A stretch of DNA of 64,000 bases, from the NCBI GenBank assembly GCA_965205855.1, contig OZ242184.1, positions 288,001 through 352,000 of the forward strand. Direction: 5' to 3'. The stretch's first letter is position 1. Every line of letters begins with the position of its first letter. Position numbers and translations under genes: made by a program. Positions 1-64,000 of the stretch are shown in pieces. A model generated the notes under the pieces. It was not told where the DNA came from. It made no database searches and saw only the letters and a program-made list of their open reading frames with translations. The DNA is from Thermodesulfobacteriota bacterium (GTDB lineage Bacteria > Desulfobacterota_D > UBA1144 > Nemesobacterales > Mycalebacteriaceae).

Positions 1-2482
1 CAAAACTTCCTCCCAGAATCGAGGTGTTCCGCCTTGTTCGTACCGTTCCTTTGTGTTTTGAAAACTCCGCCGGCTCATAAACCGGAATTTTTATCTCGTA
101 ATTTGAAGAAAAACCTATCTCAAAATCGTTCGCTATAAGTTCAAATTCCGCATACGAGTTTTCTTTTCCGTCCTCCTCCGGGTCGTCTTCAATGCGGAAT
201 TTCATAACCACATCCCTCGCTTCCCCCGCCGCCATTTCACCCGCTTCCTCTATGGCTTTTTCGAGAAAAAGGTTCTTCCCCGACTTGTTTTTCAGATAAA
301 AGCCAATTTCCTCCGCTTTGCCCTTTCCTGTGTTTTGAATTCTGAAAAGCAAAGCCACGGTTTCGTCTTTTGTGATTCTTCCATCCCCGTTTCCTTTTGA
401 GCCGAAACGCCCGTCATCCACTATTTCATAGTTGTAGCTTATCGCGGGGCGATTTCTTCTTTCCGTGCCGACCATGAAGGTTTTTGACATGATCTCTTCG
501 CCGGTTGAGTCAAAAAAACGGATAACGCACTCATCGTTGCGCGTCTGCGCCCATTTAGGGATTTTTAGTTTCGTCCCCCATTTTGCCTTTTTGCCCGGAG
601 CGATTTTTCCGAAGATAAACTCTCTGCCGTCCAGAAGGGGATTTTCCGAGTTTGTAACGGCGGTAAGTTTGTAAACGGGAGCGTCACCGACATTCTCAAC
701 CTCAACCCTGATTTCCGCTTTCTCTCCCGCCTTAAAAACCCCGCCGTCCGGTTTGATTTTCGCCTCTATCACGGGTTTTCCGTCCTCCGGCTTCACGCTG
801 TCAGACCAGTCCACCTTGAATTTTCGGAGTTTTTTGCTTATGCGCCCATTTTCCTCGTCTCCTATCTCTGCTATAATGCCGCCTGCGGTCTCAAGCATCT
901 GGCTTCTGTCGCTGTAGGCTCCTTCCGACCCGGTGATTATGCGCCGCGCGGCTTTGATGAGAGGGTCTTTTTCTCTCTTTTCCTTTTTTTCGCGCTCGCT
1001 CAGGGTTTTGGGTATTTCATCTTCCTCATCGTCTTTTTTGGTGAGTGATTCGTTCAGAATTTTGAATGCGTATGAAGGGTTTTCCGGTTCGCGCGTGTCC
1101 TCGTCGTTATCGTCCGCTTCTTTTTCCTTACGGTATTTTTCAAGTAAAAATGCGAACTCCGAGGTTTTGTATATGGATTTGTCTTTGGAAAAATCAACCT
1201 CTTCAATGAAGATGTCCGGAGTTATGCCGATGTTGTGTATGGATATGCCTCCCGGTATCAGATAGTTGGCTATGGTGAGTTTAAAGGCAGAACCGTTGTC
1301 GAGTTCAAAAATGTCCTGTATGGAGCCCTTGCCGAAAGTTTTTGTTCCCATTATGAGTGCCCTGTCATTTTCCTTCAGTGCTCCGGTTACGATTTCCGAA
1401 GCGCTTGCCGAGCCGGAGTTGACAAGCACAACGGTTTTTTCCCGCAGCTCAAGCCGGCTTTGTCCTGATGCGGGACGCGGATTCACATTCTCTCCGCTTT
1501 TGAAGCTGAAAACGGTTCCGTGCTTCAAAAACAAGTCGGATATCTTCGCCGCCTGACGCAGAAGCCCTCCGGGGTTGTCCCTGAGATCAAGGATTATTCC
1601 CGCGAGCCGCCTTTGCTCTTTCCTTTTGACAAGCGCCTCAACGATGCTGTCGGTCGTGTTTCTCTGAAAGTTCTTGATCTTTATGTAGAGAATACCGTCA
1701 TTGAAAAAATGGTCTTCAACGCTCTCCACTTTGATTACATCCCTCACTATCGTCAGCAGTTTCGGTTTTTCCATTGAGTCTCTGAGTATTCGTATGGTTA
1801 CGGGCTCTCCTTTCGGACCCCTGAGCCTGTTCACCGCCTCAATTATTGACATATTCACCGTGGACTCATTTTCTATCTGGACGATTTTGTCTCCGGATTT
1901 CATTCCCGCCCTATATGCGGGAGTGTCTTCAATCGGGGATATAACCGTTATCCACCCCTTGTGCGTGCTGATAACTATTCCAAGACCCGTAAAACTGCCT
2001 TCAGTTTCCACGATGAACTCTTTGTATTCCCGTGGGGTAATGACGCGTGAATGCCTGTCCATCTTTGACAGCATTCCATTTGCCAGCGCGTATTCAATTT
2101 TTCCGTCTTTTTTATCATCCTTGTCGGCGCGGGAGTACACAAAAGCGAACACTTTTCCTGATATTTTTTTCAGATCCTCCCATGTTTTAAGCCGTGTGAA
2201 CCGGAAACTTTTTCTCTTTTCCCCGACCACTATGTCAAAGTTTTTTTCCTTTTCGCGCCAGTCAACAAGAACCTTGTCCAGTTTAATTTCCAGATTATTG
2301 ACCCCTTTCTTGAGCATCTTCTGAAAATCAACCGCGCTTTTGCGCACAAACTTCTCGCTCGCTATGTCAAGGGATTTTTCCATAACCTCCGGAGAGGGTT
2401 GCTGCGCGGTTGCGGCAAACGCAACAAACGCGGCGCACAACAGCGCGACGTGGATCACGATATGTTCTCTTAATTTTTTCAA
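1..2482 (-). CDS. Carboxyl-terminal processing protease, S41 family with PDZ domain (runs off the window start)
   Basis: Manual minus-strand translation: signal peptide, PDZ segment GSFTGLGIVI...SPIEDTPAYRAG, DLRDNPGGLL, SGSASASEIVTGA, GTKTFGKGS; TTG start with GGAG upstream. Missing from the ORF track because it has no stop in the window. Confidence 0.88.
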   Translation of the reverse strand, partial: MKKLREHIVIHVALLCAAFVAFAATAQQPSPEVMEKSLDIASEKFVRKSAVDFQKMLKKGVNNLEIKLDKVLVDWREKEKNFDIVVGEKRKSFRFTRLKTWEDLKKISGKVFAFVYSRADKDDKKDGKIEYALANGMLSKMDRHSRVITPREYKEFIVETEGSFTGLGIVISTHKGWITVISPIEDTPAYRAGMKSGDKIVQIENESTVNMSIIEAVNRLRGPKGEPVTIRILRDSMEKPKLLTIVRDVIKVESVEDHFFNDGILYIKIKNFQRNTTDSIVEALVKRKEQRRLAGIILDLRDNPGGLLRQAAKISDLFLKHGTVFSFKSGENVNPRPASGQSRLELREKTVVLVNSGSASASEIVTGALKENDRALIMGTKTFGKGSIQDIFELDNGSAFKLTIANYLIPGGISIHNIGITPDIFIEEVDFSKDKSIYKTSEFAFLLEKYRKEKEADDNDEDTREPENPSYAFKILNESLTKKDDEEDEIPKTLSEREKKEKREKDPLIKAARRIITGSEGAYSDRSQMLETAGGIIAEIGDEENGRISKKLRKFKVDWSDSVKPEDGKPVIEAKIKPDGGVFKAGEKAEIRVEVENVGDAPVYKLTAVTNSENPLLDGREFIFGKIAPGKKAKWGTKLKIPKWAQTRNDECVIRFFDSTGEEIMSKTFMVGTERRNRPAISYNYEIVDDGRFGSKGNGDGRITKDETVALLFRIQNTGKGKAEEIGFYLKNKSGKNLFLEKAIEEAGEMAAGEARDVVMKFRIEDDPEEDGKENSYAEFELIANDFEIGFSSNYEIKIPVYEPAEFSKHKGTVRTRRNTSILGGSF

Positions 2483-2555
2483 GAGCAGTCTCCGTATATT
2501 AAAGGATGTGTATAGTATCACAGTCCTTTTTTGTATCTATAGAATACGGTTTCAG

Positions 2556-3734
2556 ATGGAGGTTCTTATTCACTACGGGGATTTGTCGCTCAAGGGGAAA
2601 AACCGAAGCGACTTTGTAAACGTTCTGGCACGCAACATAGAGCGCGCCGCCGGCGGACGTTGCAGCGCGCGGAGAAATCTGATGATTATGCGCGGAGGAG
2701 ATGCCGTGAAACTGAAAACGGTTTTCGGGATTGCATGGTACGCACCGTGCGTAAATTGCCCAAAAAACATGGCGGACATCATTGAACTCGTCTTGCGCGA
2801 GATTGGCGCGAGAATTTCCCGCGGCGGCGGGGATGCGAAAACCTTCGCCGTTTTTACAAAACGTTCGGACAAAAGGTTTCCCGTTAAATCATCCGAAATA
2901 TCTTCCGCGGTCGGCTCCGAGGTTTGCGCGCGCTTCGGAATGAAGGTGAACATTTCCGCTCCCGACCTGCCAGTGTATATTGAGATTACCGATAGCGTGG
3001 CGTATGTGCATTTTGAGAAAAACCCCGGGCCCGGAGGGCTTCCGGTCGGGGCTTCCGCGCCTCTTCTGTGTCTTCTCTCAGGCGGCATAGACTCTCCCGT
3101 CGCGGCTATTTGCGCGATGAAACGCGGATGTGAGGTTGATTTTCTCCATTTTCATGTTTTTCCCGATTCCTCTCTGGTACGGGAAACCAAAATGCCGGAA
3201 CTTGTTGACTCCATCGCCCGCTATAATGCGGGCTCAAGGATGTTTCTCGCCTCATACAAGTTTTTCCAGAGGAAGGCGCTTGGGGTTTTTCCCGCAAGGG
3301 GCATATTTAGGGGATACGAGCTTGTTCTTTTCAGAAGGTTTATGCTCAGAGTCGCGCAATCCCTTGCCGCCTCTCGCGGATACAAAGGTGTTGTCACCGG
3401 CGACTGTATCGGGCAGGTTGCCTCACAGACCGTTGAGAATCTTGCCGCCTCCCGTGGAGGTCTGGACTGTCTTGTCGTCAGCCCGCTGCTTGGCTGGGAC
3501 AAAAAAGACATAGTTGAAAAAGCGCGCCGGAGCGGAACATACGAGCACAGCATTAAGCCCTACAACGAGTGTTGTTCAATTGTTTCCCCGTTTCCGCGCA
3601 CAAAATGCTGTGTTGAGACCGTCCGGCGTCTTGAAGATCTCGTTTCAATTGATGAAGTTGTTGAAGAGACGATGGGAGGCATTGAGCTGTTCAACCCGAA
3701 CTCCGAGAAGGGGGGAATAAATGAAACCGGTTAG
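2556..3734 (+). CDS. thiI: tRNA 4-thiouridine synthase ThiI (THUMP + PP-loop, no rhodanese domain)
   Basis: HYGDLSLKGKNR N-terminus, GPGGLPVG, LLSGGIDSPVA, GQVASQT; ATG 2556 preferred over the track start at 2340. Confidence 0.93.
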   Translation: MEVLIHYGDLSLKGKNRSDFVNVLARNIERAAGGRCSARRNLMIMRGGDAVKLKTVFGIAWYAPCVNCPKNMADIIELVLREIGARISRGGGDAKTFAVFTKRSDKRFPVKSSEISSAVGSEVCARFGMKVNISAPDLPVYIEITDSVAYVHFEKNPGPGGLPVGASAPLLCLLSGGIDSPVAAICAMKRGCEVDFLHFHVFPDSSLVRETKMPELVDSIARYNAGSRMFLASYKFFQRKALGVFPARGIFRGYELVLFRRFMLRVAQSLAASRGYKGVVTGDCIGQVASQTVENLAASRGGLDCLVVSPLLGWDKKDIVEKARRSGTYEHSIKPYNECCSIVSPFPRTKCCVETVRRLEDLVSIDEVVEETMGGIELFNPNSEKGGINETG

Positions 3735-5436
3735 AGTGGCGCTCTGCCAGATGGATTGCTGGGTTGGCGGCATAGCGCGAAACGTATCCGTAATCAAGCG
3801 CCGTATGGACACGGCCCTTGCCAAAGGCGCGGACATAGTCTGCTTTCCCGAACTCGCGGTGTGTGGATATCCGCCCGAAGACCTTTTGCTAAAGCCGGGA
3901 TTCATAGACAGAAACATAGAAGGTCTTCTTGAGATAAAAAAACACTCCCGCTCTCTGACCGTGATAGCCGGTTTTGTCGAGCGTGGTAGCGGGGGAAAAA
4001 CACATTCCGTCCACAACGCCGCTGCGGTCGTCTCGGGAGGCAGAGTGGTGGGAATTCACAGAAAAAACCTGCTTCCGGACTACGGGGTTTTTGACGAAAG
4101 TCGCTATTTCAAGCCCGGGCAAAATACGCCTTTATTTGCCGCGGGCGATTTTAAAATAGGAGTCAATATCTGCGAAGACATCTGGTTTACAGACGGTCCC
4201 GTGGCAGAACAGGCCAAGTACGGCGCCGATTTGATTGTCAATATCTCCGCTTCCCCGTATGCGGTGGAAAAACCCGCGGCGAGGGAGAAAATGATTTCGA
4301 AAAGGGCAAAAAACGCGGGCGCCGCGCTAGCTTTCTGCAACATGGTGGGAGCGCAGGATGAGCTTGTTTTTGATGGGCACAGCGCGTTTTTTGACAAAAA
4401 CGGAACGGTAACTGCAAGGGCGCGGGGTTTTCGCGAAGATATGATTTTTGCCGATTTTTCCGCAAAACCGTCTCGTGCGGCAAAGCCGTCCGCGCGTGCG
4501 GACGAGTATAAAATCAAACCTCCCGGACGGAAGAAAAAACCCCTTTTGCGCCTTGCAATGGCGGGATTCGCGCGCGAAAGAGAGGAGGAAATTTTTTCCG
4601 CGCTGATTGCGGGTACGCGCGGCTATACGCGCAAAAACAGTTTCAAATCCGCAGTTGTGGGACTGTCCGGTGGCATAGATTCCGCGCTTGTCGCCGCGTG
4701 CGCGGTTGAGGCTCTCGGTGCGCGAAATGTGGTCGCGGTCAATATGCCTTCCACGGTAAGCTCAAAAGAAGGAATACGGGATTCCGAACTTATTGCACGG
4801 AACCTGAAAATCGGATTCCGCTCGGTTCCGATAGACAAAATTGTCTCTTCATACGCCAAAAGCGTGCCTGAGCCGTTCAAACTTAAACGGAACGAAACAT
4901 CCAGCATCGCTCTTGAAAACATACAGGCGCGAATAAGGGGCAACATACTTATGGCTTTTTCCAACCGCTTCGGATGGCTTGTGCTGACAACCGGCAACAA
5001 AAGCGAAACAAGCGTCGGGTATTCCACTCTCTACGGAGATAGCGCTGGAGGTTTTGCCGTTATCAAGGATGTGGAAAAGACTCTTGTCTACAAACTCGCT
5101 CTTTACTACAATCGCCTCAGGGGTTTTGATGCCATTCCGAAATCGGTTATTGAGCGAAGCCCGTCCGCCGAGCTCAGAAAGGGGCAGGACGACTCCGATG
5201 AACTTCCCCCGTATGATGTTCTTGACGGGATACTCAAACACTATGTTGAGCATGACCGTAGCCTCGCCGAGACTGTTGCCCTTTCCGGGGTGGGCGTGAA
5301 AACTGTTCGCAAGGTTGTTGATATGGTGGACCGGAGCGAATACAAAAGAAGACAGAGCCCTCCGGGAATCAAACTGACAGACAAAGCGTTCGGTAAAGAC
5401 CGCCGTATGCCGATTACCAACTTCTACCGCAATTAA
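3721..5436 (+). CDS. nadE: Glutamine-dependent NAD+ synthetase
   Basis: Nitrilase domain (FPELAVCGYPPEDL, ICEDIW) plus GLSGGIDS, NIQARIRG, GNKSE, PSAELR, EYKRRQSPPG. Confidence 0.97.
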   Translation: MKPVRVALCQMDCWVGGIARNVSVIKRRMDTALAKGADIVCFPELAVCGYPPEDLLLKPGFIDRNIEGLLEIKKHSRSLTVIAGFVERGSGGKTHSVHNAAAVVSGGRVVGIHRKNLLPDYGVFDESRYFKPGQNTPLFAAGDFKIGVNICEDIWFTDGPVAEQAKYGADLIVNISASPYAVEKPAAREKMISKRAKNAGAALAFCNMVGAQDELVFDGHSAFFDKNGTVTARARGFREDMIFADFSAKPSRAAKPSARADEYKIKPPGRKKKPLLRLAMAGFAREREEEIFSALIAGTRGYTRKNSFKSAVVGLSGGIDSALVAACAVEALGARNVVAVNMPSTVSSKEGIRDSELIARNLKIGFRSVPIDKIVSSYAKSVPEPFKLKRNETSSIALENIQARIRGNILMAFSNRFGWLVLTTGNKSETSVGYSTLYGDSAGGFAVIKDVEKTLVYKLALYYNRLRGFDAIPKSVIERSPSAELRKGQDDSDELPPYDVLDGILKHYVEHDRSLAETVALSGVGVKTVRKVVDMVDRSEYKRRQSPPGIKLTDKAFGKDRRMPITNFYRN

Positions 5437-5458
5437 CCTGTTGCGAAAGGTCTCCTTT

Positions 5459-5514
5459 TTGAAACAGAGCGGCTTTTCCGTTATCTTAAATTCCCTTTTC
5501 AATGCGTGAAAAGG
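5459..5514 (+). promoter_or_regulatory. Putative sigma70 promoter of gltBD followed by a palindrome
   Basis: TTGAAA(5459)-17 bp-TATCTT(5482); perfect inverted repeat CCTTTTCA-ATGCG-TGAAAAGG at 5494-5514. Confidence 0.45.
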
Positions 5515-5535
5515 CATGAAAAAAGATTTTTTGTA

Positions 5536-8500
5536 ATGAGTTTCACTTACGCAAAGCAAGGTCTTTATGACCCTTCTCTTGAGCATGATTCATGCGGAGT
5601 CGGATTTGTTGTCAACATAAAAGGTGCAAAATCGCGCTCCATTGTAGAAAACGCGCTCACGGTTCTGGCCAACCTTGAGCACAGGGGAGCGTGTGGATGC
5701 GACCCTGACACTGGAGACGGCGCGGGGATACTGTTTCAGATGCCACACGGTTTTTTCAGCGCCATTTGCGCTGAAACCGGCGTTTCTCTTCCCAATGCCG
5801 AAGACTATGGCGTATGCGTGATGTTCGCGCCGCCAGACGAGAAGGAGCGCACGGTGGTTTTGTCCCAGTTCCGGGCAATAGTTGAGAGCGAAGGACTCAG
5901 AATGTTGCATACGCGCGATGTGCCGACCGATGACTCTTCTCTGGGCGGCGTTTCAAGGGCGAGCTCGCCGTCTGTTTGTCAAATTTTCATAGAACGCGGC
6001 GGTGTGGCGGAGGGGGAGTTTGAGCGCGCGCTGTTTGTTATAAGAAAGCGGGCGGAAAAAACCATCGACTCGGAGATTTTCCATATACCGAGCCTTTCAT
6101 CAAAGACAATTGTCTACAAAGGGATGCTCACGCCCGAACAGCTTCCGAACTACTATCCCGATTTGAAGGATCCGAGGATGGAAAGCGCGATAGCGCTTGT
6201 CCATTCCCGTTTCAGCACAAACACATCTCCGAGTTGGAGCAGGGCGCAACCATGCCGTTTGCTCATCCACAACGGAGAGATAAACACCCTTCGGGGAAAT
6301 ATAAACCGTATGTATTCAAGGCAACCGATGCTCGGACTCTCAAACGGGGCTTTCAGCTCCGAGCCGGAAAAAATCTTTCCCTTTATCGAGCCGGACGGAA
6401 GCGACAGTGCCGCTCTCGACAACAACCTTGAGCTTCTCACCCTTTGCGGTTTTTCAATAGAGCATGCGGTTATGATGACGGTTCCCGAGCCGTGGCAGAA
6501 GAATAAAAAAATGGATGAAGCCAAAAAGGCGTTCTACAGATACTACGGCTCTCTTATGGAGCCGTGGGACGGACCGACCTCGGTTTGCTTCACCGACGGC
6601 GAAAAGGTTGGCGCGGTGCTGGACAGAAACGGCCTCCGACCCAGCAGATACTATGTTACGGGCGACGACACGGTGATACTTTCCTCCGAGGTCGGGGTTC
6701 TTCCCGTCGCGCCAGCGAATGTGATTTCAAAAGGGAGACTTGAGCCGGGCAGAATGCTTCTTGTGGACACTCGCGCCGGACGGATAGTGCGCGATGAAGA
6801 GATTAAATCGGGTCTGGTAAACGCCGCTCCGTACGCTGAATGGACAGGCAAATATATGGTAAAGCTGTCCGATATTGAAGACTCTTTGGCGCGGGAGCCG
6901 CGTCTCACCCGTAAGGAGCTTATGACGCAGCAGAGGATTTTCGGATACACGTTTGAAGAGATAAGGTTGCTTCTTGAGCCGATGGCGAAAAATGGCGTTG
7001 AAGTCATTGGCGCTATGGGACGGGATGTGCCGCTCGCGGTTCTTTCTCTGGATCCGAAGCTGCTTTATAACTACTTCAACCAGCTGTTCGCTCAGATTAC
7101 AAATCCGGCGACCGACCCGATTAGGGAAGAGATAGTAACCGCCACAAACATCAACCTCGGAGTAACCGGAAACCTGTTCAATCCTCTCCCCGAAAGTTGC
7201 AGGGCCATACAGGCGGACAGTCCGCTTCTTTCGGACGGCGAAATAGCGAAACTCAAAACCGTCAAACAGGACGGTTTCAAATCCGCGGTTATTGAAAGTT
7301 TTTACAACCCCGAAGGCGGCGGGCAATCGCTTGAAGCCGCCCTTGAGGAGATGTTTTCAAAAGCCGATTCGGCCATAGCCGCCGGCGCCAACATTCTCAT
7401 AATTTCCGACCGCGGAGCGTGTGCGGGCAAATGCCCGGTTCCCGCGCTTCTTGCGTCAAGCGGCTTGCACCACCACCTTATACGCGCTGGTAGCAGGATG
7501 AAGACGAGTATAGTCGTTGAATCCGGAGAACCGCGCGAAGTGCACCATTTCGCGCTTCTTATCGGCTACGGCGCGGACGCCGTCAACCCTTACCTCGCAT
7601 TTGAGACCCTGAGGGGAATGTGCGAAGAGGGGTTGCTTGAGATTGATATTGAAACGGCTTTTTCCAATTACATTTCGGGCATTGTCAAAGGCGTCGTAAA
7701 GATCATGTCAAAAATGGGAATATCCACGATTCAGAGTTATCAGGGCTCGCAGGTTTTCGAAGCGCTGGGATTCTCTCAGCGGTTTGTGGAAAAGTATTTT
7801 ACCCACACCCAGTCCCGCATTGGCGGAATAGGCATTGATATTGTCGCCGAAGAAACGGCGCGCAGGTATTTCAAGGCGTTTGCGCAAAGGGGCGACAATA
7901 TCTGTGCGCTTGATGAGGGAGGCGTTTACCAGTGGCGGCGCGGCGGCGAGGCGCATATATACTCCCCGCAGACGGTTCACGCGCTTCAAAGGGCCTGCCG
8001 CACGGGAGATTATGTGCAGTTTGAAAAATTCTCCGCAAATGTGGGAAACGAAGAGCGCAAACGGTTCACCCTCAGGGGGATGCTTGACTTCAAATTCGCC
8101 AAAAAGCCGCTTTCTCCTGATGAAGTGGAATCCGAGGAGGAGATACTCAAACGGTTCAAAACCGGCGCGATGTCGTATGGAGCGATAAGCGCCGAGGCGC
8201 ATGAAAGCCTTGCAATTGCGATGAACAGGATAGGCGGCAAAAGCAATTCGGGCGAAGGAGGAGAGGACAGGAGCAGGTGGGTTCCCGATGAAAACGGGGA
8301 TTTGAGAAGAAGTGCTATAAAACAGGTCGCATCCGGTAGGTTCGGGGTTACCGGAGAGTATCTCGCCAATTCCGATGAGATACAGATAAAGATAGCGCAG
8401 GGCGCGAAACCCGGAGAGGGCGGGCAGCTTCCCGGCAGAAAGGTGTATCCGTGGATAGCCAAAGTCCGGCTTTCCACCCCCGGAGTGGGCCTTATCTCTC

Positions 8501-10110
8501 CGCCGCCACACCATGATATCTACTCCATTGAAGACATAGCGCAGTTGATATACGACCTTAAAAATTCCAATCCCGGCGCGAGGATAAACACAAAACTTGT
8601 TTCCGAATCCGGTGTCGGAACAATCGCCGCGGGAGTGGCAAAGGCACATTCCGATGTGATTCTTATCAGCGGAAACGACGGTGGAACCGGTGCCTCTCCG
8701 CAAAGCAGTATCCACTACGCCGGTTTGCCGTGGGAGCTTGGAATAAGCGAGGTTCATCAGACCCTTTTGCTGAACGACCTCAGGAGCCGCGTTGTTCTTG
8801 AGACGGACGGGCATATGAAAACGGGCAGGGATGTTGTAATCGCGGCGCTTCTCGGAGCCGAGGAATACGGATTTTCAACTGCTCCTCTCATAGGGCTCGG
8901 TTGCATAATGATGAGGGTTTGCCATCTGGACACCTGTCCGGTCGGAGTTGCTACACAGAATCCCGAATTGCGCGCGAAGTTCACCGGAGACCCGGCTCAT
9001 GTGGTCAATTTTATGCGTTTTGTCGCCCGTGAGACGCGCGCGCTTATGGCGGAGCTCGGTTTCCGCACCATGAATGAGATGGTGGGAAGAACGGACAAGT
9101 TGAAATTTATCAAACCCGAAGGGCACTGGAAGGCGAAGGGATTGAATCTGGATGCCATTCTGCACTCGCCCGATGTTCCGAAACGTTACGGGACTTATTG
9201 CTCAACGGAGCAGAGCCACGGAATTGAGAAATCTCTGGATATGACAAAATTGCTTCCCCCGTGCGCGCCGGCGATAGAAAATCTCGAAAAGGTTGAAGTG
9301 GAGACGGAGATAAGAAACACAGACCGCACGGTCGGTACGATAGTGGGCAGCAGAATATCATCAAAATACGGCTCATCGGCTCTTGAGAACGACACAATCA
9401 CACTCCGCTTCAAAGGCTCTGCGGGACAGAGTTTCGGGGCTTTTGTTCCCAAGGGAATGACGATGTTCCTTGAGGGTGACTCAAACGATTATTTCGGAAA
9501 AGGGCTTTCGGGTGGAAAGATGGCGGTGTTTCCGCCGAAGGAGTCAAACTTTGCCGCCGAAAAAAATGTCATAATCGGCAATGTCGCCTTATACGGAGCG
9601 ACTTCTGGCGAGGCATACATACGCGGAATCGCGGGAGAGAGGTTTTGCGTAAGAAACAGCGGAGTGAGTGCCGTTGTTGAAGGCGTGGGGGACCACGGTT
9701 GCGAATATATGACCGGCGGGCGCGTTGTGGTTATCGGCAAAACCGGTGTGAATTTCGCCGCGGGTATGTCGGGCGGGATAGCGTATGTCTTTGATGCGGA
9801 AGGGAATTTTGCGGATGAAAACTGCAACGGACGGGGCGTGTCGCTATCTGCTCCCGAAGACGGCGATGAAACCGAGCTCAAAGCCATGATTATGCGCCAT
9901 TTTCAATACACCGGTAGCACGGTTGCGGAAGATATTTTGAACGGCTGGAAGGGCAGTTTGCGCAAATTTGTCAAGGTGATGCCCGATGATTACAAAAGAA
10001 TGCTAGATGCCATAAGTGGGGTTGAGAAGAGGGGAATCAGCGGAGACGAGGCGCTTATGGTGGCTTTTGAGGAAAACATGTCGGACGCTTCGCGCGTAAC
10101 TGGCAATTAG
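5536..10110 (+). CDS. gltB: Glutamate synthase large subunit
   Basis: HDSCGVGF Ntn cysteine, [54 protein letters not shown]-terminal domain. Confidence 0.98.
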
Positions 10111-10124
10111 AAAACGGAGACTAT

Positions 10125-11609
10125 ATGGGAAATCCCGCAGGTTTTATGCGCTACGGAAGGCGGCTCGCCAAAGACCGTTTACCGGCAAAGAGAATTGCCG
10201 ACTGGAACGAGTTTCACGGCCATACTTCTGATAAAAATCTCGGCGTTCAGGGGGAGAGGTGCATGGATTGTGGGGTTCCGTTCTGCCAAACGGGAGACAT
10301 CCTTGCGGGTGCGGCAGTCGGATGTCCGGTTCAAAATCTCATTCCCGAATGGAACGATCTTGTCCACAAGGGGCGGTGGCGCGAAGCCCTGGAGCGGCTT
10401 CATAAGACGAACAATTTTCCCGAATTTACCGGGAGGGTCTGTCCCGCGCCGTGCGAAGGATCCTGCGTTCTCGGCATAAACGAGCCTCCGGTAACAATCA
10501 AGGCGATAGAGTATGCGATTGTGGAAAAAGGTTTTGAAGAGGGCTGGATAGTCCCAAATTCCCCAGCGAAAAGAACCGGAAAAAAAGTTGCCGTTGTCGG
10601 TTCCGGTCCCGCGGGGCTTGCATGCGCCGCGCAGTTGAACAAGGCGGGGCACAAGGTTGTTGTCTACGAGAGGGACGACCGTGTCGGCGGGCTTTTAATG
10701 TATGGAATTCCGAACCCGCATCTTGACAAAGAGGTTGTTGAAAGACGGGTGGATATTCTGAGAAAAGAGGGCGTTGAGTTTGTCGTAAACGCCGAGATAG
10801 GCAAAGACCTGCCCGCGGACGGGCTTGTTAACTCACATGACGCGGTTGTGCTTTGCTGCGGCGCGACAAATCCGCGTGACCTTGATGTTCCGGGCCGCGA
10901 CTGCGACGGGGTGTATTTCGCGATGGATTTTCTTCGGGAAAACACAAAACGGCTTCTGGACACGGGCTTTGAACAGACGGGAGGCATATCCGCCAAAGAC
11001 AAGGATGTTATCATTCTCGGTGGCGGGGACACCGGAACGGACTGTGTCGCGACCTCAATGAGGCAAAGGTGCAGGAGCATTCTCCAGTTTGAGATTCTTC
11101 CCAAGCCGCCCGGCGAACGCGCCCCGGACAACCCCTGGCCACAGTGGCCCAGAGTTTACAAACTGGATTACGGGCAGGAGGAAGCGATGGCGGCGTTTGG
11201 GGAAGACCCGCGTAAGTATCTTGTGCTTACAAAAAGCGTTGAGCGCGATGAAAAAGGCCGTGTGAAGGGGCTTAACACCGTGCGCATATCCTGGGAAAAG
11301 GACAAAAACGGCAATATGTCAATGGAGGAGCAGCCCGGTTCCGGGCAGTTCTGGAGCGCTCAGCTTGTTTTTCTCGCGCTCGGTTTTCTCGGTCCCGAAC
11401 AGCGCATCATAGACGGGCTTGGCCTTGAGCGGGACGCCCGTTCAAACATTAAAGCTCAATACGGGGATTACCGCACAAGCGTTGAAAAGGTGTTTGCCGC
11501 CGGAGACGCGAGACGGGGGCAGAGTCTTGTGGTCTGGGCAATCAACGAGGGACGGGAAGCCGCAAGGGAATGCGACCGCTACCTTATGGGCTCAACTGAG
11601 TTGCCTTGA
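10125..11609 (+). CDS. gltD: Glutamate synthase small subunit
   Basis: [51 protein letters not shown]; directly after gltB. Confidence 0.97.
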
Positions 11610-11611
11610 TT

Positions 11612-12802
11612 ATGAAAGACCTGACCCCCGAGGAGCAAATTGAGATTATCAGGAGGGGAGCCGACAGTGTGGTTTCCGAATCCGAGTTACTTGAAAAATT
11701 GCGTGCTTCGCGGCCTTTGCGCGTAAAAGCCGGATTTGACCCGACCGCGCCGGACCTTCATCTTGGGCACTGTGTTCTTTTGAAAAAACTCAGGGATTTT
11801 CAGGACCTTGGCCATACGGTTGTTTTCCTCATAGGCGATTTCACAGCGCAGATAGGCGACCCCAGCGGCAGGACAGATGAAAGGCCCGTTCTTTCCCCCC
11901 AGCATATAAAAGAAAACGCGCAAACCTACGAAAGTCAGGTTTTTCCGATTCTCATAAAAGAGCAGACCGAGGTGCGTTTCAATTCCGAGTGGCACACGCC
12001 GATGAGTTCCGCCGATGTTCTGAGTCTTGCGGCGATGGCGAATGTGGCGAATTTGCTTGAGCGTGAGGATTTTAAGACCCGTTATAAGGCGGGGACGCCG
12101 ATTTCAATAAAGGAGTTTCTCTATCCGCTCATTCAGGCATATGATTCGTTCGTTTTGAAAGCCGATGTGGAGGTGGGCGGCACAGACCAGACTTTCAATC
12201 TGCTACTTGGCAGGGAGGTTCAGAAGCGGTTTGGGCAGCCCCGTCAGGCGACCGTCTTTCTTCCAATCCTTGAGGGCCTTGACGGCGTCAATAAGATGTC
12301 AAAATCTCTCGGCAACTACATAGCCGTGAGGGATACGGCGGAAGATATATTTGCAAAAGTGATGTCAATTTCGGATGATTTAATGTGGCGGTATTACGAG
12401 CTTTTGAGCGCGAAAACTCCCGAAAAAATCGCGGAACTGAAAAAAGCGCATCCGATGGACGCGAAGAAAACACTCGCTTTTGAGATTGCCGTGTGGCTTA
12501 CCGATGAGGAAAAGGCTAAGGAAGCCGGTGACGTTTTTGCCGGAAAGTTTTCAAAAAGAGAGTTTCCCGAAAACGCGCCGGAAAAAACGGTTTCGCGCGA
12601 AAAAGCTAAAACCGTTCTTGACCTTGTTGCTGAGGTTTCCGGTGCTCTCAAAAGCCGCGCCAAAGCGAAACGGCTTATTGCGCAGGGCGGGCTTGTTATT
12701 GACGGGGAGAAATTCTCCAAATACGGCGATCCGGTTCCCACCGGGGATGTTCTGGAAGTTAAGATTGGAAAGAAGGAGTTTTTGAGGGTGAAAGTTGTTT
12801 GA
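11612..12802 (+). CDS. tyrS: Tyrosyl-tRNA synthetase
   Basis: GFDPTAPDLHLGH, YPLIQAYD, GGTDQTFN, KMSKS, C-terminal S4-like domain. Confidence 0.97.
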   Translation: MKDLTPEEQIEIIRRGADSVVSESELLEKLRASRPLRVKAGFDPTAPDLHLGHCVLLKKLRDFQDLGHTVVFLIGDFTAQIGDPSGRTDERPVLSPQHIKENAQTYESQVFPILIKEQTEVRFNSEWHTPMSSADVLSLAAMANVANLLEREDFKTRYKAGTPISIKEFLYPLIQAYDSFVLKADVEVGGTDQTFNLLLGREVQKRFGQPRQATVFLPILEGLDGVNKMSKSLGNYIAVRDTAEDIFAKVMSISDDLMWRYYELLSAKTPEKIAELKKAHPMDAKKTLAFEIAVWLTDEEKAKEAGDVFAGKFSKREFPENAPEKTVSREKAKTVLDLVAEVSGALKSRAKAKRLIAQGGLVIDGEKFSKYGDPVPTGDVLEVKIGKKEFLRVKVV

Positions 12803-12846
12803 TGGCAATGAGTTATGGGATTTATAGCAATATATAAGCGGTTTGG

Positions 12847-12902
12847 CTTATAATACCTTATACAACCTTATATAATCTTATATTGACTTATATATTGTTA
12901 TA
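12847..12902 (+). repeat. Six 10-bp-phased (C/G)TTATA direct repeats, putative operator array
   Basis: CTTATA at 12847, 12857, 12867, 12877, 12887 and GTTATA at 12897; inverted copy TATAAG at 12833. Confidence 0.8.
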
Positions 12903-12921
12903 CTTTACTATTCAACTTGCG

Positions 12922-14115
12922 ATGGACAAAATAGAAAATCCTTTCTCTCCGGGGGCGGGTTTTCCTCCTCCCGAACTTGTCGGGCGTGAGGATATCCTTG
13001 AGCAAGCCCGTATTCTGTTTGCAAGAGTAAAACTTGGTCGTTCGGAAAAGAGCATGCTTCTCACCGGTCTGCGCGGTGTCGGCAAAACCGTTTTGCTAAA
13101 CCGGATGGAAGTATTATCTAAAAAAAAAGGATACCGTTCGATTTTTATTGAGGCATCGGAAGAGGAGCCGCTTGCCTCTTTGCTTGTTCCTCATTTACGC
13201 AAACTGCTTTTCGATTTGGACAGAATGGTGGGAGCGGACAACAAAGCGCGGCGCGCCCTCGCAGTTTTGAAGAGTTTTATCGGAGCCGTAAAAGTGTCTG
13301 TCGGGGATATTAACATAGGTCTGGACATAGATCCGGAAACAGGGACCGCAGACAGCGGAAACATGGAAACTGATTTGCCGGAGTTGTTCACTGTTATTGC
13401 CGAAGCCGCACATGCGAGACAAACTGCGGTCGCAATTCTTATTGACGAAGTTCAATACCTTAAAAACCCCGAATTTGGCGCGCTGATAATGGCTATGCAC
13501 AAAATGCAGCAACGCCAGTTGCCATTGGTTCTTGTAGGAGCCGGTTTGCCTGTTCTGCCGGGTCTTGCAGGCAACATAAAGTCTTATGCGGAGCGGTTAT
13601 TTGATTTTCCAAATATGGGTGCTTTATCCGAGGAAAATGCGAATACGGCTTTGCGCAAACCGGTTGAAGACAGAGGGGTTAGTTTTGAGCCTGAGGTTTT
13701 GAAAGAAATTTTCAAAAAAGCCTGTGGATACCCATATTTCATTCAAGAGTGGGGTTATCAAGTATGGAATCATGCACAAAAATCGCTCATAACCCTTGAA
13801 GTTGCGTATTCCGCTTCACTAACTGTTATTTGTCGTCTTGATAAAAACTTCTTTCGGGTTCGCTTTAACAGGTTGACCCCGAAAGAAAAGGAGTTTTTGC
13901 GCGCCATGGCTGAAATTGAAGGCGAAAACAAGCGTACAAATTCAGTCGTATCCGCTCTGGGGTTGGAGAGAAGCAGCGATATAAGCCCGACCCGTTCAAA
14001 CTTGATTAACAAAGGTATGATATACAGTCCGTCGCACGGAAATTTGGCTTTTACAGTGCCTCTGTTCGGTGATTTTATGCGGAGGGTTATGCCGGATTTA
14101 GACAGGGAAGGTTGA
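12922..14115 (+). CDS. AAA_16/STAND-like ATPase with probable C-terminal winged helix
   Basis: NPFSPGAG, Walker A GLRGVGKT, Walker B ILIDEVQ, GYPYFIQ, C-terminal SPTRSNLINKGMIYS...FTVPLF. Confidence 0.85.
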   Translation: MDKIENPFSPGAGFPPPELVGREDILEQARILFARVKLGRSEKSMLLTGLRGVGKTVLLNRMEVLSKKKGYRSIFIEASEEEPLASLLVPHLRKLLFDLDRMVGADNKARRALAVLKSFIGAVKVSVGDINIGLDIDPETGTADSGNMETDLPELFTVIAEAAHARQTAVAILIDEVQYLKNPEFGALIMAMHKMQQRQLPLVLVGAGLPVLPGLAGNIKSYAERLFDFPNMGALSEENANTALRKPVEDRGVSFEPEVLKEIFKKACGYPYFIQEWGYQVWNHAQKSLITLEVAYSASLTVICRLDKNFFRVRFNRLTPKEKEFLRAMAEIEGENKRTNSVVSALGLERSSDISPTRSNLINKGMIYSPSHGNLAFTVPLFGDFMRRVMPDLDREG

Positions 14116-14118
14116 AAA

Positions 14119-14346
14119 ATGAATGATTTAATACAACGCGGATTGAACGAGCATCTGATTAAGTTTGACAATAATGAAGAACCGACACGCATTACTTACA
14201 TAAATCACGATAAAACGCGCAGATACTCAAACCCTGAAGAGAAAATACAGGCGGAAACTTATATCAAGCTGGTTTTGGATTATAACTATCCGCCGGAACT
14301 TATTGACCTGTTTGTGTCTGTTACTCTTGGTTCCTCAAAAAAATGA
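14119..14346 (+). pseudogene. N-terminal fragment of an HsdR_N-type restriction(-modification) enzyme
   Basis: NPEEKIQAETYIKLVLDYNYP...VTLGSSKK resembles the HSDR_N start; ends in an A7 run before the expected ADIV catalytic motif. Confidence 0.65.
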
Positions 14347-14790
14347 CCGAAGAGATTTTGTCTGATGCAGGGCGTTTTCGACGTGCTGGTGTCGGTGTGC
14401 ATAAAGGCGGTAAAGTGATTCATGTCGCACCACCGGCAGACCGCGTTCAATCTTTAATGAAAGATTTACTACACTGGCTTAAACGCACTGATGAGCATCC
14501 GTTAATTCGCAGTTGTGTTTTCCATTATGAATTTGAATTTATTCACCCCTTTAGCGATGGCAATGGCAGAATAGGGCGGCTTTGGCAGACGTTGATTTTG
14601 GGGCAATGGCGTCCGCTGTTTTATTCTTTGCCGATTGAAAACACCATTAAAAATAATCAGCAAGCCTACTATAATGCGCTCGCCAGTGCGGATGATAAGG
14701 CTGACAGCAGCGTGTTTATTGAATTTATGTTGGCCATTATTTTGGCCAGCATCAATGCCAGCGACCCAGCTACCGACTCAGATAACGACC
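14343..14790 (+). pseudogene. Fic-domain protein fragment, truncated at both ends
   Basis: HYEFEFIHPFSDGNGRIGR Fic motif; N-terminus missing; SDPATDSDNDPA linker repeats run directly into antisense ttcA sequence. Confidence 0.8.
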
Positions 14791-14967
14791 CAGCTCAAAA
14801 TCAATCGGTGCATGGGTTTGAAAATGCCTAAGAATATCAAACAATGACAACGAATCTTTCCCCCCTGACACCGCCAGCAATACCTTGTCGCCATTTTTAA
14901 TCATTTTAAAATCAGCAATCGCCCTGCCAACTGGTTTGGTTAATAGTTTGGGTAATTTTTTTATCAC
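14787..14967 (-). pseudogene. ttcA: 5' fragment of tRNA 2-thiocytidine synthase TtcA
   Basis: VGRAIADFKMIKNGDKVLLAVSGGKDSLSL...APIDFELG; GTG start overlaps the intI stop; similarity ends after ~60 codons. Confidence 0.85.
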
Positions 14968-15944
14968 AACTTATCCAACGGCGAAACCACGCCTTGCCCG
15001 CCTTGACGCAAAACATGGGTGTAAATCATCGTCGTTTGTAAATCACTATGCCCAAGTAAGGCTTGAATCGTACGAATATCCGTACCCGTTTGTAACAAAT
15101 GCGTGGCAAAGGAATGGCGAAAGGTGTGTGCTGAGACTTTTTTATGAATATTGCATTGTTGAACTGCGCGCTTAATTGCCTTGTTAATCACCGATTGATC
15201 CACATGATGGCGCCGTTTGATTTGCGTGCGTGGATCAGTAGCAATATTGCGACTGGAAAACACATATTGCCAATTAAAGGCTTTATCCGCACTAGGATAT
15301 TTCTTCGCCAAGGCATAAGGCAAATACACACTGCCGAAGCCATCCTTAAGGTCTTTGTTATGAATAAGTTTTATTTTTTGTAAATGATTTTTTAAAGGTT
15401 TAGTTAAACTATTTGCAAGCGGCGTCACCCGGTCTTTGCTGCCCTTGCCGTCACGCACCGTGATTTGCCTAAATTCAAAATCAATATCTTGCACTCTAAG
15501 GCGCACCACCTCAGAAATCCTCAGCCCGCCAGCGTACAAAAGTTTCACCATCAACCCGACTGTACCGTCCATTAAAGTCAATACTTGCGCTACTTCTACC
15601 TTGCTTAACACCACAGGAATGCGTGGCTCTTTACGCGAACGCGCGGCATTTACCCCTTCTAATGGTTGCTTTAAAACCTTAGTGTACAAAAACACCAACG
15701 CATTCAGTGCCTGATTTTGTGTACTCGGCGCTACTTTTTGTTGAGTAGCCAAATGTGTTAAAAATCGTTCAACTTGCTCTTCAGCATTTTTAAGTAATGC
15801 AAACCTACTTTGAATGTTTGAAAATTTAACAAATCGCCTGACCCAGTCACAATAAGTATTCTCAGTCCCATAAGCATACCCCTGCCTGCGTAACAAAGTT
15901 CGCATTTCTTCTAACAAGGTCTTTTCTTTGGGTATAATAGCCAT
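14964..15944 (-). CDS. intI: Integron integrase
   Basis: Tyrosine recombinase residues GLRISE, GKGSKDR, HTFRHSFATHLL, LGHSDLQTTMIYTH, plus the IntI-specific insertion (VYLPYALAKKYP...WQYVF...DPRT..RRHH) and VAPSTQNQALNALVFLY; divergent from the cassette array. Confidence 0.98.
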   Translation of the reverse strand: MAIIPKEKTLLEEMRTLLRRQGYAYGTENTYCDWVRRFVKFSNIQSRFALLKNAEEQVERFLTHLATQQKVAPSTQNQALNALVFLYTKVLKQPLEGVNAARSRKEPRIPVVLSKVEVAQVLTLMDGTVGLMVKLLYAGGLRISEVVRLRVQDIDFEFRQITVRDGKGSKDRVTPLANSLTKPLKNHLQKIKLIHNKDLKDGFGSVYLPYALAKKYPSADKAFNWQYVFSSRNIATDPRTQIKRRHHVDQSVINKAIKRAVQQCNIHKKVSAHTFRHSFATHLLQTGTDIRTIQALLGHSDLQTTMIYTHVLRQGGQGVVSPLDKL

Positions 15945-16069
15945 AAATATTAAAAACGTCAAATCAATTATTGACAGGTTTTTATTATAATACCCAATAT
16001 TAGGTTATTGTAGATTTTTTTGATAAAAACTGGGTAAATATGCCTGATTTTGTTTTTAATATAGTGTAT

Positions 16070-16102
16070 TAAGGCAATAATGCCTTATACTAATAGTTAT
16101 TC
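16070..16102 (+). other. Putative attI site
   Basis: GCCTTATACTAATA-GTTATTC (crossover G/TT at 16096) just before the first cassette gene, preceded by inverted repeat TAAGGCA-ATAA-TGCCTTA. Confidence 0.55.
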
Positions 16103-16131
16103 GTTTTTAACCCTTATAAAATTATGAGATC

Positions 16132-16611
16132 ATGAGAAAAATACTTTCAGTAGCCTTTTTAGCGTTGCTTATGAGCGGTTGTATTCCACAAGTAGGAATT
16201 ATGAATTCAGTTAGTAAATATGATTCATCTGCAAATTTAGTTGACCTTGGGGATTCTAAAGAAGATGTTTTATCCGTACTTTTACCGACTCAAGTGGGGT
16301 TAAGTAAACGTTACAGTAAGGCTCCTGATAAGTTTTTAATGGATGAAAAGAGAGTCGAAATATATTTCTTCAGATCATCGTGGAATTCTGATGGGCTAAC
16401 TACAGATGATGAATTTACGCCATACATTTTTATTGATGACACATTAGTAGCTATTGGTTGGTCTGCCATAGGTGGGCCAAAAACTCAGGCACAAGCGGTA
16501 CCATCTACTTCAAACCCCTCAAGTCGCAGTTCTTCAAGGGAGTCTCAGCAAATTTTAAATCATGGTGCTGGAGGGTGTACTCCAAATTTTTCAACTGGAG
16601 GTTGCCTCTAG
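16132..16611 (+). CDS. Cassette 1: DUF3192-like lipoprotein
   Basis: Lipobox LMSGC, DGLTTDDEFTPYIF...AIGW motif, C-terminal GGCTPNFSTGGCL. Confidence 0.7.
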   Translation: MRKILSVAFLALLMSGCIPQVGIMNSVSKYDSSANLVDLGDSKEDVLSVLLPTQVGLSKRYSKAPDKFLMDEKRVEIYFFRSSWNSDGLTTDDEFTPYIFIDDTLVAIGWSAIGGPKTQAQAVPSTSNPSSRSSSRESQQILNHGAGGCTPNFSTGGCL

Positions 16612-16625
16612 ATCAAGCCCTAGAA

Positions 16626-17279
16626 GCCTAATCGGGTAAAGGCGAGTATCTAGCTCGCCCTCCCCACACCACCGGACATGCGGGTCCGCATCCGGCGGTT
16701 CGTCAGTCTATCTGTTCTGAGGCTGAGAACAAAACCGAACCGTCATGAGTCGACTTGTCGTTCGTCACGACCTTGGCCTCCCAAGAGATACGATTGTCTC
16801 ACTCCTCATCTGACGTTCAGGCCTTCCTGCAAGACCATCGTCCTGATGGGCTGCAGTACTATGCCGTCTGCTGACTTCTGCCCGATCACAGACGCCATTG
16901 CTGGCACCAGCGCTATGCATTCGCATCGCATGTCGGGCAGATCTCCCCAGATAAGAGCATGAACTGTCACTGCACAACCTTGTCATTTACCCTACCACCT
17001 GAACCAAGTGGACTTCGCTATCTTGTGCTAGCTCGTCCCAGTGGCTGGGCCTTCTATGACATTTCTGTTCGTAGGCTCGCAGTTTTGCGCTCGGGCTTCC
17101 TTCAGACCACCCCTCGCGGAGTTGCCTTTGCCGTCGGCTAGTAGTTATCATTGGTTCATGAAAACACAATGTTGGTTCTCCTACAGGGGACTTTCACCCC
17201 ATAAGTTCATGCCCATGCTGGGCGTACACAAGGCACTCCAGCGGACGGCTTACGCCGCCGCTGAGTTTGGCCGTTAGAG
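16626..17279 (+). other. attC1, interrupted by a group II intron
   Basis: Removing 16631-17227 rebuilds GCCTAAC-AAGGCACTCCAGCGGACGGCTTACGCCGCCGCTGAGTTTGGCC-GTTAGAG, nearly identical to attC7. Confidence 0.92.
16631..17227 (-). mobile_element. Group IIC-attC intron lacking the RT/maturase ORF (597 nt ribozyme)
   Basis: 5' GTACGCCCAGCATGGGC; EBS1 ACAAG (17022-17026); domain V GAACCGCCGGATGCGGACCCGCATGTCCGGTGGTGTG (16665-16701); domain VI with bulged A and ...ACCCGAT end; inserted at TTGT/T on the attC bottom strand. Confidence 0.93.
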
Positions 17280-17317
17280 CATGAGCATAATAACGAGCTG
17301 ACGGGAAAACAAACAGC

Positions 17318-18544
17318 ATGGCAAACGAGAACCTTTCAAACGCCAAAAGGGCAAAGAACGACGAGTTCTATACCCAGTACGGTGATATTCAGAAAGAGAT
17401 TGAAGCATACCTGGAATACAACCCCGATGTCTTTCGTGGCAAGGTGGTTTACTGCAATTGCGATGACCCATATGAAAGCAATTTCTTTCGCTATTTCGTG
17501 CTCAATTTCAACAAACTTGGATTGAAACAGCTTATCACCACCAGCTACAAGCCTTCGCCTGTTGCCAACACACAGCTGAATTTGTTTGGCAACGATAAAT
17601 CTCTCTCAAAAACAAAAGGCCGCCCAAAAGTAACAGCCAACAAGTTCATTATCAGTGAAGCGCACGACATAGATGGCGATGGCGAGTTCAATCTAAAGGA
17701 TGTTGCCATACAGTTGAAAGCAAACAAACAAAATGAATGGACACCCCTTGAAGGTGACGGCGACTTTCGCAGCGATGAATGCATTGACCTTCTGACGCAA
17801 TCAGATATTGTCGTGACCAATCCGCCCTTTAGCTTGTATCGACAATTTGTAGCACAGCTGGTTGCCTACAAAAAACAGTTTGTGATCATTGGAAGTAAAA
17901 ACACTATTACATACAAAGAGATATTTCCTCTGATAAAAGCAAACAAAATGTGGGTGGGTACAACCAGTTTTAACAAGGATATGCTGTTTATAGCTCCTTC
18001 AAATGCCGACCTTGGCAAGAAACCCAAAACTGCGATTCGCGTAGTGGATGATGTCACATATTTACGATCACCATCTGTTTGGTTTACCAACCTTGATCAT
18101 GGACGCCGTCATCAGCCATTGCCGCTCATGACGATGGAAGATAACAGAAGGTTTAACACCAAAATTCGGAAAAATGAGAACAGTTATAAGCAGTATGATA
18201 ACTATGAGGGAATAGAGATTCCCTACACTAATGCTATCCTGAGTGATTATGATGGAGTGATGGGAGTGCCCATCAGTTTTCTGGACAAATATTGTCCGGA
18301 ACAGTTTGAAATTTTAGGCGCAACTCAAAGAGGTTGCCACGATGAAGTCCCCGATACAAAAAAATACGACGATTACTGGGAAGTAAGACCGGATGGTACC
18401 AAAACAGGATCGCGCGGCGGGAAAACAAATGAGAATGCCAATTTGGTTGGTAATGATGGGAAGAAGAATTACTTCATTAATGCCAAAGGTAGAATAATTC
18501 AATCCGCCTATCAAAGACTTTTTATTAGGCATAGGAAAGGATAG
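17318..18544 (+). CDS. Cassette 2: EcoRI-family adenine-specific DNA methyltransferase
   Basis: [43 protein letters not shown]. Confidence 0.9.
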
Positions 18545-18545
18545 C

Positions 18546-19715
18546 ATGAAAACAACTCTAGAAACCGACATCACTGTCAAAGAAATTTCCGATGGGTTCG
18601 TCTATAACGAACTCGAAGGGAAAGGACTTTTCGGCCTGTCAGGCAAACTCACGATTCAGCCGGATTATCAGCGTAATTACATCTACGCTTCTGATGGTGG
18701 AAAGAGAGAGATTGCGGTTATTGATTCGATACTCAAAGGCTACCCGATTGGCTTGATTTATTTTAACAAGGTCTCTGAATACAATCTGGAGGTGCTGGAC
18801 GGGCAGCAGCGAATCACCAGTGTGGGACGTTTTGTAACCGACAAATTTGCCATCAAAGACGGCAATGGCATGGAGCAGTACTTCAGCGGAATGGCAAAGG
18901 ACAAGAAGTCCAAGATACTGGGTACCAAGTTGCTCATTTATGAATGCGAAGGATCAGAAAGCGAAATCAAAGAATGGTTTAAGACAATTAATATCGCTGG
19001 AGTCCCACTCAATAATCAAGAGTTGCTAAATGCCGTTTATTCGGGCCCATTTGTGACGCTCGGTAAAGAGGAATTTAGCAATAGCCAGAACGCCAACATC
19101 CAAAAATGGAGCGCGTATATAAAAGGTAATGCTAATCGGCAGAATTTCTTAGAACGTGCGTTGGACTGGGTAAGCAAGGGCAATATCGGCGACTATATGA
19201 GCAGTCATCGCTTTGACAAAAACATCAATGAATTAAAAGTATATTTCAACAGCGTTATCGACTGGGTTTCTAGTGTGTTTACTGATGTTGAAAGTGAGAT
19301 GTGCGGGCTTGAGTGGGGGCGCATGTACGAAAAGTATCACACAAAAGCGTTTAGTCCCGCAAAAGTATCAGCCGAAGTACAGAAGCTTTACGGCGATCCA
19401 TATGTGAACAACCGAAAGGGCATTTTTGAGTATGTCCTTGGCGGATCAACAGACACAAAGTTACTGAATGTTCGAGTTTTCGATGAAGCAACAAAGAAGT
19501 CTGTTCATGCATCTCAAACTAAAAACTCCAAAGCGAAAGATGAATCAAACTGCCCCCTTTGCGCCATTGGACATGATGCCAACAAGAGCAAACTCTGGAA
19601 GTTTGTTGAAATGGATGCTGACCATGTAACCGCATGGAGCAAAGGTGGCGCTACAATTAAAGAGAACTGCGAAATGCTATGCAAAACTCATAATAGAGCA
19701 AAAGGCAATCGATAA
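18546..19715 (+). CDS. Cassette 2: DUF262 (GmrS-like) plus HNH endonuclease
   Basis: [33 protein letters not shown]; C-terminal CPLC...MDADHV...[14 protein letters not shown]. Confidence 0.9.
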
Positions 19716-19723
19716 ATCCTCAC

Positions 19724-19794
19724 CCATAACAAGTTGCTGCACGCGGAAAATTACTCGCTTTGCTCCCAATTTTCCGGTGAGCAGGGCGTTAGCC
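19724..19794 (+). other. attC2
   Basis: CCATAAC...TGCTGCACGCGGAAAATT...AATTTTCCGGTGAGCA...GTTAGCC imperfect palindrome. Confidence 0.9.
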
Positions 19795-19818
19795 GTCAAA
19801 ACAAAATATCGAGGTTAC

Positions 19819-20835
19819 ATGAGAAAATTCTATAAAACTAAACTAGGCGGCATCTATCATTCTGATTCTGTAAAATATATGGAAACATTGAATGATGGTG
19901 AGGTGAATTTAATTATGACATCTCCACCGTTTGGCCTAGTAAGAAAAAAAGACTATGGAAATGCCGATGCCCATGATTATTTAGATTGGTTTCGTCCATT
20001 TGCAGAGCAATTCAGTAGAATATTAAAAGAGGATGGCTCTCTAGTAATTGATATAGGTGGCGCATGGATAGCTGGGCAACCAACCAGATCACTATATCAT
20101 TACGAATTGATGATAATGCTGTGTCGTGAATATGGCTTCCATTTGGCGCAAGAGTTTTTTTGGTGGAATCCTTCAAAATTACCAACGCCTGCGGAATGGG
20201 TGAATATTCGCCGCATTCGAGTAAAAGATGCTATAAATTGCGTCTGGTGGCTGTCAAAAACTCCGTGGCCAAAGGCCAGTAATCGCAGAGTATTAGTTCC
20301 TTATAGCAAATCAATGAAGGGGCTATTGGAAAATGGTTATAAAGCGAAGTTGCGTCCAAGTGGGCATGATATTAGTGACAAATTCTCTACAGATAATGGC
20401 GCATCAATTCCACCTAATTTAATAGCAATTGCAAATACAGAGAGCAATTCTTCTTATCTTGTAAAGTGTAAAGAATCTGGAATAAAACCCCATCCAGCAA
20501 GATTCCCCGTCGGTCTCCCAGAATATTTCATAAGAATGCTGTCAGATAAAGGAGATTTTGTTCTTGACCCATTTGGCGGCTCTTGCGTAACAGGTGAAGC
20601 AGCAGAAAGGTTAGAACGTAAATGGGCATGTGTAGAATTAGAAAAAGAGTATATTGAAGGAGGAAAACTTCGTTTTCCAGTCAAGCAAATTGAAAGAAAA
20701 ATACCAACATATAGCTTGTCTCACCCTGGGGCTTTATGGAATGGTGTTGATAATGAAGAACCACTGCCAACAGATGGTGGCAAACAAAGACCTAAGAAAA
20801 AAATAAAACAGGGGCATGACAATGCCAGCAGTTAG
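19819..20835 (+). CDS. Cassette 3: beta-class DNA methyltransferase, probably N4-cytosine
   Basis: TSPPF motif IV, HPARFP, VLDPFGGS motif I; ATG 19819 after GAGG. Confidence 0.9.
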   Translation: MRKFYKTKLGGIYHSDSVKYMETLNDGEVNLIMTSPPFGLVRKKDYGNADAHDYLDWFRPFAEQFSRILKEDGSLVIDIGGAWIAGQPTRSLYHYELMIMLCREYGFHLAQEFFWWNPSKLPTPAEWVNIRRIRVKDAINCVWWLSKTPWPKASNRRVLVPYSKSMKGLLENGYKAKLRPSGHDISDKFSTDNGASIPPNLIAIANTESNSSYLVKCKESGIKPHPARFPVGLPEYFIRMLSDKGDFVLDPFGGSCVTGEAAERLERKWACVELEKEYIEGGKLRFPVKQIERKIPTYSLSHPGALWNGVDNEEPLPTDGGKQRPKKKIKQGHDNASS

Positions 20836-21828
20836 TCCAAGTCGCATAGTCAACGAAATCATAAATGCCATTCATCAGTCTGGTGGAGTAGCAGCGTATG
20901 TATCTGAATCTACAAGAACTCACCCGCGAAAATTCATAATAAGTTATATGGGAAACACATACAGCCTATGGGTATATGTATGGACACTTACTCACGGAGG
21001 TCGAGCTTCTCTTCCAGATGAATATAGAATACAAATGACCTCGGTAACATCACCACTGCCAAAAAATCCAAATGGGTTAACAGTTTTAATGGGTTATCAT
21101 CCTGATTTAAGAATGCTCGCTGGATTTGATTTAGAAAAACACAGCACCTTTGCAACAGGGTCACCGTCAGTACAAATTAACATATCTGCAATTCATGCTG
21201 CTTTACAAAATGGCTTATCATTCTTCACAAAAGAAAATGATGAAATAGCTATTGGTGTGAGGGCAGATCAATTTCTAAGTTATTCTCTAAATGCTGCTTC
21301 ACTCCATTTGTACGGTGCGGAAAGCCAATTGACAGATATGCTTACAAAAGCAGTAGAATTACAAGAAATACCTGAGCAAGATATTTCGAGTCTTGCCGCA
21401 GACCGTAAACAAATTGTGGAAAATGTAAGTAGGTATTCCCGTGATGCTAATTTTAGAAAATTAGTAATGGGGCTTATGATAATCGGTGTGCGGTAACACG
21501 AACACAGTTACGTTTGGTGGATGCCGCACATATCTTACCTGTGCCATCAGGTGATAGTAGTGATCATGTAACAAACGGAATGGCTTTATCACCCACATTT
21601 CATCGAGCATATGATAACTGTCTTATTTACTTAGATGAAAATTTTGTGATGAAACTTAACGAACAAAAAGCCGAAGAATTAAGAGCAAATAATTTAGATG
21701 GTGGACTTCAGCAGTTCTGTTCATTTCTTGATAAGAAAATACATCTTCCAATTGACGTTAATCAACGGCCAAGAATTGAATATATTAAAATGGCAAATGA
21801 GCATCGTAGAATACCAGGGTATGTATAA
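20816..21828 (+). pseudogene. Cassette 3: HNH restriction endonuclease, frameshifted
   Basis: One added base in GGGG (21469-21472) gives RDANFRKLVMGAYDNRCAVT...DAAHILP...NGMALSPTFHRAYD, joining ORFs 20816 and 21514. Confidence 0.85.
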
Positions 21829-21834
21829 TAAAAC

Positions 21835-21892
21835 GGCTAACAAAAAAATCCAGCGGACGCAAGAAGCCGCGCCGCTGATTTAGACGTTAGCT
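21835..21892 (+). other. attC3
   Basis: ACGGCTAAC complements the cassette start GTTAGCCGT; ATCCAGCGG...CCGCTGAT arms; ends GTTAGCT. Confidence 0.93.
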
Positions 21893-21912
21893 GAAAAAAA
21901 CAAGGAGCACCT

Positions 21913-23133
21913 ATGAGTGAATGGTGGTACACAGAAAAGAGCAAAAAGATTGGGCAAATCCAACAAGAAGAGCTTTCAAAGCTATTTCAAAATGGAAAAA
22001 TCACTCCGAATACTATGGTGTGGCAGGAAGGAATGCCGGAATGGAAGCCTCTCGGCAATGTAGAAGCGCTTGAGTCTCTAAAGGCAACTCTTCCGCCGCC
22101 ACTCCCCCCGAAGTCTGAACCTGATGTGCTGAGTTTTCCGTTGGCTAATAGATGGCCACGGTTCTTTGCTCGAATATTTGATGTGTGGTGGTAGGTTTTG
22201 GCTGTTTCCCTCGTCGCAGGTTATACGCTCGGTACTTACTCTGCAGGATTTGTTGAATGGATTAATGGTCCTGGGGCAAGTCAACTATTTGGAATTGCGT
22301 GTTTACCTGTGGCGTTAATGCTCGATGCTTTGATCTACAAGGCCGCAGGTAATACGCCTGGAAAAGCAATACTTGGCCTAAAGGTTACAACTCTAAATGG
22401 ACAACCATTAAGCCTCGGGCAATATCTTGGCCGCAATTTGTCTTTATGGGTGAGTGGTCTTGCATTTGGCCTTCCGCTGATAAATCTTTTTACTCTTGCA
22501 AATCAATCAAGCCGCCTTGGTAAAGGAAAACAAGCAAGCTACGATGAGCCAACAGGATATAGGGTTCATGCGAAGCCATCAGGATGGATCAGAATAACTA
22601 TTTTTTCCTTAGCGTTCATTTCTCTATTTTTCGTTATGGCTGTTCTCAACAGCATGGAGCAAGCTGCTCAACGGGATGCGATACTAAATTACAGCCAGAA
22701 TGATTATTCATGGGAAAACCCTGCCACGAAAATAAGTGCCGAAATAGAATCAAACTGGAAACACTCCGCCAGTAAGAATGAAGATCAGCAAGAAATATAT
22801 ATGTTCAATGAGATTGCTGACAGGGCAGTAGTTGTTTTTGCTGGGGAATACGCGCCCGGGTTTACTCTGCAGGAGTATGTTTCTGCCTTTCGAAAAAGCA
22901 CAGCCTCAAATATGAGATTCTCTGACGGCGGTCGCTTCTTCCAAAAACAGGGGGTTAATGCATGGAGTGGTTCGGGCAGTATGGTTGATAGCGGGACGAA
23001 CCGACTAACCGTAGAGATACGCCAACACGGTTCAGAATTTTGGCGAGTAGTCACAATTCAGGTAATGCCTTATGCCTATTCTGATGATCTGGTACAGACA
23101 CTTAATTCTGCACTTTGGAGTACGGTTAAGTAA
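21913..23133 (+). pseudogene. Cassette 4: GYF_2 (DUF4339) plus RDD membrane protein with an internal TAG
   Basis: TMVWQEGMPEWKP, proline linker, RWPRFFARIFD, TPGKAILGLKV; ORFs 21913 and 22198 are in frame, split by TAG 22192-22194. Confidence 0.85.
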
Positions 23134-23137
23134 ATTC

Positions 23138-23215
23138 AGCTAACAATCGCATGCACTCGGACAGCAAAAAGCGCCGCTCGTTCCTCGCTCCGCCCCCCTT
23201 ATGTTGGCGTTAGGC
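23138..23215 (+). other. attC4, chimeric with non-complementary arms
   Basis: TTCAGCTAAC complements GTTAGCTGAA and the site ends GTTAGGC, but left and right arms do not pair. Confidence 0.75.
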
Positions 23216-23232
23216 AATAAATAGGAAATCAA

Positions 23233-23565
23233 GTGGAAATAATTAAAACCTTTGGTTTGTTTTTAGTTACGGCATTAGCAGAAATTATTGGCTGTTATCT
23301 TCCTTATCTGTGGTTAAAGCAAGGGCATTCCATCTGGTTGTTGGTTCCTGCAGCAATTAGTCTCGCAGCATTTGCTTGGCTGCTAACTTTGCATCCCCAA
23401 GCCGCCGGTCGTGTTTACGCCGCATATGGTGGAGTCTATGTAAGCGTTGCATTGCTTTGGTTGTGGGCCGTCGATTCAGTTCGCCCAACGGTAACTGATT
23501 GGGTTGGTGTAGGAGTTGTTCTTATCGGTATGTTCATCATTATGTTTGGGCATCGTTATGCCTAA
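23233..23565 (+). CDS. ynfA: Cassette 5: YnfA/UPF0060 SMR-like membrane protein
   Basis: [30 protein letters not shown]; four hydrophobic helices. Confidence 0.9.
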
Positions 23566-23631
23566 CAAGTCGCTCGTTCGGATGCAAACTACGCTGCGCT
23601 TCGTTTGCACCGCACAGCTTTAACGTTAGGC
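23560..23631 (+). other. attC5
   Basis: GCCTAAC overlapping the stop codon; TGCAAAC...GTTTGCA stem; GTTAGGC. Confidence 0.92.
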
Positions 23632-23667
23632 TGCACACACGAGGTTTTCGCTTAACAGGAGGAGACA

Positions 23668-24045
23668 ATGAAAGCGATCGCTGTACTCGCGATTATGGCT
23701 ACGGGAATTTTGATCGGCAGCGTGCCCTCAACGGCTAACGCAGCGACAGGGTTTCTAAAGGGTGAACGCGACGAGGGATTGTCAAAAATTTGCTTCTACG
23801 ACGTCCTGGGAGAAACTCACACGCTGAATGTTTCATCTGTTAGCCTTTGTCCGCTTAGCTACAATTTCGACATCACGCCGGATGTCCCAGCACAGCGTCA
23901 GTATGAATCTGGTGGCAAGACAGGTTTCTTATCGGGTGAGCGCGAACAAGGCCTTAGTAAGATTTGCTATTACGATGTGCTTGGCGAGACTTACGCGCTC
24001 ACAATCAGCTCTGTAATGCTATGCCCTCTTACTCACCGTTTTTAG
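23668..24045 (+). CDS. Cassette 6: secreted protein with two tandem Cys-containing ~40-aa repeats
   Basis: AGGAGG RBS, signal peptide, two copies of TGFLxGERxxGLSKICxYDVLGETxxLxxSSVxLCPL. Confidence 0.8.
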   Translation: MKAIAVLAIMATGILIGSVPSTANAATGFLKGERDEGLSKICFYDVLGETHTLNVSSVSLCPLSYNFDITPDVPAQRQYESGGKTGFLSGEREQGLSKICYYDVLGETYALTISSVMLCPLTHRF

Positions 24046-24052
24046 GTGTGAA

Positions 24053-24136
24053 GCCTAACAAATCATTCAAGCTGGCAGCCTGGCGGCTGCCCATCGACGC
24101 CTGCTGCGCAGGCGCCGCTTAATTCAGACGTTAGAT
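24053..24136 (+). other. attC6 with an extra internal hairpin
   Basis: GCCTAAC-AAATCATTCAAGC...GCTTAATTCAGAC-GTTAGAT. Confidence 0.88.
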
Positions 24137-24151
24137 GCAAAAGGAGAAATC

Positions 24152-24455
24152 ATGAAAAAGATCATTCTTGTTGGAGTTTTATCGACTTTATGCAGCTTTG
24201 CTTTCGCAGATGAAGGTATAGTTGTAAAAGAAGATGTGTGGTAGCGGTAATTCGATAATAGAAACGACAGATGGTTGGTATATTGCTGCCGAGCATTATT
24301 CTGGTGTTTATCTTTATGAAGGAGATGTAGTTTACGGTAAAATGAAAACATATGGGTTCCAAACTTTAACGAGAGAAGATGGTGAAGAAGGGAAATTTTA
24401 CATAGAAGACTATGAAAGCGATATTAGCGATGCATTTGAAGAGTTATGCGATTAA
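24152..24455 (+). pseudogene. Cassette 7 gene 1: small secreted acidic protein, frameshifted
   Basis: AAGGAG RBS, signal peptide MKKIILVG...FAFADEG; frameshift in the TG run at ~24235-24240 joins to CGSGNSIIET...EELCD. Confidence 0.7.
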
Positions 24456-24483
24456 TCCAATTTTTAATCAAGGAGTAAACGAA

Positions 24484-24756
24484 ATGACAAAAAAGACAAA
24501 ATACAACAAATCATCAATTGAACAATTACCCAATGACAAACCTGTTTTATATAGGATTGAAACCGAAAGCGGAAATCTTAATTATGCAGGCATTGCCCAA
24601 AGAGGCAGAGTTCAAGATAGAATAAAAGAACATCTCGGTGAGATACCTGGTTCATCTGTATCTATTGAGCAGTTTAAAAGTGTCAGTGATGCCCGAGAAA
24701 AAGAAAAGAACGTGATAAAACGGAATAAACCCAAATACAACACGCAAGACAAATAA
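24484..24756 (+). CDS. Cassette 7 gene 2: minimal GIY-YIG-superfamily protein
   Basis: LPNDKPVLYRI...NYAGIA..R..DRIKEH...AREKEKNVIKRNKPKYN follows the UvrC N-terminal pattern; AAGGAG RBS. Confidence 0.7.
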   Translation: MTKKTKYNKSSIEQLPNDKPVLYRIETESGNLNYAGIAQRGRVQDRIKEHLGEIPGSSVSIEQFKSVSDAREKEKNVIKRNKPKYNTQDK

Positions 24757-24762
24757 TGACGC

Positions 24763-24818
24763 ATCTAACAAAACACTCCAGCGGACGGCTACGCCGCCGC
24801 TGAGTTTAATCGTTATAC
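24763..24818 (+). other. attC7
   Basis: GCATCTAAC complements GTTAGATGC; CTCCAGCGG...CCGCTGAG arms; GTTATAC. Confidence 0.93.
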
Positions 24819-24837
24819 CTAAAAGGGAGAGTAAGAA

Positions 24838-26385
24838 ATGAAACCAATAGTAGCAAATAACAAACCTGCAAAAGTAACGCTTACAAAAGGCGAAGAGTAT
24901 TACTTTTGCGCCTGCGGACAGTCGAGTAATCAACCATTTTGTGACGGCTCACATGCAGGGACGAGCTTTAAACCAAAAGCATTTGTCGCTGAAGAAAGCG
25001 GCGATTCGTATTTATGTCAGTGTAAGCATTCTGCGAATTTACCTTTTTGCGATGGCAGTCATAAGCAGTTTGATGATGCTGCGATTGGAAAAGAAGGCCC
25101 TGGGATTCAAGTCAAATCGGATAATATTCCTGTTGCACGCGCGACAAGTGATGAACCCACAGTTGAATTTATTCACCAATTAGCGAGAGAAGGTTTATCC
25201 AAGATGGGGCATCACGGCCCTATGGTGTCAATGGGTGTGCCACGTCATCTATTGCCGCATTGGGATGATATTCAGGTAATGGTGGCACAAATGGCGACTA
25301 AGCCATTGTTTGAAGATGTATCCGTGAAAACTGAGCTGGTGATAGGTCCAAAAGCCAAAAAACCACTGAAATTAAACATTCCACTGTTTGTTTCCGATAT
25401 GAGTTTTGGTGCGTTATCTGAAGAAGCTAAACTCGCCCTGGCTAAAGGTGCGGAATTAGCCGGTACTGGTATTTGCTCCGGTGAGGGTGGCATGCTGCCA
25501 GAAGAGCAGCAGGCTAATTCTCGCTACTTTTATGAACTGGCGAGCGCGCAATTTGGCTATGATGAGTCGAAGTTAAAAAATGTGCAGGCCTTTCACTTTA
25601 AGGGAGGTCAAGGTGCAAAAACAGGAACAGGTGGACACCTTCCAGGTAATAAAAATACGGGCAAAATTTCCAAAGTTCGTGGCATTCCAGAGGGCGAACC
25701 CGCAATATCTCCTCCAACATTTAAAGACTTGCATACTGCTGTAGACTTTAGAAGATTTGCCGACCACGTTCGCGAAGTGACTGGCGGTATTCCCATTGGT
25801 TTTAAGCTGAGTGCCAACCATATTGAAAAAGATATCCAGTTTGCTTTAGATGCCAGTGCTGACTACATCATTTTAGATGGTCGTGGTGGGGGTACGGGAG
25901 CTGCGCCTGAAATATTTCGTAATCATATCAGTGTGCCAACGATACCGGCACTGGCACGTGCAAGGCGCTATCTTGACGAGCAAGGCGTTGGTAATGACGT
26001 AACCCTTATTATTACGGGTGGCTTGCGTGTGCCGATGGATTTTGTAAAAGCAATGGCATTGGGTGCAAATGGTGTGGCTGTATCAAATAGTGCCATGCAG
26101 TCCATCGGTTGTGTGGCTGCACGTATGTGTAACACGAATAATTGCCCAGCGGGTATCGCCACGCAAAAAGCAGATTTGCGCCAACGACTAAATGTGGATA
26201 AATCAGCGGAGCAATTGAACAATTTCTTTGAAGCATCTGCTGAACTTATGCAAGTCATGGCAAGGGCCTGTGGTCATGACTCCTTGAGTGGATTCAATAA
26301 AGAAGACCTGGCAACGTGGAATCGTGAGATGGCTTTACTGTCCGGCATTAAATATTCAGGGTTTACAAACCTGGAAAGGGTATAA
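24838..26385 (+). CDS. Cassette 8: two CDGSH Fe-S domains plus a glutamate-synthase-like FMN-binding domain
   Basis: CACGQSSNQPFCDGSH, CQCKHSANLPFCDGSH, SDMSFGALS, GQGAKTGTGGHLPG, DGRGGGTGAAP, CVAARMCNTNNCPAG. Confidence 0.9.
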   Translation: MKPIVANNKPAKVTLTKGEEYYFCACGQSSNQPFCDGSHAGTSFKPKAFVAEESGDSYLCQCKHSANLPFCDGSHKQFDDAAIGKEGPGIQVKSDNIPVARATSDEPTVEFIHQLAREGLSKMGHHGPMVSMGVPRHLLPHWDDIQVMVAQMATKPLFEDVSVKTELVIGPKAKKPLKLNIPLFVSDMSFGALSEEAKLALAKGAELAGTGICSGEGGMLPEEQQANSRYFYELASAQFGYDESKLKNVQAFHFKGGQGAKTGTGGHLPGNKNTGKISKVRGIPEGEPAISPPTFKDLHTAVDFRRFADHVREVTGGIPIGFKLSANHIEKDIQFALDASADYIILDGRGGGTGAAPEIFRNHISVPTIPALARARRYLDEQGVGNDVTLIITGGLRVPMDFVKAMALGANGVAVSNSAMQSIGCVAARMCNTNNCPAGIATQKADLRQRLNVDKSAEQLNNFFEASAELMQVMARACGHDSLSGFNKEDLATWNREMALLSGIKYSGFTNLERV

Positions 26386-26451
26386 CAAGACGCTCGTTCT
26401 GACGCAAACTACACTGCGCTTCGTTTGCGCCGCACAGCTTAATCGTTAGAC
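26380..26451 (+). other. attC8
   Basis: GGTATAAC complements GTTATACC; near-copy of attC5; GTTAGAC. Confidence 0.92.
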
Positions 26452-26470
26452 AACAGATAAGGAATACATT

Positions 26471-27415
26471 ATGGAAGCATATCTATTGAATGAAGCAGGG
26501 GATGTTGAGAACCTGGTTCTGAGCGAAGTCAAGAAGCCCGAGATCAAGGCAGACGAAGTGCTGGTTGAAACGAAAGCAATCAGCATTAACCCGGTGGATG
26601 TAAAAGCGAGATCGGCGGATGAAGTCCTCACTATGATTCTGGGCACGGAAGATCGTCCGGTCATACTTGGCTGGGATATTGCCGGAACCGTTGTAGCGGT
26701 CGGCGAAGAGGTTAACGAGCTTGAAGTCGGCAACAAGGTATTCGGTATGGTCAATTTTCCGGGTCAAGGTAAAGCCTATGCCGAGTATGTCGCATCACCG
26801 ACTAGTCATCTCGCTATAATGCCAGAAAAGGCAACGTTTGAAGAAGCTGCGGCAACCACATTGGCTGCATTGACCGCTCTGCAGGCACTTCAGCCGCGTG
26901 TCAATAAGGGTGACCGCATGCTAATTCATGCCGGTTCAGGCGGTGTGGGGCATTTCGCGATCCAGATTGCCAAGAAACTCGGCGCGTATGTGATTTCCAC
27001 CTCATCCGCCAAGAACCGCGATTTTATCATGTCACTCGGCGCAGATGAGCACATTGACTACCGTGAGCAGAAGTTCGAAGAGGTTCTGTCGGATATCGAC
27101 TTCGTTCTCGATGGTATGGGTGGAGAGGTCCTTGAAAACTCCCTGAAAGTCGTCAAAGACGGCGGCATAATCGTCTCTTTGCCCACCCACCAATTCCCGG
27201 AAGATTTGCAGTCCAAGGCGGATCAGTGTAACGTCGCGCTGGAGTTCGTTCTTGTCCAGTCGAGCGGCGAAGACATGAATACCCTGAAAGGTATGATCGA
27301 AGCCGACGAACTGAAGCCCCAGGTTTCGAAAATCTTCCCGTTTGAGAAAATGGCAGATGCCCACATCCAGATCGAATCCGGCCGAACCGTGGGCAAGATA
27401 GTTGTTACTCTATAA
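26471..27415 (+). CDS. Cassette 9: NADP-dependent MDR-family oxidoreductase (quinone reductase-like)
   Basis: SINPVD, ILGWDIAG, HAGSGGVGHFAIQIAK, GRTVGKIVV. Confidence 0.92.
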   Translation: MEAYLLNEAGDVENLVLSEVKKPEIKADEVLVETKAISINPVDVKARSADEVLTMILGTEDRPVILGWDIAGTVVAVGEEVNELEVGNKVFGMVNFPGQGKAYAEYVASPTSHLAIMPEKATFEEAAATTLAALTALQALQPRVNKGDRMLIHAGSGGVGHFAIQIAKKLGAYVISTSSAKNRDFIMSLGADEHIDYREQKFEEVLSDIDFVLDGMGGEVLENSLKVVKDGGIIVSLPTHQFPEDLQSKADQCNVALEFVLVQSSGEDMNTLKGMIEADELKPQVSKIFPFEKMADAHIQIESGRTVGKIVVTL

Positions 27416-27436
27416 GAGGACTTAACTCAATATGAT

Positions 27437-27508
27437 GCCTAACAAGGCGTTGTAGTCGGACTGTTTTTCCGCTACGCTCCAAACCAGCCGCAAAGCGCGG
27501 CGTTCTGT
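27437..27508 (+). other. attC9
   Basis: GCCTAAC...GCGTTGTAGTCGGACTG...CAGCCGCAAAGCGC...GTTCTGT. Confidence 0.85.
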
Positions 27509-27567
27509 AAAAAGTTAAAAATGGAAATCAAAAAAGTGTAATAGTCACCATTTGATTAAAATCACCT

Positions 27568-28152
27568 ATGACGATCAAAGAATTCCAGTGCATAATGCCT
27601 ATCGAGAACATACCCTCGGTTATAAAGCATGGAATCCTTTGTCATATTTTGGCAGGAGCCCTGCCACACAAAAGCATCGCAATGGAAAGTGCTCAGGAAA
27701 AAAGAGCTGGAATTCTACTTCCGGATAAGCGACCTTTGCATGAGTTTGCTAATGTTTATTTCCATGCGAGAAATCCAATGATGTATTTGAGAAGATCACT
27801 CGCTGGAAGCCTATGTGTTTTACAAGTATCACCAAAAATCCTGATGATTGAAGGCTGTTGGGTGAGTGACGGCAATGCTGCAAGTCGTAAATATGTAAAG
27901 TTCTACAGACCCTCAGAAATGGATTCTAAATTGAACTTTGATATGATCTTTGCAAAAAGATGGGTTGATCATAACACTCCGTTCGGATCGGAAAGAAAAC
28001 GTGCCAAATGCGCGGAAGTTCTTGTTCCAGATGAGATTACCCCAGATCACATAACTGGAGCTTATGTCGTCGATCTGATTAGACAGCAGATGTTGGCTGA
28101 TAATGGCTTCAATAAGCCAATAACGATTGACCCAGATTTGTTTTTCCGGTAG
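27568..28152 (+). CDS. darT: Cassette 10: DarT (DUF4433) ssDNA ADP-ribosyltransferase toxin
   Basis: IENIPSVIKHGIL, YFHARNPMMY, SDGNAAS, KCAEVLV with catalytic Glu. Confidence 0.85.
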   Translation: MTIKEFQCIMPIENIPSVIKHGILCHILAGALPHKSIAMESAQEKRAGILLPDKRPLHEFANVYFHARNPMMYLRRSLAGSLCVLQVSPKILMIEGCWVSDGNAASRKYVKFYRPSEMDSKLNFDMIFAKRWVDHNTPFGSERKRAKCAEVLVPDEITPDHITGAYVVDLIRQQMLADNGFNKPITIDPDLFFR

Positions 28153-28184
28153 ACACCACTGTCGACTGTGAAAGGGTTTATTTA

Positions 28185-28874
28185 ATGGCATGCCAAATAA
28201 TCAAAGGTAATATATTTTGCACGAGAGCACAAACGATCGTCAATACAGTCAATTGCGTAGGAGTTATGGGGGCTGGCATAGCTCTTGAGTGTCGATTGCG
28301 ATACCCGAAAATGTTCATTCGGTATCAGGAATTTTGTAATACCGGACAAATTGATATTGGGAAGATATGGCTTTATAAGGGCGATGATCGTTGGATTCTT
28401 AATTTTCCTACCAAGAAGCATTGGAAGTATCCTTCAAAAGAGGAATATCTGATCAAAGGTTTGGAGAAGTTCACAAATCATTACTCTCGATTAGGAATTC
28501 AATCAATTGCCTTTCCACTTCTAGGCGCAAGTCACGGGGAGTTATCATCCGAGACAAGCCTTAAAATCATGCGTTCATGCTTGGACAGCCTTGAAATCGA
28601 TATAGAAATCTACGAGTATGATCCATTGGCCGCTGATGATCTATTCGACCAAGTGAAAGAGAGAATATTAGAGTCTACCCCCGAGGAATTGGCCAACATC
28701 CTAAATATACGGAGGGATATATGTGAAAAAGTTCTTACGGTTTTTGCGTCTCCAGACGTTCTTCAGCTTAATCAGATCGGTCGAGTCAAAGGTATAGGCA
28801 TTAAAACACTTGAGAAGGTTTTTCAGTGGGCGACGAAGCCTAATAATGGAGACCAAACAACATTACCACTATGA
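28185..28874 (+). CDS. darG: Cassette 10: DarG-like macrodomain antitoxin with C-terminal HhH motif
   Basis: GNIF, NTVNCVGVMGAGIA, ILNFPTKKHW, SIAFPLLG; VKGIGIKTLEK. Confidence 0.85.
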   Translation: MACQIIKGNIFCTRAQTIVNTVNCVGVMGAGIALECRLRYPKMFIRYQEFCNTGQIDIGKIWLYKGDDRWILNFPTKKHWKYPSKEEYLIKGLEKFTNHYSRLGIQSIAFPLLGASHGELSSETSLKIMRSCLDSLEIDIEIYEYDPLAADDLFDQVKERILESTPEELANILNIRRDICEKVLTVFASPDVLQLNQIGRVKGIGIKTLEKVFQWATKPNNGDQTTLPL

Positions 28875-28941
28875 CAGAACAAGACGATGGAGGACAACGA
28901 TTTTGGCTGCGCCAAAATCGTGCCTCATCTTTACGTTAGAA
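28874..28941 (+). other. attC10 with a non-canonical core
   Basis: ACAGAAC complements the cassette start GTTCTGT; stem CGATTTTGGC-TGC-GCCAAAATCG; GTTAGAA. Confidence 0.88.
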
Positions 28942-28953
28942 CTCATAAGAATA

Positions 28954-29283
28954 ATGATGAAGAAACTACATATTGCAATTTCTACAAATAAGATAAACGA
29001 GACAATAAACGATTACACTATTCGCCTAGGTGTCGAACCGTGTCTATTTGTTCCGAACGAATACGCATTATGGAGAACGGACTCGCTGAATGTATCGATT
29101 CGCCAAGATTCTTCTTGTACTCCTGGAGACCTTCGACATTTAGGTTGGGAAGATGATTCCGCTGAAGAGTTTAGCCAAGATACTGATGTAAACGGAATTA
29201 TTTGGGAACATTTTAATGCTCAACAACAAGCTGACGGAATTAACGAATTATGGTCAGAAATAAATTATCAGTCAGCAGATTGA
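28954..29283 (+). CDS. Cassette 11: VOC/glyoxalase-like protein
   Basis: KKLHIAIST...DYTIRLG...LRHLGWE...DVNGIIWE pattern. Confidence 0.65.
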   Translation: MMKKLHIAISTNKINETINDYTIRLGVEPCLFVPNEYALWRTDSLNVSIRQDSSCTPGDLRHLGWEDDSAEEFSQDTDVNGIIWEHFNAQQQADGINELWSEINYQSAD

Positions 29284-29284
29284 G

Positions 29285-29341
29285 TTCTAACAAATCATTC
29301 CAGCCGACCGCTAACGCGGCGGCTGAATTCAAGCGTTATGT
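29285..29341 (+). other. attC11
   Basis: GAGTTCTAAC complements GTTAGAACTC; TTCCAGCCG...CGGCTGAA arms; GTTATGT. Confidence 0.93.
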
Positions 29342-29369
29342 ATATAAATAAAAACAGAGGCCTTAAACA

Positions 29370-30299
29370 ATGACACTACAATCTGGAAAAAATAGAGTCA
29401 CGTTTCAAAGTGGAGGAAGTACTCTTATTGGGAATTTATACTGCCCCAGCGACTGGGATGCATCAAAGAAATACCCCGCTTTAGTTGTTTCAGGTCCACT
29501 GGGGACAGTAAAAGAGCAAGTATCTGGCAGGTTTTCTCAAAAGCTTGCCGAGCACGGTTTTGTTGCGCTGGCTTTCGACTTCCGAACTCAGGGGGAAAGT
29601 GAGGGGGAGCCAAAGAACTATGACAATCCATTTAATAAGGGCGAAGACATTCAGAATGCCATTAGTTATCTAGGTACTTTAGGTTTAACCGATAATTTTG
29701 GAGTTCTTGGTATATGCGCGGGAGCTACTTACTCAGTACACGGCATAGTCAGTGATTTACGTGTAAAAGCTTTTGCAACCCTGGTTGCTCATTTTTCATT
29801 ACGCGAATTTACAGGCTACAACCCGTTAGTGACGGCTGAAATTAGAACGATGTTGCTGAATCAATCTAACGAGGCCAGGCAGAAATTTTATGAAACAGGA
29901 ATTTCTGAACCTACGAATATAATCTATCCAGACATCTCATCCAAAGAAGAATTGCCCTTTCCTGGCGGGGATGCTGAAGACATATATGACTACTACTATC
30001 AACGAGGTGAGAACACCTGTCCGGGCTTTAGCAAAAAAATGGCTGCAATGTCTTACGAAGCACATATCAAATCAGATGCGCTCAGCCATGCAAAAGATAT
30101 TTCAGTTCCATATATGGGCATCGTAGGCAGTGAGGCATTCTCAAGGCCCTACACAGAACGCTTTATGAATGAAATTCTACACGACAACAAGGAGATAAAA
30201 GTTATTGAGGATGCCAGGCATGTACAAGCATATGATTGTGAGGAATATATTGATAATGCTTTGGAGTACTTGTCGAGTTTCTTTAACCGATATTTGTGA
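29370..30299 (+). CDS. Cassette 12: alpha/beta hydrolase with Cys nucleophile elbow
   Basis: VKEQ, AFDFRTQGESEGEP, GICAG, C-terminal ARH. Confidence 0.85.
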   Translation: MTLQSGKNRVTFQSGGSTLIGNLYCPSDWDASKKYPALVVSGPLGTVKEQVSGRFSQKLAEHGFVALAFDFRTQGESEGEPKNYDNPFNKGEDIQNAISYLGTLGLTDNFGVLGICAGATYSVHGIVSDLRVKAFATLVAHFSLREFTGYNPLVTAEIRTMLLNQSNEARQKFYETGISEPTNIIYPDISSKEELPFPGGDAEDIYDYYYQRGENTCPGFSKKMAAMSYEAHIKSDALSHAKDISVPYMGIVGSEAFSRPYTERFMNEILHDNKEIKVIEDARHVQAYDCEEYIDNALEYLSSFFNRYL

Positions 30300-30306
30300 A
30301 GCATAT

Positions 30307-30379
30307 ACATAACAAGCGTATGCAGTCGGACTGTTAAACCGCTGCGCGCTTCGTCAGCCGCTGATGCGTGGCGTTAGAC
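30307..30379 (+). other. attC12
   Basis: ATATACATAAC complements GTTATGTATAT over 11 bp; ends GTTAGAC. Confidence 0.93.
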
Positions 30380-30401
30380 ATCTATAGGAATCATCCAGAA
30401 T

Positions 30402-30827
30402 ATGAACTTCGACACAACTCAAGCTGATATAGAATTCAAAAATCAAATGGAATCGTGCGATTTCCCGGCATCGGATTTCAATCACCGCGCACATTTGCGC
30501 CTCGCGTATACTTACCTGGCCAATAATAATACCGAAAGATCATCAGAATTAATGCGAGATACGTTAAAGCGCTTTCTTATTCACAATGGTGTCGATCCTT
30601 CAAAGTTTCACGCAACTCTAACGAAAGCATGGATACTGGCAGTGCATCATTTTATGAATAGTACTGGAGATTCTAAATCAGCAGACGAGTTTATCGATAG
30701 GAATCCCGAAATGCTCAATACAAAGATAATGATGACTCACTATTCTGCTGAAGTATTATTTTCTGATGAGGCAAGGGTTGCATTTGTACAACCTAACCTT
30801 GACCCAATACTCAGGCATAGAGAATAG
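30402..30827 (+). CDS. Cassette 13: conserved hypothetical protein
   Basis: ORF fills the cassette; FNHRAHLRLAY, KFHATLT, HYS..LFSDEAR..FVQPNL motifs. Confidence 0.75.
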   Translation: MNFDTTQADIEFKNQMESCDFPASDFNHRAHLRLAYTYLANNNTERSSELMRDTLKRFLIHNGVDPSKFHATLTKAWILAVHHFMNSTGDSKSADEFIDRNPEMLNTKIMMTHYSAEVLFSDEARVAFVQPNLDPILRHRE

Positions 30828-30829
30828 AT

Positions 30830-30902
30830 GCCTAACAAGCGCATGCAGTCGGACTGCCAAACCGTTGCGCGCTTTGTCAGCCGGTGATGCGTGGCGTTAT
30901 GA
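30830..30902 (+). other. attC13
   Basis: GCCTAAC...GTTATGA; near-copy of attC12. Confidence 0.92.
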
Positions 30903-30909
30903 GTACAAG

Positions 30910-31237
30910 ATGAAAAAAATTGTCGCAATGATAATATTTCTGACATCCAGATATGTTTCTGCAAATGACATTTGCACTGCTGTAGCTGGTGCTAGTGTCA
31001 TCGCAAATAATGGTAAGTATCTTGGTGAAATTGGAAGTGAATATGAACTCTGAATCGATATTTAATGAATATGGCACATATGGGAGTGAATATAGTTCCG
31101 ACAGCATTTGGAATGAATACGGTCCGTATGGAGGAGAATACTCATCCAATTCACCATTCAACTCTTATATATCAGCCCCACCGGTGTTGGTGAAAAATGG
31201 TAGGGCAATTGCGTATCTTAGAGTTAATAAATTCTTA
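30910..31237 (+). pseudogene. Cassette 14: secreted protein with SIxNEYGxYGxEYS repeats, frameshifted and 3'-truncated
   Basis: Signal-like N-terminus; +1 frameshift at ~31045 joins to SESIFNEYGTYGSEYSSDSIWNEYGPYGGEYSSNSPFN; runs into a half attC. Confidence 0.75.
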
Positions 31238-31257
31238 GCTGAATTTAGACGTTATGT
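31238..31257 (+). other. attC14 remnant, right arm only
   Basis: GCTGAATTTAGAC-GTTATGT resembles the right arms of attC3 and attC11; expected R'' TCATAAC is absent. Confidence 0.75.
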
Positions 31258-31293
31258 GCTAATTTTATGCAATAGACTTCTGAGGATGAAAAA

Positions 31294-31707
31294 ATGAGAG
31301 CATTAATTTGGTTAATACTGATGACTTTGTTTGTGCCGTTGGTTTCTGCTGAAGAGATCGAAACTGCTATTGTATCCAATACCTTAGCCAAGTCGACACA
31401 TAGCTGGGATGGAAGTCAGCTTCCGTCATATCCAGATGGTCAGCCAGAAGTGACGATATTAAAAATAACAATCCCGGCCGGGGTCAAGTTACCACTTCAT
31501 CAGCACCCGTTCATTAATGCAGGAGTATTAACAAAAGGTGAGTTGACGGTAGTCACTAAAACAGGTGAGAAACTGCTCATGTCGGCAGGCGACACCATTG
31601 TTGAAGTAGTAAATAAATGGCATTTTGGTGAGAACAGTGGAAGCGTACCAGCAGAAATTATAGTGTTTTATTCTGGTATCAAAGGGCAACCAATTACAGT
31701 TAAATAG
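31294..31707 (+). CDS. Cassette 15: secreted cupin-domain protein
   Basis: SWDGSQLPSYP, LPLHQHP, GELTV, EVVNKWHFGEN. Confidence 0.88.
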   Translation: MRALIWLILMTLFVPLVSAEEIETAIVSNTLAKSTHSWDGSQLPSYPDGQPEVTILKITIPAGVKLPLHQHPFINAGVLTKGELTVVTKTGEKLLMSAGDTIVEVVNKWHFGENSGSVPAEIIVFYSGIKGQPITVK

Positions 31708-31712
31708 TTCGC

Positions 31713-31874
31713 ACATAACAAGCAATTCTAACGGCAGGCGACAATGGATATTGTCTTTGTGAGACTACGACGCTTCGTGCTCCATCTAACAAAGACAATC
31801 AACGGGAATTTTTTAAATGCGCTTACAGGTAATCCTATGTTAAAAACTCCCGTTATAGTCGGCTACCGTTATAG
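31713..31874 (+). other. attC15, long and branched, right end degenerate
   Basis: GCACATAAC complements GTTATGTGC; outer arm CTAACGGCAGGCGAC/GTCGGCTACCGTTATAG encloses two hairpins. Confidence 0.65.
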
Positions 31875-31902
31875 TTCTCCAGTATCTTAGGTGCCAAGGA
31901 AT

Positions 31903-32255
31903 ATGAATATTTCAAGTAGTGAAAAAGTGAGCAATTTTCTTTCTGATGTACAAGCACTATCCACTGATCAGTTTGATATGTTGATTTCAATAAGAGATAT
32001 CTTCTTAAAGACTAACAAAGAATTAGTTGAAGGGGCTAAGTATGGTGGTTTGGTATTTAACATGTCAGATGCATTGATCGGAGGTATTTACACATACAAA
32101 GAACATATTTCAATTGAGTTCAGCAATGGGGCTGATTTTACTGATACTAATTCTATTTTGGAGGGTGGCGGTAAAAAAAGACGACACATAAAAGTATAGA
32201 CTGCCGATGATATTCTTAAAAGAATGTCGAATATTTTGTAAAACAAGCAATGAAA
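31903..32255 (+). pseudogene. Cassette 16: DUF1801/YdhG-like protein with premature stop and frameshift
   Basis: KYGG, HISIEFSNGA, LEGGGKKRRHIK; TAG at 32197 then a shifted continuation KNVEYFVKQA. Confidence 0.75.
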
Positions 32256-32275
32256 CGGTTAAAGGAAACTATCGA

Positions 32276-32372
32276 ATGGTAAAATTTGGATACAATAAAC
32301 TATGTCCATGATGTAGAGGTAGCTCTGTCATTCTTTGAAAAAACATTTGGGATGAAGCGACGCTTTATTTTT
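32276..32372 (+). pseudogene. Remnant 5' end of a VOC-family gene
   Basis: MVKFGY /frameshift/ YVHDVEVALSFFEKTFGMKRRFI. Confidence 0.6.
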
Positions 32373-32400
32373 GATGTTGCCATTGAGGTGAATTCTACTC

Positions 32401-32426
32401 CATTCACGTAAAAAAAAACGTGAATG
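32401..32426. terminator. Hairpin at the island/fluC boundary
   Basis: Perfect 9-bp inverted repeat CATTCACGT-A8-ACGTGAATG just past the restored fluC stop; no U-tract. Confidence 0.4.
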
Positions 32427-32429
32427 ACA

Positions 32430-32794
32430 TTAAAGACTTGACCCTGTTCTCATCCCTGCGAAACAGGCAATCAGACACAGTGCGACTGACAGGAATATGT
32501 TTAAAGCCGCCTTGCCCATCTGTCCGTTTTGTAAAAATACAGAGTCTCAAGTGAAAATGCGGAGAATGTCGTAAATCCGCCTAGCACACCGGTCATGAGG
32601 AAAAGCCGCATTGTGTTGCCGTCCGTGCGGTCTTGCAGATACGCATAGAGAATCCCGATCAGGAACGAGCCGATAATGTTGACGCTCATTGTCGCCCACG
32701 GGAAATTCAAGTTCGGAAACAGACGGAAAATTGTGTAACGAAAAGCCGAACCGATTGCGCCTCCGGTTATTACAAATATGTAGTTCCAGATCAT
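32430..32794 (-). pseudogene. crcB: Fluoride channel FluC/CrcB with a one-base frameshift (real or sequencing error)
   Basis: GGAIGSAFRY, FPWATMSVNIIGS, GVLGGFTTFSAF; one more base in the A5 run (32533-32537) restores the fourth helix AALNIFLSVALCLIACFAG. Confidence 0.85.
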
Positions 32795-32796
32795 TT

Positions 32797-33990
32797 TTAC
32801 TTTTTTCCGCGCGAAACTGTCTCCGCGCCGTTTGCCGATACGATTTTCAAATAAGGGTTGCCGGTGTCGGAGCGGGTTTTAATAAAAATTAAATCCGCGT
32901 CTTTTCCGGCTTCAATACTTCCGGTTTTGTCTTCAATAAAAAGAGATTTTGCCCCGCCGAGAGTGGAGATGTAAACTGCCTTTTGCGCGGCTTTTTCTTT
33001 TCCAAGCGGAAGCAGTAACTCGTTGAGCGCTTTTATTTCGTCAAAAAAATTCAAAGTCCGGTTGCTTGAAAGCCCGTCCGTTCCGAGACCCGTTCTTTCA
33101 AATTCCGCGTATTGCGTAACGGGTGCGGTTCCGGTGTTTAGAAATTTGTTGCTTCGCGGGCACAAAACAATTCCCATGTTCGAATCGCGTATAAGTTTTA
33201 TTTCATTTTTTTCCACATGCGCCATATGAACGGCGGTTGTTTTTGTTTTCCCGGAGTTTATTTTGTGAAAATAACTTAGCGGCGTCTTTGCGCGCGCGCG
33301 CGGCATCGGACACCTTCCGATTTCAAGATATATCTCTTTTTCAAATATATTTTCCTCTCCGCGCACAAAAGCCGTCTCTTCGGGACTTTCCGCCAGATGC
33401 GTTCCGGTGGGTGCGCCGGTCCGCGCCGATATTTCAAGAACCCTTTTTGTCAGTTCCGGAGAACAGGAATACGGGGCATGGGGAAAAAACCTTTCCTCAA
33501 ACCTTTTCCCGATTGCGCAAAGCGGGCTTAGATCCGCTTTTGTGTCGGTAATTTCACGGAAAAGAACCGTTCTGAGCGGAGAGTTTTTCAGTATTTTCGT
33601 GTCTTCGCCATAGGACGATATTTCACCGACCGTTGTTACGCCGCTTTTCAAAAGCGTTGCTACGCCGTCTTTTACGGAGTCTGCGATTTTTTCCGCAGTC
33701 GTGCCGGATTTTTTTGCGTCAACTACGTATTTGAGCCAGTCACCGAAATTTTTGAATTCATTTTCCGGTGCAAGCCATCCGAGCTCAAGATGCGTGTGAC
33801 AGTTCACAAATCCGGGCATGAGAATTCCACAGCCGAGGTCATGCACTGGCAGAGACGGAAAATGTTTTTTAATTTCTCCGGCTTTTCCCACCGCTTTGAT
33901 TATGCCGCCACAAACCGCGACTGCGCCGTTTTTCAGCGGCTCCGATGAAATCGGAAGAGCGACGGAGCAGACGATAATAAATCCGTTCAT
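32797..33990 (-). CDS. Metal-dependent amidohydrolase (aminodeoxyfutalosine/MTA-SAH deaminase-like)
   Basis: PGFVNCHTHLE, PHAPYS, HLAES, CPRSN, GTDGLSSN. Confidence 0.85.
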   Translation of the reverse strand: MNGFIIVCSVALPISSEPLKNGAVAVCGGIIKAVGKAGEIKKHFPSLPVHDLGCGILMPGFVNCHTHLELGWLAPENEFKNFGDWLKYVVDAKKSGTTAEKIADSVKDGVATLLKSGVTTVGEISSYGEDTKILKNSPLRTVLFREITDTKADLSPLCAIGKRFEERFFPHAPYSCSPELTKRVLEISARTGAPTGTHLAESPEETAFVRGEENIFEKEIYLEIGRCPMPRARAKTPLSYFHKINSGKTKTTAVHMAHVEKNEIKLIRDSNMGIVLCPRSNKFLNTGTAPVTQYAEFERTGLGTDGLSSNRTLNFFDEIKALNELLLPLGKEKAAQKAVYISTLGGAKSLFIEDKTGSIEAGKDADLIFIKTRSDTGNPYLKIVSANGAETVSRGKK

Positions 33991-34829
33991 CCCGTTTTCT
34001 GAAGCGCGTGGAGTTTTTTCACAAATTCGCCGCTCAATGTTCCGGCCGCCACTTCTTCTGCGGGACCGCTCATGCGGATGTCAAAATTTTTCGAGACCTC
34101 TATCTCAAGTTCGCCTCCGGGCATCGTGACCGTAACGGGGCTTTCGCATAGCCCGTTTTTCACCGCCGCCGCCGCCGCCGCGCATGAGCTTGAGCCAGAC
34201 GCGAGCGTGTATCCGGCGCCGCGCTCCCAGATGAAAATTTCAAGACGGTTTTTCGCCGCTGCGCGTGCAAACTGAACATTTGTCCTGTTCGGGAAAAACC
34301 CGTGGTTTTCAATCGCCGGACCGAACAGTTTTGTTTCCCTCTCGCCGGGACTGCCCGTGAAAATAACGCAGTGCGGATTACCGACAGACACTGCGGTGAA
34401 GGAAAAAAGTTTTCCCTCAGCCTCTATTTCCTCAAAGAGGACATTTCTCGAAAAAACGGCGCGTCCCATCTCCACCGTCACGCTGCAAACTTTGCCGTTT
34501 TCTGTTTTAATTTCCGCGCGAACTTCGCCGCCCGGAGTTTCAACGGAAAAACCGTCAGATACCGTATGTTCGTGCTCGCGGAGGAATTTGGCGAATATGC
34601 GTAAACCGTTGCCGCTTTTTTCCGCCTCGCTACCGTCCGGGTTGAATATCCTCAGACCGAAATCGGATTTTTGCGGTTTCGTAAGAAGCAGAATACCGTC
34701 CGAGCCGACCCCGTAATTGCGGTCGCATATAAGTTTGATCGCCTCCGGGGTGAGTTTGAATGAGAGGGAGTTTTCTTCAAGGGTTATGTAGTCATTGCCA
34801 AGTCCGTGAGATTTGACAAAAAAATCCAT
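33987..34829 (-). CDS. dapF: Diaminopimelate epimerase-like protein (Ser/Ser active site)
   Basis: KSHGLGNDY, GVGSDG, NPDGSEAEKSGNG, VGNPHCV, WERGAGYTLASGS. Confidence 0.85.
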   Translation of the reverse strand: MDFFVKSHGLGNDYITLEENSLSFKLTPEAIKLICDRNYGVGSDGILLLTKPQKSDFGLRIFNPDGSEAEKSGNGLRIFAKFLREHEHTVSDGFSVETPGGEVRAEIKTENGKVCSVTVEMGRAVFSRNVLFEEIEAEGKLFSFTAVSVGNPHCVIFTGSPGERETKLFGPAIENHGFFPNRTNVQFARAAAKNRLEIFIWERGAGYTLASGSSSCAAAAAAVKNGLCESPVTVTMPGGELEIEVSKNFDIRMSGPAEEVAAGTLSGEFVKKLHALQKTG

Positions 34830-34882
34830 CCGCTGCCCGCCTTGTTTTCTCAAATTACCGGTCGTTTCCTGCTTGCGGAACG

Positions 34883-35104
34883 TCAGTCTTTCATGTTTTC
34901 CAGAATAAAGGTTATGATTACATGAGCCCTATATTCGGCTATTTTCCCGTCTTCAATGTGGGCGTTCATTTTTGTAACCTCTATTCCCGTGAGTCCCCTA
35001 ATTGTTTTGTTCGCCCTTTCAAGAGCGTTGCGAACGGCATCGTCCCATGATATTTCGGACGAACCTATAACCTCTGATTTCCTTGCTACCTTTGGTGCGT
35101 TCAT
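34883..35104 (-). CDS. Dodecin-family protein
   Basis: EVIGSSEISWDDAVRNALERANKTIRG...DGKIAEYR; AAGGAGG RBS before ATG 35104. Confidence 0.88.
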   Translation of the reverse strand: MNAPKVARKSEVIGSSEISWDDAVRNALERANKTIRGLTGIEVTKMNAHIEDGKIAEYRAHVIITFILENMKD

Positions 35105-35279
35105 TTTGTTCTCCTCCTTGTTGTTGGAATGAAATAAATAATAATCAAAAAACGGTTTTTTTTCAAATTGAAGCCGCGACGAGACGCGCAAGCCGGAGGG
35201 TTTTTTCATTTGACAAAATTAGATACATAAATAGATTATAAAAACTCTCAAAAACGACAGGTGAGGAGGAATAATATTT

Positions 35280-36041
35280 ATGTTGGAAAAAATGCACGAC
35301 CTCAAGGGTCAGGTTGCCGTTGTAACGGGTGGCTCGCGTGGAATAGGGAAGGCGATTTCTCTTGCCCTCGCGGAGTCCGGAGCGGACATACTTCTTAATT
35401 ATGCAAGAAGCGACAAAGCCGCGCATGATGTGCAGAGAGAGATTGAATCTCTTGGAAGAAAATGCGTAACCGTGAGAGCGGATGTCGGGAATTTCACTCA
35501 GGCGCAGAATATCGGAAAAGCCGCCGTCAACCATTTCGGCAAGGTTAATATTCTTGTTAACAACGCCGGAGTCAACCGTGACAGGATGCTCAAAAGGATG
35601 ACTCTTGAGCAGTGGAACGAGGTTATACAGACAAACCTTTCAAGCGTTTTTAACTGCACAAAAGCGGTGCTTGACCCCATGCTTGAGAATGAAAACGGCG
35701 GGTCGATTGTTTCTATCTCATCAATCATAGGGGAAATGGGAAACATAGGGCAGGCAAACTACGCTTCAACAAAAGCCGGTATAACCGGCTTTACAAAAAG
35801 CATGGCGCGCGAGCTTTCCAGAAACAGGGTCAGAGTCAACGCCGTGGCTCCGGGCTTTGTTGAAACTGATATGCTCATGAGCGTTCCAGAAGATATAAGG
35901 AAGACAATTCTCAAGGACATACCGCTTGGCAGATTCGGCTCCGCCGAGGATGTGGCTCTCGCGGTTGTTTATCTGTGCTCCTCGGCCGGAAGCTGGATTA
36001 CCGGCACAACCCTGAGAATCAACGGCGGACACTACATCTGA
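35280..36041 (+). CDS. fabG: SDR: 3-oxoacyl-ACP/acetoacetyl-CoA reductase (FabG/PhaB-like)
   Basis: TGGSRGIG, NNAG, GQANYASTK, VAPGFVETDM. Confidence 0.8.
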   Translation: MLEKMHDLKGQVAVVTGGSRGIGKAISLALAESGADILLNYARSDKAAHDVQREIESLGRKCVTVRADVGNFTQAQNIGKAAVNHFGKVNILVNNAGVNRDRMLKRMTLEQWNEVIQTNLSSVFNCTKAVLDPMLENENGGSIVSISSIIGEMGNIGQANYASTKAGITGFTKSMARELSRNRVRVNAVAPGFVETDMLMSVPEDIRKTILKDIPLGRFGSAEDVALAVVYLCSSAGSWITGTTLRINGGHYI

Positions 36042-36142
36042 TAGCAGAGACGGTTTTCCACCGGCGGTTGCGTTTCCGAAAAAAAAGCGGGGTTGTTGCC
36101 CGCTTGCGGTCGCCATTCGGGTTTTTTACTTGAAAATTAGGG

Positions 36143-36943
36143 TTAGCCCCCGATCAGGTGGTAACTCGCGCCAAACACCGCCACAATCGCGATGAAGCCC
36201 GCGATGGCGCCGAAGGAGGATTTTCTTCCCTTCCACCCGTAGGCGAATCTGCAGTTTATAAGAACGGCATATATAAGCCATGTCGCCACCGAAAGCGTCT
36301 CTTTGACTCCCCAGACCCAGTTGTTGCCCCATAGCTGGCTTGCCGAGACAAATCCCAGCGCGAGCCCCAGTGTTGCGAACGGAAAACCGTAGAGCAGACT
36401 TTTGTGCTGAATTCTGTCCAGAGCCGTTATCGGCAGAAAATCCTCGCCGCCTTCTCTGAGTGTTCCCTTTTTTATGCGCGGTTCCCTGAACAGATATAGA
36501 ACTGCGGTTACGAAAGCGACAAAGAAAAACGCCTGCCCCAGAAGAACAAGCGCTATGTGGGTTTGAATAAGCGGCTCCGCGACAACCGGGCTGCTTTCTC
36601 CAGAGCCCGCAAACGGGATTACGGACGGAACGGTTGCGGTGAAAGCGAGCGTGAAAACAAACGTCCCCAGCGCGGATTTGCCCGTTTTTGATTCCAGAGA
36701 CAGAAGCGCTATCACGGCAAACCATGAGAACAGAAAAAGCGATTTCACAAGCCCACCGACAAGCGGCTCGTCGGTGAAAAACAGAAGGGCAATTTTCGCC
36801 GTATGTGCGGCAAAGCCCGCCACCCCGAACACCAAACCCACGCGCCGCGCGCGCGGCGGGCCTCCTGCGACAAGCAGGATGAAAAACACCGATGAGATAA
36901 AATAGGAAGAGGAGACGAGGATGTTCAGTATCGAGTTATCCAT
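36143..36943 (-). CDS. ccsA: Cytochrome c biogenesis protein, CcsA family
   Basis: Multiple TM helices, conserved His, WGNNWVWGVKE (WWD-like), GWKGRK. Confidence 0.8.
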   Translation of the reverse strand: MDNSILNILVSSSYFISSVFFILLVAGGPPRARRVGLVFGVAGFAAHTAKIALLFFTDEPLVGGLVKSLFLFSWFAVIALLSLESKTGKSALGTFVFTLAFTATVPSVIPFAGSGESSPVVAEPLIQTHIALVLLGQAFFFVAFVTAVLYLFREPRIKKGTLREGGEDFLPITALDRIQHKSLLYGFPFATLGLALGFVSASQLWGNNWVWGVKETLSVATWLIYAVLINCRFAYGWKGRKSSFGAIAGFIAIVAVFGASYHLIGG

Positions 36944-38009
36944 TTGAGTTTTCCCGTGTTTGATCGGATTTCGCCGTGCTTACAAGCGCGTCAACAAGCT
37001 TCTGGATGCCGCCGTTCATTACCGTCTCTATGTTTGACAGTGTAAGACCCGTTCTGTGGTCTGTTACGCGCGACTGTGGAAAATTGTAGGTTCTTATTTT
37101 TTCGCTCCGCTCGCCGCTTCCGAGTTGCTTTTTTCTCTCTCCAGCCCGCTCGCTTGTTTGCCTATTTCTTTCTTCCTCATATAGCTTTGCCCTGAGCATC
37201 CTCATGCTTTGCGTGCGGTTTTTATGCTGCGACCTTTCACTCTGGCACTGTACCACTATTCCGGTCGGAATGTGCGTTATGCGCACTGCGGAATCGGTTT
37301 TATTCACATGTTGCCCTCCCGGTCCGGATGCTTTGTAGGTGTCAACCTTTATGTCTTTTTCATCCACTTCCACGTCCACTTCCTCGGGTTCTGCAAGAAC
37401 GGCCACAGTTGCCGTTGAGGTGTGGATTCTTCCCCCCGTTTCGGTTGTGGGAACCCTTTGAACCCTGTGGACTCCGCTTTCGTGTTTAAGGCTTTCAAAA
37501 ACGTTTTTTCCCTCAATCGTGGTAATCGCTTCCCTGATTCCGCCGATTTCAGTTTCGCTGACCCCCATGAGGCTCATCTTCCATCCGCGCTCCTCGCAGT
37601 ATCTGGAATACATTCTCAGAAGGTTGGATGCGAAAAGAGTCGCTTCTTCGCCTCCCGCTCCGGGGCGTATCTCAAGTATGACGTTTTTCCCGTCGTTGGG
37701 GTCTTTTATGACAAGCATTTCCCCTATCCTGTCTTCCCATTCGTCGCTTTTCTTTTTCAGGGCTTCTATTTCGGCGCGCGCGAGTTCGGACAGTTCCGGA
37801 TCTTTCAAAATCGGGGTGTTTTCCTCAATCCGCGCGAGCAATTCTTTGTAATGTCTGTATGCGGAAACGGTTTCTGATATTTCGGCGATTTCCCTTGAAA
37901 GGCTCACTATCTCGCCGGGCGTTATCCCGGGCTCTCCGAGCCGTTTTTCCTTTTCCATGTATCCGGCTTCAAATTCTTCAAGGGTTTTGAGGGTTTTGGG
38001 ATTGAGCAT
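36936..38009 (-). CDS. prfA: Peptide chain release factor 1
   Basis: ESGVHRVQRVPTTE (PxT), GPGGQHVNKTDSAVR, RSEKIRTYNFPQ. Confidence 0.96.
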   Translation of the reverse strand: MLNPKTLKTLEEFEAGYMEKEKRLGEPGITPGEIVSLSREIAEISETVSAYRHYKELLARIEENTPILKDPELSELARAEIEALKKKSDEWEDRIGEMLVIKDPNDGKNVILEIRPGAGGEEATLFASNLLRMYSRYCEERGWKMSLMGVSETEIGGIREAITTIEGKNVFESLKHESGVHRVQRVPTTETGGRIHTSTATVAVLAEPEEVDVEVDEKDIKVDTYKASGPGGQHVNKTDSAVRITHIPTGIVVQCQSERSQHKNRTQSMRMLRAKLYEEERNRQTSERAGERKKQLGSGERSEKIRTYNFPQSRVTDHRTGLTLSNIETVMNGGIQKLVDALVSTAKSDQTRENSNG

Positions 38010-38034
38010 TGTAACCGGATTAGGTTCCCACACC

Positions 38035-38063
38035 TTGAACAAATTTCAAGAAAGTATTACAAT
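38035..38063 (+). promoter_or_regulatory. Putative sigma70 promoter of the zapB-rny operon
   Basis: TTGAAC-17 bp-TACAAT, followed by GGAG RBS. Confidence 0.5.
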
Positions 38064-38080
38064 CTAATCGGAGTCAGATT

Positions 38081-38287
38081 ATGAATTCTGTCAAGAACCT
38101 TGAAAACAAGATACTTGAATGCACAAAGCACGCGGATGAATTTATAAACGACTATGAGAAAATTGTTTTGGAAGTCAGGGAGTTAAAAAAAACCATTGAA
38201 AGGCTTCAGGCGGAAAGAAAGGAGTTGAGACGCAGAATAGACGACGTGGTGGAAAGTGTGGAAAACCATGTTAATTCGCGTACGTAG
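38081..38287 (+). CDS. ZapB-like coiled-coil protein
   Basis: 68-aa heptad coiled coil directly upstream of zapA. Confidence 0.65.
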   Translation: MNSVKNLENKILECTKHADEFINDYEKIVLEVRELKKTIERLQAERKELRRRIDDVVESVENHVNSRT

Positions 38288-38293
38288 TAACCC

Positions 38294-38656
38294 ATGGCGG
38301 ATTATAAAAAACGGGTTGATGTTGAAATAGGAGCTTTCGGTTCCACATACAGGGTGAAAGCGGTGCCCGAAAATGAGGGGCGCCTGAAACAAGCCGCCGC
38401 CTTGCTGGAAAAGAAAGTGGAAGAATTTTCAACGGATTTGAAAAAAACTCTGAACACTCCGATACCGGATCAACTTTTCTTTGCCGCGCTCATTATAGCC
38501 GACGAAATGCTTATGTTGAGGGAACAAAATGAAGAAGACAAAGAGTCGCGCAAATCACGGATTGACGAACTTGAACAGGTTGTGGACAAATCTCTTATCT
38601 CCAGATTTATTAAACTCAAAATGGCTTATGGAGCCGAGAGAAAAGAAGGTAGCTGA
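38294..38656 (+). CDS. zapA: Cell division protein ZapA
   Basis: VDVEI.FGSTYRV...LKQAAALLEKKV...AALIIADE; conserved synteny. Confidence 0.8.
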   Translation: MADYKKRVDVEIGAFGSTYRVKAVPENEGRLKQAAALLEKKVEEFSTDLKKTLNTPIPDQLFFAALIIADEMLMLREQNEEDKESRKSRIDELEQVVDKSLISRFIKLKMAYGAERKEGS

Positions 38657-39263
38657 ACACTCGGCTTCCCGCGCGCATATTTCAAAAACGGAAATACGGA
38701 GCCGCTTTTCCCGTTTGAGGGAAGCGAAGCCCCCCTCTGTGCTTAAGGCCCTGAGCTCCCGTATTGCCACCGGTATTTGCGGTAGCCGCATATTCCGGGA
38801 TTCGTCAAACATCGCCCTCTATTTTCCCGTTCGCGGGGAGGCGGATGTTACCGCCATACTGCCGGAGATCGCCAAATGCGGAAAAAGGGCTTTCCTGCCC
38901 AGAGTCTGCGGAGACCGTCTGCGGTTTTTTGAGGTTACCTCCGCCGCCGGTCTTTTGCCGGGTGCTTTTTCAATTCCCGAACCGCCCGAAGACCCTGAGC
39001 GCGAGATAGAAGTTTGTGAACTTGACCTTATGGTTGTTCCGGGAGTCTGCTTTGATGTCTTCGGCTCAAGGGTTGGATACGGAAAGGGTTTGTACGACCG
39101 TGCGGCTTGCGATTTGAGTCCCGAAAAACTCTGCGGTGCGATGTATCTGTTCCAGTTTGTGGATTTTGAACTTCCGCACGAGCCGCACGACAGAAGGGTC
39201 GGATTTATGGCGACAGAGCGCGGAGTGTTGCGCATGAAAAAACAAAGGAGTGAAAAAAAATGA
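38628..39263 (+). CDS. ygfA: 5-formyltetrahydrofolate cyclo-ligase
   Basis: KTEIR, YFPVRGE, IPEP, DLMVVPGVCFD..GSRVGYGKGLYDR, EPHD. Confidence 0.92.
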   Translation: MEPREKKVAEHSASRAHISKTEIRSRFSRLREAKPPSVLKALSSRIATGICGSRIFRDSSNIALYFPVRGEADVTAILPEIAKCGKRAFLPRVCGDRLRFFEVTSAAGLLPGAFSIPEPPEDPEREIEVCELDLMVVPGVCFDVFGSRVGYGKGLYDRAACDLSPEKLCGAMYLFQFVDFELPHEPHDRRVGFMATERGVLRMKKQRSEKK

Positions 39264-40822
39264 CTGACATAATCTACATAGCGGCGGTCGGTGTGGTTTG
39301 CTTTCTGGCGGGTTTTTTGATCAACCGTTTTATTATCTCTGAGAGAGAAAGGAAAAATCTGTCCTCAAAGACCGTTCTTGCTAAACGGATAGTTGAAAAA
39401 GCGAAAAAAGACGGGGAAAAAATCCTCAAAGACGCGGATACGAGAGCCTCGGAGGTTATGCGCAAAAAGAAGCTACAATTTGAGAAATCCGATAAGGACA
39501 AACGCAGAGATTTACTCCACGCCGAGCAGAAAGTCCAGAAAAATCAGGAACTGGTGAACAAAAAACTTCAAGATGTTCAGGAGAGAGAGGCGGATATCAA
39601 CCGCAGGCAGAAGAGTCTTGATTCGCTTGAGGACTCTATCGGCGAAAGACACGGCGAGATAGATACAATCAAGACCGAGATGAAAAAGCGGCTTGAGGAG
39701 TTGTCCGGTATGTCCGCCGAAGAAGTTAGAAGCGAGATGATTAAAAACATTGAGGAGGAAGCCAGAAAGGAGTCGTCCCTGATGGTCAGGGAGATAGAGG
39801 ATGAAGCCGAAGCCGGGGCCAAGGAAACCGCGACAAAGATCATCGCGCTTGCCGTGCAGAGGTATGCCGGCAAATACACGGCGGAAAACACATCCTCAAC
39901 GGTCACGCTTCCCGACCCGAACATAAAGGGGAAGATAATAGGGCGCGAGGGCAGGAACATCAGGGCTCTTGAGATACGCACGGGGGTTGATTTTGTTATG
40001 GACGAGTCGCCCGACACGGTCGTTCTGACAAGTCTGAACTCTCTGCGGCGCGAAATCGCGGTAATAGCTCTAAAGCGGCTTCTTGACGACGGCAGGGTGC
40101 ATCCCGCGAGAATTGAAGAAATAGTAAGCGAGGTTGAGGAGGAGATAAACAAGGACATTAAAAAGGCCGGCGAAGGAGCGGTTTTTGAGCTTGGAATACA
40201 CGATATGGACCCCGAGCTTGTGCGTCATGTGGGAATGCTTAAATACAGAAGAAGTTACGCGCAGAATATGCTCAACCATTCGCTGGAGGTGGCGTTTATC
40301 TGCGGGATGCTTGCCGCGGAGATAGGATACGACCAGAACCTCGCCAAACGCGCCGCACTTCTTCATGATGTGGGTAAAGCGGTTGACCATGAAGTGGAAG
40401 GCACGCATATGGAGATAGGGGCGGAACTCGCGAGAAAATACAAGGAAAACCCGCTTGTTGTGAATGCAGTCGCAAAAAGTCACGATTCGCGCATTGACGA
40501 TGTTCTTTCCATCATTGTTCAGGCTGCAGACGCGATTTCCGCGGCGCGTCCCGGAGCGAGAAAAGAGAGTTACGAGAAATATATCAAAAGAGTTGAAGAG
40601 ATAGAGGAAATAGGAGGCTCGTTCAACGGGGTCAGCAAGTGTTTCGCCGTGCAGGCAGGCAGAGAGTTGCGCGTTATAGTTGAAAACTCCTCTGTGGACG
40701 ACAAAGAGAGCGCCGTTCTCTCAAAAGACATTGCTAAGAAGATAGAGAAGGAAGTCAATTATCCGGGTAAGATAAAAATAACCGTGATAAGGGAAACCCG
40801 CGCGGTCGCGTATGCGTCTTAG
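39260..40822 (+). CDS. rny: Ribonuclease Y
   Basis: N-terminal TM, coiled coil, KH GKIIGREGRNIR, HD LLHDVGK, ADAISAARPGAR. Confidence 0.97.
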   Translation: MTDIIYIAAVGVVCFLAGFLINRFIISERERKNLSSKTVLAKRIVEKAKKDGEKILKDADTRASEVMRKKKLQFEKSDKDKRRDLLHAEQKVQKNQELVNKKLQDVQEREADINRRQKSLDSLEDSIGERHGEIDTIKTEMKKRLEELSGMSAEEVRSEMIKNIEEEARKESSLMVREIEDEAEAGAKETATKIIALAVQRYAGKYTAENTSSTVTLPDPNIKGKIIGREGRNIRALEIRTGVDFVMDESPDTVVLTSLNSLRREIAVIALKRLLDDGRVHPARIEEIVSEVEEEINKDIKKAGEGAVFELGIHDMDPELVRHVGMLKYRRSYAQNMLNHSLEVAFICGMLAAEIGYDQNLAKRAALLHDVGKAVDHEVEGTHMEIGAELARKYKENPLVVNAVAKSHDSRIDDVLSIIVQAADAISAARPGARKESYEKYIKRVEEIEEIGGSFNGVSKCFAVQAGRELRVIVENSSVDDKESAVLSKDIAKKIEKEVNYPGKIKITVIRETRAVAYAS

Positions 40823-42927
40823 ACGTTGTCCCGCGGCTGAGGATTTTGCCCAGCCTTTGCCGTTTCTATCTTTGACAGATCGCCCACTTTGAAGAAGAGG
40901 TCTTTTATTCCGCCGAGCAGAGCCGCGCGGTTTTTTCTTATACGGGCGTTCTTGTGCATTACCATTGTGCTTTCAAAAAAGTCGTCCACGGGTTTGCCGA
41001 GTGATTCCAACAGTTTGAGATAAGCCCCGTAGTCCGACGGTTGCGGTAATTTTTCAATTTGTACAAGTGCTTTCCACAGGTTTTTTTCCGCCGCGCCTTC
41101 AAATAAAGTCTCATCAACCTTCCCGCGCGCGCTGTCTCCGAGGATATTCACAACTCTTTTGAAGGACACCGCGAGTGCGCCGAAGGAGCGGGATTTTCTT
41201 GAGTTTTCAAGCGCGTCAAGACGTGCCCGACAGTCGGTAACGCTGTCGAACCGAGCCGATATGACGGCTTCCAGAGAGTCCGGTTTCGCTCCGCGCTCGG
41301 TCATAATTCCCCTGAACCTTCCCGCGATAAAATCGGTTATTTCCCCGCGTATCAGGTTTGTGTCTGTATACGGGGGGACGGAATATGAGCCCTTTTCCAT
41401 AAATTTGAGGCAGAAGTCCGCAAGTTGCGGAACGCTGAATTTGAGGTTTTTTTCAAGTGTTATGCGTATGAGCCCGATCGCCTGTCTTCTGAGCGCGTGA
41501 GGGTCGGAGGAACCGGTCGGCTTCATTCCCAGATAGAAGCAGGCGCAGATATTGTCCATTTTGTCCGCAATCGCGAGCAATGCTCCCGTGTCGGTTTGAG
41601 GCAAAACGGAGTCTCTTGCGGTGGGCATATATTGTTCCTCAATCGCCGCGCAAACCTCTTTGTCTTCCCCTACGGCTTCGGAGTAGTGTCTTCCCATAAC
41701 GCCCTGAAGTTCGGGAATCTCAAAAACCATCTGTGTTACAAGGTCGGCTTTTGAGAGGGTCGCCGCCCTTTTGAGTTTTTTCAGACCTTTTTGTCCGCAA
41801 AGACGCGCGACCCGGTCGGCGGTTTTTTCCAGACGCGCGGTTTTGTCGCCGTAGCTTCCGAGGCCGGAAAGGAAAATGGTTGACTCAAGTTCTCCAAGAT
41901 TGCTTTCAAGCGGTTTTTTCAAATCCTCTGTGTGGAAAAATTCCGCGTCCGTAAAACGCGCCCGCAAAACCCTTTCATTGCCCCTGATTACCGTTTCGGG
42001 GGTTTTCACCGGAGTTCCGCACACGAAAACAAAATACGGCATAATCTCGCCCGTGGCGGAGAATACGGGAAAGTATTTCTGATGTTTTTTCATCACGCTT
42101 GTAAGAACCTCTTCGGGCAGATTGAGGAACTGTTTCTCAAATCTTCCCGAAAGCACAACCGGATACTCTACAAGCCCGTTTACAGAGCTCAGAAGCTCGT
42201 TGTCCTGCCGGAAGACGCCACCGAGTTTCTCCGTTTCCGAGCGGACTTTTTTCTCTATGATTTTCAGCCGCTCATCGGGGTCGGCTATGACAAAATTCTT
42301 CCTCAGGCCTTCGAGATATGTTTCCCATCCGGCGGGTTTGAAAGGTTCTCCTCCCGCGAACCTGTGACCGGAGACGGTTGTTGAAAAAGGTACTCCTTCC
42401 ATCTCCATTGCAAGCGGCTCTCCTCCGTAGAAGCATGACACCTTCCTGACCGGCCTTGCGAACGCCGCGCTTGCTCTTTGCCACCTCATTGACTTCGGAC
42501 ACCGTACTCCCGCGATGATTGAAGAGATGTTTTGCGAGATTATTTGCCCCGATTCCTTGCCCTTTATTTTTTGTCTGAATGCGAGAAACCTGCCTTTTTC
42601 TCTTTCCACTATCTCAAGGTCTTCCACGCGCGCACCCTTGCCTCGGGCAAACCCGAGCGCGGCGGGAGTCGGGGAGCCGTTTTCGGAAAACGCCGATGCC
42701 TCCGAGGGGCCGAAATTTTCAACCACCGTGTCTTTCTGTCTTGTCTCAACCCCGCCGACCATGAGGGCGAGTCGCCTGGGGGTGTGAAGGCACAAGATTT
42801 TTTCAAAACCGACCGACAGCTCACGGAATTTGTTCTCAAAATTTTCGCATAGCGAGCGGGCGATTTCCGGCGCCATTGTCGCGGGAATCTCCTCAACTGT
42901 CATTTCCATGAAAAAGTCTTTTTTCAT
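40819..42927 (-). CDS. glyS: Glycyl-tRNA synthetase beta subunit
   Basis: [51 protein letters not shown]. Confidence 0.96.
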
Positions 42928-43817
42928 CGTCCGGCTTTGCCGCCTCTTGATTGTACGAGCAAAGGAAAACCGAGTTCGGCGCGTTTTTCGAGCCAGGCCC
43001 TTGAGCACGCGCCAGCAAGCGCGCGCACTTTTGCCATGTAGTTTTCTCTTTCGGCTATTCCAACCGCACCGCGCGCGTCCAGCAGGTTGAACACATGGGA
43101 GCATTTCATGCAATACTCGTAAGCCGGTAGCGGCAGACCGTCTTCGCTAAGTTTTTTGCATTCTACGCTGAATTGCTCAAACAGCAGGGTGAGCATCCTG
43201 CGGTCGGATTTCTCAAAGTTGTAGGTTGAAAACTCAAATTCCCCTTCCCTGTGTATCTCTCCGTAGGAAATCCCGCCGTCCCACTCAAGGTCAAACACGT
43301 TGTCCACTCCCTGAAGATACATTGCGATTCTTTCCGTTCCGTATGTTATTTCCGCAGACACCGGATCAAGGTCAATGCCTCCTGCCTGCTGAAAATAGGT
43401 GAACTGTGTTATCTCCATTCCGTCCAGCCAAACTTCCCATCCGAGACCCCACGCGCCCAGAGTCGGGGACTCCCAGTCGTCTTCCACAAACCTTATGTCG
43501 TGCTTCATGGGGTCTATGCCAAACGACTCAAGGCTTTTTATATATAGCTCCTGTATGTCCGCCGGCGCGGGTTTGATGAGCACTTGAAACTGGTAATAGT
43601 GCTGAAGCCTGTTCGGGTTGTTCCCGTATCTGCCGTCGGCGGGTCTTCTGCACGGTTCCACATACGCCGCCTTCCACGGCTCGGGACCGAGACACCTGAG
43701 GAATGTGTGAGGGTTGAATGTTCCCGCGCCCGTCTCGGTGTCGCAGGGTTGCACTATTATGCATCCTTGTTTCGCCCAGAAATCCTGAAGAGAGAGTATG
43801 AGTTTTTGAAAAGTCAT
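42924..43817 (-). CDS. glyQ: Glycyl-tRNA synthetase alpha subunit
   Basis: [43 protein letters not shown]. Confidence 0.98.
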
Positions 43818-43979
43818 TGACAGCAAGTGGTGACTGCAAAATCGCCACTAAATCTATCATTAAACGCGCGAAATTGAAAAACCGCACCGGGCTCACGGTT
43901 TTTAAACCGTCTTTTTTTGCCCGAACGGTGCGGTGAAAATCGCACTGAACGGGGTTTTTCTGTATATTTTCGTTGTCAG

Positions 43980-45581
43980 ATGAGTGAGCAATCCACCACA
44001 AACAGCCCGAACGGGCTCAAGTCCGCAGGAGCGGATGTGCCGGATTTTCCGGACAACTTCAGAATTGACCCCGAACTCCTTGAGGTCGTTCCCGAACATT
44101 TTGCCAGAAAACACAGCGCCTTTCCCTTGCGCGGAGAAGACGGTTCCATAGTCATGGCGGTTCCAAAGGGGGTGAAACCCGACGCTTTGGACTGCGTGAA
44201 ATTCCACTCCGGACGCACGACGGAATTTATACCAGTTTCCCCGCAGACCGTTACCGCGCTTATAGAAAACAACTACGCAAAGCCGACAAATCTGACAAGT
44301 CCAGACGGGGGTTTTGCCAGCGATGCAATACAGCGGATAATTGATGAAGTTTCCCTCTCTTCACAAAGCGAAGACGGGAGGCAGTCCGTTACGGATTTTT
44401 CGCAGTCCTCGCCGGTTGTGAAACTCACAAATTCCATTATTGAAGAAGCGTTTTTCAAAAGGGCAAGCGACATACATCTGGAGCCGTATGAGAATGAGCT
44501 CAGGGTCAGATACAGAATTGACGGCGTGTTGTATGTTTTCCACAGACTTCCGATTCGCATAGCACCGGTACTGACTTCAAGACTCAAAGTTATGTGCGAA
44601 CTCAATATCGTGGAAAAAAGACTGACACAACAGGGGCGTATGGATTTTCAGACTTCGCACGGGAAAAGTTTTGAATGCAGAATTTCGGTTGTTCCGGTGA
44701 TTTTCGGCGAGAAGGTTGCCATAAGAATTCTGGATTCGAAACCGCTCCATTTCAGCCTCAGTCAACTCGGCTTTGAGAGCACACAGCTTGCGGATTTTGA
44801 AAGGGCACTGCGCGTTGAAAATGGAATGGTACTCATAGCGGGACCCACGGGAAGTGGAAAAACCACGACCCTTTACTCGGTTCTTGAAGAGATAAAAAGC
44901 GACAATATAAACATCATCACGGCGGAAGACCCGATTGAGTACAACATCAGCGGCATAAATCAGGTTCAAGTCAGGGAAGATATCGGACTTACTTTTTCGG
45001 AGTGTCTGCGGTCTTTTCTCCGTCAGGACCCCGATGTGATTCTTGTCGGCGAGATTAGAGATTCCCAGACCGCGGAGATAGCGGTTAAGGCATCTCTTAC
45101 GGGGCATTTGATGCTTTCCACAATTCACACCGGCGACTCGCTTTCCTCCATTGTGCGTTTGCTTGACATGGGAATAGAGCCGTTTCTTGTGGCATCTTCC
45201 CTGCGCGCCGTTGTGTCGCAGAGGCTTGTCAGGGTGATATGCGACAGCTGCAAACAAAACGCGGAGATTGCCGCCGCCGTGCTCCGTGCCGCGGAAATAC
45301 CGGAGGAAGATTGCCGTCCGGATTCGGTCTGCGAGGGAGCGGGCTGCCCGGCGTGCTCGGAAATCGGATACAGGGGAAGGGAAGCGGTCTACGAGGTTGT
45401 TGTGGTTAATTCCGAACTCAGGGAGATGATTGTGTCGGGGGCTTCTACGGGCGAGATGAGGGAGTGGGCGGCACGCGGGGGGTTAAAAACAATGAGGCAA
45501 AACGCAATTGAAAAACTTTCGCGCGGAATAACAACCCTTGAAGAGGTTTTAAAAAACGTCCCGTACGACGGCGGAGAGTAG
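43980..45581 (+). CDS. pilB: Type IV pilus/T2SS assembly ATPase (PilB/GspE)
   Basis: ASDIHLEP, GPTGSGKTTT, EDPIE, LRQDPDVILVGEIRD, TGHLMLSTIH, CDSC..CPAC. Confidence 0.9.
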   Translation: MSEQSTTNSPNGLKSAGADVPDFPDNFRIDPELLEVVPEHFARKHSAFPLRGEDGSIVMAVPKGVKPDALDCVKFHSGRTTEFIPVSPQTVTALIENNYAKPTNLTSPDGGFASDAIQRIIDEVSLSSQSEDGRQSVTDFSQSSPVVKLTNSIIEEAFFKRASDIHLEPYENELRVRYRIDGVLYVFHRLPIRIAPVLTSRLKVMCELNIVEKRLTQQGRMDFQTSHGKSFECRISVVPVIFGEKVAIRILDSKPLHFSLSQLGFESTQLADFERALRVENGMVLIAGPTGSGKTTTLYSVLEEIKSDNINIITAEDPIEYNISGINQVQVREDIGLTFSECLRSFLRQDPDVILVGEIRDSQTAEIAVKASLTGHLMLSTIHTGDSLSSIVRLLDMGIEPFLVASSLRAVVSQRLVRVICDSCKQNAEIAAAVLRAAEIPEEDCRPDSVCEGAGCPACSEIGYRGREAVYEVVVVNSELREMIVSGASTGEMREWAARGGLKTMRQNAIEKLSRGITTLEEVLKNVPYDGGE

Positions 45582-45593
45582 GTACGGACGGTT

Positions 45594-46853
45594 ATGCCGG
45601 TTTTTATCTGGGAAGGAGAATCCAAAGGCGTGAAAACACGCGGTGAAATGGAGGCGTCAAGCAAGTCCGAGGTGGTTTCGCGTCTGAGAAACATGGGCGT
45701 GTTGTCGTCCCCGGACGGCATTCGCCGCAAGGGGGCATTCTTGCGCGAAGGATTCGCAAAAGGTTTTGCGGGGCGGGTTTACGGTATTCTCCAAACCGAT
45801 ATTTACACCGGACCGGTGCCGTCTTCGGCGGTCTATGCGTTTACAAGGAAATTTTCCGTTATGGTCGGCGCCGGCATTGACATTTCCCGCGCGCTTGGGG
45901 TTCTCGCTTCGCAGGAGACAAACACCCGGTTCAGAAATATAGTTGAGCAAACCGCGCGGTCGGTAAGGCGCGGGGAAAGTTTCTCCTCCGCTCTGGAAAA
46001 ACATCCGGAGGCGTTTTCATCCCTCTACACGGGTCTTGTGAAAGCCGCCGAAAAGGGCGGAAACATGGGCGAAATAATGATGAACTTTGCCGACAGTCTT
46101 CAGAAAGCGGAGCAGTTGAAGAAAAAGGCACTTGCCGCGATGGTATATCCGCTGACCGTGATTACGGGCGCGTTTGTCGTTCTTTTTCTTGCCGTGTCGT
46201 TTCTTGTTCCGGTATTCGCTCGAGTGTTTGAGGATATGGGGGCGCAGTTGCCGCCTCTGACGGCTGCCGTTATGAATTTCGGGGTGTTTGTGAAATCCAA
46301 TCTTGTCTTTATCGCGGTTTTCTTCCCCGCCGCGCTGGTTGCGCCCTTTGTTGTTTACAAGCGCTCCGACAAGGCGGCGGAGTTTATCGACCGTCTTGTT
46401 TTCTTTGTTCCGGTTTTTGGCGAAATGACGCACAAATCAATTCTCGCGCGGTTTTGCACGACCCTTGCCGCACTTCTTCGCGGAGGCGTTCCGCTTGTTT
46501 CCGCCCTTGAGGTTGTCTCCACATCCTCGAACAACCGTTTTTTCTCAAAAGCGGTTGTCTCCGCGGCGCGGGAGATGGTCAAGGGAAGGGGAGTTTCGGA
46601 GTCCTTCGGTGGCGGCAAACTTTTTCCTCCGGTATTTCTGTCCATGATAGAAGCCGGGGAACAGTCGGGAAGACTCGCGTTTATCCTTGACGGTCTTGCG
46701 GGCAGTTATCAGCAGGAGGCGGATTCACTCTCCCTTGCGGTTCAATCCCTTGCGGAAAGCTCGGCAATTTTTATTGTGGGCGTTGCGGTCTCGGTTATAG
46801 TGATTTCAATGTATCTGCCGATATTCAACCTTGTGTCACTTTTCTCAAGTTAG
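45594..46853 (+). CDS. pilC: Type IV pilus/T2SS inner-membrane platform protein (PilC/GspF)
   Basis: Two T2SSF repeats, AMVYP, GEQSGRL, SMYLPIF. Confidence 0.9.
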   Translation: MPVFIWEGESKGVKTRGEMEASSKSEVVSRLRNMGVLSSPDGIRRKGAFLREGFAKGFAGRVYGILQTDIYTGPVPSSAVYAFTRKFSVMVGAGIDISRALGVLASQETNTRFRNIVEQTARSVRRGESFSSALEKHPEAFSSLYTGLVKAAEKGGNMGEIMMNFADSLQKAEQLKKKALAAMVYPLTVITGAFVVLFLAVSFLVPVFARVFEDMGAQLPPLTAAVMNFGVFVKSNLVFIAVFFPAALVAPFVVYKRSDKAAEFIDRLVFFVPVFGEMTHKSILARFCTTLAALLRGGVPLVSALEVVSTSSNNRFFSKAVVSAAREMVKGRGVSESFGGGKLFPPVFLSMIEAGEQSGRLAFILDGLAGSYQQEADSLSLAVQSLAESSAIFIVGVAVSVIVISMYLPIFNLVSLFSS

Positions 46854-46880
46854 CGCGGGCGTTTCAACAAGGTAATCACA

Positions 46881-48992
46881 ATGAGCGGTTCTTCTAAAAA
46901 ACTCAGAAAAGAGCTTGGCGTAAAAGACATTTTCGCACTCGGAGTTGGCACCTCCCTGAGCGCGGGGCTTTTTCTTCTTCCCGGTATTGCCGCGAAGGAA
47001 TTCGGGCTTGGCTCATCGGTCGTCATAGCTTATATGGTGGCCGTTTTTGCCCTTGTTCCAGTCATATTCAGTATAGCCGAGCTTTCAACCGCCATGCCCA
47101 GAGCGGGAGGCGTCTATTATTTCATAGACCGCTCTCTGGGGCCTCTTTTCGGCACCGTGGGGGGAATTGGCAGCTGGCTGGCCCTTGTTCTCAAATCCGC
47201 TTTCGCGCTTATCGGTATGGGTTACTACCTGTTGCATTTTTTCCCGGATTATAGTAATTATGTTGTTCCGTTCTCAATCTTCTCCTGCTTTGTCATAGGA
47301 ATGGTTAACGCCGTCGGGGCAAAGGGAAGCGGCGATTTCCAGAAGCTACTTGTTACCATTCTCATTTTGACGCTCACGGTTTTCATTGCCGTGGGCATTC
47401 CGGAAATTGATTCGGCGAACCTGTCAACATTTTTTGAATTTTCGCCCGAAGCGATGCTTGCCACTTCCGCGATGGTCTATATCAGTTACGCGGGGATAAC
47501 AAAGGTTACTAGTCTCTCGGAGGAGGTTAAAGACCCCGAGCGCACCATTCCGCTTGGGATGTTTTATGCGCTTGGCGTATCCGTTTTAATTTACGGGCTT
47601 GGCATTCTTGTAATGGTCGGTGTCATTCCCGGAAAGGAAGTGCTCGGGGACTATACCCTTGCTGCGGACGCCGCGGGAGCGGTTCTCGGCAAGACGGGAC
47701 TTCACATCATATCCTTTGCGGCCATTGCCGCGTTTATCTCGGTCGCAAACGCTGGAACGCTTACCGCATCGCGCTACCCTCTGGCAATGAGCCGGGACGA
47801 TGTTATGCCACGCGTTTTTATGAAAATTTCACAAAACGGCACGCCCGTCTATGCCCTTGCGCTGACGGTGCTTGCGGTCACGGTTGTGCTTGTTCTTCTT
47901 GACCCTATCAGGATTGTAAAACTTGCAAGTGCTTTTCAGCTTTTTGTGTTTGCGATTGTGTGTTTTTCCGTGATTGTGATGAGAGAAAGTAGAATTGAGT
48001 CATACGACCCGGGATACAAATCTCCTTTTTATCCCTGGATGCAGTTTGCCGGCATTCTTTTCTCTCTCTGGTTGTTTTTCAGTTTCGGTTTTATGGCAAA
48101 GTTTTTCACCGCAGTTGTCGTAGCCGTGTGCGTGATATGGTATCGGTTTTATGTCCGAGGCGGTGCCGAGAGAGGCGGAGCGATATTTCATCTGTTTGAA
48201 AAACTCGGGCGTTCAAGATACGACGGTCTGGACACCGAACTAAGGGGAATACTCAAAGAAAAGGGCTTGCGCAAAGAAGACCCGTTTGACCGCCTTATGG
48301 TGGGAAGCGGAGTGATTGATTTGAAAGACCGTGACGGGCTTGATTTTGAGATGGTCGCCCATCTTGTGGCGGAGAAACTGTGTCAACGCATAAGGCATTT
48401 CTCTCCCGCGGAAATTGCGCGGCTTTTTATAGAAAACACCGGAGTTGGCATGACACCTGTTACCGGAGACGGCGTAGCTCTTCCGCATTTGAGGCTTGCC
48501 GGGCTTGACAATATGGAGATTGTGATGGTTCGCTCGCGCCGCGGGGTCGGTATCCGTGCAAGTGGCGAAGAACCCATGCAGTCCGCATCCTCGGCGAAAG
48601 CGCTGTTTTTTCTCGTAAGTCCCAAGGACGACCCCAACCTGCATCTCAGAATACTCGCCAGAATGGCAAGCATAGTTGAAGATGAAAGCTTTCACAGAGA
48701 TTGGATGAGAGCTCCCGGAGAGGATGAACTCAGGGAAATATTCACGCGCAGTGAGCAGATAATCACTTTTGAAATCGGCCCCTGGGACAGTCCGTCCCAT
48801 GCTCTTGTCGGCAAGCCGTTGAGGAATTCCAAATTGCCTCAGGGCTGTCTTGTGGCCCTTGTCAAGAAAGCCGGGCACGCTGTTGTTCCCGGTCCGATGA
48901 CCGTTTTGGAGCAGGGGGATTCCGTAACTTTTGTCGGAGAGCCCGAAGCGATTGAAGAGGTTAAAAGAAGATATCTGTGGACGGGGAACTGA
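46881..48992 (+). CDS. APC-family amino acid permease fused to PTS EIIA-like and TrkA-C domains
   Basis: SAGLFLLPG, AELSTAMPRAGG, SEEVKDPERTIP; GVALPHLR (EIIA); LPQGCLVALV...LEQGDSVTFVG (RCK_C). Confidence 0.85.
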   Translation: MSGSSKKLRKELGVKDIFALGVGTSLSAGLFLLPGIAAKEFGLGSSVVIAYMVAVFALVPVIFSIAELSTAMPRAGGVYYFIDRSLGPLFGTVGGIGSWLALVLKSAFALIGMGYYLLHFFPDYSNYVVPFSIFSCFVIGMVNAVGAKGSGDFQKLLVTILILTLTVFIAVGIPEIDSANLSTFFEFSPEAMLATSAMVYISYAGITKVTSLSEEVKDPERTIPLGMFYALGVSVLIYGLGILVMVGVIPGKEVLGDYTLAADAAGAVLGKTGLHIISFAAIAAFISVANAGTLTASRYPLAMSRDDVMPRVFMKISQNGTPVYALALTVLAVTVVLVLLDPIRIVKLASAFQLFVFAIVCFSVIVMRESRIESYDPGYKSPFYPWMQFAGILFSLWLFFSFGFMAKFFTAVVVAVCVIWYRFYVRGGAERGGAIFHLFEKLGRSRYDGLDTELRGILKEKGLRKEDPFDRLMVGSGVIDLKDRDGLDFEMVAHLVAEKLCQRIRHFSPAEIARLFIENTGVGMTPVTGDGVALPHLRLAGLDNMEIVMVRSRRGVGIRASGEEPMQSASSAKALFFLVSPKDDPNLHLRILARMASIVEDESFHRDWMRAPGEDELREIFTRSEQIITFEIGPWDSPSHALVGKPLRNSKLPQGCLVALVKKAGHAVVPGPMTVLEQGDSVTFVGEPEAIEEVKRRYLWTGN

Positions 48993-48997
48993 GACAG

Positions 48998-49648
48998 TTG
49001 AAATACAAAGCCGTAATTTTTGACCTTGACGGGACGCTTGTTGACTCGGTTGCAGACATAGCCAATGCCGCCAATGCGTCTTTACAACGCAACGGGTTTC
49101 CCCACCGGGATGTTGACGAATACAGGCTTTTCATAGGCGAGGGCGCTGAGGGAATGATAAAAAAAGCTCTTCCCCAAAATGCCTCCAGGGCGGACATAGG
49201 CAGATGTCTTGAGGGTTTTATGCTGTCCTACAGAGAGGGTTTTGATGTTCTCACAAAACCTTACGATGGCATAGAGAAGTTGCTTGGCGCTCTTTGCGGC
49301 GGCGGCGTAACGATTGCCGTGCTTTCCAACAAGCCGCAGGAGATGACTTCAAAGATTGTCCGCAGTCTTCTTTCGGACTGGCCGTTTGCCGAGATTGTCG
49401 GACACAGCGGTGAGACTCCGCGAAAGCCCGACCCCGCCGGAGCTCTGGGACTCTGTTCAAGGATTTCGATTGGCCCGGAGCAAACCGCGTTTGTGGGGGA
49501 TTCTGCCATAGACATGAAAACTGCGGTTGCCGCCGGGATGCTTCCCGTTGGGGTACTTTGGGGATTTCGCAGCAGAGACGAGCTTGTCGGCGCCGGAGCG
49601 CGTTATGTTATGGAGCATCCAGCCGACCTTACGGATATTATAGGATAG
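48998..49648 (+). CDS. HAD phosphatase (phosphoglycolate phosphatase-like)
   Basis: FDLDGTL, SNK, KPDP, VGDSAIDM. Confidence 0.88.
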   Translation: MKYKAVIFDLDGTLVDSVADIANAANASLQRNGFPHRDVDEYRLFIGEGAEGMIKKALPQNASRADIGRCLEGFMLSYREGFDVLTKPYDGIEKLLGALCGGGVTIAVLSNKPQEMTSKIVRSLLSDWPFAEIVGHSGETPRKPDPAGALGLCSRISIGPEQTAFVGDSAIDMKTAVAAGMLPVGVLWGFRSRDELVGAGARYVMEHPADLTDIIG

Positions 49649-49658
49649 GATTCAAACT

Positions 49659-50822
49659 GTGAGCGGATTTTGCGCAAAAGGCATAAAAACACGGCTTGGA
49701 ATTCTCGGTGGCGGCCAGCTTGGCAAGATGCTGTGCCTTGCCGCAGCCGAATGGAATTTGCCGACAATGATTCTTGACCCTTCGGGCGACTGTCCGGCGT
49801 CTTCGGTCTGCTCGGATTTTACAAAGGGGGATTTCAAAAATGCCTCCGATGTGATGAATTTCGGACACGGCGCGGACATGTTGACCATAGAGATAGAGCA
49901 TGTGAACACGGACGCGCTCAAGACTCTTGAGCGCGATGGAACGATGACAAATCCCTCGCCTGAAGTTATTTCGCTTATACAGGACAAGGGGCTTCAGAAA
50001 CAGTTTTACTCGGAGCGGGGGATTCCCTCGCCGGATTTCTCCCTTTTTGACACTCCGCGTGAGATTGCGGATGCGGTTGCGGGCGGCGCGCTCAAACTTC
50101 CTTTTGTGCAGAAACTTCGCACAAGCGGCTATGACGGGCGGGGTGTATCGGTTGTCCGTTCGGAGTCTGACCTCGGGCGGCTTCTTGACGGCCCTTCGGT
50201 TGTTGAAACCTTTGTTGACATAGAAAGAGAACTGTCGGTTATCGTGGCGCGCAACGGGAGCGGGCAGACCGCATGTTTTCCGCCTGTTGAGTTGATATTC
50301 AACAGCGAGGCAAACCTTGTGGAGTATCTTGTTTGTCCCGTGGAGAATGTTGACCCCGTGGCACTTACGGAGGCGGAGAAAATTGCGCTTGAGATTGCGG
50401 ATTCTCTGTCGCTGCGGGGAATAATAGCGGTTGAGATTTTTCTTTCCACAGACGGGCGGGTTATGGTTAACGAGGCCGCTCCGCGTCCGCACAACAGCGG
50501 ACATCACACAATAGAGGCGTGCGTGACATCGCAATACGAGCAGTGCCTTCGCGCCGTGCTGGATTTGCCGCTTGGCGGCACGGCTCTTAAAACTCCGTCT
50601 GTTATGGTTAACATTCTGGGCAAGCCGGGGTATGAGGGGGAAGCGATATACAGCGGATTGGATGAGTGCATGAGGGTGAGCGGGGCGAGCTTTCACATCT
50701 ACGGAAAGACGCGCACAAAACCATTCAGAAAGATGGGGCATGTTACGGTTACCGACAGGGATATAAAAAATGCTTTGACAAAGGCGCGGTTCATAAAACA
50801 AAATCTTAGGGTGGTGTCATGA
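49659..50822 (+). CDS. purK: N5-CAIR synthase
   Basis: GILGGGQLGKM, QDKGLQK, GYDGRG, NEAAPRPHNSGH, RKMGH. Confidence 0.97.
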   Translation: MSGFCAKGIKTRLGILGGGQLGKMLCLAAAEWNLPTMILDPSGDCPASSVCSDFTKGDFKNASDVMNFGHGADMLTIEIEHVNTDALKTLERDGTMTNPSPEVISLIQDKGLQKQFYSERGIPSPDFSLFDTPREIADAVAGGALKLPFVQKLRTSGYDGRGVSVVRSESDLGRLLDGPSVVETFVDIERELSVIVARNGSGQTACFPPVELIFNSEANLVEYLVCPVENVDPVALTEAEKIALEIADSLSLRGIIAVEIFLSTDGRVMVNEAAPRPHNSGHHTIEACVTSQYEQCLRAVLDLPLGGTALKTPSVMVNILGKPGYEGEAIYSGLDECMRVSGASFHIYGKTRTKPFRKMGHVTVTDRDIKNALTKARFIKQNLRVVS

Positions 50823-51340
50823 GCAAACCGGTTGTAAGCGTTGTTATGGGTTCTGATTCGGACCTTGGGGTTATGAAAAAGGCGGCGGCCTTTCTTGAGG
50901 GTTTGGGAGTTCCCGTTGAGGTTACAATCGTGAGCGCTCACAGAACCCCGCAGCGGCTTTTTGATTTTGCGCAAAACGCGCACACGCGCGGGATAGATGT
51001 AATCATTGCCGGCGCGGGAGGCGCGGCGCATCTGCCCGGAATGATAGCGTCTATTTCCCCGCTTCCGGTTATCGGCGTGCCGATTAACTCTTCAAACTCC
51101 ATTGACGGTGTGGATTCGGTTCTTTCAATTCTCCAGATGCCCGCTGGTGTTCCGGTTGCGACTGTTGCCGTTGACGGCGGCGAGAATGCGGGAATTCTCG
51201 CGGCGGAGATTCTTGCGGTGAAAGCCCCCGCGCTTCGGGATAAAATTGTTGAGTTTAAAAAGGGACTTGCGGACGGCGTGAGGAAGAAGTTTGAACGGCT
51301 TGAGAAAGAGGGTTATGTGGAGTATTTGAAAGGGAAATGA
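50819..51340 (+). CDS. purE: N5-CAIR mutase
   Basis: MGSDSD, SAHRTP, GAGGAAHLPGM, QMPAGVPVATV. Confidence 0.98.
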   Translation: MSKPVVSVVMGSDSDLGVMKKAAAFLEGLGVPVEVTIVSAHRTPQRLFDFAQNAHTRGIDVIIAGAGGAAHLPGMIASISPLPVIGVPINSSNSIDGVDSVLSILQMPAGVPVATVAVDGGENAGILAAEILAVKAPALRDKIVEFKKGLADGVRKKFERLEKEGYVEYLKGK

Positions 51341-51939
51341 CTTGGAAAGAGTTTGTTTATGATTTAGTAGTTCAACACTGCGAAAGGAGTGGTGAGAGAG
51401 CTTTTACCCTTCAAGAGCTTCAGAAGCAAAACAAAGACGAAATTTCCGGTTTCAGAGATAAGGCAAAAACTCCGAACGCGACAGTAAGAAGAGTCCTTCA
51501 AGAATTAAGGGACGTTGACCTTATAGCGTTTAAAAGCAAAGGGGAATATTGTTTACGAGGACAGGATTTGCCAATTCTGCAAGCCGGAGCGGAAGATGAG
51601 AGCCTTATTGAGATAATTAAAAAATCTCCCGTGGAAAAGAGAGAATATTTTTTTGAGGTATTTGTCAGAGACGCCTCTTGGAAAACAAAAGCCACAAAGG
51701 TTTTCGGTTTTGACTGTTTACTACCAAAATGCGTTAATTCATTCATCAAAGAGGACGGAACGCCTTATATTGAGGTTCATCACATTAAGTCTCTTTGCGA
51801 AGGCGGAGAGAATAATATTGGGAATTTATCTGTTGTGTGCGCGCACCATCACAGGATGGCGCATTATGCGGATGTCCGCACACGGGAAGATATTCAAAAC
51901 ATATTGATTGAGAAAAACGGAAGTATCATTTCCGATTGA
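51337..51939 (+). CDS. Winged-helix plus HNH endonuclease
   Basis: FTLQEL...TVRRVLQELRD..LIAF..KGEY; YIEVHHIKSLCEGG...NLSVVCAHHHRMAH. Confidence 0.8.
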   Translation: MTWKEFVYDLVVQHCERSGERAFTLQELQKQNKDEISGFRDKAKTPNATVRRVLQELRDVDLIAFKSKGEYCLRGQDLPILQAGAEDESLIEIIKKSPVEKREYFFEVFVRDASWKTKATKVFGFDCLLPKCVNSFIKEDGTPYIEVHHIKSLCEGGENNIGNLSVVCAHHHRMAHYADVRTREDIQNILIEKNGSIISD

Positions 51940-51941
51940 AG

Positions 51942-52127
51942 TTACTGAAAATTGTCAATAATTGTGGAAAGGTCTTTGATGCAATATCTTTCAATGACTT
52001 TTCCGTCCAGCCAAATCCATAGTTCCTCTCCGTCAAAATCCAGTTCGTCATACGGTTCGTTGGTTGTTTTGAAATAGCGATAGATTGAATTCCATTGTTT
52101 TGAGATTGTGTCGTTAGTCTTGTGCAT
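51942..52127 (-). CDS. Small hypothetical protein at the end of the R-M operon
   Basis: ATG two bases after the MTase stop; 61 aa. Confidence 0.55.
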   Translation of the reverse strand: MHKTNDTISKQWNSIYRYFKTTNEPYDELDFDGEELWIWLDGKVIERYCIKDLSTIIDNFQ

Positions 52128-52128
52128 T

Positions 52129-53016
52129 TTAAGCCCGCCGTAAAGTTTTTCTTCTTTTTGCAGGGGTTTCTAAAAGTCTTGGCTGATTCTGCAAAGCCTC
52201 TTTTTCCATGTCGGGATATTTTTTGTCTCTGATAAATTTCTGTTTGTATTTTATATCTATAAAGCCATTTTTCTCTATGCGTTCCAGTATCATTTTATGG
52301 TACTTCTTGTTTGTCTCACAGGACAGAAAGTTTCTCTTGAGGTTTTTTGTGAGGATTATTTCGGAACCGCTTCCGCCAAAAAGAATAAACACATTATCCT
52401 TTTCCACAGTGCAGGATTTGATAAGCATTTCAACAAGAGGCAGTGGAATCTGGCAGGAATGAAAGGTTTTGTCTTTTGAAACATTTTTTACTAAGTCAAA
52501 GTAAAACCATGAATAGGGCATTCTGCCTTTGTGTCCTTCTGCAATTCTTTGTTTTATCCTTCTGTCTTCGGGGTTTTGATATGGAACCGCCACTTGGTCT
52601 TTGTAGAAGTTATTGTCCTTCGTTTTTGTCGCGTGAAGTATTGAGCGGTGTGCTGTGGTAAAACGCTTTTTTGAATGCCCAACGTTTGTATTGTAAACCC
52701 AAGCGTAATCGTGAACTTCATAAGCTGCTTCATCAAGAAAATTAACCCGAAGATATGAGTTTTGTTTTGGATAGTTAAGCAGAAAAAGATTTCCTTCTGG
52801 TTTTAAAACTCGCAAGCTTTCTTTTGCGAGCTCCGAATACCAGGCAATATAAGATTGCCAAGCCTTTCTGTGTTTTTCTCCTCCAGCGTAAACTATGCCG
52901 ACATTGTAGTCAGGGTCTCCATAGACCATATCAAGACAGTTGTCTGGGAGTTTTTTTAAGACTTTTAGAACATCCTCATTGACAACGGAGTTTCTGTATT
53001 TGTTCGGCAATCTCAT
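52129..53016 (-). CDS. Beta-class amino-DNA methyltransferase
   Basis: DVLKVLKKLPDNCLDMVYGDPDYN, HSCQIP, LFGGSGS. Confidence 0.88.
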   Translation of the reverse strand: MRLPNKYRNSVVNEDVLKVLKKLPDNCLDMVYGDPDYNVGIVYAGGEKHRKAWQSYIAWYSELAKESLRVLKPEGNLFLLNYPKQNSYLRVNFLDEAAYEVHDYAWVYNTNVGHSKKRFTTAHRSILHATKTKDNNFYKDQVAVPYQNPEDRRIKQRIAEGHKGRMPYSWFYFDLVKNVSKDKTFHSCQIPLPLVEMLIKSCTVEKDNVFILFGGSGSEIILTKNLKRNFLSCETNKKYHKMILERIEKNGFIDIKYKQKFIRDKKYPDMEKEALQNQPRLLETPAKRRKTLRRA

Positions 53017-53807
53017 TTATTTACCAATTTGTACTCTGCGGCTTTTAAAAGTTGTATTGAAGTCATGTCGCCTGGTTTTTTAAATGAGTAAAGATAAAGT
53101 CTCAAAACAGATTCGTTTTCAACATTGTCTCTTAACAGATAGCAACAGTTTATTTGTTTCATCTCAAGACCTTCTTCTTTTTTTAGGTCTGAAAAATAAA
53201 CAAAAGGAATATAGATTTGATAAACAGCAAAATCACCCAAAAAACCGTTTTTACCTTCAACGACAGTTACTACTCCGTTGTGTTCAAAAGTCTGGTCTAT
53301 TTCCATTTGTAAGTTTGTGGTCTTTATTTTTTGCTTGCCTACATTATAGGAGATAGTTTTCTTGGTTCTTCTTGATTGATACACTTTCGCTTCTATATTC
53401 TCATTTCCGTAAAGGAAGTGATGAGTTATTCTCTGGTTGAATGCTACAGATAGAATGTTACTTTCGCTTGTATCATACTCATTGAGCAAACTTTTTCTGT
53501 ATGTCCAGTTTTGGATATTCTTTTCGGGAATCGTTTCAAATTTGTGATAGCCATTTTTGATGCCTTTCACAAATTGGTGCTTACCTTCGCCCAAATGTAA
53601 GATGAAGAAATCTTTTGCTTTCAGAAGTTCGGGAAGTTTTTCGGTTGAGTCAATTTTTGTTACATCAAACGGGTTTCCAAACCCAACTTCTTTTGAAATT
53701 TCCTTTACGAGGTCATTGTGGAAAACAAAGTGTTTCTTCTGTAGACAATGTTGCAAAAGCTTCGTTTGCAACTGTTTTTTCTTACCTTCTATTTTTTCTT
53801 TAGTCAA
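53013..53807 (-). CDS. Putative type II PD-(D/E)xK restriction endonuclease
   Basis: QMEID...VVEGKN...FAVYQIYIPF; overlaps the MTase start. Confidence 0.7.
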   Translation of the reverse strand: MTKEKIEGKKKQLQTKLLQHCLQKKHFVFHNDLVKEISKEVGFGNPFDVTKIDSTEKLPELLKAKDFFILHLGEGKHQFVKGIKNGYHKFETIPEKNIQNWTYRKSLLNEYDTSESNILSVAFNQRITHHFLYGNENIEAKVYQSRRTKKTISYNVGKQKIKTTNLQMEIDQTFEHNGVVTVVEGKNGFLGDFAVYQIYIPFVYFSDLKKEEGLEMKQINCCYLLRDNVENESVLRLYLYSFKKPGDMTSIQLLKAAEYKLVNK

Positions 53808-53882
53808 AGATGTATCTCTCTGGCGTGTTCTTCAATATTAGAAGACCCGTTGACTCAAATAATGTCTTATTCTACCTTACCC

Positions 53883-54347
53883 TCACAACCGTGCGTCAAA
53901 CTCAAACGGCAGTTTTTTTACCTTCTTAACCACCTGTTCAAAACCCGTATGCTGCGGGTTCAGTATATAAATCCATTCTCCTGACACAACCGCGCTTGGC
54001 ACGGCAAGGGCGAGGGTTTTCTTTTTCCAGAGCCAAAAGTCGCCGATTATTGCGGTTTCTTGCGGCGACGGGTTGGCTCGCCAGTTACTTGGCAGTTGTT
54101 TTTGTTTCAAATACAACACATCTTTTTCCGGTATTTGCAATTCAAACAAACAGTATCTGTCCATTTTGATATTCCTTCTCTGATGCACAAACACTTCAAG
54201 AATCGCCAGAGACTCCGAACCGGCTGTATAGACGCACGTTGTTCCTATGCTGCTCCACCTTCCGCCAAATTCTTCAGTTCCTTCACCGCTGAACGCAACG
54301 GTTGAATACTCGTCTTTGACAAGCCGGTAAATGTTGAAAACTTTCAA
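53883..54347 (-). CDS. RES-domain toxin
   Basis: YRL, FSGEG..FGGRW, YTAGSESLAILE, VPSAVV, LNPQH, FDARL. Confidence 0.92.
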   Translation of the reverse strand: MKVFNIYRLVKDEYSTVAFSGEGTEEFGGRWSSIGTTCVYTAGSESLAILEVFVHQRRNIKMDRYCLFELQIPEKDVLYLKQKQLPSNWRANPSPQETAIIGDFWLWKKKTLALAVPSAVVSGEWIYILNPQHTGFEQVVKKVKKLPFEFDARL

Positions 54348-54778
54348 ACAAAAATCCCGTGCTCAAGACACCCTATCAAATTCAGAATCTGGTCGCTCTC
54401 AACCGATGTTCCGAGCAAATCAACGGGCTTTTTGTATCCGAGACCGCGAACGGGATGAGTTAGCCAATCCATTGCCGCCTCTTTGTCGCCCGCGAAAAGC
54501 CCCGTTGCCGCTTCCAGAACTTTGACAAACCTGTATAGACGGTCGCTCTCGTTTTTGTTGAACCTTCCAGCCTTTGCCCGCCGCTGAAGTGTGGCGGGAG
54601 AAATTAACGTTATTCTCGCAAGCTCTTTTTTATCAAGCCCGGAAATGGCGGAGAGTTTGTTGTAAATCTGATAGGAAAACCCTTCATTCAACGCCTCATG
54701 CAACTTTGCCCCTTGCCGGGGAACTCCGGTTGCATACCATATATCTTTGTTTTTCTCTTCTGCCGCTATCTTGCGTAT
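54344..54778 (-). CDS. Xre/MbcA/ParS antitoxin (start codon uncertain)
   Basis: TLQRRAKAGRFNKNESDRLYRF, WLTHPVRGLGYKKPVDLL, LEHGIFV; frame open to ATA 54778, track start TTG 54703. Confidence 0.88.
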   Translation of the reverse strand: MRKIAAEEKNKDIWYATGVPRQGAKLHEALNEGFSYQIYNKLSAISGLDKKELARITLISPATLQRRAKAGRFNKNESDRLYRFVKVLEAATGLFAGDKEAAMDWLTHPVRGLGYKKPVDLLGTSVESDQILNLIGCLEHGIFV

Positions 54779-54799
54779 CCTTCACTTGATATATTAGCA

Positions 54800-55744
54800 T
54801 TATATCAAATGATACAACGAAGACAAGCTCGCGACTTCAATCAATTCCATAATTTTTTTGATTTCTCTGTCTCTTGTCGCTATATCCACAATCAGCGCGG
54901 TCATTATCATCAGCATATAGATGATTGACGCCCCAAACGCAGTTTCATATCCTCTGCCCCTGACCGCGCACCTTATAACCATGAAGTTGAAGTAGATGCC
55001 AAGGGCAAGCGCGGCGGCGGCAAAGTAGGCGGTCGCCATTCCGGTAAGAAACATTGTAAGGGTCAGTGGAATAAGTGAGATTGAATAGAGAACAATCAGA
55101 ATGTTTGTGTATTTTTCACCGAACGCCACAGGAAGAACGTCAATTCCGGCTTTTTCATATTCATGGCTGTATTTCTGCGCAAGTGCCCAGAAGTGCGGCG
55201 GTTGCCACAACATCATAAAAATAAAAAGCAGAAGCGCGTCCGCGCCGATTTCGGGACTGATTGCCGTGTACCCGATAAGCACCGGAAGCGCGCCCGGGAT
55301 TCCGCCGAGAATGGTTCCGAACGGGGAGTTTCTTTTGAGAAACATCGTGTAGAGAACCGTGTAACTCGCCGCGGCAAGGGTGATTAACAAAGCGTTGGGA
55401 AGATTTATCCAGATTGCGGAGACAACTGTCGCGCCTCCCATGAGAATGAATGACAAAACAGCCGCGTTTTTCTCTCCAAGAAGCTCAAGCGCGTTCACTC
55501 TCGCGCAAAGTCTGTCCATAAGTTTGTCGGATTTTCTGTCCAGAAAGTTGTTGAAGATTGCCGAACCGGCCGCCGCAACCATAAGGGTAATGCAACCAAG
55601 CAAGGCGGTTTTTATTTCGGGGATACCACCGCCGGAAAGAACCATCCCGGCAAACCCGGTGAATACGACGCTGAGGATAATTCCCGGTTTTGAGAGGACA
55701 ACCGCTGAAACCACAATTTCCCGAACGGGTTTTTTGCCGTCCAT
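54800..55744 (-). CDS. ctaB: Protoheme IX farnesyltransferase (heme O synthase)
   Basis: LSKPGI, NNFLDRKSDKLMDR, GGIPGALPVLIG, WQPPHFWALA. Confidence 0.95.
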   Translation of the reverse strand: MDGKKPVREIVVSAVVLSKPGIILSVVFTGFAGMVLSGGGIPEIKTALLGCITLMVAAAGSAIFNNFLDRKSDKLMDRLCARVNALELLGEKNAAVLSFILMGGATVVSAIWINLPNALLITLAAASYTVLYTMFLKRNSPFGTILGGIPGALPVLIGYTAISPEIGADALLLFIFMMLWQPPHFWALAQKYSHEYEKAGIDVLPVAFGEKYTNILIVLYSISLIPLTLTMFLTGMATAYFAAAALALGIYFNFMVIRCAVRGRGYETAFGASIIYMLMIMTALIVDIATRDREIKKIMELIEVASLSSLYHLI

Positions 55745-55745
55745 A

Positions 55746-56597
55746 CTAACCAACCGGATTTTCGCCGCTTTCAAACCATTTGAAAAGACTGAACGAAAGA
55801 ATATGCAGCGCAACAAGCAGATGGAGCGCGGTCGCGGCAAACTGAAGCCCCGAATGAATCATACCGACACCGATGACGACTTGAAGAAACACCGAGCCGA
55901 GAATCACATATGCGGCTTTTCGCATTTTGCTCCCGGCGTATGTGTGGGAGAAAACCGCCATACCGATTGCGAATAACGCTATGAGATATCCGAGGGCTCT
56001 GTGGAAGAAGTGATAAAGCACCACGCCGGAAAGGTCGGGCGGAATCCACACTCCGAGGCATTTGGGGAAGTCAGCTCCACAGGCAAGCCCCGCGTCCGAG
56101 TGGCGCACAAACGCGCCGGCAACCGCCTGAAAAAGAACAAGCGCGGCGAAGGCAAACCACATTCCGTAAATTCCCGATGTTGAAAGCCCGTTTCGGGGAC
56201 TGGTCTCAAAACGGCTCATGTAAACCGTTATGCAGAAGATAAGAGCCGCGTTGGCGAAATGGACGGTTGTCAGGTCGGTCGGCAGTTTGAGCAAAACCAC
56301 CGAGCCACCGAGCCCAATCTGGACAACAAGCAGAAAAATCGCGAGAGCCGGAAGCAGTTTCGCGGCTCCCGTGTATGACCTTATACGCCTTGCGGAAAGC
56401 CAGATTATAACAACCGCCGTGAATGCCCCGATAATGCGGTGGAGAAACTCGGCGTAGATATCCCAGCGCAAAGGCGGGAGAATCTTGCCGTGACAGAGAG
56501 GCCAGTCCGGACAGGCGAGACCCACCTTTAGCCCCGCGACGATGTTTCCCCAGACCAGAAGAATGACAAGGGATATTAAAGCCAGTCTGGAAAGCAT
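55746..56597 (-). CDS. ctaA: Heme A synthase
   Basis: GLACPDWPLCHG, EFLHR, GLACGADFPKC, HFFHR. Confidence 0.92.
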   Translation of the reverse strand: MLSRLALISLVILLVWGNIVAGLKVGLACPDWPLCHGKILPPLRWDIYAEFLHRIIGAFTAVVIIWLSARRIRSYTGAAKLLPALAIFLLVVQIGLGGSVVLLKLPTDLTTVHFANAALIFCITVYMSRFETSPRNGLSTSGIYGMWFAFAALVLFQAVAGAFVRHSDAGLACGADFPKCLGVWIPPDLSGVVLYHFFHRALGYLIALFAIGMAVFSHTYAGSKMRKAAYVILGSVFLQVVIGVGMIHSGLQFAATALHLLVALHILSFSLFKWFESGENPVG

Positions 56598-56914
56598 CAG
56601 TTCACCGCCGGAATACGACTGAAGTTTTCCATCAGAGTTGTTCCTATGAGCAACAGAAGCAGGAAGATCGGATATATCGCGTATACCCAGGTGAGTTTGT
56701 CCTCAAATTTCAAATGCATAAAATAAAGCGCCACTATGCCTGCCTTTACCGAGGCAATCAACATGGCGATTATGATGTTTAGTTGACCGCCCAAATCAAT
56801 GCTTGCGGTCCACAGGGTGAGTGCCGTAAGCGCCATTAGTGCGCCCCAGACAACAAAATACTGCAATGTTCCGTGCGAGTGTTCTTCGGGGTTTGTATTG
56901 TTTTGCGACGACAT
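56597..56914 (-). CDS. Cytochrome c oxidase subunit IV
   Basis: IASVKAGIVALYFMHLKFE. Confidence 0.9.
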   Translation of the reverse strand: MSSQNNTNPEEHSHGTLQYFVVWGALMALTALTLWTASIDLGGQLNIIIAMLIASVKAGIVALYFMHLKFEDKLTWVYAIYPIFLLLLLIGTTLMENFSRIPAVN

Positions 56915-56926
56915 TTTTTCCTCCGT

Positions 56927-57532
56927 TCAACCTATTAAATACAGCAGTGGAAAAAGGTATATCCAGATCAGGTCCACAAGGTGCCAATAGAGCCCGCCAA
57001 GCTCAATTGGCGTGTTGTATTCGGCGCTAAAAACTCCCCTTCGGGTAAGGACAAACAGTACGCCGAGAAGAATGATTCCGATAAATACATGGATCATATG
57101 TAACCCTGTCATGAGAAAATAGAGAGCAAAAAACACGCTTGTGCTCGGATATATGTGATGGCTGAACTTCGCTCCGTATTCAAAGTATTTATTCACTCCA
57201 AAGGCGAAAGCGCACAGGATTGTTATGCCGAGAAAAAGAAGAACTTTTCTCTGTTCGCCCTTTTTTGAAGCGGCAACCGCAAGTGCCATTGTCAGACTGC
57301 TGAAGATAAGAACAACCGTGTTTATCGCGCCGAGTTTTACATTCAACTCAAAGTGCTGTTCGTGGAAAAGTTCCGGGAATTTCGCGCGGAAAAGCGCGTA
57401 GGCGGCGAAAAGCCCGCCGAAAAGCAGAACCTCAGTTCCAAGAAACAACCACATTCCGAGCTTGGAAGATTGGTATTCCGTAACCGGGTCAAGTTCGTGG
57501 CTCTGGTGCGCGGTTTTATATTGTTCAGACAT
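56927..57532 (-). CDS. ctaE: Cytochrome c oxidase subunit III
   Basis: GMWLFLGTE, NTVVLIFSS, TGLHMIHV, GLYWHLVDLIW. Confidence 0.95.
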   Translation of the reverse strand: MSEQYKTAHQSHELDPVTEYQSSKLGMWLFLGTEVLLFGGLFAAYALFRAKFPELFHEQHFELNVKLGAINTVVLIFSSLTMALAVAASKKGEQRKVLLFLGITILCAFAFGVNKYFEYGAKFSHHIYPSTSVFFALYFLMTGLHMIHVFIGIILLGVLFVLTRRGVFSAEYNTPIELGGLYWHLVDLIWIYLFPLLYLIG

Positions 57533-59146
57533 TTATTTTTTCTCTCCGTATCCGTAAGTCCAGTCCGTAAAGGTTGGCACTTCGTCAAAATTCTCATGCG
57601 GCGGCGGAGACTCCGTCTGCCACTCTGGAGACAGGGACTCATAGGGGTTTCTGCCCGCTTTTTCCCCTTTGGTAATTCCGTGCAAAAAGTTTGCGAACAT
57701 AAGGATTATCCCGATTGCCAGAATCCATGAACCGTAGGTTGAAACCAGGTGTCCGTAAGTGAACTCGTCCGGATAACTTGCGTATCTGCGCGGCATTCCC
57801 TGAGTGCCCATTATGTGATGTATGAAGAAAGTTACATTGAATCCGATAAAGATCAGAAACCACGCGATTTTTGCCACTGTCTCATTGAAGTTTCTGCCGA
57901 ACATCTTTGGAAACCAGAAGTGAAGCGCACCGAAAAACGCCATAACTGTGCCGCCGAACATAACGTAGTGCATATGCCCCACGACAAAATATGTGTCATG
58001 CAGGTGAACATCCGCGGCGAGCGCTCCGAGAAACACTCCCGTGAGCCCTCCGACAAGGAAGAGAAATATGAAGGAAAGCGCGTAAAGCATCGGTGACGCG
58101 AGCAGTATGGAACCCTTGTACAGAGTGGCCAGCCAGTTGAACACCTTTATCGCCGTGGGGATCGCGACAAGCATTGTTATGAATGAAAACACCTGAGCTG
58201 CGAGAACGGAAATTCCGCTTACAAACATATGGTGCATCCACACAAGGAAGCTGATTACCGCAATTCCGAAACTTGAAAACGCCATGGCTTTGTAGCCGAA
58301 TATGGGTTTTTTTGAAAACACCGGAATAATTTCCGAGATGACTCCCATGCCCGGAATGATCATTATGTAGACCGCGGGATGGGAGTAAAACCAGAAGAAG
58401 TTTTGCAGAAGAATCGGGTCTCCCCCCTTGGCGGGGTCAAAAAACCCGATGTCCAGCGTTCTTTCCGCAATTAGAAGAAGCAGGGTGATTCCCACAACCG
58501 GAGTCGCCAGAAGCTGGAGTATGGACGTCGCGTAGGACGCCCATATGAAAAGAGGCAGTCTCCCCCATGTCATTCCGGGAGCCCTGAGTTTGTGGATTGT
58601 TACTATAAAATTCAACCCGGTCAAAATTGACGAAAATCCCAGAACAAAAATGCCGGCGGTGATAAGGATGACATTTGTTCCCGTTTTCACGCTGTAGGGA
58701 GCGTAGAAAGTCCAGCCCGTGTCAACCGTGTCGCCGAGAAGTGCGTAAAGTAGAACCGCTGTTCCCGCAAGGTATATCCAGTAACTTGCTATGTTCAGTT
58801 TCGGAAACGCGACATCTCTCGCTCCTATCATCAGGGGTATGAGAAAGTTTCCGAAAGACGCGGCAAGACCGGGAACAATAAAGAAAAACACCATTACCGA
58901 GCCGTGAAGAGTAAACAGAACGTTGTATGTATGGGGGCTGAAAATATCACTCTCAGGGGTGGCAAGCTCATACCGCATCAAAAGGGCGATAATTCCCGCG
59001 AAGGCGAAAAAGAAAAGCAGGCTCGCAAGATACATCACCCCGATGCGTTTATGATCGGTTGATGTCAGCCACTGCCACAGTCCGCTTCCTCCGTGGGAGA
59101 AATAGGGCGTGTGCTGCGCCTTTTGAGAATAGTGATTGTCTGTCAT
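57533..59146 (-). CDS. ctaD: Cytochrome c oxidase subunit I, A2 type
   Basis: TDHKRIG, GWTFYAP, FWFYSHPAVY, WMHHM, HDTYFVVGHMH, GMPRR. Confidence 0.98.
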   Translation of the reverse strand: MTDNHYSQKAQHTPYFSHGGSGLWQWLTSTDHKRIGVMYLASLLFFFAFAGIIALLMRYELATPESDIFSPHTYNVLFTLHGSVMVFFFIVPGLAASFGNFLIPLMIGARDVAFPKLNIASYWIYLAGTAVLLYALLGDTVDTGWTFYAPYSVKTGTNVILITAGIFVLGFSSILTGLNFIVTIHKLRAPGMTWGRLPLFIWASYATSILQLLATPVVGITLLLLIAERTLDIGFFDPAKGGDPILLQNFFWFYSHPAVYIMIIPGMGVISEIIPVFSKKPIFGYKAMAFSSFGIAVISFLVWMHHMFVSGISVLAAQVFSFITMLVAIPTAIKVFNWLATLYKGSILLASPMLYALSFIFLFLVGGLTGVFLGALAADVHLHDTYFVVGHMHYVMFGGTVMAFFGALHFWFPKMFGRNFNETVAKIAWFLIFIGFNVTFFIHHIMGTQGMPRRYASYPDEFTYGHLVSTYGSWILAIGIILMFANFLHGITKGEKAGRNPYESLSPEWQTESPPPHENFDEVPTFTDWTYGYGEKK

Positions 59147-59174
59147 TTTGTCCGTTTCTCCTTCTGTTACGTTT

Positions 59175-60119
59175 CTACTTGAGTGTTTTTAAATACTCTA
59201 TGATATCCGAAACCTCGCTCTCGGAGAGTATTCCCTTGAAAGATGGCATAACCGGCGCATAACCGGCGACTATTTTTGCCTGCGGCTCGTAAATTGACTC
59301 TATTATGTAATTCTCGTCTGCCGTAATACTGCCGTTTGCGAGTTCTCTTGTTTTGCCGAAAACCCCTTTGAAACCCGGCGCGATTCCGGGACTTTCGTCT
59401 ATACTGTGACAGGCGTTGCAACCCCTGTTTGCATAGAGTTTTTGTCCCCGTTCATGTGCGGGAATTGAAGATGAAAAAGCGGCCGCGCTTTTGTTCCCGG
59501 CACCTTTGCCTTCCCATCTGGCGAACGCTTCAGGGCTCATAACATTGACGCGTCCGAGCATCTTGGAGTGTCCCGTGCCGCAGTATTCGGCGCAGAATAT
59601 CACGAAGGTTCCGACTTTTGTCGGTTTGAACCACAGTTGGGTGAATCTTCCGGGCAGGATATCCTGTTTGACCCTGAAGGCCGGAATGAAAAGACTGTGA
59701 AGAACATCGTCGGACCTCATTATTATCCTGACCGGCAAATTGTGCTGAACGTTCAGCTCGTTGATGGTCTTTTTGCCGTTTCCATACTCAAACTGCCACA
59801 GCCACTGTTTGCTGATGGCTTTTACCTCAACCGCGGTTTGGGGCGGGACCCTCATTTCATTGAAGACTACGAGGCCGTAAATGAATATCAGTATCAGAAT
59901 AACAGACGGGACCGCAGTCCAGAATATCTCAAGCGCCTCGTTTCCCGTGATGCTCGGGGTTTTGTCGTTTGCCGTTCTCCGTCTGTATTTTATGGCAAAG
60001 ACGACCAATACTGCCGATATCAGTATGAAAAATATGAATGAAATAACTGTGACCGCGACCAGCACATTGTCCACTTTAAGGGCAATTTCAGACGCGGCTT
60101 CCGGGAGCCAACTGTTCAT
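59175..60119 (-). CDS. ctaC: Cytochrome c oxidase subunit II with fused cytochrome c (caa3 type)
   Basis: DVLHS, CAEYCGTGHSKM (CuA), CNACH, VMPSF. Confidence 0.96.
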   Translation of the reverse strand: MNSWLPEAASEIALKVDNVLVAVTVISFIFFILISAVLVVFAIKYRRRTANDKTPSITGNEALEIFWTAVPSVILILIFIYGLVVFNEMRVPPQTAVEVKAISKQWLWQFEYGNGKKTINELNVQHNLPVRIIMRSDDVLHSLFIPAFRVKQDILPGRFTQLWFKPTKVGTFVIFCAEYCGTGHSKMLGRVNVMSPEAFARWEGKGAGNKSAAAFSSSIPAHERGQKLYANRGCNACHSIDESPGIAPGFKGVFGKTRELANGSITADENYIIESIYEPQAKIVAGYAPVMPSFKGILSESEVSDIIEYLKTLK

Positions 60120-60125
60120 TTAAAA

Positions 60126-60941
60126 TTAATCAACCTCCGACTTTGATTTCCGTCTCCACATTCTGTAAAGGAAAGCCGCAAGAATCAGAAGTGTAACAAC
60201 ACCAGAGATTTTTACTATTGCAATTGCGCGCAGAGCGTATTTCCGGCCGACGGGGTCAAATTTATAACAGAAAAGAAGAACTTTGTTAATTATCTCACTG
60301 CCACCTATGCGGCCGTTTGACGCTTCAATGAGGGCGAGTTTCAGGTCCACTGGCTCGTGCTGTATCCCGTAAAGATAACGTGCAATCCTGCCTCGCGGGG
60401 TCAGCGCTATAAGCGCGGACTGATGGTCAAAGCCGTCTCCCTCTTTTCTGAACCCGAAACCCGCCGCTTCGGTCAGTCTTTCAATTTCTTCCGGACTTGC
60501 GGTAAAAAACCTCAACTCCCCGGCTCCCTCTTTGTGCGTGAGCAGGGAGCGACTTTCCCGCGTTTTTTCCAAAGCCGTCTCCGTGGTGTCGGACTCATCA
60601 AAACTTACCGTCAACACCCGGTAGTCACTACCGATTTTGAAAGATTCAAAATTGTCCGACAGGGCGTTTACGGTTTCTGTGAGAAACTTCATCGCAAAAC
60701 GGCAGTTGTGTGGGCATTTGTAAAAAACAAGTTGAAGAAGAACGGGCTTTTTGCCGTCAAAGTACCGCCCGATAAGTTCCTCCCGTCCCAGGTGATTTAC
60801 AAGCGCAATGTTCGCAGGCACCTGTTCGCCAAGTTTTTCTTCTATGCCAATCCTCTCAAGCTGAGCCGTGTCGGTTATGGAATTTGCGGTCGTAGTCATC
60901 AACAAAACTGCGACAAACAGAAATATTTTTCCCATGTGCAT
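60126..60941 (-). CDS. SCO-family copper chaperone
   Basis: FYKCPHNC, FDH, LTPRGRIARYLYG, LLFCYKFDP. Confidence 0.9.
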   Translation of the reverse strand: MHMGKIFLFVAVLLMTTTANSITDTAQLERIGIEEKLGEQVPANIALVNHLGREELIGRYFDGKKPVLLQLVFYKCPHNCRFAMKFLTETVNALSDNFESFKIGSDYRVLTVSFDESDTTETALEKTRESRSLLTHKEGAGELRFFTASPEEIERLTEAAGFGFRKEGDGFDHQSALIALTPRGRIARYLYGIQHEPVDLKLALIEASNGRIGGSEIINKVLLFCYKFDPVGRKYALRAIAIVKISGVVTLLILAAFLYRMWRRKSKSEVD

Positions 60942-61069
60942 AGAAAATCCTTTACGGATACGCGGAAAACTTATACGCAGGGTTGAAACTGTCAAGAACC
61001 TCCGGAAAAGGAGCCTCAACGCGCCGCCGGATGCGTTTGAGAATCCCGCGTGCCTTTTCTCACCGTTTA

Positions 61070-62302
61070 CTAAATGTGAAGCTCCTCAAATACGGGACCT
61101 TCGGGTCTGTCTCTTGAGAGGTGCTTCGCACTTGCGAGTTCTTCGTCAAATTTTCCCTTTTCAATAAGACCCGAGAGTGCCTCCGCCGCGCCATGGGATA
61201 TCATCAGCCCTCTGCCCGTATGGCCGAAACACTCATACACATTTTCCAGCCCGGGCGCTTTTCCCAGATAGCCTGACCTGTCCGCGGTTTCCGCATACAT
61301 ACCGGCCCAGCCCCTTACAAATTTCAGGTTTTCAAACGCCCTAATTCTTTTTGCGAGCGGTTTCCATATCCATTTCGCAAAAGGGCTTTCTTCGTCCAAA
61401 CGGTAGAAATCATATTCGTAGTTCACTCCGAACGGTTCATCGGGGTTTGAGTATCCGACAAGCGCTCCGTCTCCCTCGCCGTGAAAATATATGTCGCTTG
61501 TGTCAATAACCATACCGACCTTTGAGAGGTCGAGTCCGGGGCATTTCACAATCTGAATCTGCCGCCTGCGGGGTTTTACCGCATTTTCCTTTATCCCGTA
61601 CAGAGAGGCAATCCGCGAAGCCCACGCCCCGCCCGCGTTGACAAGCGTTTCGCACTCATACGCCACTCCTTCTCTGTCGTCCCGCGGCGTCAAACGCCCG
61701 GAAAGCAGGTCTTCGGGTTTTTCGGAGGTTTCCAGTTTTCGGGTAAAAACAGTTTTGGCTTTTCCCATTTCAACTTCAATCCGGCGGACAAAGGTTCTGT
61801 CAACAAATTCCGCTTTTCTTTTCCTCGCCTCTTTTCTGTAAAACTCTCTGAGCGAGTAATGGTCAACAAAACCCGCATCGCGCGACACCGAAAGACTTTC
61901 AATCCCGCTTGTGTCTGTTACAAATTCCAGATGCCTGCGCACCTCTTCCACTCCGTACATATCAACATTCAAGCCGTATTCGCGGTAAAGCGGAAGGTTT
62001 GTCCGCATTTCCAAATCGGTTTTTTCGTTGTGAAGCCAGTAGTACCCGGACTCTTTGAACGCCACGGCGTCCGCTATGGAGCGGTAGAACCGTATTGAGC
62101 GGGCGCAGAGTTCCACATTCGCCTTTCCTCGCCATGTTGCGCGAATCCCGCCCGCGTTTTTCAAAGACGAGGAAAACTCTCCCTCAAGGTCGGGGTCAAC
62201 AACAACGATTTTCGCCTTGGGAAATCTCAGGGAAATTGAGTATGCGCAAGCGGAACCGATTACTCCCGCGCCGATGATGAGGAAATTGCAATGTTTTGCC
62301 AT
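61070..62302 (-). CDS. FAD-dependent oxidoreductase, DAO/sarcosine oxidase beta family
   Basis: IIGAGVIG, NAGGIR, VNAGGAWA, GWAGMY, GHTGRGLM. Confidence 0.9.
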   Translation of the reverse strand: MAKHCNFLIIGAGVIGSACAYSISLRFPKAKIVVVDPDLEGEFSSSLKNAGGIRATWRGKANVELCARSIRFYRSIADAVAFKESGYYWLHNEKTDLEMRTNLPLYREYGLNVDMYGVEEVRRHLEFVTDTSGIESLSVSRDAGFVDHYSLREFYRKEARKRKAEFVDRTFVRRIEVEMGKAKTVFTRKLETSEKPEDLLSGRLTPRDDREGVAYECETLVNAGGAWASRIASLYGIKENAVKPRRRQIQIVKCPGLDLSKVGMVIDTSDIYFHGEGDGALVGYSNPDEPFGVNYEYDFYRLDEESPFAKWIWKPLAKRIRAFENLKFVRGWAGMYAETADRSGYLGKAPGLENVYECFGHTGRGLMISHGAAEALSGLIEKGKFDEELASAKHLSRDRPEGPVFEELHI

Positions 62303-62330
62303 TTGCTCTGAAAACTATATCAGAATTACA

Positions 62331-62369
62331 GGGGTGGTCTTGACAGCCCCGAAAGAATTGGTTTAGAAT
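62331..62369 (+). promoter_or_regulatory. Putative sigma70 promoter with a palindrome over the -35 box
   Basis: TTGACA(62340)-18 bp-TAGAAT(62364); GGGGTGGTC-TT-GACAGCCCC. Confidence 0.6.
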
Positions 62370-62375
62370 GATTAC

Positions 62376-62517
62376 GTTCAGCAATTTTATAGGGAACCCG
62401 CACTGTCGGGTCTCTGTGAATACAAGACCCTCGGGAAATAAACAGAACTTCTAAATTCTCTATTTAGTTGCTGAACAAGACCCGGCGCCTTGCGTTGGAA
62501 AGTCAGCAATTAAGGAG
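62376..62517 (+). ncRNA. Candidate structured leader or antisense-type RNA
   Basis: Closing stem GTTCAGCAA/TTGCTGAAC, internal hairpins, duplicated pairing elements next to the RBS. Confidence 0.45.
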
Positions 62518-62523
62518 TGCAGA

Positions 62524-63027
62524 ATGAGAAAATCATTTCTGGTTGTGTTTTCATTTTCAAGACAGTTCCAACTTATAAGAATACTGATCTTTCTCACTTC
62601 CTTTCTGCTGGTTGTTTCCTCATTTGTCGCACCCATACGTCAATCAATCGGCAGATTTCCCAGCGGTGAATCCATTTACCTGTGGCTGTCTTTCATATGT
62701 CATCAGTTGCCCTCCCGGTCATTTTGGGTTTCGGGGTTTCCCTGCGGGCTTTGCTCAAGGTGTCTTTTGGGATATACGGGCGTGGCTCTTGCCGCTTTGT
62801 TTGTTTGCCGTCCGCAAAGGTATTCAAGTCGTGTCCTGCTTGGCGTTTTTTTATTGCTTCCGGCCATTCTGGATGTGTCCATTCAGAGTGTGACCGGTTA
62901 CCAAGGCATGAACCTGACAAGAGCAGTTACGGGTTTTCTCGGCGGAATTGGCTTTTTCATACTCTGCTTTCCGTCAAGATTTGAAAAATCTTTAGTTCAC
63001 AGGAGGACTACAAATGAAATTAATTAA
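62524..63027 (+). CDS. DUF2085 membrane protein
   Basis: ICHQLPSRSF, CSRCLLGY, LD...N..RAVTG; AAGGAG RBS. Confidence 0.85.
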   Translation: MRKSFLVVFSFSRQFQLIRILIFLTSFLLVVSSFVAPIRQSIGRFPSGESIYLWLSFICHQLPSRSFWVSGFPCGLCSRCLLGYTGVALAALFVCRPQRYSSRVLLGVFLLLPAILDVSIQSVTGYQGMNLTRAVTGFLGGIGFFILCFPSRFEKSLVHRRTTNEIN

Positions 63028-63535
63028 ACGTTCAGGTTTTTGTATTGCAATAGCAGTATTGGTTTTTTCCGTTTCCGGCACAACAAATGCCTTTGCCCGT
63101 GAAGTTGTTTTGAGGGAATCTGTTCTTGTGCCCGTTCAAACAAAACAACGTATTTCTTCACAACATATGCGAGTCGGCGAACAAGTTATTCTTTTCGTTG
63201 AACGGGACATCAAAGTTGACGGTATAACTGTCATTGAGAGTGGTACTGCCGTTTCTGCTACGGTGTCGGACAGAAAAAAGGCGAGCATGGCCGGAATTTC
63301 CGGACATCTCACAATTACCGTGGATCACACAACCGCTGTTGACGGAACTCTTATTGTTCTGAAGGGCAGTTTTAATACGAAAGGAGATTCTGAAATAGGA
63401 GGGACTGTTGCTGCTGGCGTCATTTTATGTCCGTTGGCTTTCTTAAACAAGGGGAAAGAAGGGGTTATTCCCGCCGGAGCGGTAATCAGGACTTTAACCC
63501 TGTCCGACAGAAAGATTAAAGTCTCGGATAAATAA
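63014..63535 (+). CDS. Secreted beta-rich hypothetical protein
   Basis: AGGAGG RBS, signal peptide ending AFA, ISS...VGE...VDGITVI..GT, KGKEGVIPAG. Confidence 0.8.
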   Translation: MKLIKRSGFCIAIAVLVFSVSGTTNAFAREVVLRESVLVPVQTKQRISSQHMRVGEQVILFVERDIKVDGITVIESGTAVSATVSDRKKASMAGISGHLTITVDHTTAVDGTLIVLKGSFNTKGDSEIGGTVAAGVILCPLAFLNKGKEGVIPAGAVIRTLTLSDRKIKVSDK

Positions 63536-63596
63536 TTAACATTGCGCAAAATTGACTTAAGCCATTCCACGCCTGATACGGACCGGTATTTTCTTT

Positions 63597-64000
63597 TTAA
63601 CCTGAATTGAATAACGGATTCCGGCTTTCACCGGAATGACGGGGCAAATTTCCCCTGTCGGAAAGACCTTCCCTTATCGCCTTTTTCCATAAAGCGGTTT
63701 TTCGCCCTTTCGCCATACCCGCGTTTGCGGGGCTGGTTGAGGGCAATGTTTCAATGTGAATGCGGTTTTTTATACATTTTTCCATAAGCGGTGTTATATG
63801 AAATTTGAAAACCTGTTCGGGCTTTTTCCCGTTGAAAAACACCGCGCGTATGGAAGGGTTTTGCGCAAGCAGTCCGCCGATGTCATTGGGTATTTCCGTG
63901 GCGGTTTTTATGTCCGAATCAAGACTTCCCCTCCGCTCGCAGAATTTCAGCGTATCCCAAAGCGCGACCCCTGTGTTTTCAAGGGCGCAAACTCTTTCGC
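63597..64000 (-). CDS. UDG-superfamily DNA-deoxyinosine glycosylase (3' part)
   Basis: GVALWD..KFCERRGSLDSDI, PNDI, FFNGKK, LPSTSPANA. Confidence 0.88.
   Translation of the reverse strand, partial: ERVCALENTGVALWDTLKFCERRGSLDSDIKTATEIPNDIGGLLAQNPSIRAVFFNGKKPEQVFKFHITPLMEKCIKNRIHIETLPSTSPANAGMAKGRKTALWKKAIREGLSDRGNLPRHSGESRNPLFNSG
63616..63640. repeat. dRS3/RPE-4-like palindromic element
   Basis: GGATTCCG-GCTTTCAC-CGGAATGAC (ATTCC.-N8-.GGAAT geometry), read as RHSGESRNP inside the glycosylase C-terminus. Confidence 0.6.

What the first reader, a model, noticed from the sequence alone, without database searches (positions are those of the whole stretch)
16631..17227. Non-autonomous (RT-less) group IIC-attC intron inside the first attC
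Seen: a 597-nt minus-strand element sits exactly at CTTGT/TAGGC. It retains the 5' end GTACGCCCAGCATGGGC, an EBS1 loop ACAAG complementary to the exon CTTGT, a IIC-type domain V with CGC triad, and domain VI with bulged A and AT end. Domain IV (GTCAG...CTGAC, 16702-16814) is only 113 nt. Established: IIC-attC introns target TTGT/T on attC bottom strands and normally encode an RT/maturase in domain IV. Inference: this is a MITE-like minimal ribozyme mobilised in trans by an RT encoded elsewhere. Its intact RNA motifs, in an array where many genes are decayed, suggest recent homing or selection.
Basis: partly seen in the sequence, partly recalled or inferred. Interest (0 to 1): 0.88.

Follow-up and report, generated by a model that had tools for sequence, protein, structure and literature searches.

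The report
RT-less hitch-hiker intron in integron attC
A 597-base self-splicing-type intron that has lost its own reverse-transcriptase gene sits in the first recombination site of an integron; near-identical copies at other sites, and a near-identical full-length parent in another genome, suggest it spreads by borrowing the parent's enzyme, and this copy sits in a genome with no such enzyme.

Summary
Window 16631-17227 (minus strand) is a complete 597-nt group IIC intron RNA, with three Rfam hits above gathering score. It has no reverse transcriptase (RT) gene. It is inserted at CTTGT|TAGGC in the R'' box of the first attC of an integron, antisense to the cassettes.

- The element is a 1253-nt deletion derivative of one particular IIC-attC intron. 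The deletion lies between two AACA tetranucleotides. The parent matches element nt 1-515 except at 2 positions and encodes a 437-aa RT/maturase.
- Three more copies with the same deletion (0-2 mismatches) lie in other attC contexts in another genome. One of them is inserted directly 5' of the parent.
- In public runs, contigs carrying the deletion junction have about 11 times the depth of the parent junction, and about 19 times the depth of this locus's flanks.
- This 1.40 Mb one-contig genome has one copy, no RT, and at least four empty target-type attC sites. The copy here therefore looks stranded.
- It keeps the conserved outward promoter P1out.

ORF-less group II introns mobilised in trans, and ORF-less IIC introns (HYERs), are already known. 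This scan has also noted ORF-less attC introns on other DNA. This is a new member of a known kind.

The parts
16631..17227 (-). ORF-less group IIC-attC intron, 597 nt (5' GTACG ... GAT 3')
   Evidence: Boundaries were read. Three Rfam hits lie above gathering score. It is 597/597 identical to G061:C7:11292-11888.
17228..17279 (+). Main part of attC1 (rest of R'', L'', L', and R' GTTAGAG at 17273-17279). On the minus strand it is the intron's 5' exon, a hairpin followed by IBS1 CTTGT.
   Evidence: Sequence. The 5' exon folds as a hairpin that ends 4 nt before the insertion point.
16626..16630 (+). Left half of the split R'' box (GCCTA). On the minus strand it is the start of the 3' exon (TAGGC; first T = IBS3).
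   Evidence: The consensus TTGT/T in R'' is quoted in passages of PMC7923331.
17017..17032 (-). Domain I hairpin whose loop carries EBS1 (ACAAG)
   Evidence: It gives 5 Watson-Crick pairs with CTTGT here. With the TTTGT exons of the G061 copies it gives 4 pairs plus one G-U.
17122..17151 (+). Outward-facing promoter-like site TTGCCT-18 nt-TATCAT = intron nt 77-106, pointing at cassette 2
   Evidence: It has the same position and near-identical hexamers as P1out in Table 3 of PMC3001079, for example TTGCCC-18-TATCAT at 77-106.
16702..16814 (-). Domain IV remnant, 113 nt. Nt 414-515 come from the parent's 5' domain IV and nt 516-526 from its 3' end.
16703..16768 (-). Vestigial 21-codon ORF. It has the parent's GGAGG ribosome-binding site, its GTG start and its first 19 codons (with one substitution), then 2 out-of-frame codons and TGA.
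16713..16716 (-). Deletion junction: the AACA microhomology (intron nt 512-515) shared by both breakpoints of the parent
   Evidence: The parent's 5' side matches through nt 515. A run contig carrying the parent's 3' side matches from nt 512 onward (loose end at 16716). Read by eye, that loose end encodes the last residues of P0002.
16669..16698 (-). Domain V (CGC triad)
16631..16665 (-). Domain VI
14964..15962 (-). Integron integrase gene intI, divergent from the cassettes
   Evidence: TIGR02249, 428.5 bits, cut-off 265.
16132..16611 (+). ORF of cassette 1, now separated from most of its attC by the intron
   Evidence: It has no NCBIfam match.

Best explanation
The element is a non-autonomous deletion derivative of one specific group IIC-attC intron.

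Origin (shown apart from the arithmetic). A 1253-nt deletion between two AACA tetranucleotides removed codons 20-435 of the parent's 437-aa RT/maturase. The size is calculated from the protein length. The deletion left the whole ribozyme, the 5' 102 nt of domain IV (ribosome-binding site, GTG start, first 19 codons) and the last 11 nt of domain IV.

Spread (inferred). The deleted RNA is still recognised by the parent's protein supplied in trans, or by a related intron's protein. It then reverse-splices into the bottom strand of attC hairpins after YTTGT and is copied into DNA. Because class C introns read mainly the 5' exon, new copies also land at the junction between a 5' exon and a resident intron. 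This builds head-to-tail arrays.

This copy (inferred). It has no RT available in its genome. Either it came in with horizontally acquired integron DNA, or it homed before a helper intron was lost. It is now immobile. It splits R'' of attC1. It also still carries the lineage's outward promoter P1out, facing cassette 2.
For: The ribozyme is complete, and the site and orientation are typical of IIC-attC introns (target consensus and orientation from passages of PMC7923331 and PMC3001079).

Four copies share the same breakpoint in four different contexts:
- Window: ...GCCTTGT| |TAGGC.
- G061 C7: ...GCGTTTGT| |TAGGT, 597/597 identical. Identity to the window stops 4 nt outside each intron end.
- G061 C14 at 21605-22201: 2 mismatches, with an attC on the 5' side and the parent immediately 3'.
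- G061 C14 at 15917-16513: 1 mismatch, immediately 3' of a different RT-encoding intron and followed by TAGAAC.

The parent is identified:
- The parent at C14:22202 onward equals element nt 1-515 except nt 101 and nt 502, then continues into an RT ORF.
- Its full-length protein P0002 (437 aa, 99% identical over 356 aa) scores 408.5 bits on TIGR04416 (cut-off 300). It heads a cluster of 14 members on contigs up to 3.18 Mb.
- P0002 ends ...HYPNR, which fits AAC AGA TAG at element nt 512-520.
- A run contig in X1 joins the parent's 3' coding end to the element at nt 512.

Run contigs show the deleted form is the commoner one:
- X4: the deletion-junction contig has depth 115.3 and the parent-junction contig 10.5.
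- X1: the unitigs holding the deletion junction have depth 22,258, against 1,198 and 1,169 for the two flanks.
- X5: a 627-letter contig equals 597 + 30, i.e. a closed head-to-tail cycle, at depth 93.8 against 32.4 for the 5'-exon flank.

The own genome offers no helper: one copy, one RF00029 hit, 0 RVT_1 matches and 0 GIIM matches at E<=1.

Precedent: the 17 ORF-less TeI3 introns of T. elongatus share one deletion and were mobilised in trans in assays (passages of PMC2882425).
Against: - No splicing, RNA or mobility was observed.
- In the window's own genome the element is single copy and no helper was found. The claim of trans mobilisation rests entirely on other genomes and on run contigs.
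- The three other assembled copies lie on two 23-kb contigs of one MAG (G061), whose binning I cannot check. Those contigs share attC types and about 95%-identical cassette pieces with the window. 'Two genomes' may therefore be one community or gene pool, and the number of independent events is small (four contexts).
- The parent was never seen in one piece. Its assembled copy is cut by a contig end. Its 3' junction is known only from a 30-letter loose end that I translated by eye.
- Contig depths sum all organisms in a run, so they are not copy numbers per genome.
- One copy (C14:21605-22201) has G555A, which breaks a domain V pair. Some copies may already be decaying.
- A plasmid missing from the one-contig assembly could carry an RT.
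Confidence: 0.78

Rival explanations
1. Static relic. A full-length intron homed into attC1 of this integron and then lost its ORF in place. The element never moved afterwards.
For: It is single copy in the own genome and no RT is present. Bacterial intron fragments and inactivated copies are common (passage of PMC3245105).
Against: The same breakpoint, with 0-2 mismatches, occurs in three other contexts with different exons. The deletion-junction contigs far exceed this locus's flanks in depth.
Confidence: 0.03
2. The copies were spread at the DNA level, with no RNA intermediate. Candidate routes are integrase-mediated cassette shuffling, homologous recombination or gene conversion between intron copies, or tandem duplication.
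For: The copies lie in arrays with closely similar attC sites and shared cassette pieces at 91-98% identity. Head-to-tail repeats can also arise by unequal recombination. Conversion of a full-length copy by a deleted one would give the same breakpoint.
Against: Identity between the window and C7 copies ends 4 nt outside each intron end, which is the shared target motif. The 5' exons all end in YTTGT, which pairs with the ACAAG loop, and where a 3' exon is present it starts with T. The ORF-less-then-parent order at C14:21605-23729 matches the 5'-exon-driven targeting of class C introns.
Confidence: 0.1
3. The RNA is kept for a function of its own. It might act as a HYER-like protein-free hydrolytic ribozyme, or as a host-useful insert that supplies the P1out promoter to cassette 2 and locks cassettes 1 and 2 together by splitting attC1.
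For: ORF-less IIC introns that cleave DNA and RNA are described as HYERs (citing passages in 10.1101/2024.08.31.610620 and PMC12990946). No RT is present here. P1out-type hexamers are intact at intron nt 77-106, and promoters of this type drove a reporter gene in E. coli (PMC3001079, section 14). R'' is split.
Against: The copy is 100% identical to a copy elsewhere, so there has been no time for selection to show. P1out and the ribozyme are simply inherited from the parent. A near-identical RT-bearing parent co-occurs with the other copies. No activity was tested.
Confidence: 0.08

Closest known systems
Group IIC-attC introns (S.ma.I2, E.c.I7, Kl.pn.I1 and relatives; PMC3001079, PMC7923331)
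   Same: It has the class C ribozyme layout. It is inserted in the attC bottom strand at TTGT/T inside R'', antisense to the cassettes, and in the first attC as for S.ma.I2. It has a P1out-type promoter at nt 77-106. DNA identity to class 1 integron introns is 74% over nt 1-303. The parent's protein is 56% identical to such an intron's LtrA.
   Different: It has no intron-encoded protein. The IIC-attC introns in the passages I read are analysed as full-length, RT-encoding elements or as truncated fragments.
TeI3 ORF-less introns of Thermosynechococcus elongatus (Mohr et al. 2010, PMC2882425)
   Same: A single ORF deletion in domain IV has the same breakpoints in all copies. N- and C-terminal ORF remnants are kept. 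ORF-less copies outnumber ORF-containing ones. [quoted passage not shown]
   Different: The intron class and target type differ (attC hairpins here). Here the helper is absent from the genome that holds this copy. Mobility was shown by assay there and is only inferred here.
HYERs, ORF-less group IIC introns (Liu et al., Science 2024; paper not held, known from citing passages, plus my recall of its abstract)
   Same: Both are compact IIC ribozymes of about 600 nt without a protein gene. HYER1 is 637 nt in the table of PMC12990946. Multi-copy families occur: a Verrucomicrobiae MAG found here has 7 full copies.
   Different: This element has a near-identical RT-bearing parent and an obvious deletion scar. 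Hydrolytic DNA cleavage was not tested. It is single copy in its own genome.
C.te.I1 of Clostridium tetani (as described in PMC4424553)
   Same: It is an ORF-less bacterial group II intron in a genome with no intron-protein gene. The review calls C.te.I1 the sole known exception to the rule that a related protein-encoding intron is present.
   Different: Per the titles and abstracts listed, C.te.I1 sits in a surface-layer protein gene and is spliced. This element is antisense in an attC, with no gene to restore.

Membership tests
Group II intron, structural class C | Domains V and VI with a catalytic triad and a branch-site helix | tested here: met
   RF00029 scores 45.0 bits (gathering score 40) at 16700-16631. 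CGC sits in the triad position of the alignment.
Group II intron, structural class C | Domains I-IV of the type found in IIC introns | tested here: met
   RF02001 scores 132.2 bits and RF01998 65.1 bits. The same pair of models hits the RT-encoding attC introns L004-L006.
Group II intron, structural class C | Insertion just after a hairpin, with only a short IBS1 and no IBS2 | tested here: met
   The 5' exon folds as a hairpin ending 4 nt before the site. The 5-nt CTTGT is complementary to the ACAAG loop.
Group IIC-attC lineage | Insertion in the attC bottom strand at TTGT/T within R'', antisense to the cassettes | tested here: met
   The consensus is quoted in PMC7923331.
Group IIC-attC lineage | Intron-encoded protein falls in the monophyletic IIC-attC clade | tested here: inconclusive
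   The element has no protein. The parent's protein P0002 is 56% identical to the LtrA of a class 1 integron attC intron and passes TIGR04416. No tree with non-attC class C proteins was built.
Trans-mobilised ORF-less derivative (TeI3-like) | All copies share one deletion breakpoint and keep ORF remnants | tested here: met
   4 of 4 assembled copies share it. The remnants are described.
Trans-mobilised ORF-less derivative (TeI3-like) | Copies lie at different sites that pair with EBS1 | tested here: met
   There are four contexts. The three with an exon 5' flank end in CTTGT or TTTGT.
Trans-mobilised ORF-less derivative (TeI3-like) | A closely related protein-encoding intron is present in the same genome | tested here: not met
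   Own genome: 0 RVT_1 and 0 GIIM matches in 1.40 Mb, at 98% completeness. The feature is met in G061, where the parent and a second RT intron share a contig with two copies.
Trans-mobilised ORF-less derivative (TeI3-like) | Mobility when the protein is supplied in trans | not testable with these tools
   This needs a homing assay.
HYER | Group IIC intron without a protein-coding region | tested here: met
HYER | Sequence-specific hydrolytic cleavage of DNA/RNA by the RNA alone | not testable with these tools
   This is a biochemical assay.

The most novel reading that the evidence does not exclude
The deleted form may be a successful hyperparasite of IIC-attC introns, not merely a passenger. 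On this reading it outnumbers its parent by ten-fold or more in natural communities and stacks into head-to-tail arrays at attC sites. It travels with integron DNA into genomes that never held a helper, such as this 1.4 Mb RT-free genome. It may also be driven by divergent helper proteins, such as the 55%-identical protein of the neighbouring intron in G061, or persist through protein-free activity. If so, attC arrays would be a general habitat for RT-less ribozyme parasites across phyla. The pattern scan also found 7 full copies in a Verrucomicrobiae MAG whose nearest RT-bearing relatives are only about 75% identical.
Probability: 0.3. Interest if true: 0.6.

Novelty: new member of a known kind. 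Interest (0 to 1): 0.45.

Why it matters
Reviews of bacterial group II introns call ORF-less forms rare and say they almost always live beside a related protein-encoding intron (passages of PMC4424553 and PMC3245105). This case is unusually well resolved. The parent, both deletion breakpoints, sister copies and the order of insertion in tandem arrays can all be read from sequence.

It also shows the deleted form reaching a small genome with no reverse transcriptase. One narrow pattern scan found 57 protein-less class C introns in 55 stretches of public DNA. Many of them lie at TTGT|T after hairpins. Integron attC arrays therefore seem to hold many such elements that gene-based annotation misses.

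In practice, an intron here splits attC1 and brings a promoter facing the next cassette. That may change which cassettes can be excised and expressed.

Tried and rejected
Searches and steps that led nowhere:
- Close kin. The element was not found in the 5 same-genus genomes. Among the 60 relatives searched, 1 had a match (G042), and that was a weak partial one at 72% over 123 nt.
- Plasmids. 364 plasmid records matched, but 0 covered 80% or more of the query. All the best hits are RT-encoding relatives. The E. coli genome set gave 19 records, all plasmid introns at 80% identity or less.
- Viral contigs. An exact 30-nt deletion-junction string gave 0 matches.
G061 holds no contig with the parent's 3' part. 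The own class holds no close homologue of P0002: 2 of 120 genomes matched at E<=1e-120, at 50-59% identity. The 3' breakpoint therefore rests on the protein's C-terminus and one loose end.
- Expression. I have no evidence on transcription or splicing.
- Junction bridging. In X1 the flank contigs reach only 21 and 10 letters into the intron, below the tool's own criterion of 31 letters. I do not count them as independent proof of the two junctions.
- Possible empty site. Two X1 contigs join the attC1 main part to a different left flank ending in ...CCTA. This is a possible intron-free relative of the site, but only a weak hint.
- attC finding. My first attC finder was too strict and found 1 site. 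The relaxed one listed 17 sites, several of which lie inside ordinary genes. I use only the four array sites that show TTGT|TAG on the bottom strand: 23560, 24053, 24763 and 29285.
- Intron ends of the pattern hits. My end-finder found both ends in only 18 of 57 hits. Three of those 5' ends are false motif hits.
- Tree. I considered building a tree to count independent ORF losses. I dropped the idea because I held too few full-length relatives.

Papers:
- Not held: Simon et al. 2008 and the two Leon & Roy 2009 papers. Liu et al. 2024 is also not held.
- Supplementary files were not opened. The HYER paper's lists of loci could already include this family.
- Searches for prior description of ORF-less attC introns: 'group II intron'+'attC'+'ORF-less' gave 7 papers. 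'IIC-attC' gave 8. 'group II intron'+'non-autonomous'+'integron' gave 3. 'HYER'+'integron' gave 1, which is irrelevant. None of the listings or passages I read describes one.
Full report
WHAT IS THERE.

Read on the minus strand, the window shows an attC hairpin ending in CTTGT. After it come 597 nt that begin GTACGCCCAGCATGGGC and end TTTACCCGAT, and then TAGGC.

Rfam cmscan of all 64 kb gave only three hits at or above gathering score. All three lie inside these 597 nt, on the minus strand and in the right order:
- RF02001, 132.2 bits.
- RF01998, 65.1 bits.
- RF00029 (domains V-VI), 45.0 bits.
Three RT-encoding relatives score 118.8-132.1, 54.5-67.8 and 48.6-48.8 bits on the same models. The ribozyme therefore shows no sign of decay.

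Other features:
- Domain IV is 113 nt (16702-16814).
- The longest ORF touching the element is 94 aa.
- The hairpin at nt 196-211 carries ACAAG in its loop, complementary to the exon's CTTGT.
- The fold is more stable than shuffled sequence, z = -4.3.

The surroundings are an integron. A 332-aa ORF at 14964-15962(-) scores 428.5 bits on the integron-integrase model TIGR02249 (cut-off 265). The cassette ORFs run on the + strand. With the intron removed, the split site folds on its bottom strand as a single attC-type hairpin. The insertion point lies inside R''. It matches the TTGT/T consensus, and the antisense orientation matches that described for group IIC-attC introns (passages of PMC7923331 and PMC3001079).

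THE OWN GENOME.

The window lies in a 1,401,274-bp one-contig genome rated 98% complete.
- The element occurs once. RF00029 hits only that place.
- RVT_1 gave 0 matches; its control rang in 3 of 14 known genomes. The maturase domain GIIM gave 0 matches at E<=1.
- The element was not found in the 5 same-genus genomes searched. The integrase was not found in them either. It was found at 50-55% identity in 4 of 95 other genomes of the order.
- GC content falls from about 0.52-0.55 to about 0.41-0.47 where the island begins.
- At least four other attC-like sites of the array carry TTGT|TAG on the bottom strand and are empty.

This genome therefore offers targets but no enzyme.

RELATIVES AND THE PARENT.

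In plasmids the best matches are introns of about 1.92 kb that carry an RT gene:
- Thiothrix subterranea, 81% identity over nt 1-291.
- Ca. Methylocalor, 79%.
- Class 1 integron introns lying between resistance cassettes, 74%.

I then scanned public DNA with a gapped pattern. It joins the conserved end of domain III to domain V and allows only 98-128 nt between them. In the window it matched once, with 0 of 100 shuffles matching. It found 15 stretches in genome contigs and 40 in metagenome contigs, 57 matches in all.

Three of the 57 matches are this very element, in a MAG (G061). A whole-genome search of G061 then gave three copies:
- C7:11292-11888, 597/597 identical.
- C14:15917-16513, 1 mismatch.
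- C14:21605-22201, 2 mismatches.

The flanks differ from the window's. Identity between the window and the C7 copy stops 4 nt outside each end, which is just the shared target motif.

Directly 3' of the third copy, at C14:22202, starts an intron that equals the element over nt 1-515 except at nt 101 and nt 502. It then continues into an RT reading frame until the contig ends.

The full-length protein was found by protein search. P0002 is 437 aa and 99% identical over the 356 residues available. It scores 408.5 bits on TIGR04416 (cut-off 300). Its 90% cluster has 14 members on contigs up to 3.18 Mb.

P0002 starts at the GTG at element nt 460, 8 nt after GGAGG. It ends ...HYPNR, which fits AAC AGA TAG at element nt 512-520. 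A contig in run X1 matches the window up to 16716 (nt 512). Read by eye on the other strand, it then continues with the codons for the residues just before that NR.

Both breakpoints therefore carry AACA. From the protein length, the deletion is 1253 nt and the parent about 1850 nt (my arithmetic). What remains in domain IV is a 21-codon vestigial ORF (16703-16768).

EVIDENCE THAT THE DELETED FORM SPREAD.

- Four copies share one breakpoint in four contexts.
- The three 5' exons that are attC sequence end in CTTGT or TTTGT. These pair with ACAAG, with one G-U pair in the latter. The 3' exons start TAGGC, TAGGT or TAGAAC.
- Two copies are in tandem with other introns.
  - At C14:21605 the order is attC, ORF-less copy, parent.
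  - At C14:12796-16513 the order is attC, a different RT intron, ORF-less copy, then TAGAAC. That other intron has a 444-aa protein 55% identical to P0002. Its domain I is interrupted by a transposase gene with a DDE_3 domain.
- Class C introns read mainly the 5' exon. The upstream member of each pair is therefore most simply the later arrival. On that logic the ORF-less form inserted after the parent at the first site. This ordering is inference.
- Table 3 of PMC3001079 also lists a Shewanella intron whose 5' exon is a 'second group II intron'. Adjacent attC introns therefore have a precedent.

Run contigs add quantity.
- In X4 a 155-letter contig bridges the deletion junction at depth 115.3. 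A 1146-letter contig leaves it into the parent's ORF at depth 10.5.
- In X1 the unitigs that hold the deletion junction have depth 22,258, against 1,198 and 1,169 for the two flanks.
- In X5 a 627-letter contig is the 597-nt element plus its first 30 letters again. That is a closed head-to-tail cycle, at depth 93.8 against 32.4 for the 5'-exon flank.

These depths sum everything in a sample and are not copy numbers per genome. They do show more copies of the deleted form than of this locus, and more than of the parent.

WHAT IT PROBABLY DOES HERE.

Nothing mobile, for lack of an enzyme. Two side effects are likely.
- R'' of attC1 is split by 597 nt. The first two cassettes may therefore no longer be separable at that site (inference).
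- The + strand at 17122-17151 reads TTGCCT-18 nt-TATCAT. This is intron nt 77-106, exactly where PMC3001079 places P1out. Examples there are TTGCCC-18-TATCAT at 77-106 and TTGCCC-18-TATACT at 77-106. The second of these is one of the promoters that conferred reporter activity in E. coli (section 14).
Whether it fires in this host is untested.

CONTEXT AND NOVELTY.

- The TeI3 introns of T. elongatus are the textbook case of one ORF deletion followed by proliferation with a helper protein (passages of PMC2882425).
- Reviews call bacterial ORF-less introns rare and name C.te.I1 as the only one without a helper in its genome (PMC4424553).
- ORF-less IIC introns were described in 2024 as HYERs. 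That paper is not held. I saw only citing passages and recall its abstract.

The pattern scan shows that protein-less class C introns are common.
- The 58 domain IV sequences, counting the window's, fall into 46 distinct sequences. These form several conserved clades, many of which keep a GGAGG-plus-start remnant.
- 14 further loci were scanned with Rfam. In 10 of them RF02001, RF01998 and RF00029 all hit within about 600-700 nt. The other four lacked one or two of the three models (L010, L011, L019, L054).
- Where my crude end-finder found both ends (18 of 57), 14 had a 5' exon ending in TTGT and 16 had a 3' exon starting with T. Three of the 18 are false 5' hits.
- A Verrucomicrobiae MAG holds 7 full copies at 99-100% identity, one copy covering nt 1-547, and fragments. 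Its nearest RT-linked relatives are only about 75% identical.

Earlier notes of this scan list ORF-less IIC introns in attC sites on other DNA: 77 notes in at least 67 genomes. Those notes are unchecked, and I did not rely on them.

In the library I found no paper that describes an ORF-less IIC-attC intron. The HYER paper and its supplements, which I could not read, may cover some.

I therefore class this as a new member of a known kind. It is well resolved, and the absence of any helper in the host genome is the unusual part.

LIMITS.

- No RNA or activity data are available.
- The sister copies come from two short contigs of one MAG, and possibly from the same gene pool as the window.
- The parent's 3' end is known only from a protein C-terminus and a 30-letter loose end.
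- An unassembled plasmid could hold an RT.

Noticed in passing
L008, L014, L015, L017, L018, L021 (genome G062, MAG labelled Verrucomicrobiae): A second ORF-less attC-type IIC intron family of about 601 nt. It has 7 full copies at 99-100% identity, one copy covering nt 1-547, and fragments. Each aligned copy lies after a different hairpin ending in TTGT and is followed by T. The nearest RT-linked introns in that MAG are only about 75% identical in domain I.
   Followed up: partly
L008-L062: The 57 pattern hits plus the window give 46 distinct short domain IV sequences in several conserved clades. Many keep a GGAGG-plus-start-codon remnant. This suggests long-lived or repeatedly arising protein-less lineages.
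   Followed up: partly
L036 and L038 (3' ends of the pattern hits): Two more metagenome contigs where an ORF-less intron's 3' end runs straight into what looks like another intron's 5' end, i.e. tandem introns.
   Followed up: no
L082:796-3916 (G061 C14:12796-15916): A full-length IIC-attC intron with an intact 444-aa RT/maturase. Its domain I is interrupted by a gene of about 1.1 kb for a DDE_3 transposase on the other strand.
   Followed up: partly
G061 C14:21605-22201, intron nt 555: This copy carries G555A, which breaks a base pair in the 3' strand of domain V. The copy at C14:15917 has C554T, which keeps a G-U pair.
   Followed up: no
window 12000-33000 and 14964-15962: The integron island has lower GC than the flanking DNA. 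Its integrase was not found in any of the 5 same-genus genomes. Both fit horizontal acquisition of the whole island.
   Followed up: partly
window 14333-14816 and 31252-31871: Pieces of the window are 91-95% identical to parts of the G061 contigs: the Fic-like ORF next to intI, and cassette DNA near 31.3-31.9 kb. The arrays therefore draw on a shared cassette pool.
   Followed up: no
L082:6949-8405 (G061 C14): An EcoRV-family endonuclease gene (254 bits) lies next to a D12-class adenine methyltransferase gene (171 bits) in the same array as the intron copies.
   Followed up: no
window 17318-19715: Cassette 2, directly downstream of the intron's outward promoter, holds two adjoining ORFs of 408 and 389 aa. 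The first has no NCBIfam match.
   Followed up: no
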